NCBI GenBank assembly: GCA_964304625.1
Contig: OZ199838.1
Coordinates: forward strand, 5,934,443 to 5,998,442
Reading direction: 5' to 3'
From: Kudoa neothunni
Lineage: Eukaryota; Animalia; Cnidaria
DNA: 64,000 nucleotides
In this document: one piece after another, positions 1 to 64,000 of the stretch
Layout of the letters: every line of letters begins with the position of its first letter
Numbering within the stretch: position 1 is the stretch's first letter
Made by a program: the position numbers and the translations under genes
The notes under the pieces: model-generated
Databases searched by the model: none
Told to the model about the DNA's origin: nothing
Seen by the model: the letters and a program-made list of their open reading frames with translations, nothing else

Positions 1-602
1 CTTTGCTAGGCACCAAACCTTCAAAAATCACATCTATATCTTCTTCGTTTATATCGTCGTCGTCATCCAACCCAATGATCGAAGCAACACCAAAAGGGTC
101 ACCGGCTGAGGCTGGTATTGTTGTTAGATCAGCAAAAATATCATCTATTGGAACAGTCAACGGGAGTGGATTGTTGAAAGATGTGGTCGACAAATTTGAT
201 TGAAATGAAGGTTGATTTACGTTTTCATTAGGGAGAGAGGGAGCTAAACAATATCAAAACTTTTATTCCAAGTGAAGAATATTAATAATACCATTACGTG
301 TGGCTAAGCATTCTTTGAGAAAGAAAACACTATCGTCGTTATCATCGCTACCACAAACATTTTCAAAATTACCGGTTGATATTCCGTTAACAGCGGTTCC
401 ATTATCTATTAGAACAAAAACCAACTTATTAATTCTTATTATGCTAGTTTATCATGGCGATAGACTACACAAAAAGCTTCTAACCTCGATCGGATGTATT
501 TTTATCCGTGAAAGAACCACCGAGTAAACTATTATTAGTTGATGTAGACACAGGCTGGTTAAGTTGAGTATTTTTTCTGTTGGATTTCATCTTATCATCC
601 AT
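1..602 (-). CDS. 5' part of a spliced gene of unknown function (Ser/Asn/Asp-rich N-terminus), runs off the window edge
   Basis: ATG at 602; exons 602-485, 405-292, 243-1 joined by GT-AG introns of 79 and 48 nt stay in frame: MDDKMKSNRK...DNGTAVNG...APSLPNENV...DDDDDINEEDIDVIFEGLVPSK. Confidence 0.7.
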
Positions 603-1306
603 TACAATGTTACTTATAATTGAACGGGGTAGCTGTTAACAGACGTTCGAATTCAAATAGAATCGCTTCACAACGCGATGACTCAAATTTTAATCCTCGA
701 ACCAGCGTCACACATCTATTGATTCAACAGCCAGCTTAAATATGTTACTCCGGAAACAACCGAGAATTGAAACTATTGTTTGATATGCCACTTAATCAAG
801 ACACACTACTAGAATGTTTTGATTCTTGTGTTACTGAATAAAAGTGATAACATATTTATAACATTAATATCTTATTATTTTCTAATGTGAGGATGAAGTT
901 AAAAATTGTGATATAAAATTGCATCATGGTATTTGGTAGTAAGTTGATTATGTGGAATGTTAATTTTTTAACAGCATTCATATCCAAATTAAACATATAA
1001 AGTAAATTATCAATTCGAGTTCCACTTAATCCATATTAACCACTTAGTAATTAATTTTAATACGTGAACAATGTGACCTCATTTCTATGGTAGTTAAGTT
1101 GATACGAGTATAATTGATAAAGTCAAAAATTGAACTACTTAATAGTAAACTCGCATAATATTGATATTCGTTTGTGCATAATAATCAACCTCTAAAATAA
1201 ATCAGATGACTAGAAATATTTGAATTGTGCGTGCGCGCGTTGGGGGAGTTTTTGAGAAAGCGACTATTTGCACGATAAATAATATTCAGGTGCCATTCAT
1301 TTTGAT

Positions 1307-4014
1307 CAAGGGTTCACAAACTCTGGCCCAATCCGTCCCTTGGTGACTCTTTCTTATGGCCAGCGAGTAAACCCAATTAAATTCAAATTTATGAAACACC
1401 TCAAAATAAACGGAAAATTATTTGACTGTTAACCTCCCCGAGATTCATCGAGATATTGAATACACCGAAAAAATCTAATGAGATCATTGAAAATTGTTTT
1501 TTGTTTTAATAAATACGAGCCGTTACTAATGCAAAAATCAACATCAGATTTTCTAAATATGCAACAAGACTTAATGTTACAAACCGCTTCAGCGTTTGAT
1601 TTTGAGAAACACGTATTTTTGGTCGAAGTTCGTATGTCAGTTCTAATTATTCCTTTAAGTGCGTGGGGTGAGGAAAATCGTAAAAATAATACTAGATGGA
1701 TCTATGCGTAAAAACCTGTCTGATCATGCTAACTCTGTTTAAATTTTATTAAAATGAAATTAATCAATTAATTAATTAAGTACATTGTATAAAGGATGCC
1801 AAATAAAGATTTATACTGTGCGTAAGAATTAAAGATTCTCAGAAAATTTCCCATAAATAAAATAAAAAGTCAAGTGAAATTTGACGCTAAGGATAAACCA
1901 TCTGTTCGAGCTGGTAGTTGGTACATGTACATATTGTATGTCAAGTTAAAATGCACTTCACCTGTTCCCACAAAACTATTTTTACCACGTAAGGTATATA
2001 TCACATTTAAAATAGCTTACTTTAATTTATTGTTAAGTTAAGATTACCGACATTTGAAAAAGAAAGTTTATGATGAAAGCAGTAAATTCAATAAATCCTA
2101 GACAGGAAAAAAATGTTTTAATCAACAATAGCAGACAAATAATATTTATCTGCTATGTCATTCCACAGTAGCTTTATTAAAGTTATCAAATATCAGAAGA
2201 CATTACCAGATGGTTCATAAAGACTTTCAAGATTTATTGAGTGAGAAACGAAGCGCTAAAAATTAAACTGTTGGAGGAGTCCCTTAATCCACAACAAACG
2301 ACATTTACAACGCAGTCAGAAGATCTTACAGCAGCATATGAGCACAGCTATAATATATTTCTGTTGATAGCGAAAACTGGGAGGATTTTTATTAATGACA
2401 ATTATTTTAAAAAATGCATGACTAATGCAGCTGAGAAGTTGTTTCTAAGTTTCAGATGGTGGCTCTGAATCATATGACGGTTCAGCGAAATATTTCATTC
2501 CATTCCTTAGATGTAAAAATACAACCTATGAATAAAGTAGAAAACAATTTTTTACTTCCTTTTTGTCTTAGTTAGGTCAACTATTTATTCAACTGAACAG
2601 TTATTTGTTTTTGTTTGTAATGTTTCTAAGTCACTTGAGATTACTGAGTAGCTTATTGGTACGAGATCTATGAATAACAAAACTACTGAGACAGTATTTT
2701 TTTAAAAATATTGAAATTTTGTGACAGCGGTTTTTAAAATTCTCCACAATTTGTAGACAACAAGAGATGATGCACAAGTCATGGTAGGCAACACAACTGG
2801 ACTTCTATCGCTTTTAATGATGCATCGAGGAAGCCAGTATACGAAGTTTACCAAATTTTATTATACTATTTACCAGAAAAATTTTGTAAACACAGATGTT
2901 GGTTTTCATTCATTTATAGCTTGGACGAATAATACAATTAGTCTTACAGAATATTGAAAACATAACCTTTGTCGATATCAAAATCTTATTGAAGAAGCCA
3001 GTTCAGATTATTACTACCTTGTTTATTACTGCGAGTTAAGTTGGTTAAATCTAGGTAAATTCTTATGAGATTTTGGAAGCTAATTGAAGAGATCGTCCAA
3101 TTCCTAATATTACATAATAAACACAAACGATTAGCTCTTTTGTTTTATCTAGCTTCGTCAAATGAATTATTTTTTTATATTATTCAACAATGAAGTGATT
3201 TAAAGTTAAAATTACGAGTAAAAAATCAGTAAACGTCTAATCTCGCAAACCATATCTGGTCATTTAGAAAAAAAACTAAAGCTTTTTATACGTTTTCCCA
3301 ATTTTAGCGTCATATAATGAAGAACAAAAATATTAACACTTACAAGTATATCGAAGAAATTGACCCTTTGATTCCCTTTTATAAATCATTGTTCAGAGAT
3401 CCTGATTAATCAAAATTGCCAATGAAACTTTTTGTTAATTTATTCGGTGAAACAATGACTGATTTGCCAACTAGGTATCAGCTCGAACTTACCGATTTCC
3501 AATCATCTGATGAAATGCTTGTCGCGATTCGAGAAAATGGATTATTAGACTTATACAGATCACTACCTAATACATTTCAAAGTATTAAGGCGAACGCACT
3601 TGTCTCATTGGCATGTTTAATGGCACGTATTGTTGTGAGCAAGCTTTTTTATTAATGAAACTTAATAAAAGTGATATACATAGTTAATTAACAGATGACA
3701 ATTAGAAGCAATTTTGCGCTTGTTGACTTTAAATATTGATCGCGACATTTCTAAACTTGCCCGTAATTTGCGAATTTGCAACAGCAGTCATCAAATTAAT
3801 TTATCATTAATGCATCAATGTTTAGAATCTTTACTCAATTAAAAACACCCAGTAGACTTATTATCTATCAATTATTTTTCAGATTTTCTCTTGCATTCCT
3901 AAATTCGTATACGTATCAACATTGTGATCTATAACTTTATTTTTAACTTTTCTGGTCCATAGCAGTTGTCACACATAAATTTGGCTCGCGGTTCTAAAAG
4001 TTTGTGCACCACTG
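1307..4014 (+). mobile_element. Decayed hAT transposon (GTF2IRD2/EPM2AIP1/SPIN-like transposase pseudogene ~2055-3790)
   Basis: Imperfect TIRs CAAGGGTTCACAAACT / AGTTTGTGCACCACTG. Fragments include a BED-like LLCHSTVALLKLSNIRRHY, YQLELTDFQS, and a hATC dimerisation-like YCCEQAFLLMKLNKS..LTDD. Many stops and frameshifts; no clean 8-bp TSD. Confidence 0.8.
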
Positions 4015-4285
4015 TTATGACTATATTTAAATATTTCCTCCGATCATTTCGTTCATGAGAATCCGATATTATTAAATAAAGCAGTTTCTAAAAATTAAAT
4101 CCATATACAGCTGTGTTCCCTAACATGTAGCGTGGAAAAATTTTGGTTGGACATACAAATTTTTGAATGACTAATAAAGGTTTTAGTGGTACGCAAATAA
4201 TCCTCCTCATTGATGTGACATAAATAATGATGAACAAATTAGGCAGAGTGCTGCACTTTGACATCAATAACTTAATTCGCCATAT

Positions 4286-4357
4286 TGTAGCGGGTGAGGT
4301 CGAACCCGTGACCCTCGAGCGAAAAATGGCGGTGCCTTACCACCTAAACTATGAGCC
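4286..4357 (-). repeat. tRNA-derived sequence (SINE head or tRNA pseudogene)
   Basis: Minus strand GGCTCATAGTTTAGGTGGTAAGGCAC...GGTCACGGGTTCGACCTCACCCG has pol III A-box and B-box/T-arm motifs, but the anticodon and acceptor stems do not pair. Confidence 0.55.
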
Positions 4358-4970
4358 ATAGCGCTCTTGAAATTAGACACTTCTTTATTTAAGTGGATAC
4401 ACCACAATATCATTTATTTTTAAGTGACTATTATCATCTAAAAATATCAAATGCAACGACTTACTATGTAAAAATAGACAACACTTAAAATGATCTTAAC
4501 CGGAACATAGACGGAATGGTTTTGATACCAATCTTTTCTATTTTGTAATCGTTATCTCCCCTATTTTGGCTTTAATCGAGTATAATATTCATTGATTTTT
4601 TCGCTAGATTATTTATTTTGGAATTATAAGCTCGATATACATAAAAGTCTTGCCTAATGCAAGCTAGATTTTGACGGGTTTCATTTAACGTTGTTTTTGA
4701 GGGAATGAAGACCTAGAGATGTTAATTTTTAGTGTCCGGAGATAAAACTCGGTTAAATCTCATTGGACACATTTTAACTTTGATGAGAAAAAAAGTATAT
4801 ACTAATCATTTTTCAGATTTTATGTGGATAGGAAGCTTGATTTAAATTGAAAAACAGTTCAAATCAAACAATCAATATTTTTAAAAGGCGGGGAACGGAA
4901 CTTTTTTCAAGGAGAAGTGAGGTGCGACAGAAAAAAAGGCTGAATACGTTCGTATACAGCTTGTGAGTTT

Positions 4971-5073
4971 GAATTATCGGGATTAAAAATTGGCACTGGC
5001 TATTGGCACGGAAGTATTTAATTCAAACTGGCAACTATGCTTGCGCATTGTCAATTTTTAATCCCAGTAACTC
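4971..5073. mobile_element. Small MITE-like inverted repeat element
   Basis: GAATTATCGGGATTAAAAATTGGCA pairs with TGTCAATTTTTAATCCCAGTAACTC (about 25-bp arms). Confidence 0.55.
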
Positions 5074-5114
5074 CTATTTATAGTTGATCTATAAAGTTTA
5101 TTTTTTAGAATCTA

Positions 5115-5178
5115 CTGTATTTAATTATTTTTTGACCCTTAGGAGTGGTAACGATGGATCAAAAATAATTAAATACAG
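5115..5178. repeat. Short foldback hairpin
   Basis: CTGTATTTAATTATTTTTTGA ... TCAAAAATAATTAAATACAG, near-perfect 20-bp arms. Confidence 0.6.
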
Positions 5179-6670
5179 AAAAAACTATACCTACTTGGAT
5201 ATAATGATCCATGCCAATACCCACGGCCTCTAAAATATTTAATTGGACATGCATACACAAATTTAAAATTTAAATTTACCTTTCCAATCTCATCTGCCTA
5301 AAATTTTGGATGAAAAATTTGGGTGTCCACTTTAGCTAGAGAAGATATCATATGTAGCATGTGAAAACGCACCTTAATTTAGAATTTAATATTTTGATTT
5401 GCTAAATAAATCTTTAACGAAACAATTGTCAAGTTCTCAGTGTTTATATCTAAGGTTAGTCCCGCCACTTTATCGAACAATTACGAATAATGAAACTTAA
5501 TCGTTGGTACCGATACCATGTTTCGTCCTTTATGAAAATGAGATTTTGATTGCCTAATTTTTGGGTTGTACATTTTCCAATAATCCCAAAACATGTACCA
5601 ATTACCCTCAACAAATTATTATCTATTAATTAAAGAATTATTTTGAATATATTAAGGAGAAAAGTGATTTTGCAACTATTCTCGAATAATTATATTCTAA
5701 TGACTAGAAGCTAATTATTGAGTATGCAGTGGGTTTAATTTTCTCAACAAAATTTTTTGTACAACGATGATGCCTAATGAATTTAATGAAATAAGTAAAA
5801 TTTTTTAGCTGTAGAGGTGGATTTTTTGATAAATTTAGGCCTATAATAGATTTTTTCTATTATATGTAAGCGAAATATATAAGGATATGACAAAACAAAA
5901 TAATTTTTGTTAAGGTCAAATATATACGAAATTGATTAATTCGAATAATACTTAATAGCGAGTTCGGCAATTTTATCAATTGTTTTGAGTCCAAAAATTG
6001 TCTGTTACCAAGGTAACACTAATTTTTATTTTAAAAATATTTCCTCACAGTTAATTGACGTCGCTTAGTTCAGATTATATTCTATTGAAATAAATTATTA
6101 AAAACTTACTTTACTAATTTAAAATTTGTTCACTTACGTAACAGTAGGAACCTAAAGGATTTATTCGAGTTAATTTCAATTTACTAGATCCTCAAACCAT
6201 AAAAATATGATTTCAGCCGCTTATTATTATCACAATTTATTGCACACCGGGCGAAACATCACAAAATTGTAAATTTACTAGGCAATATTCCATTTCAAAT
6301 GGTTAGAAACAGGCATAAGCCATGTTAATACTCACTTCGAATTAAATGACATTTATGTGTAAGCAAAATAATTGCTCCCACTCACTCAGACAGACCACGA
6401 CAATCAGAATGTATTTTTTTTCTCAAATCGATACGAAAACGATCTATAATTTACCATGGAAATAAATTGAGGAAAATTTATAATTATGTGAATTATACTA
6501 GATGGTGATTTTGAACTTTTAGATATTTTTACAAGCGCGAGAATTTATTGGCCTATTTTACATTAACTTCAAATGATAGATGATAGGTAAAATAAGATTA
6601 AGATGCGGCACCAATTAATACGATAAAATCAAAACAAACAACAAAAACTACAAATTAATATGGCACAATG

Positions 6671-7712
6671 TCATGATATCGCTGGAAAATTTTTCAGATA
6701 TTTTTTACAATGAGATTTGAGAATATAGGTTTCAGAATCGCGTAAAACTTTACAAAAATGTTTGCAGTGTTTAAGCTTAGATTCAAGATAATTTTTCCAG
6801 TTGCCGGCCACCTCTAGGAATGGAGTCAAATAGGGCGCGACGTTGGTACTACCAACTATGACACTATGACCGCGCGAGAGAAGATAATGTGGTCCAAAAT
6901 GAGAAAACGACTCATTGAAACAAACTTGCAAATTTTCAACTCGCGTAGATTCATATTTGGGCGCCACCTCCACTCCTTCGCTTGTGAACGACTCGCTGGT
7001 AAGTGATTCCACAGGAGCAGTTATAAATCGACCATATGATACAGAAGCAGGCAGCGAAGAACCCAGAATAAAAATAAAACGATTGTTATGTTTGGGGCAG
7101 TTGGAACTGATATCGTCGCACAATTTATTGAACATTATATCAGTTTCCGATTTGATTTCATTGTAATTGGTGTACGTTTTGCAGAAAAGTACTTTGCCAT
7201 TACAACTAGCGATAAGCATGTAAACTTTGGTCTTTTCAAATTGGAATGATCTACTTACGAGATCAAATTCAGAATTGTCACATTGACTACGTATAGCAGG
7301 TTGATTTCTATCAAATCGAGTTATCGAAACTTGGAGAACATCAACAATAATGCTATGTCGTTTGCAAAATTTTTTATCTTGGAGCAATTCTCTTGGTATG
7401 TTGCAGTACCTATACCGATTAAAGAGAAGGCGGTAGTGAGATCGAGTTTTAAATCCACTGAAATAGATACTTTAATTTTTTGGGTTCTTGATCATACGAA
7501 AAACAAAGATCATAGTTGACTGCAACTCTCACTTTGATATAATTGAAATAGTCGATCAGTGTCTTTCTTTCAATGGATTTATTGAAATGAGCTCGAAACT
7601 TTTGTTGTACACACTCCAAACTGATACACTCACTAAATGTGGTTATCATTCCAAGAAATGTGAGCTCCTGTTCTCTGAGATGAAGACGATAGCGAAGATA
7701 CAAAGAAGGCAT
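6671..7712 (-). CDS. Intact two-exon gene encoding a catalytically degenerate IS630/Tc1-transposase-derived protein (~333 aa)
   Basis: Exons 7712-7498 and 7457-6671 are joined by a 40-nt GTATGA..TTTCAG intron (7497-7458), giving a stop-free 1002-nt CDS. The product is colinear with the IS630/Tc1 transposase at 10.6-11.6 kb: HTH, IIVD, FILG, APYLTPFLEVAGNWKNYL. Confidence 0.7.
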
Positions 7713-10466
7713 GACACACCACACTCAGTGCTAATAGTATCGTGCGATTTCAATCGATAATCACTTTTCTAATAAAAAAGGATAGTTAGAATTAATAGGA
7801 TTAAATCCGCTATTTAAATATGACGACGTAACTATTTTTTAGTTGGTGGAACTATTTATTCTAAGAAGGGTTATGCAACTAATTTCACTATAAATAATCA
7901 ATTAGTGCAGTTGACATAACTGATATTATAAAGGCAAGAATCTATTCACTTAATTTAATAAATGTTTTTCTTAATAAATGTAATCATTTAACAAAATTAA
8001 ACCGGCCTCAAAGTCTATAAATACAACTAGCAATAAACATCGGCGAAAACAATTACTCATAAAAATATCATCCGAACAATGATTATTTATTATATTAAAT
8101 AACAACCGCTGATAACCCATTATTAATGTTTTTAAAGTGTAATCAATTTTTCACACAATAGTCTAAGATATACTGGATCCAATCATTACATACATCATTT
8201 GATTAGTTATTATATTTAACGGCGAATCATTGTAATTGATAAAAAATTTATATATGGTTTAGAATGCACATAATAGCTTACTTACTATTTATATTTTGTT
8301 TATCAATGTACCAGTAACTGCAACCCAGAATAAAAATAAATTACTTTAGAAATTAAATCCTTCTATCAGCCACAGATTTCGCGCTGCCACCAAATGATAA
8401 CAAGGATTGATGTATGGACAACACTAATCAACCAAATACTCTTGGTTCTATTCAACTAATAACAATTATAATCATAGATTCCAATTTTTTCAGAACCAAA
8501 TCCAGCTTAGATGGAATGTACAGGTGAGGGGTATTTACCTGGGGATGAATTAGTTATATATCTCGCAGCAATATAAAAAACAATCGATTTAACCTATTTC
8601 TACAGGAGGTGTTAATAACTATGCTATTATTAGCTGAATCACATGTGAAAATGAACCAACAATTTGGGTTTAATTTGTTTGCCGGTTGATCCATTGTTAA
8701 CTCCTCGTGTATACCGCCAATTTTGTACAATCCTTCCTACAACACCCGCTCGATCTCTTATTGATCACTTTATTAAAATTAAGACTATTTCGTGAGTAGG
8801 CGAGCACTGATTCAGTCTTAGTATTAATTGGAACCTGTTTTTGTTAAATGTTAATTTGGAAATTTATTAATGCAATACGTGGCCGTAGTCGTGTTTATAA
8901 TTTTAAATACCCTTAAAAAGCAAAAATAATTTCTATTTTAGTTTTAGCATGACCCTTACGATTTTCCAGTGGAGATTCGCAACCTATTATCTATTTGCAG
9001 TATTCATTTTTTTAAAGTTGTACGTAGTGTAGTAACCTTCCTAGATTATATATAGATAAACACTCCTTTCCTTTGGGAGTAATATCAATAGAAACAGCAA
9101 TTTTGGAACAACTATTACATTTAGCAATTAAAATCATTAGATTCTACTTGAAAATGAACTAAAATAAACAATTTAAACAAATAAGAGATTTGTTGTTTAA
9201 GTTATATGATAATGCAGCTCTTTGCTAGTTTTTCGGTATTGGCGGTGAAGTATCGAGCTCCGATCAGCGAAGCATTAGCTTACTTATATTTTTAATCCTT
9301 CAAAATTCTGCTTTGTTAAATTACTCCTATAGTAACTGCATATGATTTGTTATTTTCCAATCCAACGATGTAAAGGATCATTATCATTAGGAATACGCTC
9401 ACACTTTATTAGCACGATTCAACTACAAAATTCATTGCTAGCAGGTCATATATACGTTTTCACTTAGTAATAAATTTTAAGTTATAAGTGAAGGTAGACG
9501 AATTAAACAGTTTAACTCATTACTATAAAGACCCACTGAGCAAAATTTAAATGTATTTTGTTGTTAGATCAAGCTTAGGCTTAGAATAATGAATTCAATC
9601 ATTCTCCGCGTGGTTTTCGTTTTCTGTAACTGATGCTTGTTTTATCCCGCCAATTCTAATTTGATTCTCTAGCACAACAATAAAAATGGTTGTCGTCGCT
9701 GACGGCATCATTATCGATTTTAGACTATTTTCAGCTCATTATAAATCAGCGCTTCCCAATTCATTTTATTTTCCGGACCCGCTACCACTTCCGAGAACAA
9801 CTCCGCACTCCTTCTCAAAAAAGAGATTTAAAATGGATTTATTTTTCGGTGGGAACAATATTTTGATTAAAATAACATTAAAAAGAAAAAACCGCCTATT
9901 TTAACAAGAAAACAAATGTGAATAAAATAAAAAAATATGATGATAAATTAAATGTTTCGAATTTTTTTTCTTGTATTTTTTGGACAATAATTGGGTAAAA
10001 ATGGGACTCTTTATCAGATAAAGTTATGACTAAATCATAATTTGTAAAGGTACAAGATATGTTAATGTTTTTGTGCAAAATAACAAATGTGAATAGCTGA
10101 GCTTACGCGAAATTTTGCTTTTGTAGTTTTGTTTAACTGTAAATTTAAAAATTCATTGAGGAATTTAAATATGTGACCCAATCTCGAATGCATAGTTTTA
10201 ATTTATAGAATTTTTGATCGCAAATTGACTTTAATTTAAAGTATAAAAATTTTAAATAATTTAACAAACAAATATAAATAACGTAACCCTGACACTAATT
10301 AAAATTTAATTCATACTTGCAATATAGTTTAACTAAAAATAATAAATAATACAATTTTTAATAATTCATCCATTTTTAAATCTTTTATATGTCGTCTATC
10401 TTTCCCATTAAAAAGTAAATACTTCATAATTTTTTGCGTTGTTCCATTTAAAATTTAAACTAAATA

Positions 10467-11807
10467 TAGGGGGTTTTGAGCTTTGGTGACACGTGTGTAG
10501 TTTTAGCTAATAATTAAGTTCATACTATAAATTAATCGAATAAAAATAATAATATGAGTGGTAAAAATTTAGCATAACATGTTAGTTTAATATTTATGAA
10601 CTTTTAATACAGATAGTGACGACGATTATCAAATGACAACTCAAACAAAATTTAAGAGACAAACAATAAGTGACTGAGATAGGGAAAGGATTGCCAAACA
10701 GTGCGAATTGGGTCACGGCGATGCTCTCATTGTTGAAAATGTTGGAATTAAGCGACAAACTGTTGCTTCAATTGTAAAGTCATACGTTCTCGATGGGAAA
10801 ATAAAGCCACTAAAAAGGGTGTGACTCTTCTTCAAAACTCAATGAAAATCAAAAGTAGCTGATTAGAAAATGGGTGGATGAGGAAGCCACCATTACCCTT
10901 AAGACTTTCCGCCTAAAATTGTTAGACAAGTGTGGCGTGAGTGTTAGCACAATAGATAGGTTCTTAAAGAATTTCATTATTCTTTTAAATTGCTCACAAT
11001 TGTTCCTGAACGATGAAACTCTGACGATACAGTGGAAAAAACGTTTTGTGTACGCTCAAGAGTTCAATTCCAAATTGTTTGAGGCAAAATAAAACAACTT
11101 TGTTTTTATTGACGAAGTTGGTTTTAATGTATCGTCACGTACAAGACTGGTCCATTCGCTTGTTGGTACGGTACATCAGCATATGTAAACGTAAAAGCCG
11201 TCAAGTCAAGTAACGTATCCGTCATAGCAGCGATGAATAAGTTTGGCATGGTGCTATATAAAATAAATCGGAGACCAGTAAATGACGAAGATTTTAAAGA
11301 GTTTCTTATTGAAATGGCAGATTTGTGCCGTTCTTTGGAAATTGAAGATCCATGCTTCATACTCGATAATGCAAGGATACATCATTATCGGGGACTTAGC
11401 GAAATTTTAGCGTCATTACAACTAACGTTGATGTACCTACCTCTGTATTAACCCTTCATGAATCCAATTGAGAATGTTTTCAGTAAATGGAAAAACCATG
11501 TTGTGAGAGGACAAGCGAGAAACGAAAACGATCTTTTAAACTTAATAGATGATGGTTTCAAAGTTATTACCACCAATTATTGTTCAAGTCATTATCAAAA
11601 AATGCTTCGATATATCAGCAGATGTTGGAACCGAGAAATTATTCTAAAATAAGTATACATTATACGACGATAATGCTTGAATATCTTTTTCAAATTCCTA
11701 AAATTGTTATTTTTTGTTCATTCGAAACTTAAAGTAATATTTTCGTATTTTTCACCTAATTATATAGCCATCTTAAATATCTTGTCACTAAAACTCGAAA
11801 ACCCCTA
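10467..11807 (+). mobile_element. IS630/Tc1-mariner (DD34E) element, full length, transposase pseudogenised
   Basis: TIRs TAGGGGGTTTTGAGCTTTGGTGACA / TGTCACTAAAACTCGAAAACCCCTA with TA flanks. FVFIDE, FILDNARIHH and NPIENVF give 34 residues between D and E. Stops and frameshifts present; probable intron 10561-10612. Confidence 0.9.
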
Positions 11808-12418
11808 TAATTTATTTACGAATAAAAGAGGAATAAGTTATCATTTTTATTCCATATATTAATAAATAATATATAGTATATTGAACGCATGAATTAATCT
11901 TCAGTAAAATTCATCAAATGATCATTTATTTAACAGATTTATTTCAACTTCGATTGCGCACGAAACGAGCATGATATATTGCCGAGAGAGATTCTGATTA
12001 TTTGGAACCGATACATTACGTAAAAAGTGTGCTTAGCCGTACAATTTTTCTGTTGAATCTAGACGTGAGTCTCGGACCCCTTCCCCTCATCAGGAAGCCC
12101 TGGTATAAATGGATAAAAATGTACTCGGTTTCATATTTTCCAAAGAAAGTGGATTTTGTATAGTAAATAATATTCACGTGTGATTAATTTGGACCATATT
12201 TAATTATAAAAATGACCATTCACATGATAACTACTTTTCAGTTATCACTAGTTTTTGCTATATTTATTTTTCAAACATTGCTTCGTTCGTAGATATCAAA
12301 AATAATTAAATATGACAGATTTTAAAAAATTAGATCTGTGTACGGCTTGGGTTAAGAGGTTTTTAAGATCAAAAATTTTCGCTGTGAAAGCGTAAATGCC
12401 GTTAAGGGTTAAGATTTA

Positions 12419-13040
12419 CCCTGGCAGTAGCCTATATCTTCAAAAAAACATGACCATTAAGTGTAATCTTATAGCCGTACTTTTTGCTTCTACTTATTTG
12501 CATATGCGTACTCATGGATATAATCAGGCTGCCAGGGCTTGGGTTTTTCACGAGTCAGCCCGAACAATATGGCATAGTGGCGGTAGGCCAAGATCGCATA
12601 CCATGAGGTTGCGTAATCGAAGCCTAGTCCAGGCGTTCCTGTACTCCTAATCTGAAATTAAGTAGGAAGGCTGTAGTAATCCCAAAGATCCACGATTTAT
12701 CCTAATCTTGCGTACAATTGGGAGGGGAGCCAGGCCGAAGGATAGAAGTCGGGTGCTTTTAAATGACGGGATGCAGGAACGAAATAAAAACTAGTAGTGG
12801 ATTTCCGTAGAGCCGACGACCGCATTCAGACGACTTTCCTAGACTAATTCTTGGAAAGTTCAGGGTATGGTTGGGGTGGTGGTTGATCCGAAACGAGGAT
12901 GTTTAATGGGTTAAAATTCCACATTATCACATGAACGTAGGTCGTCTTAATAGGATGCTGCGGCGCATAACGCGTAAATGAAGATGGCCTAACCAGCCGA
13001 ATTTCCAAACCTAACTTTTTGCGCCGGGGGGTTTGACCTT
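12419..13040. other. GC-rich island with extensive internal complementarity; candidate structured ncRNA or retroelement UTR
   Basis: About 45-50% GC by eye versus <30% flanks, with several long-range complementary segments and no credible ORF. Confidence 0.4.
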
Positions 13041-13521
13041 GTAAACTAAAAAGATTGGATTTTTATGATCAGCTCTGGTTCTTGGAGGTTTTCCTCATGT
13101 TTACAAAATCTTAGGGTTTTATTGAGAACCTGTAAACATTGAATAATAACACAAATTTTTGTAGGTGTGGCATTAATATTTATATTCTTAACCTTTGCGG
13201 TACCAGGTGGGGTATATTTAGTACCTCATCAAAGATAATTTCTCCCCAATTCCTAACAGACACAATTTACTCTATTGAAATTTCATGAATGCTTTCCAAT
13301 TAATTAAGCACATTAGTAGGACAGACATTTTAATTCATATTTAACTTTGACGATTTGTATGATGTATGGCTTCAAGTTTTTAAGCGGTCCGATGGTTTTG
13401 TTCGTAAAAATCGTTTTTGGGACTGCTAGATATTCATTTATACTTTTGTGAATAGTTCAATCAAATATATCTCAATAATTTGATTTAAGGATAGACACTT
13501 TCAAGCTTAAATTAGGGCACA

Positions 13522-15274
13522 GGCTATTATAACGGATGGGAATATCTCCTAAAATAACGCTCGTATTAAAATATTAATTTCATAAATACATATAACAATA
13601 AATGAACTATCACCAAATAAATTTTTAAAAGAAAATAACTTAATTAACTTTTTAAGTATAAATTGACCAATACCGCATGAATTAAGCAGACTCTTTCTTC
13701 AAAAATTTGTATTTAGGTTGAATTCTAGGTGACCTTTAACATAGATATCGTAATTTTTATACGAAATTATGAGGAACGATGTACTTACTGTGAGAGTGAG
13801 CGCGCATTCTAAAAAATTCTCTAGGACGTTCCATTGTATCTGTCCATGCTATAATATGCTTTTAATCAAATATAGGTAAAAAACAATAAATATTACTTTA
13901 CTCAGTTTATTTATATTATAAAAACGGATATAATTGGTTTTTAAGATCCAATAATTGTGATTTTGAACCGGTTTTCTTATTTTATACAAACAAACAAACA
14001 AATTATTATATGATGGATATCTTATTATGATATGTATTTTATAGAAGATAATATTGTTTTATACGGATATATAGATTTAAATTTCTCGTCGTCTTTTTCG
14101 ATAATCCAATGACGGTTAGATCAGAACCCTTAGGTCGCCCTAATGCTCTTGCTTTAGAGTGGAATTTTAAATTAAATAAAATAAACCAAAAAATTGATAT
14201 GATTATTTTTTGTAATTTTTATCGATTTTAAGGTCATGTATCTGCCGGTCACTATGCGCATTACACAAGTCTTAAGACGAGTCATTAGTAAGTAACTTTG
14301 ATGAACATGTTTCGGAAATTTCATTCATTTCTGCCTTTTCATTTGCTTGAAGTTTAATATATAACTTTATTTTAGAACGTTATACTTATATTTATAACAT
14401 TTCTTCTTGCATTTAACTCGTTATTTTATACCTGCCTATCATACTTCGAATTTATATCGTTGATTTCGCTTTGTAATTAATGTTAGTCACATCATTCAAA
14501 TAAACATGTTATATCAATGTTTAATGATTTAGTAGTTTTAAATCATATTATCTCTAATACAGATTCGATTCTCTTAATAGTAATTATTGATCTAAGGTAA
14601 AATCACTTCAATATTCTGCGGACATTGACATATGTTGGTTTGTATAGACTTATGCATTTCATAAGCGCTTCTAATAAAGTTTGTATTTTGCTTTGATGAT
14701 TTCTTTTACTTTCGCATTTTGACTAGATTTAGCACCATTATTCGATGGTAAATAATTACGTATATATCCGCTGACAGGAAATATCTCTTTCAAAGTAAAT
14801 TAAGCGGTAATGTTACGTAGACTTGACATTAATACTAAAACGATAAATGGTGATGTTTATCAAGAAATCCCAGCATAAAATTGAACCACTAAATAAATGT
14901 AAACGTAATCATTTAATCTACAATCATATTATAAAATAGTTTATTTACAATCGTTGTTGCAAACACACCACAATGACACAAGTTCACGTGTTCCCAATTA
15001 ATGTGTCGGGTATATCGATACTTCTTGTTATATAAAATCGACACTTTACGATTTTAAAATAATTTTATAGGTAAACTTAATACAAATTCTTGAGGGAAGA
15101 TTCTGCTTAATTCATGCGGTATTGGTCAATTTGTAGTTAAAAAGTCAACTAAGTTATTTTCTTTTGAAAATTTATTTAATGATAGTCCATTTATTGTTTG
15201 TTATACGTATTTATGAAATTAAAATTTTGAAGCGTGCGTTATTTTAGGGGATATTCCCATCCGTTGCAATAGCC
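13522..15274 (-). mobile_element. Non-autonomous MULE-like element with ~200-bp TIRs
   Basis: 13522-13720 is the reverse complement of 15075-15274 (GGCTATT..ACGGATGGGAATATC..CTAAAATAACGC..ATTGACCAATACCGCATGAATTAAGCAGA). The internal minus-strand remnant ALGRPKGSDLTVIGL resembles the C-terminus of SWIM-type MULE transposases. Confidence 0.7.
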
Positions 15275-16526
15275 ACTTCCTAAATTAAGAAATAAAGATT
15301 AACTAGCATTAACCCATAACCATTGTGGTGTGTTGAATGTTTTTTCGTTATAGAGTTGAGAGCTTCAACGTGATTATGTTTAAAATTAATTTAATCATAT
15401 ACTGGGGTTTGAGAGACGTTTAATGCAAAACATAGGGAAGAAGTCTGATTTTGAGATTAGGACGTTTCCATAGCCTGGGGATGATCTCGTGCGCCGTTGT
15501 TGCCCTAGTATTTGGACGGTATGTCGATAGGTTTGTGGGTTCCCTTCTCCATAAATTTAGAAGTTTTATTCGAGATCAAATTATTGTTGTATTTAAAACT
15601 ATATAATATCGACAAAAACTATTATAAAAGACTTATTTTGTAGTAGCTTGGTGTTTAAATTATTGAATAACAATAGACTAGTCAAGTTGCATGACCAATT
15701 ATAGACGTTAATATATGAAGTTTTAATGAAATAAAATATCTTATAAGAATGTTTATCGATGTGTCGACCCATTTAAAAATGGACGAAAATAATTTTAAAT
15801 TGATTTCTTCTGGAGTCTCTCAGATACCCCATGAGCACACACGGAATTTTTTGGAGCTCGGCACAGGAATGGTTAACGGTCACGTGTGAATAATTAAATC
15901 CTTACGAAAAATAAACATTAATTACTTAATTTCGTAACATATTTCTAAATTTTATGTGACTAAAATGAATAATACTTGTGTAGCTACATTTTTATTTATT
16001 TTTAAATTAAAATCAAAAATTATACTTTTCATTAAGATTCAATAAATTTATTCAAACGGTCAATATTCTCAAAATTATTAAAATCATTCACACAAAGACT
16101 ATAATAAATATATCTACATTCCTATGATAAAAGTTAAAAGAATAACTAAGGAACAAAAACCAATATCTAGAGAAGAAAAGTGTGAAAACATAATTACTGA
16201 TGACCGAAAGACCCCGTCCTATATCGGTCTGGATAGTCAATTCAAGTCAGAGCTTTTCGTTATAATCTCTTATGTAATACCATTTTAATTGAGTAACAAC
16301 AAGCAGCGTTATCAGTAAAGAAACACTTTATTAAGTTGTACAGAGTGTTAACATATAAGCAGCTTTATTATTCTTAATGGATGATAGGCTAGGAGCCGAT
16401 ACATTGACATCGAATGACGCAAAAAAAGTCAAACAAACAAAATTATTCCATTTATACAAAGAGAAACAATCTATGGCAATAAAAAAGTAAGTTCGACATT
16501 GAGAATAACAGGTGTGTTTTCCTACG

Positions 16527-18114
16527 TTAGTTTTTGGCGTCAATCACATCTATTGTGTCATTGGATTCAATAAGTTTATTGACCGTGGAAAATGAGGAGG
16601 AATCGCCTGGATTATTTGGCTTTACAAAAGTTATTGGATCGGGTTTTGGTGAATTGGAAGTGCTGTTAACGCAACCAACAAGACTAACACCACCACCAAC
16701 ACTAACTTTAGCGGCGTGGATCACAAAACCATTAGCATCATTTACAGCGTTTACAACGGGCCTACAATAATGCCGATGAATCAAAAGTTTATTTTAATCC
16801 ATTGCCAATGAGCTCACTTATTTGTGACAACAACACCAGAAGCGGATTGTTTTTTTATAGGCAGCGTAGATTTTTATATTAAAATATGATTCATGGGTGT
16901 CGTCGTTTGTGGATTTGGAGTTTGTATTGGGGATATTTGGTTCGGAAGAAGTGGCTTATTATTGGGAGAGGAAACAAATATAACGTCATCATCATTATCA
17001 AGGGTAGTTGTAGTAGTTTGCGTAGTCGCTTTTTCGAGTGCCACTTTTGGATTAGCAACTTTGTTAGCTTGAACCTTATCACTCTTTGTGCTCACGATTT
17101 TTTTGGACTTCGGGATTGCGTTGTTACTCACTTGTTTATTACCAGACGTTGAAGAAGATGATTTCGGAGTGGTGTTAGTTGTTACAGGCATAGATACATT
17201 GGGAAATTCACTCAAAAATGACACACAACGATGACACTTATAAACAGTACTCCCATCATCTAAACTACCAACCCTATACCACACAGAAGAGGTGCCAACC
17301 GAACAAACACTACACGTTGGTAACTGCGAATGATAAATCAGAGAATGCTGGATTGGCAACTCGAAATTTCTTGCCGATGTTACGTTAAGGTAGTAATTAG
17401 AGACAATATCAGAGGGTCACCGCCGAAACTATTCGACTGGTGAGATAGAGCTGAGCAGGGGGTAGTTCACACGTCGGAACTTCTGACAACCACTTTTTCA
17501 AACTATCTGCATAATCGGATTGAATATAATTACGATATTGGTTGAACAAAGAGTTGGCTACCACACCAACCGATTGTTGTGTTGGTGACACTGAGGAACT
17601 TTGGAAGTGGTTGGATTTTGTGGCTGAATAAATTTATTTGGTGGAAACACATTGTCTGAGGAATGGTGTGAGCCAGCCGCAGCAACTCTACCTCGTTGAT
17701 CATGAGGAGTTGTGGCATGTGCAGTTGAACTATAACCGACATTTCTATCTAGTTTTAATTTCTATCAGTAAATTGTCGTATGGATAGCCAATAAATTTAC
17801 ATGGAGCTGGGACATCAGTGGGATATTTGTAGGTTGGGGGCATTATATGAGGTTGGATGGGGCCACCATTCTCACTAGCGACAGACGAGGTCATTCCTGT
17901 TGGCGCATTCGGCCTTCTTTTTCTCCTATCTTTTTGATAGCTTGTATGTGTTCCAAAAAGATTTCGCTTTCTTCAACACTGACAACTTTTGATGTTGTAA
18001 CACAATCAATCTTTTCAACCCGTCGCGAGTGATCTCTTTATCATTTTCAATCGCATTCATGTTGTGATGATTCCTAGCGAATATCTTATCAATTGGATCC
18101 ATTTCGCTTGTCAT
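16527..18114 (-). pseudogene. GATAD2: p66/GATAD2 (NuRD subunit, simjang-like) homolog with reading-frame lesions
   Basis: CR1-like coiled coil KEITRDGLKRLIVLQHQKLSVLKK; CR2-like DSLKKWLSEVPTCELPPAQLYL; GATA-like finger CSVCSVGTSSVWYRVGSLDDGSTVYKCHRC. Introns 17800-17749 and 16817-16762. Frameshift near 17957 and in-frame TAA at 16874-16876. Confidence 0.65.
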
Positions 18115-19795
18115 CCAACTTTACACTTTATCAGACCAAAAAATAATAGCTCCAACAAAACTTATCTATAAAACGATCAAAACTACCGATGAAACCATCA
18201 TCAACCTACCAAGTGCGGTTTTGACCTACGCGAGAGCAATAGCGTGGTGAACAGTGCAAAATTGAGAGTACGATTTTCTTTAGGCAACAACGCCACTATG
18301 CGGCCACTGTTTGTCGGAGGGATTATAGCATACGATATTATACGAAGATATCAGACTTAATTTTAAGCGGGCTTGTCGGTATGCGCATGCACGATCTATC
18401 GACAAAAAATTAATCCCTTGTTAATTCAACTTATTGTAGCCAATTTCAACTATTCATTAACATTATTGTGCCAACTTGGTTCAATAACCCATTGACAGCC
18501 TCAATACAACCTCACTTCAAAATGATGTATGTTCGAATTTGCCATTATTCGGGTCAATTTGATATTTTACGAATTTGAAACAGTTGGATAAATAATGCAT
18601 TTGAGGATGTAAATATTTGTTTTTATTGTTTTTAATATCGATAAAGTCGAAATAAATATTCTTAGTTGGGAGAATTTGTTTTTATTTACAGATGTAAAAA
18701 ATTGTCCATTATAATTGTAATCAACATAAATATAAATATGAATATAAATAGTCCCGGTTTATGGTGGAGATAAATAATTTTAGTAAGGGAAAATAAAATA
18801 GAGTTTCGATACAGTGTAGTGGATGTTTTTTTTATCATACTTAAGGTGATCTGGAAAATATCAAGATTGATATGGTTACGTATTTTACAAATGAGCATGA
18901 TAGTCGAAAAATATATGTATATTATAATTCAAGGAAATCCTAGATATTTTCCATCGTTCTACGGTGTAATAAACCTCAAGACCCGATTATTAGGACTAGG
19001 CTGTATCGGGGTTATACTGTATTCACATTTGTTCCCTTGGAGTTAATTGCGGCGTCTTTAACGTGATTTCCTTAATCCCTATTTCTCGGTGTATTAAAAT
19101 TGTTGATTTTTACAAAATATTAGTGAATTTTCGGAAATTTTCATAATTTCATTTTAGTGATAAAAAGTTTGGACGTGTTTTAATCCCGATTGGTTGTTTT
19201 GTTTGTTTTGGATGGTCATCTGCATTAACCGTTTATTTGCTTGGATATGACAAATTATAGATTTTTTATCCACAAAATAATATACCATTAATGCCAAATA
19301 TTTCAAAAAAGCTAGATTATACAAATTAATTAGCCAAGTGTCATTTATCTTAATCTGTCTAATCCACATAGCGAGTATCCATTCTGATCAGTTGAAATGG
19401 AATCATGATATTAAATTGAATTGTTGATCATGAGAAACTAAATTACTGTGATAGCTCTACAATTGCCGGAGATTCATTGATGAAAACTTAATCTTATAAA
19501 ATGTCCGTAAAATGTCGGCATGTGATTGAAGGATTAACACGAAATAATGGAGGTAACTCGGTGTTGAATATTTGCGGAGAAAGTTATCATTGATAATAAA
19601 CATGAGCGTTTTAATATTATTTTTGATTTTACATCAAAATTATCCAAATTTCCACTAGATTTTATTAAATTTAACAGGATCATAATAATGTTTTTAAAGG
19701 TTTTAAAATGAATTTTACATTAATTTAGGACATTTTTTATTGATAATTTTTTCTAGGGTTGCAATTCGAAAATTGCATATCATACAATTGAATTA

Positions 19796-20516
19796 CAATA
19801 ATGGATCGGTCGTACGTAATCCCCTTGAGGATGTGAAATTGTACGTACTATCCGGCCGGGACCGGTAGTAGGTACAATTTTGCGCTCGCGTACAACAAAA
19901 TTAAAATACAAGATTATCTGTAACTTAAATATTATTGAAAACAACTTTTTTTAATGCGATTTAAAATTGAGCAAACATCCGAAATAGAATCAGATATTAA
20001 CTCCCATCCACTTCTTTGAGCCATGATGTTAAAATATTTACCAAACTCTTCTAAATAAAATAAGGTCATCTTTAAAAGGTTCAATTATTTAACAATAAAA
20101 TCATCATCCGTTTCAGAATTATTCGGGAGGGACTATCATTGCGCCATTGCTACTACTATGAATTAGGGAGGATATCATTATAAACCAAACTACTGCATAT
20201 CTACAACATGTATGTATGTTTATCCTCCATTTTTCAATTATCTACTACATTGATGTAACTATAAAAACTTATGAACTGTGTAAACGTGGCAGAAAAAACA
20301 AGAAAACCCTCAATTTAATCCCGCGGTCTAAGCTATAAGCAAAATGGTACGTACGATCGATCCCCGCGTGACTTTTTCTTTTTTCCTAGTAATTATGCTT
20401 ATAAATTGTTTAAAGCGAGTAATTCTCACATTATATAATTTTCGAAATCATTTTAAATATGAACGAACTTATTTATTTGTTAAATAGCTAATGTACGTAA
20501 GACCGTTCCATCACTG
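19796..20516. mobile_element. TA-flanked Tc1/pogo-type MITE, complete copy
   Basis: TIRs CAATAATGGATCGGTCGTACGTA / TACGTAAGACCGTTCCATCACTG with TA on both sides; a second copy lies at 31180-31567. Confidence 0.8.
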
Positions 20517-22967
20517 TATTTCATTATTTAATGCGAAGATTAATGAGAGTATGTTTGATGATTCACCCCTTGAAATTTTTATTCAATATATTTTTTAAAA
20601 TATATATGCCCAATTTTTTAATGAAAAAATTAATATTAAATTAGTAATATGTAGTTAAATAAAAGAAAGTATTTTCTGAACACAATGAATTATGGACAGT
20701 GGAATTTTTCTTTTTCGGTGTGATAAAAATTGAAAAATATTTGCGTCATTTTTATAGCCAAAAAGTAAATGTATCTGTAAGATAAATGTGGCTGACTTGA
20801 CTCAGGATGCGGCGTGTATATCGCATCAACCTTGATAGTTCTAAAATTAATTTCGTTGTTCGACTTGTACCAATTTTTCCCCATTTACGACTTTTCACTC
20901 TGTTTCTAAATCACAACAGAGAAAGAAATAATCCATTCCTTAATATTTAATATATATCTGGAGCGAATTATAAATATTTCAAAATGATTGAATTATTTTA
21001 GTTTTTTAATACTTTCACGCATTGTACTTGAAAGAATACAGACAAATAGAAATTTGTAAAAAGTATGTAAATTTTTGTTAGAATTTAATATATATTGCTT
21101 GATTAAGTAAAATCTGAACTAGAATTTAAAAAAAGGGTGAGTATGATAACAACTGCGTTTTCATCAAGAAGTCTACTGTTTGATAAATTAGTTATAATGT
21201 TTGATAAAAAGCGATGCATTATATGTCGTAGAAAATGATGTTTGGACTTTTAGAAATCATTAAGTAAATCGTTAATTATTGTCGAAATAACAAATTAAGT
21301 ATTTAATTAAAAGTTGGAAGTTTTAAATTCCATTAATCAAATTAGTAAAAATTATTTTAAGGAGTTTTTAAAAATAGATCAATTAATACAATTTCTCTTT
21401 AATTGTAATATTTACTTAACTCAAGATTACCTGAATCACTGATATCAAATTGTTAAATATTTCTGTCAATACTTTACATATTTGCGGGATTAATAAAACT
21501 TTTGATAAATTCTTACACAAAAGATTGTAAATAATCTATGATCATATGAGTTCGCTTCGGATTTATGTTGAATTGACATAGTTAAGTTTATTTTTTTAGC
21601 TTATAAAAAAATAGATTTTATTAGTTGAGAGACTGAGGACATTATTTTCATCAAATAATTTATTTTACTTAATTAAACAAAAATTAATAATATACCAAAA
21701 AGAATGATAAATTAATCTGAATGATATTATGCGCTGGATATAAGATAAAATATGATTTATTACTTAATGTATTAATGATTTATAAAATACAATATTGAAT
21801 CATATCAGCATAAAATAAACTAGATAATTTAAAAATATATTCTCTACTCAGTTTTATGAAAGATATACTGTGAAAATATGAAATTGATTTCTTCTCTAAC
21901 AATTCTTCACTAGAATCAGTTATTCAAAATGAATTAATTTTTATTAAATTTATATTATAATTAAAAGTATTATTGGATTATTAAAGCAAAATGTAGCTTA
22001 AATAATACATAATTTAAACTAACAATACAGGCATACACACAATGTTATCGGTGACTATTAAAAACCATATTTCGCGAATCCGTTTAAAAGAAAGTGATAT
22101 CAATCCCACTAAATAAATATTGATGCTGTTATTATTTCATTTTAAATTAAGAGGATAAACATAAAAAGTGAAAACATATATTTATTTTGATTTCAAATAT
22201 TTTAATGATCATACATTAAACTTTTTACTTGGTTGATAGTATTAGCCAGATTCAACTGAATTATGGAGGCAAAAGAAAAACGTAAAAATGTAAATTCCAA
22301 CTATCTTAATTTTAATGAATGTAAAATATTTTTAAATTAGAGTAATCTCAAACACTAATTTATATTTTAAAATATAGTATTGTTTAATTGTATCCTATAA
22401 AATCATTGGTAGCATTAGTGATGTCTCTGAATAATGTGGGTCATAGAGGTAAAATTGCATAAAAAAATTTCGGCAGAAGAACTTAAAATGAGTATAGATA
22501 CAGTAAGGCATCACTGATATAATATCTATCCAAAAAATCGCGCCAAAAATAACAAAGTCAAAATTCAAAAAACATATTAAGTTATTTAAAAGAACTCAAT
22601 TATCGTTTATCCCATCGTCGCTCTGCATTCTCTTCACGCTGAAAATCTCTAGTATGATAAAGTTTTTGACCATCTTCTCTACTCAAGTCAAAATATTCAT
22701 CTTCCGGCAATAAATTTCCATTATGTTTAGCATATCCTCCTTTGACCAACCTCCACATGTACTCGTTCTCCTCAGATGGGGTTAAGCTTTTGTGATGGGC
22801 TTGGTAACAATCTTGCCATTTATAACCCAGGTCACTTAGCTTATATCCTAAATTACATTTAGAAAACCGTGTATACAGTCAAAAGCACCATAACATATTC
22901 CGACATGATAAACGTATGGGACATAATATCTCAAAAACCTTGTAAGAGGAGATATAATCAACATAGC

Positions 22968-24775
22968 TAGGCCCCGATAGCTATTACGACCGTTGTCGAA
23001 TTCAGTCGGTATTTAAAATTTAAAATCCGCGATTATTTTAAAGTTTCATTAGATTTAGAGAAATATTAATAAACTGTTTTTTCATTAATTTTATATTTGA
23101 ATTTATTTTGTAGTGATTAACTTTCTTAATTATATATATTACGGCTTCCTGTTAACTTTCCCAACCAATTATGGAGAATTAACGAACCTAATATATATAT
23201 ATATATGTCAGTTCACAGTAATAAAGTTGTTATCTACATTTAAAAACTAACATTCAAAATTATAAAATAGTCCTGCCAAAGCCTGGAATTTTTACAAATA
23301 TTTTACAAAATTTTCATATGCGTGAAAAATCACGCAGTTTCCACTTTTGGCATAAAACTTCAGCCAACTTAATTTTAGGACAATGTGATACGGAGTATTA
23401 TAAAATTTGATTACTATCACTAATGAAAACACCTTTTTTAAATCGATAAAGTAAATTAACAACAGAAGTCAGGATGATCGTGCCAAAAATTCTCCTTTCT
23501 ACCAAAATAGAAACCACATGATCTTTTTTATTTGATAAATTAAGCGATTTTAAAATTAATCATTAATGATTGTTCAGATATTTTGAGTCATGTTTGGCAT
23601 CATTTTTTTTAGTTGAGAAATATACCATTTAATTGACTCCTCCGTTTCATCGTACAAGATGCAGCCGCTAGTTATGTGGATTTCACCAACCGAGTTTTCT
23701 GCAACAGACAGATACAATAACGCAATAATAAACTAATAAAACAACGAAATAGAGAAAACCTCCTAAGATTACCGTGAGTCTAGCAGTTTATAGATTGCAT
23801 CAAGCATAAGTAACTCTGGAAAGAAATTAATTGTATTGAGCATCTGCTTATCCATAAAAAAGATTCCACAAACATTTTTATTATCATCTGATAAAACGCT
23901 CACTATGCAGTTGTATTGATTCTTTAAAATTTCTATCACTAAAGTAATGTTATCAGTTCCGATCTTAGAGGATTTTTTAATGTTGTGGGTAGCTTTCAAA
24001 AGTATATTCTTGCCTGTCTCACCATTTATCTTGGCTTGCATGAGCTTTTTGTTTGCTCTGACAAATAGCCATCACATTGGTTTAACTTCCTCTGGCTGGT
24101 TAAGTTTTCTTAGATCCGTGTATCATTTCGGATGGTTATGGGCAGTGTTAGAAGATCTAATCTCCAGGAAATTTCCATCTACGCTTACTCCTAATGCACT
24201 CTAAATGGGCAATCTCTCTTAAGGGAATATTTTTTGCGTTCGCCTTTACCTCTATTTCGGTAATGAGCTCCAAAGTAACATACGTAAGTTATTTCGTAAT
24301 ACACTAGCGTGTTTTTAATATTTCGATTAACCCGGTTTTGCACTGAATCAATTTTTCTTGAATCTCGAATCTTTATATTCACAAAATGACTTTTCTCATA
24401 CTCTTGAATATAAAATTTTAAACTTTCAAAGGTTTAAAATTTCATTCCAACATGAAAATTGTCTGAATTCGGATCACTCATTGTATTTCAACCAAGCTCG
24501 TAAAACACGCGGAGTTATGCTTACCCTGTACGGCTCAAAGAAATAAATTAGAAATGATTAATATTTATAATTAATTCAACGTTAATATTGTTTTAGTCTG
24601 TTAAATTCGTTAACATTTATGTTATTAGCCATCTATTTTCCGTAAATTTACAACAATCTCAAATTTTTGTTTACAATTTAATAGAGAAAATTATAAACAT
24701 TAAAAATGTGAAATTAGTTATTTAATAGAGATAATAATCGCAGAGAAATTGATTCCCGTGGTAATAGCCATAGCC
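22968..24775 (-). mobile_element. Decayed MULE element with ZSWIM3/FAR1-like transposase remnant (~23600-24480)
   Basis: KIRDSRKI...YYEITYVCYFG..YRNRGKGER...SLKRDCPF (WRKY/FAR1-like) and GIFFMDKQMLNTINFFPELLMLDAIYKL (MULE domain start). Weak GCTATTAC termini; boundaries approximate. Confidence 0.7.
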
Positions 24776-25599
24776 TTCTGGCCCTGCTCAGAGAGTTTGT
24801 GCACCATTGTTTAAGAGATAAAAAAATTAAAGAAGATGAAAAGATATATACGAAATTTAATATCTCCTTTGCCCGGCATAAACTTTAATACGCTATTTCA
24901 CACAAACAGTTACAAATTGCGTCATTATCAATCTATATAATTCAAATAACTAGATGAAATAAAGATAATGCCGCCTGCAATTAATTTAAATATTAAAAGT
25001 TCAACTTAGTGGACGATTTCGATCAAATCCACGGACAAAATAGTTGTACAATGGGTGATCAGTTTTTCGTACATTTTTCAATCCCCGTGGGGTTTACAAA
25101 CGAGTGATAACCTACTGTATACAGAAATGAATGAGATAGCTTAGTTAACGTTTGATAAAACATATAAGGAGGAATGTTAACTTCAAATAACTTTAATTAT
25201 GACATAAGCAGGTATTAATCCTACTGTTGAAATCCTGTAATTCGTTAAACAAACTTTAATTCAAAAAATCACTATTTTCTAAATATTTTTTGGAGTATTT
25301 GATGTTGCAGAAGCAAGTAAGAGATTTTTAGCAAGATGGAAAACTTTAAAGTTTCATAAATGTTTCTCTATAATGAACAAAATTTTGTCGCATATGCGTA
25401 TTTGCTGACACTCCTCCTTTACATACAATATTTTAACATCAACATGCAAGTGACGCGGATCAAATTGCAATTGGCATATGTGCTAGGAAAAGGTTTGTGA
25501 CCATTGTTCAAGCGACTCAGAGCTTTCAACTTTAATAATTGGAATTCAACCGAGACAACAATATTCAAAAATTATTTCAACCACAAGAGCAGATGTTGT

Positions 25600-26578
25600 T
25601 AAATTTTACGATGTTTGATTACGGAAACTTGAAATTATATTAAATTTTATTTTAAAGGAGTGAAATACAAAGCAGCAGATTGTTGGTGCAGTCAAATACC
25701 ACCCTAGTACTGTTGGTTGAATAATAAAACATTTCGACGCTACATTGTAGTGTTTCTAAAAAAAGACAGATAGAGTTAGACGATCTATTTCAATCCTTGA
25801 ACAAAAACAATTTATACTCGAATTTGTCGATCCTCATTGCACTATCACTTTAAAATCGCTTCAGATGTATTGAAAACCAAATATCAAATAAATGTTTCAA
25901 GGCAAGCCCTAAACAATATTTGGGGAGTTCCCATTACTCTCCAAAAAGAATATTACTAGTTCCCATCGCCCCAAATTCGCCTGAAAACGTAATTAAAAGA
26001 AAAAAGGTTTTTGTTAATTTATTTTTAATCTAAATGTTCTTTATTATGTTTTAAAATCTCTCAACTTAAAGCCAGAGTTATGCTATATTGTTTTCATCGA
26101 TGAGTCGGGATTTTCGCTGTCTATGCGAAAAATATTTTGTCGATCATTAGTTGGAACTAGATCGGACCTAGTGGTTAGTTCTATCTGATCAAAGAATATC
26201 ACTTTGATAGCAGCCGTCTCGTACACCAGACTTTAGACCTTCAAATTATGTGAAGGATGTGTGAATCCGAAAGTTTGTTGGAGTTATATTAATCAAATTT
26301 TCTCTGAATTTGTTGAAAATAACGTTCCAAATTCATTAATAATAATCGACAATGTGAAGTTTCACAAAACTAATGCTGTCGTGAACATTATTAATACGAG
26401 TAGACACAACGTTCTCTTTCCACCATCATATTCCCCCCTCTTAAGTCCCATTGAGGAGTTATTTTGTCAACTTAAATCTATTGTTACGAGTAATAATCAG
26501 CGAAATGAAAATGATTTGATTACATCAATAGAGACATACTTCATTAGATATCTTGATTCTGAAATTATAGAATATTAA
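25600..26578 (+). pseudogene. IS630/Tc1 (DD34E) transposase remnant
   Basis: IVFIDESGF, NITLIAAVS, IIIDNVKFHK, FPPSYSPLLSPIEELF, with stops and frameshifts. Confidence 0.85.
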
Positions 26579-26755
26579 CCATTGTATATTATTTTTTGTC
26601 ATTTCGGAAATAAATTTCTTTGTTCGGGCAGCTTTTTGCATCGTATTAAACTAAAGGATTAAATCACATCCAATTCAGAAAAGAAAAATAAATTTTTACA
26701 AAGGGGACACGAATTGGACGTAAAATATTAATTATCTTAAAATAAATATTTACTA

Positions 26756-27439
26756 CAATGGGTGAGGGGTGGTTCGTAATTTCTAAGGGTGCTCGCGCGA
26801 CATTATGGAGGAAAAAATGCTGCAAATCAACTATAATAATAAATTATTTTTAAGGAAATTACTCAGTTATAGTAATATTTTTAAGTTTTCTGACAATTAT
26901 ATTGTGATCTTCTCGTTCAATATCCATTTGATGTTTACAACTATTAAAACATGATATTTCAAGTAATGTCTTAAACCAGACAAATGAAAGAGGCGACTTT
27001 GAATGGGATAATTTTTCTTTCTTCGTTGTCGTCAAATTTACGAAAATTTTCATCTTTGTTACAGTTACCATCACTTATAAATTTACTAATTTTGGCGTCA
27101 CTTTCAATGTTGTTTCCGCTCCATGCCTTCACTGTTTCTGGAAAAACTTTATTAATTCATATTTCTCTGTTAATGTCCTAACTCAATTTTAATTTCTGTC
27201 CTTATTTCGCCACCAATCGAAAACAATAATCACAACGCACCTGGAAAATTACTAACCAACCACACGTCACTACAAAATATCCATAAATAACACAATTAAT
27301 TTAAAAATATTTTATTTATATTCTTAATGGTCAAATAAATGTTTTTAAATAATTTGAGAAATAAATAACTAAGTATAATCTTATTTGTACGTTAATTTTG
27401 TAACATTTTCTCAAATTACGAATCGCCCCTCACCCACTG
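26756..27439. mobile_element. TA-flanked MITE (~685 bp)
   Basis: TIRs CAATGGGTGAGGGGTGGTTCGTAATTT / AAATTACGAATCGCCCCTCACCCACTG with TA on both sides. Confidence 0.8.
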
Positions 27440-28590
27440 TAACATATTTTTTTATTGGTCAGGGGTGGGCAAATATATTTCTGCGCGCGCCGGATTTTTA
27501 TAAAGAAAATAAATCTGATCACAGTTCTGAAAAACAATTATTTAAAAGAATTTAATATTCAAATAAACTGAACTGCATTTTAACTAAAATTTAATGAAAA
27601 ATATAATTTTTTTTAAGTACTGCACAGATATGGTGGGAAATAAGACAAACAGCGTTTGGTTAGTATATATATATATAAATCAATACATTTCAATGAAATC
27701 TTTGTTAAAAACAAGGCGTCCGTTATCAATTTTTCGCTTTCCGGAATCCTATGTGGTTATAATTAAACGTCTCGTGAATGAATAACATGTTTATTCGGTT
27801 TACCAATTATTTTATCAGCATAATTGAAAGCGATAAAAAAAAATTTCACAAACAAATAAAAAATTGGATGGCTTATTTAGGGTCATTTTGTATAGATTAT
27901 TTAATTAGGAAGTTCGTAGTGACATAATTTCCTTGCTTGAAGTAGGGCTAATATATTTACTATAAGCGCCATTCCATAATATATAAATAACAGAGTTTAT
28001 TTCCACAATTTTTCAAATTTTTTATCCCACATAGCTTGTGTGACGCCGCATATTCCCGTTAATTCATATGTTTCATTCCTTCAAACAGTCTAAATATTGT
28101 TGGCTAAATTTAATAATAATTCGTTTTTCTAATTGTAAACGTAACGCAAATAAATATTAAACTAGAGTGTAAAAAATATGGCAGCTTCATGTTAACGGAT
28201 GAATTCATGTTAATCTGACTTTAAAAATATCCTAGAGATGACCTAGAACCATCATCTACCAACAATATATAAACTCTGCAGTAAACTTGCTATTGTTCCC
28301 CAATGACCGAGTAAAACATTATAGGGCAAGCTCTTGCTCCCATCTGTTCTAGATTCCTCTAGAAAACCTCAGAAGGGTCTGAAATGTTAAAAAAAATTTA
28401 TTTAAAAGATAGTATTTAAATTAATTGTTATGTCAAATCGTTAACGCTTTAATATAATTATTTATCCTAGGGTCAAATATAATAACAATACGTGCTCATA
28501 AAAAATGACATATATATAAGTGAATTTACAACAATAATTTAGTTGTCTTCATGCCGATTAACATAGCTTTTAAGAAGTAAACTTTTCTCT

Positions 28591-28704
28591 GGGGTCACTT
28601 CTGACCCCAAACTCAGTACGAATATTGAGTCATTTAAAATTAAATTAAATGGTCAAACATAATTTTTCCAATCACTGAATTAAATTAGGGATTCAAAGGG
28701 TTAA
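28591..28704. mobile_element. piggyBac-type terminal fragment
   Basis: Subterminal palindrome GGGGTCACTTCTGACCCC followed by a ...AAAGGG|TTAA end. Confidence 0.5.
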
Positions 28705-29040
28705 GCCATTAAAAATTAAACGTGAATCAAATCATGCTACATTACTACCCAAATCAACAAATCTTCCCTACCAATTGTAATTTTAAATCTCTCATTCGAT
28801 GGAAAAAAGATCCACTCACTCAACAAATCAACCAAAGTGGCAATTGGAATGACAACTACAACAATTAAATACGAACAATACAAACGTTAATAAAACAGCG
28901 TTTGCTAATGGATACTGTTGCGAGGGAATAAAAACACAACACCCATAGAAAACAAAACGTATACACACATGGAACTCACTACTTACATAATTAATTACAT
29001 CATAAAATGTATCAAAGAAGTGCCAAAAATAGCAAAACAA

Positions 29041-30503
29041 TTATAAAAAATACTCTGGAATAACTTTCTTTTCCGGGTGCATTCTCTCAGGCTGAACATA
29101 GATTAATGCGATGCAAAAGTAACGAAAGATCACCTCAGATTTAGTGTCAAAAATGATAAAGCGCTTGTTCAAGTTTTCATCCAACTTGAGGATAGAGGCG
29201 ATATTACCACATCTACAAACGTAAACTAATCGAAAAATGTACAACAACAATAAAAACCTATAGCAGTAATTTGGAGCTGACCAAATTGTATGGAGTTTCC
29301 CACCGAAATGTGTCTTATATCCTTCATTGACGAGTTGATGAGCTCGACAAATGAATTCAATATTGTTGGTATGATTGAATTTTTCGACGATATCACCACC
29401 GAATTGGAAGCCAGCACCTCTTGGGCTCAAACTCCAACCTTCGATCTCCTCCGGATCGGACCACAACAAATCGCACATGATGCCATCATGTGGCACCTCT
29501 TGTTTGCGATCGATTGCACGTATCTATACGAAACAAATGGTTGAACGGATAGAATTAAAAAAAAAGAAGCAATGAGATTACGTAGTCAAGGTGAGTTAAA
29601 CTTGGAGACAAGCCACCATGAACACAAAACACCTAAAATACATATCAACGTCAATTTAAACAATAACGAATGAGCCGTCAATATTATGTAGTTACTTTCT
29701 CGTCGATCAACGCCGATAAACTTATATAATCAAACAATTCAGTGCAATATATCCAAACAGTTGATGAGCCATATTTACGAACACATTCGTCATAGAAACC
29801 GTATGCCTACAATTTGTGAACTAGACTCAATCATCGAAAAGTACTTGAGTAATTTGACGGCATTCATGATTGCCTCTGATCAGAAATATATTATTGGGAT
29901 ATTTGATCTATAACCATGAGAACATTTGATATTAATGATTAACAACCAAACGACGGGTATATACTTTGAGAAGTATTAGAAATATAAACGTTTCCAACGA
30001 ATAGAATCCACGATCAACAAAATCTCCCAAGAACAAATATTTAGTGTCTTTATAATCTCCACCAGTCTATATTTTGACAATTAGAAACAATATACAACCG
30101 ACATCTAAATTGAGAGGAACCAATTACATTGAATAATTCCAACAGATCATGAAACTGGCCATGAATATCACCACAAATCTACATGACAAAATGTACCGGC
30201 ATAGAAACTACTTTTGTTGGTTACTGTGATTGGTGTTGTTAGTGTCAACACATTACCTTCCTCAACAAACAAATCTCTGGCCCTCCAACATATACTTTTA
30301 ATCTCATTCTCAGTGAGCAATTTAAAATTTATAACCCGTTCAATCTGACTAAATATAATTAGATTAGATGGCCTTTAGCGGTTGGCCAATTACTCATCTA
30401 TGTCCGCGATATCTGATGATGAAACATCAGAAAAACCATTTGTACCAATCATATCAGTAGTTCTAATACAACCGTTGGTGCGATCACACCCTGGATCAAC
30501 CAT
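29041..30503 (-). CDS. PPP4C: Serine/threonine protein phosphatase 4 catalytic subunit (PP2A-like family), 10 exons
   Basis: [50 protein letters not shown] and C-terminal EYFL. Nine GT-AG introns of about 38-63 nt keep the frame. Confidence 0.92.
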
Positions 30504-31179
30504 AACGAACACTAACACCGACGATAGGCGCGCGAATACGATGTTGTTTTAAAACCGATTTTCCGCGTAAATATAAACTCTATGAGGTTAATAAATCTAA
30601 TCGGTTGTTTTTGTTTGTTACATTTTAGTTATCGGTTGATTCCAATAGTCAGAGCGCGAAACGAAGTCTTTTCGTGCGGTTGCGCGCGCGTGCCAATTTT
30701 AAGATATCATCGTTGTTGAAGAATAAATTTTTAGATCATCTTCTAAATAGTGGAGTTGACAAATATATAAAAAAATCTAATTCAGTAGGTGACTGCTAAT
30801 TCATAGCTTTATTTAAAACTTTATCCATCCGGTTTAATTTATCAAATAACATTTATTCTAGACTCGTAATTAAATATAAGAGTTATTTTTTGATTTTATA
30901 GAATACAAAGTTAAAAATCGTGTAATTACTGATAATTCATAGTGATGGATAGCACGCATTGTTTGCGCTTGCGCGGGAAAAAAAGATATTGAACATAAAA
31001 TTAGTTATAACTTAAATATTAATGAAAAGACGACTGTTTTTTTGTTTAATTTCGATTTAACGATGAATAAACATCTGGAATAGAATTAGACATTAACTCA
31101 CACTTTTTTGAGACATGATGTTTAAAATAGTTTCCAAGCCTTTCTAAATAAAATTAGAACATCTCTGAATTATCGATGA

Positions 31180-31567
31180 GGGACTGTCATTGCGCCATTG
31201 TTATTTCTATGAATTAAGGAAGATATCATTATAAACCACATCACTATGTGTCGTCAACATGTGTCTATGTCTATGCTTCATTTTCCAACTAGCTACCACA
31301 TTGATGTAACTATAAAAACTTATTAATTGTTTGATCGTGGTAAAAAAAGAAAGAAAACGCTTAATTTAATCACGCGATCAAAGCAAAAAGGTACGTACGA
31401 CCGATCCTCGCGTGACTTTTTATTTTTCGTTTTTTCGTAGTAACTATGCCTATAAATTGTTTAATGCGTGAAATTCTAACATTATATAGCTTTGTAAATC
31501 ATTTAAAATACTAAAGAACCTTTTGATATGTAAAATAACTAATGTACGTACGACCGGTCCATTACTG
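31180..31567. mobile_element. Truncated second copy of the 19796-20516 MITE
   Basis: Direct similarity to 20129-20516, including the right TIR TACGTACGACCGGTCCATTACTG|TA. Confidence 0.8.
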
Positions 31568-32399
31568 TAATTCATTACATGTTTTGGTAAAAATTGACCG
31601 ATAATTCGTAAATTCTTCCAATTGCCTGAAAAAAAGAATTCAGAAATGCTGAACGTTTTCAGAGAAATATTATATAATTAAATATTATGATAGTTTTCCG
31701 CCCTTAAATAGAAAGGCGGCAACTATTAAACATTTCAAACAGGTTATATTTCAACTTTAAATGGCATTTTAGAAAAATGGGCTCAAATTAAAAGGGGAAT
31801 TTGAAAGTCAATTACTTTTAGATAAACGAAGATCAATGCGCGGAAAGGAAAAGATGGTGATGCTGATAATGAGTTAAAAAATGTTAATTATTAATGATGT
31901 ATCTTTTTATACAGTAAACCAATACCTAATAGATTTCAATTATTCATCTAATAAGATTGTGTCTTTGGTTTGACGAAAAAATATTTCTCGAGAAATTGCT
32001 GCATAAGTTTTAATTTTTATTTTATCTTGTAATGGTCTTTGGGATAAAATTTACCCCATGTTTTTTGATTAAAAATATTTCAAAGAATATAAACAATTTT
32101 GAACTTAAATATAATAAAATTCCTATGAGTAGTTTTTATAGAAAGTAAGGAATGTTAGATAGATTAATTAAATTGCATGCGAGAATTATATGAAAATGTG
32201 TGATTTCTAATGGTTTCATTGATGAACTTTGTTTATTAGAGAATGAACATCATATTGTTGACGAAAATGTCTTCTTACCCCTGTTACTTGCTGAAGAATT
32301 GCTGGAAAAAATTTACCATGGAGACATTACGTTAAAAACTAGAGATACCACCATGCCTCCAATCATCACCAAATAGAACTCGTTGTGGCAGCATTTTTA

Positions 32400-32680
32400 T
32401 ATTCTGTGAAAAGTATGTTGGTATTTTATGTTCCCAATAAATCAAAATGCGTGATTTTCTTAAAGAAATCGCTGAACAATTATACAAAACATTGTTGACA
32501 ACAAACTCCACACATAAAACAATCAAAACAGGTTCTAGCATTGTTTACACTTCCCAACAGGAACCTCTTCTTAATGTAAAGCGAACGACATGTGGATACA
32601 GTGAGAGGAAAAATGATAAAAAATCTCCTAAATAGCGCGAATATTGTTATAAATTTTATTATCCATTTCACGCATTTGAA
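32400..32680 (+). pseudogene. piggyBac transposase C-terminal remnant
   Basis: RDFLKEIAEQL...KRTTCGYSERKNDKK resembles the cysteine-rich C-terminal domain. Confidence 0.5.
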
Positions 32681-32891
32681 AACCGTTTTAATTTGGCATA
32701 ACTTTTAAGAATTCTTTTTATGTTTTATTTTAATATTTCAACTGGAACAACACGTTCAATTCCCCTGAATTAACGCAATTACTTTATTAATGAACGTAGA
32801 TGTGTACCGACATAAGACCGATTGGAACACTCAACTTATTAAAATTCTTGAATATTATAAGGTGGATGAAATATATATATATATATATATT

Positions 32892-33422
32892 GTCGATGAG
32901 ACCGCGCTATTCTATCGATTAATACCTCGTAAGTGATTCCAAAACATGATTATTTTGTTCGAATAAATTGTTTTACATACATTAAATGAAACACAACATT
33001 TTTAATAATATCATTTCCATTATAACAATTATTTTTGGCGCGCCAAAGGAATGCTTTATTATTTTCTCGGTTTGAACTAAATTATGCAATATTATTAAAT
33101 CAATGATCCTAAATTCTCTTCTAAAGATTTCCTCTAATGTTTGTCAAAAATTTAAAAATATTTTTCAGAGGTGCTGGTTATTCTGTAGATGATGAACTGG
33201 TGGAATTAGAGTCATATGTGTATGAGAATATTGAAAAACTCAAAAACAATCTAAAATAACAGATTATTTTAGAAAGTCATAAAAATTAAATAAAACATGT
33301 AAATTTTTCATTGGTTTTTTATCATGCATGCGCACGAAGCTATTACGAATTACACGTTAGTGACGTCCAGTTAATAATTTCCCCCAGCCCCGAGGGGATT
33401 GCGAATTAGCGGTCACCGACTG
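32892..33422 (+). mobile_element. pogo/Tigger 3' remnant
   Basis: VDETALFYRLIP motif followed by a GTAAGT donor; right TIR ...GCGGTCACCGACTG|TA. Confidence 0.5.
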
Positions 33423-35491
33423 TAATCTATTGGGGTGCTCAATGAATCAAACCGCAGTACGAATTTCCACGTATCTTTTGCTGATCTTAGTAAGCTATTA
33501 GAAAATATATAAATCAAATATGGCCAGAATACGATATATCCAAAATAATATTGAACGAAAAAGTTGATGATATAGTTAAACTCTGGAGTTTGATATTTAT
33601 CATTACACTTGGAAATTTTCTTCATTGGCTATGAGTTCTAAGTCTGTCCTAATTTCCAATGATACATATATACGTGCATATATATATATATATATATATA
33701 AAGTTAATTATATTTTGTATATGAATTACTTTTAGGTTATATTCATCAAATGATTTGAAATATTCAACCCATATCGAGATTAATCAGTTAAAGTTTGCAA
33801 AAAATACCATAAATTATGATTGTTGTTGTTCATGGCAAAAGTAAATGTTCCAAAATGATTACAAATTAATAATAAATTAAAGTGATGATTTTCGTATACT
33901 GCGCGCTCGTTTTAAAGAAGGCGTTTTTTCTCTAAATATGAGAGCCTAATAAAATTTGGCTTTACTACCACTGGAGTTTGTTACAGTGGAATAGCGACGG
34001 ATAGACTCTAATTATATTTTGTTATTGGATTATAACTGTGGAAGTTTCGAGTTCAAACTACCCCTAATAAAGGCACTGCTTTTATAATTTCTTTCTTATT
34101 TTGTAACGGAAGCTGTGGTCAGAGTGTACGCTCATAGTTTTTTTGTGATGCATTTGCATTTGTAGTTCAATAAAATGGAAAGGTCGGATTAAACGTGTGA
34201 ATCACCCTGGGTGTATTGGTTATTAATTAAAAGAAGAGAGTGGGTCCCACAGAACCATCGCTATTACGCCGAAGGGTTAGTTAAGTGTTTCCCAACTTGG
34301 GGTGCGCGGACGGATTTAAGGAGATACGTGAGAAAACTTTTACTCTTAAAAAATGTCCCCCATAAAATTCAGCTTTACGTAAGTTCCTGATTAAAATAAA
34401 AGGCGACTTCAAAAACATAATTCTGGAACAATAAGATCATAAATATATCTGTTTTATATACTTAGAGGTTCTTATTCATTTAGTTTATCTAGCCAGAAGT
34501 CCGTGAACTAATTAAGCAGGGAAACATTGAGTTAGGACTTGGATGGTGATGAAACTAAAACAAAGATATATAATAGATTAAACTTCCTTATTACCACAGA
34601 ATGATAGAGTGAGATGTTATATGCTTTTCATTGCGATGCCTACGACGTTTGTTAAGCCGACATGACTTTTTAACGTAATAAACAATAAGTTGCACTCAGA
34701 TTTTTACTTTTTGATAAAAAATTATAAGTAATTTTAATTATTTTTTGAAATAAAGTATAAATTTCCCGAATTATAAATTCATTATACACAAAAGTTCGAC
34801 TTGAATTACTTTAGCACTATCCGCTTAACAATTCGTTCAAAAAGTAGCGCTTAGCTAGTGGAAATATGATTTATAAATACTTCGGAAATACTTAAAATAA
34901 TCAACGAACGAAAAATTGGGTATGATTGGATTTTTAAATTTAAAAAAAATATGTATCGAAGTATTGTAAGGCGATTTGGCGTTTATAAGGTAATTTAAAT
35001 TAATAATTTCCTGTGATTAAATTTTTCGCATTCGTTACTTCAATAATATTTGGCGTGATTTTATAAGGTTCAAGAATTTAAGGAGTCAAACTTAACGTCT
35101 CAGTAGCGCTAAATACTTACCAATATTTATACTTTTACTATAAATTTACTCAAATGGATGATAAATGTTTCTCTATTTATAATTAGTAAATAATTTTGTA
35201 GTCATTGGAATGAATTATCCATCTAATCATTACAAAATAAGGCACGCAAAACATAAAACCCATCACAAAAAAACACAAAAGGGTCTTTATAATTAAATTT
35301 ATTCACTTGTGACTATTACTAAAAAACGAAATATAAATCATAGGTTGTGGAAATTGCATCATCAAATCATAGATGAATTAAAAGTCGGAAATTTATAAAA
35401 AAGTAGCTATATTTAAAAACAATAATTGTTCGAATAGAAATTTTTATATTGAAAATCAACATGAATGAATATTAAGAATGTGATGATGTAA

Positions 35492-37088
35492 TCTATATTT
35501 ATATACATAATAAAGTTCTTATGTTTGTCCGTGTGTGTGTGTGTCAGTTTGCAGTAGTACGCATGTGCCACGGAGAAATTTTCTTTAAATATTGCTGTAA
35601 GTTTGTATTTGAATAGATAAAACCATTAATGAAAATCGATCATTCATTTAGAAGTATAAATATAGTCAATAACACAGTCCGAAGTAAGGAATTTTCTGGT
35701 TGTCTTCACAAATAGAAGATTAAAAACACCTGAATAATATTGATATTAGTTTACTTCTGATTGATAGCCAATTAATATGAACTTTTACTCACTATATAGA
35801 AAAAGAGTCTCTTAATTATGGTATAGAATATTCTAAAAATTTTACATACGCCTGTTCGGAGCACTTTTGAGACAAATAAACCTATTAACGTTACATTTAC
35901 AAGAGTTGTCATATTTCCCTTAAAATTTGAAGCATAAACAAGTTATTTGGTATGTATTTTCTCATTTCGAGCGTTATGGATATAGTTAAGCAAAAAAGAT
36001 TATAATCATTTTAAATAAAACACATAATTCGAGTCTCTATATGTATCCTAATTATTCCTTACCCTAGACCTTGAGGTTAATATTCAAATCAATATACTGT
36101 TTTCTTTATGTTCGAATTAATTTATTATGATATAAAAGCTGCATAAAAATACAGTCTCTTCTCAATGCGTGCCATGTAAGTTAATAAGAAATTATTGGTT
36201 TATTCGATCTAACCGATATTTTCACAAAGTTTTCGTTAATCTGAGAATAGTTCAGTACGAAGAGATTTTTTTAGGGCAGTCAAACAGTACGTTAATTTTT
36301 AAAAAGGTGCATCCCTCAAGAAAACCAGTTGACGTTTAAGCATTACTGCAATTTCTCAAACCAAAAACACCTTTACATTTTGGATTTAATCGGATTTTGT
36401 TAATTAAATGTGTATATTTTTGAACCAGTAAGTATTCTTGATAAAAAGCAAGGTTGGATTTATTTATAAATAGGGAAATTTTGTTACAGTAATGAATACG
36501 TAAGTTACTGCTCACAGCTTTTCAAAACATCAATGGCATCATTATAAATTGCGATAAAAGGAGTAACAATTACTATTTATATTTCGGGGGCATCTTAAGT
36601 TGATTTTATTTTTTTTATCGTTTGTAGACTAATAATAAATTTTATAATTAGAAGGATTAATTTTTATCACAAAATTTTGAAAAGAACTGAAAGTCCTATT
36701 TAAGTCGCTTAATGATTTTGTTTCATAAATAGCTGAACTTTAATCGTTAATTACATTTCTTTTATAATTTAGGTCATCGTAGTTTTGGTCAATAATTTGT
36801 AAAATACAGTTAAAATTACCCATTAATTTCTCTCCATACCTCTATTTATATTTGAATGGAAAGTGTGCGCATAATTTCGTTTATCGAAATCATCATATTG
36901 CAAAAATAATGACAAGCTTTAAAATGCATAAATTAAAATTAAAAGTTAAAATTTTCCATCACACTGTACCAGGCAAAACTATGCATTAGCGCCATTTACT
37001 TTAAAATCAAAAAGGCTTTAGTCTGCGCCAGGTGTTAGCCTACTTGACTGGGCAAGGAAGCCTTCGCGAAGCGGGGCTTTTGCGCTAA
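35492..37088 (+). mobile_element. Non-autonomous Helitron
   Basis: A|TCTATA...AATAAAG...TGTCCGTGTGTG 5' end; 3' hairpin CCTTCGCGAAGCGGGG then GCGCTAA|T. Confidence 0.65.
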
Positions 37089-37781
37089 TAAAATATAATT
37101 TCTATAGAATTTTGGAGTTCTATGCACTAATCTCGCATATAACTTGGTCATAAATATATAGATTCTTTTTCTTTAGCATTATAACTTTAGAAACTACTAA
37201 TGGTGTGAAAACATTTATCATCATCGATTTTAGAAACCAAAAGGAGCAAGTTGGTCCCAAAATAGGGTAATTTATATAAATTAGAAAACTCTTAATAGGC
37301 AGAGAAAACTTCTTCATAAGTTAAAAAATATTAATCTAGAATTGATTGAAAATACTCTTATATGTATTACTCGTTATTGTATTACTTTTTAAAAGCTAAA
37401 TAATTAGTCTACATAGTTATTCGCAAGAATCGATTAACATTGAGGAGCCGGGCCCTATTTGGATACAGGATATTCATACATTGTTGAAAGTTAATATTTA
37501 AGCTAATTTTTTATTAGATAAATATCGGAACACCTAATATTTATCAATAAGTTATAAAAAATATATTTCTCAAAAATGATTAATTACAACTCAGAGTTAA
37601 AAACGTATAATACCCAACCACAAACAATCAATGCTAGACGGTAATCCCTTAACACGCAAACAGAAATTCTGTATAACTATTGGAAAATGAAATTTTGTAT
37701 GATAAAACGTTTTATAATGGATAAGTATTTGACGTAGATATTTTTTATTTAACATACATGTCATCTTCATTTATATGTGAA

Positions 37782-38483
37782 CTAGCGTAAAAGCCCCGAT
37801 TCACGTGGGCTTCTTTTCCCGGCCGAGTAGGCTAAAGCCTTGAGTAGTCCAAGGTCATTTGAAGTTCAAAGTAAATTATGAGTATTTAGATAAATAGTAC
37901 AAAGATTATCCAATTAACGGATGGTTTATTTAATTAATTTGACGTATGAACCCTATTTAATATTTTTAAAAACGAATAAATATTACTGAGCGTTTGAATT
38001 TCCTATTTAGGGCTCCTAAAATATCGATTTTCTCCTTATTGTACACAGTAATCTCTAAATCATACCATACGAACAGGATTAATCTTGTTAAACATCAACA
38101 AATGAATTTCATATTAAAGCTTGGCTATATATCCTACTATTACCTTCTTTATTTGAACTCATTCAATTACTAAATTATTTTTTAATAATATAAAGTAAAA
38201 TAAACACTATGGTACGTTTAAAATTAACTTTTAAAACTTTAACAAAATGATCTATATGTTTGCATAAATCCTCAAATCAAACCAATCATACCACGTGAAA
38301 ATGTTTTTAGTTATTTTGTAGGATGCAAACCTTTTATAATTTTTTACGTATTTTTTTGCGTTAAAATAAAATTTTATCTTCCCATATGTGTGCTCAAATA
38401 GAGCGATATGTCTCTCTATAAAGAATGAAAAATGCGTATACACATACACACACCCGGATTAGCGGTTTGCTTTATATAGTGGA
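37782..38483 (-). mobile_element. Non-autonomous Helitron
   Basis: Minus strand A|TCCACTATATAAAG..GTGTGTG 5' end; 3' end AAGCCCACGTGAATCGGGGCTTTTACGCTAG|T of the same family. Confidence 0.7.
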
Positions 38484-38731
38484 TGACTTTGGTATTTTTT
38501 GAATTATCAAATTATTTCAATATTAAAATTGTCGCAAAGGTCAGGTTGTTCTTATAATGTAATAATTTTTATTCAGTGATATACAAGCAATACATAAATA
38601 CATTCAAATATTACAAAAATATTTTGACTACAGTAGAGTTCGTAAATTATTGCATATTGATTTAGTTATGAATTATGTTAACGAAAATTTATTGAGAACA
38701 ATACTCCAACCAAAATCCCTAGTACAGGAAA

Positions 38732-39736
38732 ATGGTTGTGTGTTTTCCACCAAAAAAAATTGATTTATTAACTTGGTTTTGGTACTCTGGAGTATTATTA
38801 AATGCAACTGTCACTATTACAAACCTTATTATGCTGATAATTATAATGAAAAAATTCAACAAACAACGTACCACCTCCAACATATTCATTCTACATCTTG
38901 TATTTATAAGGGCTGGGTTTTCCGTGATTGGACAATTTTTACGGATTCATTCTAGTTATTGTCGTTCGTTCAACTACGTCGACTGCTACATTGTGGTTTG
39001 TACGGCTAAAACGCTAAACTACACTGGTTCATTAACTATTGTTCTCATCACCATAGAACGCTACCTTAAAATAACCAAAGTCAAAATCTACAACAAATAC
39101 TTCACACCAAAAAGAATCACTTTGATGGTCGTTTCGGTTTGGTTGATAGCTGCTGCTTTCGCATACCTTTTGGAACCCAGATGGTCCTACATAATTAATA
39201 TTGATAGCAAAATAACGAACAAATACTGTCGTTTTCGAACTATCAATGGCAAAGTTATGCCTTTGGTTGCCATCCTGACCATACTGTTGTTGCCTCCTAT
39301 TGCAATGGGAATTCTGTACGCGCTCTTGTACAACCATATTAAGGCACGCACAATGAGCACTCAAGGTGGTTTAAGTCAATGTGGTGTAAGTGATAAAAAA
39401 AGAAAAGCTTTCAAAAAATTCACAATCCAAGTCAAAACAGCATTCTATGCAATGACCATGTGCCTAATATACGTGATATTTTTGTATCCAGCTTATATTG
39501 TGACATTTGTGGACACATTACTCAACAGCCTCCCCAAAAAGTCGCGATTTGACCTTCCGATGATCATCTTCAACATCACTTATGCATTACAAACATTTTA
39601 TCCCATGATTGAATCCTCACTATACCTATACATCAACCAGAACATTCGCAATCATGTAAAAATGATTTTCAACTCACGCGCTCCTAGGAAAGTCGAATCA
39701 AGTCTTGAAGACGATGATTCAACCCATGAGAACTAA
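38732..39736 (+). CDS. Intronless class A (rhodopsin-like) GPCR, orphan
   Basis: 334-aa ORF with seven hydrophobic segments, ITIERY at the end of TM3, TM4 W, ECL2 Cys, TM5 P..Y, TM6 FLYP and helix 8 NQNIR. Confidence 0.9.
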   Translation: MVVCFPPKKIDLLTWFWYSGVLLNATVTITNLIMLIIIMKKFNKQRTTSNIFILHLVFIRAGFSVIGQFLRIHSSYCRSFNYVDCYIVVCTAKTLNYTGSLTIVLITIERYLKITKVKIYNKYFTPKRITLMVVSVWLIAAAFAYLLEPRWSYIINIDSKITNKYCRFRTINGKVMPLVAILTILLLPPIAMGILYALLYNHIKARTMSTQGGLSQCGVSDKKRKAFKKFTIQVKTAFYAMTMCLIYVIFLYPAYIVTFVDTLLNSLPKKSRFDLPMIIFNITYALQTFYPMIESSLYLYINQNIRNHVKMIFNSRAPRKVESSLEDDDSTHEN

Positions 39737-41504
39737 TAGTAGGTTGTGTAAAAACTATTTCTATCATCTATTTATAAATGAGAATTTGAATTTCACTTCA
39801 CAACTTTTTTATGTTTATTTCTTTAAAAAATGATTATTTTCTTTTTCCTTTTGTTTTGATGGAATTTTTATCACTTAAGGTTTTATCATCGTAATAGGCG
39901 TTTCGCTTTATCGAATATCAATTTTATATATAATCAAATAAACGAAAACGTGAGAATATAATATACGCGTCAACTTCCCTTTTTATCGATTTTTCAGGTA
40001 CAGTCCTGTATATAAATAAAAAAACTCATAAAAACTAACTTGTAGTTCATTTGGATTTAATATATGTTTGCATTTACAAATAATGGTTATAAATATTAAT
40101 CGAAAATATTTGGTCACCAGTATCAGTAATAGATTATGTCTGAGCCATTAATTTGTGTGATTTGTAATAAACTTTCATTTAGTCTGTAATAAAGAAATTT
40201 TTATGTAAACCAAATTTACTATTTTTTAGCTCTTTTATTCCAAATTTTTAATATTAAAAGATTAATATACATCATTGACAAAAATATAACTTCAGTTAGT
40301 TTCGGTCATGTAGGTAGTCACTTGGGTTTTAAATAATCGAGCATCGAGATACTTCTTCCGTAAAATCGAGTCCGATTAAGTATCATATTGAGAAAATACG
40401 CTCTAAATTAGGTAATAGGGTAGGAATTCGCATCCAAAAACTTCCTTTTGGGCATCATTTTTCCGCCAATTTTTTCCTTATTCCTTATTATAAAATAAAA
40501 GAGTTCCCTGAGAACGGATTAAACTATTTATGATAAATTATAATTTTGACACCAAACCCCTAATACAACATCGTCAGCACGCGTGATATCTTTGTTAAAT
40601 TACCATAAACCAATTAAACCTCAGTTTATTTTCTACATATTAACTTCTAAATTAAATAGATGTCTTAAAAACATTTTTAGTAATATTTCTTTTCGAAGAT
40701 TACATGACCCAACCAACCATTTCAAAGTTTTTGACGTTTCTTTATAAGTTACCTTCTCTACCGTTTTTTCTGTTGACTATGAACTTATAAAAAGAATTTT
40801 ATAATTAATTAACACTTTTTTAGTTTATATATTTTCCTAATAAAGATATTTGAAATACAACAAAAGTTAAACTCATTCTATGATAAAAATATTATCAATT
40901 AATTTTTCAGTCGACTTTTTATAAGAAAGCGAATATCACCAAATAAATAAATGCAATAAAAAAAAGGTTTATATGTTATATAATTGAACTAATACAATGT
41001 ATTTTACCATATTTTTAATTTACACAGTATAAAACGTTCTCTTTTTTTCAAAATATTTGTTTTTGTTAAGGCAAGAGACCATCATCAAAATATGACATTT
41101 ATAATAAGGTAAGCTAGTTCGTCCTTATACAGTCGGCTAATATTATACGGGGGTTTTCACATATAGCAGTATCTCAGACTGTAACCAAGCTCTTCAACAT
41201 TAAGTAGTAATCCTGTTTATGAGTCAAGTGTATGTTTATAAAATGGCGGATCCTTCATACAGCGCGTCAGCTGCAGCCGTTACACAGATTGATCGTAAAT
41301 ATCTCATCGGTACGTTATGAATTATTTTAGAAACCACACACTATCTTCCAACCCCAAAGAATATACTGATCTACAGTCGAACCCCGTTTATCCGAAACAA
41401 CTTGTTGATGAAATTTTAGGATAAACGTGCCTTGAAATCTGGATTGGTGCCTGGCTAAAATGACGCCTAAATTTATTCTTATGATATATGTTAGTTACTT
41501 AGCC

Positions 41505-44500
41505 AAATTGGTGGTAATAAAGGAGCAAATGGCTCCAAAAATTAGCCATGTTTCGCATGTTTTACACGCCCGATTTTAACTTAATTCGACTTAATTCATT
41601 TTTTAAATAATGAGTGATACGCAATCCATGTCAAAAAAGTTAAATTAAAGAATCACAATTTTCATGAGTCGGGAGTCGTCGGCGATGCTAGCATACCTAC
41701 TGCGCATAATTGTTTTTTCTCATGTGACTGTGTATTTGTATTATATTTAATGGAATTTTTCTTATTTTCTTCCACATTTCTATTTATTTGATTTGTTAAG
41801 TCAACCCATTAAAATTCGTGTTTTTCACATTGATTAACATTATAACGCAGTGTTCCTAACTTTTTTTATACCGAGCCCTACTTTTTCTTGGAAATAAGTT
41901 CCGTGCTCTACCATTTTCAAATTTACTGATTTTTTTTAAACTGCTTATAATTTTGGATCAAGCTGATGTCATAATAAAATTTTAAAGTGATCAATATATA
42001 TTTCTCTTCTCGTTAGAACTAAAGTGTATTCGATCGGATCTAATTTAATTTATGGATTAACTTTAAAATTTAATATCTTTACTTCTTCATTCCGTCAAAA
42101 TGCAACGATAATGAACTTTTGGAGGATATCCTTTTCTATATTTCAGCCTTTTATCGCATAGCCGATTAAAATAATTCAAAAAATTTACTATTTTTAAGAG
42201 TACTCTTTTATGTGCATTTTTTTCTTGTTCACTAATTGATTTTATACTGAACCACAAAGGTGGCAACAGTAATATAATAAATATATGTAATACTAATGCC
42301 AGTCATTAGTGATAATGGTATTAATTCCTAGCCAGCCAGCCAGCAAATTATCTATTTTGTTTATCTCAGAACAATTAACATATTCTAAAGTGATATGTTA
42401 ATAGATTTCTTGTTAGGTGAATATATTCATAAATGTATATAGATTCAATCGTATTTTTTTCCTTATAAATTTAGTTTATAAAATAGTAATGCACCCAAAA
42501 AGAGAATATACGTATTTAATTTGCTTAAAACCGTTCAAATGAACCACAGTGACTTATGGGTCGTGCGTCGGTAGCTAATAAAAAGAAATTCCTAACTCTT
42601 TCGAAAAAAGTAGAAATTATCAAACAGTACGAAAAGATATCGAATAAACCAAACGCCAAATTGGAAACAATGAAGGCCTTCGACGTAAGAGCAAGATCTA
42701 CCTTGAATACTATCCTAAACAATAAAGACAAGTTGCTTAAGCACTATAACGACAGTTCTGTTTCCAAACTAAGAAAAACTCTTAAGAAAGGAGAACATAT
42801 AGATATCGATCATCGAGTGAAAAATATAGAACTTTCTCAAGAAGTTATCATCAATAAAGCCAATGAATTCCTCGATGATGCCTCAAAGGAAACACCTTTT
42901 TCTACTGACTGGTTTTATGGCTTTATAAAAAGATTTAATATCTCTCGTAATACATTTTTCGGTGAATCTAAAAATGTAAACAATATTGTCATCGAGGAAT
43001 GGAAAACCAATTTGAGCGAAATCTTTAAGAGCTGGGAGCCTAAGACTATTTTTTTAATACAGACGAAACAGGCTTGTATTATCAGCAACGAAAAAGTTAT
43101 TAATATTTTTATGTTATATATCTTGCGTAGGTAGAGGATATGTATTCACTAATGGGGTAAATAAAAATGGGTGTAAACAATCAAAAAAAGAATAACTGCT
43201 TTATTTAACTACGCTATGCTTGAAGAAAAATTAGACCCATTAATAATTGGTAAGTTTTAAAAGCCCCGTTGTTTTGGATCAATCAAAAAGCTGCCATTGG
43301 ATTATGAAGCAAACACTAACGCTTGGATGACAGAGACAATATTTTTCCAATTCCTCATTAGGTGGAACAAGAAATTAATCATGTCAACAAGAAAAATTTT
43401 GCTTTTTCTTGACAACTGCCCCTCACACCCTAATTTGAACCTTTCCAATATTACATTATGTTTCTTCCCACCTAATGCTACTAGCGTTTGGCAACCTCTT
43501 GATCAAGAGATAATCAACAGTGTTAAAGTAATTTATAAGAAACATTTAATGGAGTCTCTTATACAGAGCGTGGAAGCTGGATCGACAAAATGCGAATTAC
43601 CCAACATTTTGGAAGCGATGTTTCTGTTGAAGAATTCATGAGATCATGTAAAACCGAGACAATTGTAAATTGTTTTAGGAAGTCATTTTTCCCCATGCCA
43701 AGAAGAATTAGAAACTCTCACAGCAAATGAAAATCCACCCATCTAATTAAAAGAAATGATGGAGGATGTCAATATAATCACTAGAAATCCAGAAGTTTGT
43801 GCTACTGATGAAGTGGATAACGATAATATTAATATTCTTTCACATCATGATAGGATAGAAGCAGAGTCTGATAATGATTCTATTGAAGCCGTTCTCGTTT
43901 CTGATAAGGAGATATTTTAAAACCAAAAGCCCACAAATGTTAAAGCAAATAACAAAATTAGATGTCAAGTTCCTGAAAATTCGACGATCTAATTTTAGGA
44001 ACAGCTGCATTACAAATTACTTTGAAAGTAACGGTAGTTGAGTACGCTTGTTAACGAAAATATTACGTATTATTTTTAATTTTGGTTTTTTCGCATGCGC
44101 AAAGTTATGTGTAGTGCGTAATTATGGCTCGTGCTTAATGACCTTGAATTCCCTTTTGATTACACACGACCCATAAGTCACTGTAATTTTTTTTCGATCT
44201 AGTTTAATTTTCTGATAAAAAATATTAAATTAAGTTAAAACATATTATATTTTACATTTTTCCAAATTTATAATAATAAAATTAAAAAAAAAGCATTGGA
44301 TTTACTATAAAATCGCATTTGAAATAAATTGTACCTTTGAATTTTATAAATTCAAACGAAAGTTGATAAATTACAGTCATAACATAATATTTCATTCACC
44401 AATTTTAAATTAAATTTATTAACTTTACACTCTGAATCAAGAATCGGGTTTAATCTTAAAATTATTTAAGCTTCGTCTTTTGTCATAAAAGATTCGTTTA

Positions 44501-45452
44501 GATCCGTTTATATATAAAATCTCTGATTAATATTATTTAATTTATTGTTAAATAAATTTATTCCCGTTAATTATTGATGATTAATCTCATATTTAATCAT
44601 TAAAACTATCTTTGACAATTTTTGTACAGTCCCCAACGCCTACATCGTTTCATTTATACCTTTTGATTTTAATTAGGAATTCAATTCTATAATTCAAAAA
44701 AATTTAACGTATTTTTATTAACTATGCTCTTTTATATAATTCTTTTAATTCATAACTTCAAATCATATGAAGTTGCATTTAAGTTATTATTGATTAGGGG
44801 ATTCCAAAGTGAGTGATCTATAACAACGGTAATTTCGATGATTAAAAACGACACAAGCAAATATATTCTTTTGTTAAATTTATATACCTGAACACGTAAA
44901 ATTGAGCATTCTAGAAAGACTTAAACGTTGAGAAACGATATTTCTTCCTTAAAAAAACATATATATATATATACTACGAAATTTAGAGTTGATTCCATAA
45001 TCATAATTTCATATAAGTTGTTTCAACGAAATTACTATTAATGTGAAAGTTACAAATTTGTCCGACATTTTATCTTGATATTCTCAATTAAATAAAAATG
45101 AATGTTCGTACTGCTATGATAAAATAATGTTTCACGAAAACTAATATGTTAGAACCAGAATTAAGTTAGTAACCGATGTTTATGAAAGCATCGAATCGAA
45201 CGCTGGTTGCAAAATCAGGATTAATTCCTTTCAAGACGGTTGCGCTGAACGCAATAATAAGATTTATTAGCGTGCCGACAACCCTCGACTCATGACAATT
45301 TTGATTCTTTAAGTTAATTTTTTTGACATAGATTGCTTATCACTCAATATTTAAAAAATGTATTAAGTCGAATTAAATTAAAATCGGGCGTGTAGAGCAT
45401 GCGCAGCATGGCCAATTTGGGGAGCCATCTGCTCCTTGATTACCGCCAATTT
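41505..45452. repeat. ~185-bp inverted repeat pair (41505-41690 / 45268-45452), probable long-TIR element
   Basis: AAATTGGTGGTAATAAAGGAGCAAATGGCTCC...ACACGCCCGATTTTAA...CATGAGTCG is matched in reverse complement. Confidence 0.75.
42547..44183 (+). mobile_element. pogo/Tigger element with CENP-B-type HTH + DDE transposase pseudogene (42556-~43900)
   Basis: TIR CAGTGACTTATGGGTCGTG(C/T)GT at both ends; FLTLSKKVEII, FSTDWFYGFIKRF, DETGLYY, NAWMT, LLFLDNCPSH, FFPPNATSVWQPLDQEII. Confidence 0.88.
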
Positions 45453-45587
45453 AAGTTTATATTTGAATAATAAAAACAACGTAACGTATATAATATTTTA
45501 TGTTCAAAATACAAACATATTGATAATGAACAGATAATGTTGAATAAAGACAAATTCCCTCATATTTTTCCCCGAGTAATCATCATA

Positions 45588-46196
45588 TCTATCTATCTAT
45601 CTATCCTTCCTAATATACAAAGTAGTAGTGTCCGTGTGTGTTCACTAATCTTCTCCTCATACAGAGACTTTCTTTAATATTTGAGTTTCATAGTATACTT
45701 TAAAAAATCCAAAACTAACTACAAAAATACAACGGGGTTGTTTGCTTTATTATAAAGTGGTGAATTTGTAATGTAAACTTTTTGTAAACAGATTAGCTCT
45801 GACAATAATAAGATTACTTTATCATGCGATTCGCTAAAATGTTCAAGAATATGTGTATATAACTTTACTCTTTTTACATTTTAAACTAAGTTAACATGTT
45901 CTACAACGTTCGTTGATGCGTAGGCCGGACTCGGTGTAAACGAAGATTTGTTGTTTGAACGGGAGATTAATAAACCACACGAGTTGCAAGAACTTCTGAT
46001 TCCTAAGTGAAAATAGTCTAATAAAGAAGGAAGTGAAGATGATCGATTATTAGTGTCAGTTTACTCAACTTTATCTTCAAAAGAACGATAAAATAATTAT
46101 AATTGACTCTTAACATAAAATGACCTTGGCCTATTCCAGGCCAAAGTCAGCGTGGTCGGGCAAGAAAGCCCAAGCGAAGCGGGGTTTTTGCGCTAG
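45588..46196 (+). mobile_element. Non-autonomous Helitron
   Basis: A|TCTATCTATC...TAATATACAAAG..GTGTCCGTGTGTG start; hairpin CCCAAGCGAAGCGGGG then GCGCTAG|T end. Confidence 0.75.
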
Positions 46197-46199
46197 TTT

Positions 46200-46764
46200 A
46201 AATATATTTTTGTCGAACAAAAAAATGCGACGTCAATTAATGAAAGAGATGGCCCATGTCCTTTACCGACTATTCCTTGCTAAGAATACACTTGGCAAGA
46301 AAATTATCAAAAGGAGTCATTCATCTCTCTCCGCTAAACCAGTCATTGCAGATTCTAATTTGAAAAAGAGTCGATGCGAATTTCGTCCTCGAGGGACTGA
46401 TAAAAAACTAACATCCGCTGTTAGCTGTGGTAGCTTTTTCTGTCGAGACCATTCATCAAAAAAATGTAATTTTTGTTGAAAATAATAATAGTTTTATACA
46501 AAAATATAATGTGTATTGTTTTTATTATTTTGTGTTATTAGACTTGTTTCATGTTATTGCCGAATGTTTACGAAACGCTGTTTAAGGCAGCCGAGCCAGA
46601 TTAGATAAGATTAATGGTTTTATGAAATGTAGTTTCTCTGAAAATTCATTATAATTTTTTATCGCTTAATAATGTTTTTTTGGTTATGTTTGTGCAGTAA
46701 AAACTTGGGATCCAAAAGACCCCATGTTCGTTGGAGGGTAGTCATTTTTACATAACTTAGAGGG
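46200..46764 (+). mobile_element. piggyBac 3' remnant (Cys-rich domain and right end)
   Basis: RRQLMKEMA...KSRCEFRPRGTDKK...CGSFFCRDHS..C..C; subterminal GGGATCCAAAAGACCCC; end GAGGG|TTAA. Confidence 0.75.
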
Positions 46765-48950
46765 TTAAAAATGATTATCCAAAATTTTCCATATCGTTAC
46801 TAGCTCAAAAAGTAATGCTAGAGAGGCAGTTACCTCTATATGTTGACGACTTTTGTTACCTTTAGGCTTTCTTTTTTTTATATAGAGTCGAAAACAATAC
46901 AAACCTTATTTTGTAGTAAATTAAAGCTTCAATAAAATATTTTAGAATTTTATATTGGGAATTTCGTATTTTTCGCTATTCCCTCATTTTTATTTTGCAG
47001 GAAAAAAGATGTTCATAACGATTAATATGACTTTGTAATGAGTTATATAAGTCAACTTTCAATCCAGGAGAGGATTCCATCGTACAAATGACGCTATAAT
47101 GAAAACTTTGATTCCCACACAGGTTACTGTAAACAAGAATACAAAACGTGTTTCTTTCAATTGTGAACAATAATTTCAGATAACGCGTTACAGTTAAATT
47201 TAATTTTTTTAATTTTTATGTTATTAAAACTAATAAATTATCTATGTTTGTAGCAATAACACTTAAGAAGATAGAATTATGCTCATCGCTATTTAAATGC
47301 GCACAATAAGCTTTTATATTGATTTTAACTATAAAATTAAACGTTACTTCAAATATATTTACTGAATTCACTACATAGAATGCTCTAATCATTTTTTATG
47401 AATAGCGGTAATATTTAATATTATTTGTAGATATGTAGTAATAGAGATATAAATATAATCTATAAATCAAATATATATATATATATATAACAAATACAAT
47501 TATTTCATTTTATAAAAACATAGTTAAGCATATTTTAACAGATTACATTAGCTGAGCTAGATTAAACATATTAGGTGCAATCAGAGGTAATAGGTTGGAC
47601 GTTTTATACATAAAACACAACGTCTGGTATTTTCTTTTTTAATTAAAAAACTTTTATTAGTAAAAAATTAAAATATGCATTTAAAATTACTCATAGAAAA
47701 CATAAAACACGAAATTTATAGTCACAATATTACAAATTTCAATAGCTCAAATTTTCTCAAAAACAGTTAAATATGTTAGGCCAAAAATCATTAATTATAG
47801 ATGTGAATTTCAAATTTTAACTGGATTCTTAGATTTAGAGTTATTTCCTCCCGTAGCAATAGCCAGCGCCTTATCCAAAAGGAAAATGCCAGGTCCCAAC
47901 ACATTCGGATAAACGGGGTTCGAATATATATACTTCACTAGGTTAATTGAGATTTTAGGATTAGTGCATTTTTAGTGGTTTTGAGAGATCATTTAACGCC
48001 GAATATTCCCCATATTAAGTGAAGTTCAATAATTCGCCATAGTTATCTTTATAACAAATATAGATGTGAACTATTTCCGGTAATCCTCCATAAATTTCGG
48101 TTGATCTCCCAGTCTTGAAATTTAAAATAATTTTTTGAAATTTTGGAGCTTACTATATCGAGTAGTCTCGATATTCGAACTTTTAAACCCTTTGTTAATA
48201 TAATTAACTCTAATGTAAAATTTTTAATACAAGAAAGTTTTACATTAAAATATATTCAAAGTATTGAGTTTCAATTATTGATTATGGGAGAGTCGCAATT
48301 AAAATTGATTTTTTGTAAAAATCATTCAATCGCAATCCCTAGGAACATCTCAGTCGGGGCGGATTCTAGACCAGTTTGAATTAATGGGAGTTGGACCCTA
48401 GATTATGCGTTTGACTTTGTAATACTTTTAACCATTCATGGGCTCCCATAATACCCCATAAAATAACCATCATATATTCTAGGCACGTGGTGTGCTTGCT
48501 TTCAAGTGCCGATGGAGAGAAATTTAAACTCAATTACAATAATGAGAATATAAACCATATCGGAGGACTGACATCACATCAATATCTGCTCTCCAATTTC
48601 TTCATTTATGCCACACGAGATCCCCCATACCTTAATTTTTGTAGGCACAAAAAATATAACTATGAAAAATATTATCAATCTTTTTCTAATAAAATAATTC
48701 GATGTTTTGAATTTATTGGGGTAATGAAATTAAATAAAGACAACAAATTATCATATATCGCCACAATAGGATAAGACCATAAGCAATTTATTTTCCCAGT
48801 ATTTTTAAAGAGTAAACTGAGTGGTTCCACAAAGCAAACAGACTACTTGAGATATGAGAAAAAAAGGCATATCTGAAACAAATGCAACACAAACCTGAAA
48901 CTAAATATAAACAACAATAAAAAATTTTAAGCAAAACTAAAATAATTCAG

Positions 48951-51385
48951 TTATTTCTCAGGGTTGTGACCGATGGGTGGAGTGTCGGAAGGATGGGATT
49001 GTTGAACGTTGATATCTTCCAATTTAAAAACATCACTATCGTCGAGATTGAAATTGGTATCGTATCTCTCATTACTATTGCTGTGACTGGCAGTGAAAAC
49101 AGTATCCTTATCATCATCGTCGTTTCCACCAACAACTCCAGTAGTTTTAGGATTGTTCTCATCACATTTATTGAGGACATTAGTTGTGACGGTAGAATAG
49201 GAGGATGGTTTTGATGTTGATGTAATGGATTCGTGTTTGAATGGAATAGGTGAGATATTGCCAAGTAAGTCCACCAACGACTCGTTGAATGTGGATGTGG
49301 TTGTTGTGTTGGATAGAGGGAATAAAGAATCATTATTAAAGAATTTATTTTCCCTTTCACTGATTAGATTTGGGCTGAAGTTGTTGGTACCGAGATTGTT
49401 GGAATAATCATCAGATAGGAACTGCTGTTGCTGTTGTTGTTGGGTGGCTGCAGTAGAAAAATTGTTTGGAGATATGACAGTACTATTGAGGGTTTCATGG
49501 ACAGTATTGGTACGAGGATCATCGTTATCTGAATTAGATTTGAGTGGGGGAGAGACTAGTTTAGGGTAGTTGTTTCCGTAAGCATTGTTGTTGTCATCAT
49601 TGTAATTTCTGTGATCAACGTTTTCTATATTCAATGGTTCATCATCATTAAGAAACCGAATGCATTTTTTCTTTCTCCTACATGGTTTACACCATTTGTC
49701 TTGGTTATCAAGACCGAATCGTGCTCTACATTTTTTCATCAATGGCTCTAAAAAATAAAGAAATCATCATTAAGATCAACCATGCAACGCTAAACACACC
49801 ATCATGAAGTGCCTTGTCACGTTTACGACGTTTTTTCTTTGATATAATGTATTGATCACAAGTGGTATAGTTGGGATAGAGTTGTCTATGGATTTCACGT
49901 TCACTTCGTGCCATTTCAAAGTATTTGGATTGTTTTTCCTTCGATAAACTTTGCCACATTTTGCCAATTAGTTTATTGATAGCAATACTGTCTTTGGTGT
50001 TGGTCTCTTTGATAAGTTGAGGTCGCACATCTTTCATGTACAACATGAAAGCATTTAGAGGTTTTTTCACATGATGAGTCATGTTTGTGGGTAGGTAATG
50101 ACCAGAATGTGTTGGCATATGTTGGCGTTGTTGGGAATGGTAATATAAACGATTAGCTTGCGTTTGTTTGCTGTTGTGAGCCATGTTGGCACTGTTCCCA
50201 GGGTTGTAATGTGAGTTCACGTTGGCATCGCAATTTTTAGCGTACGGATAATAGTTATTGGAATTAAACATGTATATATTTTGTTGCTGTGACTGTAAAT
50301 ACATTTTCATGCTAGTAATTGTATTGGAAATTAAACTTAATAAATATGCACGAGAAAAATGGCCTACTCTGTGGATACGGGATCTAATGGGCCAAGATTC
50401 GCGACGTTGTTAGCACTAGGCGGGGGTAACGTGTGCATGAGGTTGGTTGGTAGGTGCTGCTCCTGAAACATCAAACTATTGAAATTATTCATAGAAGGTA
50501 TTCCTCCGCCATTAATCAAAACTAAATCAAAATTATCTCCCAATAAAATTCTATCTACACCTGAAATAAATCACCATTGTTCATGTAATGTGAACAGTTG
50601 TCCATAGGAAAAGATTGTGGCCTAATAAAAAAATAATCTTGTTAAAAATTGCCACAACAATCTCAAAATCTACCCATTGTTATTAAGAGCAGCCACTCCG
50701 GGGTTGTTATTAGTTTGAAACTCGACTGACGGCTGGTTGTTAGGGTCGACCAGGAATTGGACCCCAGGAGCAACCGCTGTGTGATTCATAATCGATGGTT
50801 CTAGAGAACAAAATGACTCCAACACGTACAACCAACAGAAATAATACGATTTGGATGAACAGCAACTGTGGTAGCAGTACCCGGAATGGAGACTTCCGGA
50901 AATGGAATATCGACTTCTCCTTCAAATGTTAATTTTAATTCACTTTTTAAGTCTTCCATCAATTCGAAAATGTCATTTTCATCTTCTTCATTGTTGATTG
51001 CATCTTGTGTGATGGAGTCTTTTCCGTTTGATTGATCGCCGTTGAGATGGGATTTTGCGGTGGGGACTGTATCCGTAGTAGGGTTAGCGCTGGCCGCCAG
51101 AGCATTTGGATGATTAATATTGTGTTGTTGATGAAAGTCGGGCGCTTCTTGTTTGACCAAATTTTTGGAGATCATTTGATAATCGTCGATGTTTTTCAGT
51201 TGGACGGGGATGGATAAGGGGATATTGTTAGACATTCCGATTGAGTTTGAAACGGAGTTATTTGAGATGTGAGGTTTGTTGAGAAAATTATCCACTAGGC
51301 TGTCTGTTTGGTTTGATGGATTTGGAACAGCGCCACTGCTTGTCGGCAAATACATTTGATGTTGATGGTTAGCAGCGGGACTCAT
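48951..51385 (-). CDS. TCF: TCF/LEF (pangolin) transcription factor with HMG box, basic tail and C-clamp
   Basis: [23 protein letters not shown]...[24 protein letters not shown], then after a short intron [27 protein letters not shown]. At least 6 exons, ATG 51385; boundaries of the middle exons approximate. Confidence 0.93.
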
Positions 51386-53799
51386 AAAACTAAACCAACC
51401 ACACTTAAATTCCACACACGCACAGGCGATCAAACAAATAGTTATACAACAGGAAAAAATTGTCAACAACTTTATCACAAAACTATACAAATTGATCACC
51501 GCCTTAAATGACACCCAATCTGATAAGCGGGAAATAATCGTTGTTACCACGTATCAATCCCCAATATACATCGTATTAAAGTTTGGATCCTACTATTGTC
51601 TGCTGATCGGTAACAATATTAAAAAAAATTGAACATTGTACTTGGAACTGATTTCACCCACAATATCTATTCATTGCTAGCTCGAATAGATCAATATTGG
51701 TGGATGGTGATAACAATAAAAGCTGCCCTCAAACATCAACAATTTTATTCCATTGCAACCCCATCTAATCTACGTTCCTCCTAGTAGTTGTGGCGGATAA
51801 TTGTAAAAATTTAAAAACTAAATTATAAGTTTTTGTTCAATGAAACCGCATCGATACCAATCAATTTCCCTAAAGAATATACCTTCTAATCCAGATGTTA
51901 TCAATCAAGTGTTCGGTTTCCTCTTCAAATCTTACACATAAAAAATATTATGAATATTGATCCTTTAAAAAATCCCTTAAGTATACTTAGATCTTAGTTG
52001 GAGATTATTGCCAACAATTGTCCACTGCGGAACTGTGTTTGTTTAGACCTGCCGAGTTGTGTATTTTTTGATGAAAATCAAAAATAATAATAGAAACTAA
52101 CAAATATACGAACACCCGTGGATTTATTTTCGATTAAGTACCTACGTAAAATGTATTTAAAGCTTAAACCTTAAGATTAATGATCTAATCTTGCACATGT
52201 AGTTGGAGATCTTTTAATCACCACAAACAACTAAATTCACACCATTTTTTATGGTCGCATTTGTGTTAGTAGATTTTCAGTTTGATCACATCCACCGCAT
52301 CATAATTTTAACAAAAATTTTATATTTATATCAATTATTATTTTAATTAGGACCGTTTAAATATATTATTTAATCCGATAAACCATTAAACTAATATCCA
52401 ATAGGAATAGTTAATTCTACCGACTTAACCATCACATTGATGGCATTAAGTTTTGAATCTATTGTCAGGAAAAGCTAATCTCATGGTGCTAGATAACAAA
52501 GTTTGCCAGAGGTTGGCGGTTTATATCCATTGCTCGACGCTGGTAAAGTGTCAATAGATTGGCGCCAACTTTTTTACCTTTGTATAATTTTATCGCCAAA
52601 TTACTCGAATAGATACCTTTCCTTCCAACAGTATCTTGGGTACACAATAATTTTATTGTTATTTTGGTAGATAACCGGTGTGTAAATTAATTATTTGTGA
52701 TGTTGAGCAGCGAATAAGCGGATATTTCAACATATTAACCCTATTAAAACCTATACGGATTGTGATGTTGGTCACGTTTGAAAGTTGCTTTTTTGGAATA
52801 TGTATGAGACACATAAAAGTTGGATTATTCATCGGATTGGTTTAAATCGGGAATTTGGACTCAAAAAAGATAACACTTTTTATTGTCAAAAATTTGTCAC
52901 ATTTTTATAAAAATTCTGTTGAGAAATTTTTTAAATAAATCTTTCTCTTATCCAACTTTGACAAATTAGCGGGAAGATATTTAACTTGTCGAATGTTCTT
53001 AGTGAACCTTACGAACTGTACCGACATTTAATTAAATTATATGGTTGCTACGTATGAATCTATCCACTTAGTTCCTCTTTTTGTATATATATTCTCTCAA
53101 GTATGTTGGTTAATATATATGGCAATGTGTTGTCAAAACCAGTCTTGATTGGCTGCCCGATACAGCCAGCTTATTACATATTATAACACGTTTTTAGACC
53201 GAGTTGCCATTTGTTATGGTTTTAATTTCGCCACCAATCAAAACTATACGCACAATTAATAACATTGATTATTATAACGATATCACCTTATCGGTATTAT
53301 CATGATGTTAAGTCAAATTTTTTCGAGTAATGTCGACCAGAAACGACAACTAAGTGCTTACGTTGTATATTTAGCCAATAATGGATTTTGCGCATTTTTA
53401 GAAATCCTATTAATTGTTTAAAATCTACTATGGCTAAATTAAAAATATATTTATTAACAAGTTAATTTATATTTTTGAATTAGTTAACTTTTTTTATCCC
53501 CTTTAGTTTATTGTTTTCATATGATTGATATAAATGACTAATAAGGTTAAATTTAACAGTTGACAAATTGAATAGAAATATAAAACCGTCAAATATATCC
53601 ATGGTGTCGCCTCAAGAAATGCAAAGGCAGATATTACAGAGAACTTAAATTATCATAAATATCCATTTTTAATGAAATTTTAAAAATGAAGATAGAATCA
53701 GAGAAATATTTTAAGGATAATTTTTAGTAAAAATAGGGTAAGTTTGTAATCATGATACCAATATTTCCCTGGATAAATATGCCCACAATCAGATATGAT

Positions 53800-54620
53800 G
53801 GATGTTGTCAAAAAGAATTGAATTAACTGCCACCGACATCAAAGAAAGGAGAAAAGAAATTACCATCAAATGCAATATTCGGGTGGTTTCGATGTTTTAA
53901 ATCAAGATTTTAACTCAATAAAATAAACTTCCGCGGAGAATCTGACAATGTTGACTCATGTATAAGTTCTGAATGACTTTATTAACTTAAAAACTTATAT
54001 GAAGGATACGATGATGATTTTACTTAAAATATAGACGAACCAGCTCTTATTTACTAACAGCAACGAGTTACATATTTTCATTTTCTATACTTGCGTATTT
54101 TATATTGGAAATTATCGTTATGTAAGCTCCATGGAAAGTCACATAAAGGACATAAAAGGTCTAAAGAACGCATGGCAGTTTTATTTAGTGGCTTATTTGG
54201 TGGAGATAAATTTGAACTTTTGGTTATTAAACTTAGTCAAAGTTGAAATGATTTAAACGTATAAATAGTCTCCCAGTTCTATATGAATCCAACACTTTTT
54301 GTTGGATGACTGGTGAAATCTTATTATATATAAAATAAATCGATTCCATGCTTATAAAAAATCCCAAAATATTCTAATATTTCTGGATATTGCAATCTCA
54401 CAATATAAAAAATCTTTCAGTAACATAAATCTGATCTCTTATCCAAAAATACTGAAATTTTATTGCAACTTTTAGATCAAGAGATTATTCAGGAATTCAA
54501 ATGTCCATATAAAAGGACAGTGATTGAGAGATTTATTTTACGTATCGATGTGGGATTAGAACCGATTCCTCCAGTCATTTTAGACGTGATGTTGTCGATT
54601 AAACAGTAGTAGGAGTATCA
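53800..54620 (+). pseudogene. Highly decayed pogo/Tigger transposase
   Basis: GWFRCFKSRF, FRGESDNVD, NIDEPALIY, ILIFLD, LQLLDQEIIQEFKCPYKR. Confidence 0.75.
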
Positions 54621-57600
54621 AAGCATACCTATAATTATTAGTTTAAAAAAAGGCAGGGTTCCATATCGATTACTCAATACTGCCTTAACGAATAACATCC
54701 TAATTAAACGGACAAAAAATTCGGTGAAATACGTGAAATCTCTTATCTGAATATGTTGGAAGAAGGGATTAAGGAGGTGATTGCTAATGAAATTTAAATA
54801 TTGAATATTAACTTGGTTAAATTTTTTAAACTTTTATCGTCTTTATATTGACGTTATGTATATGGTGAAGCGTATTGACAAAAAATCAATTTTTCGGAGG
54901 TAAATCCATTATCATACCAAAAAACTATGATTTCTTCGGAAGAGTTAAAAAGGATTGATTAGACATTCTAACTTCGTTGGAGGAGGTTACATTCAATATA
55001 ATTTCAAGAAACTTTACTCAGAGGAAAATATCTTATTCCTTTTATCTAAAAAAGATTAAACATTACAAAATCGAAAATTTATGCATTTTAGCGTTATTAT
55101 TTAACAAATAATTAAATATTTTTATTATTGCGCAATATCTATCTAATCGCGCGCATGAACTATAAACTCAATTATTTTCAGAAAAATTGTTATAAAAGTA
55201 CATTTCTAAATATACTTTACAATATTAGATATCCTATTCATCACTGGATAGAAATCATTCACTCTATTTGGGTCATAATTTAAAATGTTCAGCGTATTTC
55301 TGAGATAGCATTCTTCAGTTTCTCCATGTTTGATACATACGCAATGTGGTCATTTTCATTTTAAATAGATGGATTGTTCTTATAAGAATAAAAGCCATAT
55401 TCTATAATTTCTCATGTTTTGTATGATCTAACTGAATAATAATGATATAACAATCTTGTTAGATTTATTAAAAGTTGAGAATTAAAGGAAAACTTGATCG
55501 TCTTTGTGTATCTACAAAGGTGTTCCTTCTGAATTAATTGTCGATAAATTTTTCTTTTAAATCTAATATTGGGAATTTATTTATAAACAGATTTGGATTT
55601 ACCAAGGTTTGGTTGAGTAAGAAAAAGCAAATGATCTACGTAAGAACCATGACATATATGGGTGCGCGCGTGTAAAGAATGAAGTTATTATTTTACGTTT
55701 AATTCAATTTCGACATTCGTGATTTCATCTTATATAATCGTCAATATTTATATTCATTAAAAATTTTTTTAACAATGATTCAATTAGATATTATTACAGT
55801 TGAAAAACGTAATTAAATATTTTTATAAAAAACAGGCTTTAAAATGTTAATTTTTAATTGTGAGAAAAAAAACATAATTAAATCAAAAAAATGCTATTTT
55901 TTAAAATATATTATTCGCTTTTTAATACTTATTATTTATAATTATAGGCCTGTTTTCAGTATTTAAACATTTTTTTAATTACACTACTAAAATTTTTTTG
56001 CGGTTTTCAATAGCTAAATTTAAAAAATATGTGATTAATATTGGAAGATATCTACCATCGGATTTTTTAAACAGTTGTTTCCCATATTATAATGGTACAA
56101 ATCTATATGCTATTTATAATTAAAAATATAACACCTATAATAATTTTAATCAGGAAAGGTTAAACAGAAATATTATTTTTTTCTTATTAGTTTATAATTT
56201 AATTCCTCGATGCAAGTCTTATTTTCCTAAAAAAATATTATACTAGGAGTTACATAAAAATAAAAATTCTGCTCCATACAGCCGTTAGATTGCGCAGACA
56301 CCAACAAAACTTAGTAATGTTTCGAAGTTAATATAAAATATGATTATTTTAATAAACTTTTATACTCGTGAGTTATTTTGTTATTACTTCATTTTAATAT
56401 TTTATGGAAGGTTTAACGAATTTTTTAATCCATTCGCACCTTTATATACTTATCTTGCAAATTTTGGGTAATAGACATTTTAGTTTATTATTACTCATTA
56501 GAAGTTTATTTTAATTGATTCATTAAATCGAAAGAAAGTAAAATTTAATCATATTGTTATTACTGATTGTTGTTGGTCAGATTCTTCCAAGATTCTATCG
56601 GGCCACGTATATTTTATTTATCATCAATTTGATCATCGATTTAGGATCTCAGAGATATATGCATCAAAGAAGTCAATTTATATTCAGTAATTAAGCTTAC
56701 AGTTTTCCATATAAAATATTTAAATGTCATCCACATTGTTAGCATTATACATTTGTCGTAATTGCATCAATAACATTCAATACAATAAAATTATTTTCTA
56801 CATTGCCGCAAAAATATTTTTTAATTTAATCAGAAATTAAAACTCTGCTCTAATGAAGAAATTTATTCTGTATTTTTATTATCATCCATTTTATGAAAAA
56901 TATTAGAGTTGACTTAACCCTAAAAAAATCTAATAATGAAGGCGTACAAAACTTTTTATTATTATATTTTTTGTATTTATGTACAGTGACCACACATATA
57001 GTCTAAAACCAACGAATCTACTCAGTTTTAAAGAACGACATGCAATCCTGAAATAAAACCAAGATACTAATAAATTTAGGCACGTGGATAAAATTTATAG
57101 TTATAAAATATTCCCGTTTTTCCGAAATGACCATTACTTCAACTTTTGTAGTTTAATGAATTAACCCAGAATAATTTTTATCAATATATAAATATAAAAA
57201 TCACTAAATAATGATTATACACGTTGATTTGGAGACATTGTTAAATTTAATAGTAACTAAAATTAGTGCGCAATACCAATTTTCTAGCATTTATAAAGAA
57301 CATTTTTTAAATAAATAATTTCAAGTGTTTCCTTAATAGCTTATAAGACTTATAAGATAGAACTGCACCTTAGAAAACGATAAAATAATGACACAAAACG
57401 AAAAGTGTGCAATATCCACCTACGCAATACCGTTGTTGATTGTAAGTGTTAAATGACGTAACCAATGGGAGACACTATTTTTCGCGGGTCTGAGAGGATT
57501 GCGTAAATCAGGTAACTGACCAGATTTATGTTCATCCTATTCCTGTATAGTTTAGATTATTTTGAGAAATATATTGTTTGTTTTTCGTTAAATTAAAACA

Positions 57601-57848
57601 TAGCAATTTTAAAATAAACTACATGTCAAATATAGATATTTTCATATGTATATTACATTGTATAACTATGCAGAATATTTTGTGATGGTTATACTGAGGA
57701 GAGAAAGTGAGTTATTTATTTTCGAACACATCTATAAGAAGGATATGTTTTTATGGAGATAACGATTATTACACGTTCCAATAGAATATCGATGAATGTT
57801 AACATGAGTTTGAGATTTGACAATGAAATTTTTTAATCACTTGAGGAT

Positions 57849-58263
57849 TCATAAACTAACGATTTTGTCAATAATTTGATTTGCCATCTCCTTTGTGAAT
57901 AATTTTTTGAATACCACCTTGATGAACGAGAGTTGAGCTAAATAGCTGGAATGTGGATTGCGATCCAGCCAACAGTAGATCATTCGAACCGCAGCCCAAA
58001 TAGAGTCCTTTTTTTGAATGTCGTTTATCACTTCCAGCACACTGGAACCAAATTCCAAAGGAAATTTGTATTCCCATTTGTACACCATTATCACACAATA
58101 GGCGATGTGATGTATTTGTTCTGCGGTCAACTTTCGCTTAGAGTTTTCATACTCTATATGTATATTTGTTTGTTAGATAAAAGTATAGAAATTATTTATA
58201 TATACTAATAAGTTTGTTGGAAATTTTCACGGGAGGTTTCATCTCGTTCTCAACAATAATCAT
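57849..58263 (-). CDS. Small death-domain-fold protein (start uncertain; upstream exons possible)
   Basis: LTAEQIHHIA..V...WE..F..EFG.S..EVINDI......AAVRMIYCWLDRNP.SSYLAQL matches the death domain pattern; joined in frame to an upstream exon by a short GT-AG intron. Confidence 0.55.
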
Positions 58264-59439
58264 CGCACTTGAGGAGACACTGCTGTTAGTCTAATTTTTT
58301 AGATTAATATAAATTATACTATGTATGTGCTTTGATAAATACGAAATTCAAATATTCAGTAGTAACCCTATGTGGCGGAAAATAATGAGGTTAATTTCAA
58401 ATGTGGATATGATTAGATTTTTTGTAACAAACAGCCATAAATAACCATGACTAAAATATTTGGAAATAGAAACATAACATAGAAGCAAATAGATTAATTG
58501 TAATTATGAGTAGTTTATTTACGGTTAATAACAATTAGGCCCGTATAAAATATTATTTATTTAAATCATAAATAACATAATTGTTAGCTAGTAGCATTTG
58601 AAATAATAAGACAATTTTAAAATATATCTATAGATAAATGATTCCACAAGTGAGAAAAGTACGTTAAAGATTTATTTAAAGGTGAAGGATAATTTTGACA
58701 AACCTAAAATTAATCTGTTCTAAATAACGACGAATCTTTTTTTATTTAGAAAAGTTTTAGAGTACGTATTTTTATAATATGAAATATAAGAATACATAAA
58801 ATAGGGGATATATTTTCATCCAACAACTCTCGCTCAGCCGATCTTCTGAATATAAATATAAATATATTCTGAAATTTTGAACGCAAAAATATTATAGTAA
58901 ATGTTCAAAATAAATAATTTTTCTTAACTTAGTTTATAAAAAATCCATTTTACGTTTTTTCTATGTACTGAGATACAATTCGATTATTATTGTTTTAAAA
59001 TGCCAAAAAAGCCCAGGAAATTAATTTATTGTTCATAAAAATATGAAAAATTATCTAAATTTGATCAAAAGCGGTCTTTGAGTCATTTCGCAAAGTTTTT
59101 ATTATAAGCTTAATTAGTGTTTTTCAAAAGTCAAATTGCTAAACAAATCTTATTTTAATTACTCTAAAATTTTCCACAAAAAATAAATGTAAACAAAAGT
59201 TGAAAGACATTTATTAAGAAAACATTTAATGTTTTCTTAATAAATCTAAAAAATGATTAATAATTTTAATTTCGAATATTACTTTTGTATTAATTTCCAT
59301 AATTTAAAGTTAAAATTCCCCACCAAAATTTAGTTATTTCAATACATTGTAATTAATTTTTTCATTAAACACTAATTTATTGAATATTTCCTCCCATTCT
59401 TATATATCAATTATCTACATATAAACACTTTAATATTAA

Positions 59440-60030
59440 CCCTTAATAGGTGACCTTGGCTCCACGTACCCATCTGAGCAGTAAATTGAACATAATTCAT
59501 TCAAGAAATTTTTTAAACGTTTTTATTACACGTAAATTGTTAAATTTTTATTTTAGGCCAATGTGACGCTAAAAAGGATTATGACAATAGCAATGTGGTT
59601 TATTTTATTTAAAAGTTAATCTCACAATTACGCATATAAGTGTATCAATGTCAGGTTCGAATTTCTCAAATCAATTATCTACTGACAAATTATCGATACG
59701 GTTGCTTTTAGTTCATTTATTGTGTCTTTTTAAAGAATTCCGGAATATATGAAAGATAAACCTAATTGCCGACGACAATTTTTATTGGATATATTCTCCT
59801 CGTTGATTGTAAACCACCTTCAAGCGTTCTCTTGGAGCACTAGGATTTAAATTCAATAAAAAAATTTACCTGTTTGAGTTTCCCTAACAATAAATTATTT
59901 ACCGTATATCATGTATTTTTTATCGCGCAATAACGTCTTAAAGCAAGCAAATACAACTTAAAATATAATCCAATAAAGGATAGGAATTAATCCGGGTTGG
60001 CTCGTCGAACCCAAGGTCACTTATTAGGGG
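59440..60030. mobile_element. piggyBac-type MITE (591 bp)
   Basis: TTAA|CCCTTAATAGGTGACCTTGG ... CCAAGGTCACTTATTAGGGG|TTAA. Confidence 0.88.
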
Positions 60031-60186
60031 TTAATCCAACGATCAATAATATCAAGTCGATAAAGCCAAATTAATAATGTTTATATTAAACAAATGCTGA
60101 ATTAAGCATATCCAAATTGATGATAAACTCTGATTGATCGCCACATAAAACCTTATAGAGAGCAATAAACCGCTCTAAGTTGGATT

Positions 60187-60755
60187 TCACCACCACTGCA
60201 TTAAGTGTATAAAATAGCTCAGCAGCAATAAATGATAATAATAGACTGATAATACCTGATGTATGGGTTCAGATTTTTCGCGATGTGACTGAGAGTTAAT
60301 GACGATGGTGGACTTTTGGCTTTTTTTTGAAATGAAGATATCTGAAATGGCACGACCAAGTCGATTTTTAAAACGATTATTCAATTTCGACGTGAGATGT
60401 TGGTTTTCTTCTTCCAACTTAGTAAGAGAGACTTTTAGGCGATTATTTTCTTCATTATAAACTTTCATTTGATCTTTCCAGTGTTTTAGTTCCAGTTTCA
60501 ATTCTGCTATTCTGTCTTCAGCTTCTTGGAGACACCGACTTGAGTGCTAAAAATGAAAGTCAGTTTTCCATTTGAAAATTACATAAAATTAAAACAAAAT
60601 TGTAATCTCTCTGTTGGTTGATATTTGCGTTCGCTGATATAAATGATGCTCACCATTTCATTGTTACGATAAAAAAATAGTTTTTCAGAAAATGTGGCCG
60701 CCTCACCAGGTTGTTTTAGTGAAGAACTGAGATCAGCAGATGTCCAAGAGCTCAT
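60187..60755 (-). CDS. Small coiled-coil protein of unknown function
   Basis: ATG 60755 MSSWTSADL...RNNEM, GTGAGC..TTTTAG intron, then heptad-rich LQEAEDRIAELKLELKHWKDQMKVYNEENNRLKVSLTKLEEENQHL; 3' end uncertain. Confidence 0.55.
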
Positions 60756-61131
60756 TTCCGCTAGTTGGCGTTATCTGACTGACAGTAATTTTCAGACAAA
60801 AATCCACCTGAGAGTTGTAGGGATTGAGTAATTCCGACTGGAATTTGACCAACAGTTCCCAGCCTTATTAATCACAAAGCGAATCCTCTCTCTTTGATCT
60901 ACCCGCAACCGAAATAACTTTCCCATTTTTACCAATCATATAGGAATTAAATAACGCCGAAACACACTATCCATTCGATACACAATAAAAACACATTCAA
61001 AACCCATAAAAATATCACATATAAACAATTAATAAAGGATTAACATATTATTTCTACACAGGAACTAAAATTATCCTCCTATCCATCGTCCACTGCATGT
61101 TAATGCAATCGACAGTTTCTTTAGTTCAAAA

Positions 61132-62794
61132 TCAGCTGGACGTCACACCATCTATCAATTTTTTGATTCGTATATATTCATCACACGAGGGAGTTGGGTA
61201 GTTTTGAGCTTCCAGTCTAGTCTTTTTATTGCCCCACAACATTGCATTCATTCTCAAATGTTCTCCTTGTTGTGCCGAAAATAACGCCATTCAAATTATC
61301 CATACATACACACATACGAACACAAACAAATACTTGTCCTTTGTTCGTTGTAACAATCATTTTGTAGATGGCGTAAAAAAATTCCTTCTATTTCCACTTC
61401 GAGAATGTTCAATTTTTTTCCTTGATACTCATTCGAAAATCCAGACTAATAATGTAATTATAAAAGCCATTATCGTTTATAATTCGTGATATGTATCAAA
61501 TAAATGGATTAGACTTACTTTAACATAGTACGGTACCTTGCAGAGATGTGTATATTTTCTAGTTGTATACAATCTATCATTTAGTTAATTAATCAATTAA
61601 TTCATCACTAAGAAACTAGTTCCTAAAAGAATTACCCATCTTTTTGAAAACTATAAGCAGGGTCACTTTGAAATAAGTGTGACAGAATTGATATCAAAAT
61701 AAACAAGAAAACAGGCAATAGTTGTATTAGATAGGAATGATTTTGTCGATGCGCATTATGTTGTGACGGGTGAGTCTAAGATTAAAAACGTAAGTGAATG
61801 AAATATTTAAAAAACACAAATCACATTGGGTGTAGATCGAGTGCGACGAGTAGAATATTGTTGGTTGAGGTTTGGGTGGATATGGTGAGTAAAGACATGA
61901 GCTCCATTGAATGTGAAAGTATCTATATAGCAACGAATCTAGTTACCAACACAGCCAAATACAACTATGATTAAATTACTGAAACCTGGCCCCATGGCTC
62001 CATGCATTGCTGCATTGGCAAAAAATTGAGCAAATAAATCATGTGCAGACATTTGATTATCTGAGAATAAAAAATTCAGTAACATAAAAAAATATTTAGA
62101 AAAATTACTATAAAACCGATTTTGATTAAATGGCGAATGAGACTGACGATGCTCGTCATCATCAGGACCAACTTCATCGTATTCTCGACGTTTCGCAGGA
62201 TCATTTAGAATAGTGTACGCGTTGCTTACCGCTTTAAATACATCACCAGATCCAGGAGCCTTATTTTTATCGGGGTGGAATTTAAGGGCCATTTTTTTGT
62301 AGGCTTTCTTTAAATCAATTGACGCTGCGGTTTTCGACACGCCAAGAAGTTCGTAAAAATCTTTACATTTCTTTGCTCTGTTAAACAGAATATTTTTAAT
62401 TGATACAAAATTATCATATCACAACCACCAATCAAATCCGATCTAATGATTAGAACGGTCAGCATACTTTTTAACTTGCTCAAGTTGATGTTGCGTGTAC
62501 ACAGGAGGAGTAGGTTCAGTGGAATCGTTAGAGTTGGAAGGTGGTTCTTCTTTGACCTCACTTTCATTTGTGATATTATTTATTTTGCTTTTGGTGGAAT
62601 ATCTTTTCATTTTTTCATATTTATCTAGATAAAAAATTAACTATATTTGTATTCAAATATTACAAACCCTCATTAACAATAGATTCATCCATCCTACGAG
62701 CTTTCGATATGAATTTGAATGCTTTATTGTAGTCACCTTGGGCAAAGGATTCATCTGCTAGTGAAACACATCGCTGCGCCTCATCCTTGTTCAT
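61132..62794 (-). CDS. DNAJB12: DnaJ homolog subfamily B member 12/14 (ER membrane J-protein with DUF1977)
   Basis: MNKDEAQRC..A N-terminus, YTQHQLEQVKK..CKDFYELLGV, KFHPDKNKAPG J-domain, TM segment, C-terminal CYNEQ...TPSCDE; multiple short introns. Confidence 0.92.
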
Positions 62795-64000
62795 TCTTCT
62801 TAATCCGGAGTGACATGTCGGATGATTTCGGTTAGAAACCTCATCTGTCGCGGTGTTAGGGGTGATTATTGAGGAAGATTTTTTTGATCATTAACATTAA
62901 TAATCTTGACTGGTTTACTTTATTAAAAAATACGGAGATGAATACCAATTGTATAGGGTAGTTATCAAATAGCCACAATGCACATACAGATTTAGTTTGG
63001 TTGTTTGACGCCAAATTACATGTTCTATTTGCGATGCAAGTTAGTATAAAACTCCAGATAAGATTTTTTAGATATAAAGTCGTATTGTTAGGAAATTGAT
63101 CCATAATTTGTTTATTTATTTGAGTAATTGAATAATCTTATATCAATTAACATTATTTTTGAATAGTTTCACCTAAAAATATTAAAAAAAATAATCGTGT
63201 ATAAACAAAAAAGACTAAAAGTAATAATATATAAATATAAACAGTTATATTTGTATACTTATAGAATTCTTAAATCCAATCAAATTCGGAAGCTACTACT
63301 AGCTGGATAGAGTTACACCGGAAAGTATTTCTTTGATGATAGCTAGAAACATTTATTTATTGATGTAAGCAACTATTTCCGATAATTTTTGAATCACCCA
63401 CTATAAAATATTTATTTTTATTATGCGAAAATGAAAGATTTTGTAATTAAGATTGTTTAATGTTGTTTTCACGCTTTTTACTTTTAAGTAACAAATATAT
63501 GGCTGCCGGTCGTCACAGTCGTTTAATTAATAATTATAAAACACGGAGATAAATGTATTTCATCTAAATTGTTCGATTCAATTTGTTATTCAAGATCCAA
63601 GATTTACCAAGTTTCGAACTAACATTGAAAGTTACCTAAAAAGTCTTAAATCTAATTTTATCCATGTCATCACTTCTTTTTTACGTATCATAATCTAAAC
63701 CAGTTAATCTCAAAATAGGGTATAAGCCATAGTGCTGCTAAAGAGAGAATAAATTGATCATGATACGAATGAAATAGATCAGATGTGGACAAATGGGTTA
63801 GAGCAGTATTTCCCAACATGAAGCATGAGAATTTTAGAACTTTTAATGAACCACTCTGGTAGGACGCGGAAAATCTCGAGTATTGGTGTCACACGGATAA
63901 TGGTGAGATTATTGGGAAGTATAACGTACTTTGAAGCCAATATCGGGATTTTCGATATTGTTTATTTTTAAGTGACGATTAATATCATAATAAATACAAA

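Follow-up and report, generated by a model that had tools for sequence, protein, structure and literature searches.

A two-exon gene on the minus strand of a 64,000-nucleotide stretch of the genome of the myxozoan fish parasite Kudoa neothunni (contig OZ199838.1, positions 5,934,443 to 5,998,442; referred to here as the window) most probably descends from a Tc1/IS630-type transposase (Tc1/mariner superfamily, DDE_3 fold) and is now a stationary host gene, a reading to which we assign a probability of about 0.8 (Table 1). The gene, of ~326 codons, is real; its coding sequence is under strong purifying selection; and the locus lacks transposon ends and is a derivative that stands outside the mobile family. 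At the level of profile comparison, exon 1 appears to retain the second HTH of a paired-like DNA-binding head, with the first HTH missing. Exon 2 appears to retain an RNase H-like catalytic core and a P-Y-x-x-P...E...W-K signature at the level of both profile and predicted fold, and the second Asp of the DDE triad seems to have been replaced by Gly. A preliminary description of this DNA had proposed a transposase-derived host gene, and the combination of profile-level and fold-level ancestry with a single copy, absent terminal inverted repeats (TIRs) and orthologs elsewhere bears this out.

Table 1. Features of the gene, with positions counted from the first letter of the window.
Feature	Positions	Strand	Description
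Whole gene	6671..7712	minus	ATG 7710-7712, TGA 6671-6673; ~326 aa under 61-nt intron
Exon 1	7471..7712	minus	242 nt, 80 codons + 2 nt; apparent remnant of transposase DNA-binding head
Best-supported intron	7410..7470	minus	61 nt, GT...AG, phase 2; predicted
Alternative candidate intron	7458..7497	minus	40 nt, GT-AG; choice of the preliminary description; less likely
Exon 2	6671..7409	minus	739 nt; apparent degenerate catalytic domain
HTH-like region	7527..7673	minus	Exon-1 residues 14-62; aligned to second (RED-like) HTH of Tc1-type transposases
RNase H-like (DDE transposase) core	6716..7354	minus	Exon-2 residues 19-231; AlphaFold2 model
Core elements			Exon-2 residues: b1 19-33, b2 56-69, b3 72-79, a1 83-103, b4 112-115, b5 182-184
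Core helices			Exon-2 residues 187-213 and 218-231
Asp23, strand b1	7340..7342	minus	Presumed first catalytic Asp; placed from b1 of the model
Gly116, directly after strand b4	7061..7063	minus	Expected second-Asp position, inferred from the fold
Insertion between b4 and b5	6905..7033	minus	~45 residues (126-168); predicted disordered, pLDDT < 50
Motif P-K-x-E-S-T-R-V-E	6935-6961	minus	Within the insertion; invariant in four orthologs
C-terminal signature region	6689..6841	minus	Residues 190-240; compared with PYSPFLNPIE..W..K block and last helices
Leu198-Glu199	6812-6817	minus	At catalytic-Glu position of C-terminal block

To place the gene among its relatives, we combined an exhaustive phmmer search over 1.84 billion representatives, which returned only two orthologs, with three word-indexed searches, which added one more. 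The orthologs come from three other assemblies, with identities of 74% (L004; P0001), 48% (L005; P0002) and 44% (L030; P0003). Within the genome of K. neothunni, protein and profile searches found only the gene itself and four very distant paralogs (C2:6766163, C2:6772466, C2:9432800 and C3:9546854), thus defining a five-member family. In the comparison with L004, conservation spans the gene from ATG to stop and covers the coding sequence, whereas the flanking DNA is not conserved.

These relatives bear directly on the gene model. Two minus-strand open reading frames of 91 and 238 amino acids (7449-7724 and 6671-7387) are present as described previously, and had been joined through a 40-nt intron (7497-7458). 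That intron does have GT...AG boundaries, its removal leaves a stop-free frame of 333 codons, and an equivalent of 42 nt works in L004; however, the donor position lacks a GT in L005 and L030, and its excision would take out the conserved peptide Y-D-x-E-P-x-K-L. Given the missing donor in these two orthologs and the fact that a 61-nt intron (7470-7410) keeps the frame in four species, the 40-nt intron is probably wrong, although it may be used in alternative splicing. Equivalent donor and acceptor sites restore the frame in the orthologs with introns of 51 nt (L004), 30 nt (L005) and 35 nt (L030). Under this model exon 1 measures 242 nt in all four species and the product keeps the conserved peptide, as Y/C-D-x-E-P-x-K-L-K. 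The stretch behind the earlier match of 'NRYRYC' to KRFVYA then lies mostly inside the intron. In L004 and L005 both reading frames lie in one frame, split by a single stop. We considered whether the genetic code is non-standard, or whether a frameshift is programmed at the stop of the first reading frame, and dropped both ideas because TGA and TAA each terminate the conserved coding sequence; recoding there is also unneeded, as one intron position accounts for all four species. The Kudoa genome paper reports that parasite RNA reads were too few for annotation, and three metatranscriptome runs under the same species label contained no reads of this organism at all. The corrected model (61-nt intron, ~326 aa) is useful for annotation.

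The genomic setting of the gene differs from that of a mobile element. A DNA search of the 40.3-Mb genome matched it only once, with no dispersed, TIR-flanked copies, and no convincing terminal inverted repeats were found on its flanks, in agreement with the preliminary description. One inverted pair (5712-5747 and 7988-8023; 72% complementary) was rejected as the kind of pairing that AT-rich DNA yields by chance. Copies of the TIR core of the neighbouring element were located only at 10478-10491 and 11783-11796. Resident Tc1/IS630 elements are plentiful: the genome has at least 150 DDE_3 matches, several with intact frames of 322-366 amino acids and inverted repeats of 49-70 nt that are 91-96% complementary. 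The view that all transposase copies are dead thus holds for the two copies scored within the window (~11191-11523 and 26087-26503), both of which carry stop codons, but not for the genome, where intact copies occur. Half of the genome consists of repeats. A single DNA copy without TIRs, set against resident elements with TIRs of 49-70 nt, marks the gene as a derivative rather than a member of the mobile family. The locus is also stationary: a strawberry-notch (SBNO) helicase gene comes after it both in the window genome and in L005, the one relative in which synteny could be compared, as the other ortholog contigs are shorter than 2 kb. As to the syntenic orthologs that had been put forward as a check, the order of gene and SBNO is kept in this relative, at 48% identity.

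Purifying selection, which had been suggested at the outset, is pronounced. Against L004, exon 1 has a dN/dS of 0.125 and exon 2 one of 0.111 (Nei-Gojobori; overall range 0.11-0.13), far from 1, with dN of 0.09-0.15 and dS of 0.7-1.35, itself near saturation; against the more distant orthologs dS is saturated. Non-synonymous and synonymous differences depart strongly from neutrality in both exons (Fisher test; P = 1 × 10−8 for exon 1 and 2 × 10−32 for exon 2). These values make it exceedingly improbable that the locus is no functional gene at all, whether a decaying transposon remnant with a chance open frame or an immobilised copy that has yet to decay. Dead Tc1 copies do lie nearby in a genome that is half repeats, but a remnant would not be expected to preserve an uninterrupted frame, the length of its exon and the site of its intron across four species with identities as low as 44%, to combine such a dS with such a dN, to conserve the coding sequence and not its flanks, or to be single-copy and syntenic.

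Sequence-family tools are blank for this protein. Pfam gave nothing above threshold for either exon, the three orthologs or the four paralogs, and DDE_3 and Transposase_1 did not match the gene or any of these relatives at E values up to 10, whereas DDE_3 was recognised in the neighbouring remnant at 11233-11448 (E = 1.8 × 10−8), which served as a control. We read as noise a Pfam Lig_C match to exon 1 (E = 0.033; 14.6 bits versus a cutoff of 25) and the TetR chains (E = 0.08) that were the only result of a sequence profile search of the PDB. The language-model feature search of the ESM Atlas gave no usable match. The preliminary description had judged the protein colinear by eye with the transposase copy at 10.6-11.6 kb. 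BLASTP against that copy gave only a ...WKN... stretch that is not significant (E = 0.089), and neither the HTH nor 'FILGSS/FILDNA' was matched; the proposed colinearity is therefore not significant in pairwise comparison and becomes so at the profile and structure level.

Profile comparisons used hhalign with a reference of 11 intact DD34E transposases from the same genome (A3); the query profiles were shallow (4-8 sequences) and the resulting probabilities modest (20-67%). An 8-sequence N-terminal family profile aligned to the second HTH (P = 3.4 × 10−4), and the local alignment scored 39.1 (P = 5.2 × 10−5), matched by none of 200 column shuffles. With the orthologs alone, the HTH region gave P = 0.01 and was equalled by 1 of 200 shuffles. 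The paralogs have ~50 N-terminal residues, where the first HTH would sit, that are missing from the gene, so the HTH of the preliminary description is recovered with the family profile but only as one of the original two. The C-terminal block aligned at its colinear position over 49-51 columns (orthologs versus A3; P = 3.9 × 10−4 to 1.2 × 10−3), with a score of 31.6 that none of 200 column shuffles reached (mean 15.0, maximum 24.2). Only 22% of positions are identical in this degenerate match, which includes Tyr193 and Pro196, both invariant across the whole family. In the N-terminal half of the core, neither local nor global hhalign produced a significant alignment; the best local match is the b2-b3 hairpin, which is colinear (P = 0.043). 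The placement of the first and second Asp consequently depends on the predicted model, which is of medium confidence.

AlphaFold2, supplied with an alignment of family members only, returned a model with elements in the order b-b-b-a-b...b-a (pLDDT 67.7, pTM 0.68). The first run, on the three orthologs only, was too poor to rely on (pLDDT 39.7); its top five Foldseek matches were Mos1. For the family model, the listed ranks 1-14 of Foldseek against the PDB are all Mos1, Metnase/SETMAR or Sleeping Beauty (best match, E = 1.1 × 10−3, probability 1.00). VIA-align, which is independent of Foldseek and covered 48,161 chains, placed Mos1 first (Z = 10.4, 162 residues aligned), followed by Metnase (Z = 9.4, 161 residues) and Sleeping Beauty (Z = 9.1). 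An RNase H-like predicted fold and an HTH match, whose absence had been named as a refutation of the transposase claim, were both obtained.

Fold likeness of this kind could also arise if the RNase H-like domain had a different origin, for instance in a retroelement or a Polinton-type integrase, or if it reflected merely shared architecture. The blank sequence-family tools are compatible with such an origin, and retroviral integrase cores follow in VIA-align at Z = 8.3-8.9, ~1-2 Z units below the 9.1-10.4 of Tc1/mariner. We nevertheless consider it very unlikely. Integrases rank below four Tc1/mariner chains and align over 127-141 residues compared with 161-182; none is among the top 50 of Foldseek, in which Tc1/mariner probabilities are 0.8-1.0; and no integrase Pfam domain was found in either exon. 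Among the nearest ESM Atlas clusters, nine of ten rows carry DDE_3 or mariner Transposase_1, and in one row DDE_1 is present in just 16% of the members. The sole significant sequence signals are moreover Tc1-specific (PYSP-LNPIE-W and the paired-like HTH), colinear and correctly spaced, which argues for descent from a Tc1/IS630-type transposase.

Mapping by predicted secondary structure and hhalign does not recover a complete DD34E or DD34D triad. Asp23, as placed by the model, is invariant in the four orthologs, is Asp in one paralog (L040) and Asn in the other three, consistent with the earlier claim that the first Asp is kept. The claimed change of the second Asp to Gly likewise agrees with the model: all eight family members have Gly116, without exception, and there is no Asp or Glu between exon-2 residues 100 and 133. 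Because Gly116 is shared by the whole family, the loss of the Asp would predate the duplications. The third claim, that the catalytic Glu has become Leu, is less clear-cut, as Leu198 does occupy the aligned position but adjoins Glu199, which is invariant in the orthologs, and the difference may be a shift of one residue. The D-to-E spacing is ~82 residues compared with 34 in DD34E, and the insertion of ~45 residues lies where it had been described, between the second Asp and Glu positions; in three paralogs it is shorter and the motif P-K-x-E-S-T-R-V-E is absent. With Gly116 at the second-Asp position and the spacing stretched by a disordered insertion, the protein would be unable to carry out two-metal DNA cleavage. 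With Asp23 and Glu199 invariant in the orthologs, the protein may still bind metal to some extent or have an atypical activity.

The most likely mode of action would be that of a non-catalytic nucleic-acid-binding or scaffold protein. The protein is mildly basic (pI ~8.8); through its surviving HTH, basic linker and dead core it would contact DNA, perhaps as a dimer, and act as a regulator. A more specific proposal has it repress in trans those Tc1/IS630 elements that appear to have stayed active, by occupying their inverted repeats or poisoning the transposase dimer. Targets exist among the at least 150 DDE_3 matches, several of which combine intact frames with inverted repeats; the gene keeps an HTH and a core, which mediates dimer contacts in Tc1/mariner transposases; and cytosine-methylation genes are reportedly absent from myxosporeans, which would make other transposon controls useful (bioRxiv 10.1101/2024.11.01.621499). 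The protein has, however, diverged from every extant transposase beyond recognition by Pfam or BLAST and lacks the first HTH, so it is unlikely to recognise the repeats, or pair with the transposases, of today's elements; the gene, with orthologs at 44% identity, is also older than the young elements. We therefore regard the proposal as unlikely, and direct repression of the present Tc1 elements, from which the protein is too diverged, would be the less likely variant of a regulatory role. A broader reading, which we hold to be rather unlikely, derives the five-member family from a single ancient domestication, with replacement of the second Asp by Gly. Its members would now be Kudoa-specific DNA-binding regulators, or serve transposon control in a lineage without cytosine methylation, and the motif P-K-x-E-S-T-R-V-E of the newly gained disordered insertion would be a recruited interaction site.

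Descent from a Tc1/IS630-type transposase has implications beyond this locus. Myxozoan genomes are rich in fast-evolving orphan genes without detectable relatives, and at least one such orphan family would be a transposase derivative, with an ancestry recognisable only when distant in-genome paralogs were pooled for profile comparison and combined with structure prediction. The gene would add a Tc1-type example to a list of domesticated transposases that consists mainly of pogo, mariner (SETMAR), hAT and piggyBac, with MULE in myxozoans, and it offers a concrete protein with which to study how intact Tc1 elements are reused or restrained in a parasite without DNA methylation. The statement that domestication is rarely reported for this clade was overstated, as the Tc1/mariner superfamily also includes SETMAR (mariner) and the genes derived from pogo; the present case is solid, not unprecedented.

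Among known systems, pogo-derived host genes (CENP-B, fission-yeast Abp1/Cbh, TIGD and POGZ) exemplify repeated domestication into non-catalytic DNA-binding proteins (PMC4231638). They share the superfamily with our gene but represent a different clade (pogo, DDE_1, CENP-B-type head) with known functions, and a relation of the gene to them was not detected. With Mos1 (4mdb, 3hos), Sleeping Beauty (5cr4) and the DD34E elements of its own genome (for example, L009 and L020), the predicted protein has in common the fold order b1-b2-b3-a1-b4-...-b5-a, and with active Tc1/mariner transposases the C-terminal P-Y-x-P...E...W-K block and an upstream paired-like HTH. Unlike active elements, the gene has an intron, no TIRs, a single syntenic copy and no Pfam DDE_3 score, and it has Gly for the second Asp and a D-to-E distance of ~82 rather than 34. 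SETMAR/Metnase, derived from Hsmar1 mariner in primates (PDB 3k9j, 3k9k and 3f2k), is the second-best structural match and another case in which a transposase of the Tc1/mariner superfamily became a fixed gene of its host, retaining the RNase H-like core but with a changed catalytic triad. In SETMAR the transposase is joined to a SET methyltransferase and has both HTH motifs; it is still recognised by Pfam Transposase_1 and has a DDN triad with residual nuclease activity. By contrast, the Kudoa gene stands alone and lacks both the first HTH and the second Asp; it contains an insertion of ~45 residues, and Pfam does not detect it.

The candidate occupies the minus strand of the window (G+C ~30%) as two frames, one with an ATG at 7712 and a stop at ~7449 and the other running from ~7456 to a TGA at 6671–6673; both fragments named in the preliminary description (91 and 238 aa) are present in the mechanical ORF list. 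The 40.26-Mb assembly comprises a small contig and three large ones of 17.2, 12.0 and 11.0 Mb, and the candidate DNA occurs in it once. Exactly one contig end carries a (TAAACC)n array, over 500 bp long (G000:C2:12039536-12040071, G000 being the window's genome), in agreement with the single telomere and unusual motif described, together with three chromosomes and a circular mitochondrial genome, for Kudoa neothunni from yellowfin tuna in a preprint that retrieved Kudoa genomes from fish assemblies contaminated with them (bioRxiv 10.1101/2024.11.01.621499).

Three relatives, referred to here by their loci L004, L005 and L030 (table), came from an exhaustive phmmer search over 1.84 billion representatives together with three word-indexed searches. 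The 40-nt GT–AG intron that had been proposed to join the two frames (7497–7458) does leave a stop-free frame, as does its 42-nt counterpart in L004; however, the donor position lacks a GT in L005 and L030, and splicing there would remove a peptide, Y/C-D-x-E-P-x-K-L, that is conserved at the amino-acid level in orthologs down to 44% identity. A GT donor directly after AA (7470), two bases past this peptide, together with an acceptor at 7411–7410, restores the frame in all four species. We therefore prefer the second intron model, of ~326 codons, because it is common to the four species, holds exon 1 constant (exactly 242 nt in 4/4) and keeps the conserved peptide; the first pair of splice sites may be used alternatively in the window's species. 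Three RNA runs under the same species label contain no reads from this organism. The two frames are shifted in the window and L030 and are the same frame with a single intervening stop in L004 and L005, a change between species that would be the behaviour of a real intron. The orthologous introns are very short, and as the unspliced frame in L004 and L005 runs on with one in-frame stop, public collections list the gene as two proteins, divided by prokaryote-style gene callers.

Features of the candidate gene, its relatives and its surroundings
Feature	Location	Strand	Length, identity or score	Remark
Candidate exon 1	window 7471..7712	minus		
Candidate exon 2	window 6671..7409	minus		
Preferred intron	window 7470-7410	minus	61 nt	
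Intron, L004	381-431		51 nt	
Intron, L005	1247-1276		30 nt	
Intron, L030	663-697		35 nt	
Ortholog P0001	L004		74% identity	1.5-kb ENA metagenome scaffold
Ortholog P0002	L005		48% identity	9.8-kb Logan contig
Ortholog P0003	L030		44% identity	1.8-kb Logan contig
Paralog	G000:C2:6766163-6766708			L003/L031/L039
Paralog	G000:C2:6772466-6773179			L032/L037; 6 kb from C2:6766163 copy
Paralog	G000:C3:9546854-9547492			L033/L038
Paralog	G000:C2:9432800-9433339			L040/L041
SBNO helicase gene	window 1-337 + G000:C1:5930500-5934442 (L029)	minus		downstream of candidate; starts near window 337
Decayed Tc1-like copy	window 10467-11796		DDE_3 E 1.8e-8 at 11233-11448	
Second decayed Tc1-like copy	window ~26087-26503			

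The gene is under selection. Against the L004 DNA it is conserved from ATG to stop between flanks that cannot be aligned, with dN/dS of 0.125 and 0.111 for exons 1 and 2 (dS 0.7–1.35; saturated against the distant orthologs), and Fisher tests of non-synonymous versus synonymous differences give P = 1 × 10−8 and 2 × 10−32. The locus is also immobile. A strawberry-notch (SBNO) helicase gene lies downstream, on the same strand, of both the candidate and its ortholog in L005; translated pieces of the SBNO genes from L005 and the window's genome are 50–87% identical, and the spacer is <1 kb in the former and ~6 kb in the latter. The flanks contain no TIRs, as had been noted, and the core of the TIR from the nearby Tc1 remnant is confined to the ends of that element.

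Pfam returned no transposase family for exons, orthologs or paralogs even at E up to 10; BLASTP against pieces of the neighbouring remnant returned a WKN stretch only (E = 0.089), a PDB sequence profile search only noise and a language-model Atlas search no usable match. The by-eye alignment to the remnant in the preliminary description therefore lacks significance on its own. We next built a profile from 11 intact Tc1-like transposases of the same genome (322–366 aa). In profile–profile comparison the last 50 exon-2 residues align to the PYSPFLNPIE...W...K block and final transposase helices (P = 1.2 × 10−3 with three orthologs, 3.9 × 10−4 with four); the score of 31.6 was reached by 0 of 200 column shuffles (mean 15.0, s.d. 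2.7, maximum 24.2), and the reversed-profile control scored 12.5. Exon 1 matches the second HTH at P = 0.01 with orthologs only (reached by 1 of 200 shuffles), and with all eight N-terminal sequences of the family the match to the transposase HTH region rises to P = 3.4 × 10−4; a local run scores 39.1 over 84 columns (P = 5.2 × 10−5; none of 200 shuffles, maximum 23.2). For the N-terminal half of the core, the b2–b3 hairpin gives the best local match and is colinear in position (P = 0.043). The HTH, hairpin and C-terminal matches stand in the correct order, with 81 residues from HTH to hairpin compared with 76 in the transposase; the wider hairpin-to-C-terminal-block distance (110 versus 59) is explained by the ~45-residue insertion already recognized by eye.

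With three orthologs, AlphaFold2 gave a poor model of the exon-2 domain (pLDDT 39.7), for which the top five Foldseek ranks were nonetheless all Mos1 mariner transposase. The seven-sequence family alignment, which included no transposase, gave a better one (pLDDT 67.7, pTM 0.68), with strands b1 (19–33), b2 (56–69), b3 (72–79), b4 (112–115) and b5 (182–184), helices a1 (83–103), 187–213 and 218–231, and disordered loops at 35–53 and 126–168; the predicted order of elements is RNase H-like. All listed Foldseek ranks against the PDB (1–14) are Tc1/mariner catalytic domains from Mos1, Metnase/SETMAR and Sleeping Beauty (best E = 1.1 × 10−3, probability 1.00), and an ESM Atlas shape search returned DDE_3 or mariner Transposase_1 in 9 of 10 rows (TM by query 0.49–0.52). 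VIA-align, which is independent of Foldseek and covered 48,161 chains, gave its highest score to Mos1 (Z = 10.4 over 162 aligned residues, rmsd 3.8), followed by Metnase (9.4), Mos1 (9.3) and Sleeping Beauty (9.1) and then by retroviral integrases (8.9–8.3), Tn5, TnsB and Mu. The margin in Z over the integrases is small, but the alignments to Tc1/mariner chains cover more residues, and the sole sequence signals of the candidate are Tc1-specific. Profiles and predicted fold both show a transposase ancestry.

Genome searches with the candidate protein and growing profiles found four distant paralogs (16–20% identical to it), each made up of an N-terminal ORF (123–150 aa) and, after it, a core ORF (175–248 aa), the layout of the candidate. 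None has a Pfam match, and genome profile searches with the family return its own five members only. Asp23 on b1 (exon-2 numbering) is invariant in orthologs; one paralog keeps the Asp, and three have Asn instead. Gly116 after b4 does not vary among the eight family members, and no acidic residue occurs at positions 100–133 of the window protein, bearing out the proposed replacement of the second catalytic Asp by Gly; judged on the model, this Asp is gone whatever the exact register. In DDE enzymes, losing the second Asp abolishes two-metal catalysis. Since the Gly is common to all five genes, the loss is probably older than their duplication. The proposed change of the catalytic Glu to Leu is less clear-cut: hhalign does set Leu198 opposite it, but an ortholog-invariant Glu199 adjoins; paralogs have Gln or Arg at this position. 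The candidate lacks ~50 N-terminal residues that paralogs carry and therefore retains at most one HTH. In the middle of the otherwise variable, predicted-disordered insertion, P-K-x-E-S-T-R-V-E (window 6935–6961; residues 150–158) is invariant in the four orthologs, absent from three paralogs and could be a short interaction motif acquired after domestication.

At least 150 DDE_3 matches scored in the genome, among 436 candidates. Intact Tc1-like elements (L013:759-2281, L020:819-2226 and other loci among L006–L028) combine uninterrupted transposase frames of 322–366 aa with inverted repeats of 49–70 nt that are 91–96% complementary, and from these sequences the family appears to be active now or to have been so until recently; the end motif of the neighbouring remnant (10478–10491, 11783–11796) agrees with the inverted repeat that bounds intact L020-family elements. 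Repression of such present-day elements is a possible role for the candidate, made less likely by its extreme divergence. The protein is mildly basic (pI ~8.8), and we propose that it would act as a non-catalytic DNA-binding or scaffold protein.

We found no published report of this family in the literature. Among myxozoans, MULE domestication and Tc1-IS630-Pogo repeat expansion have been described (bioRxiv 10.64898/2026.02.11.705288). On its profile matches and predicted fold, the candidate is a domesticated Tc1/mariner-superfamily transposase, a kind already known, with SETMAR and the CENP-B-like genes of pogo origin among its examples (PMC4231638).
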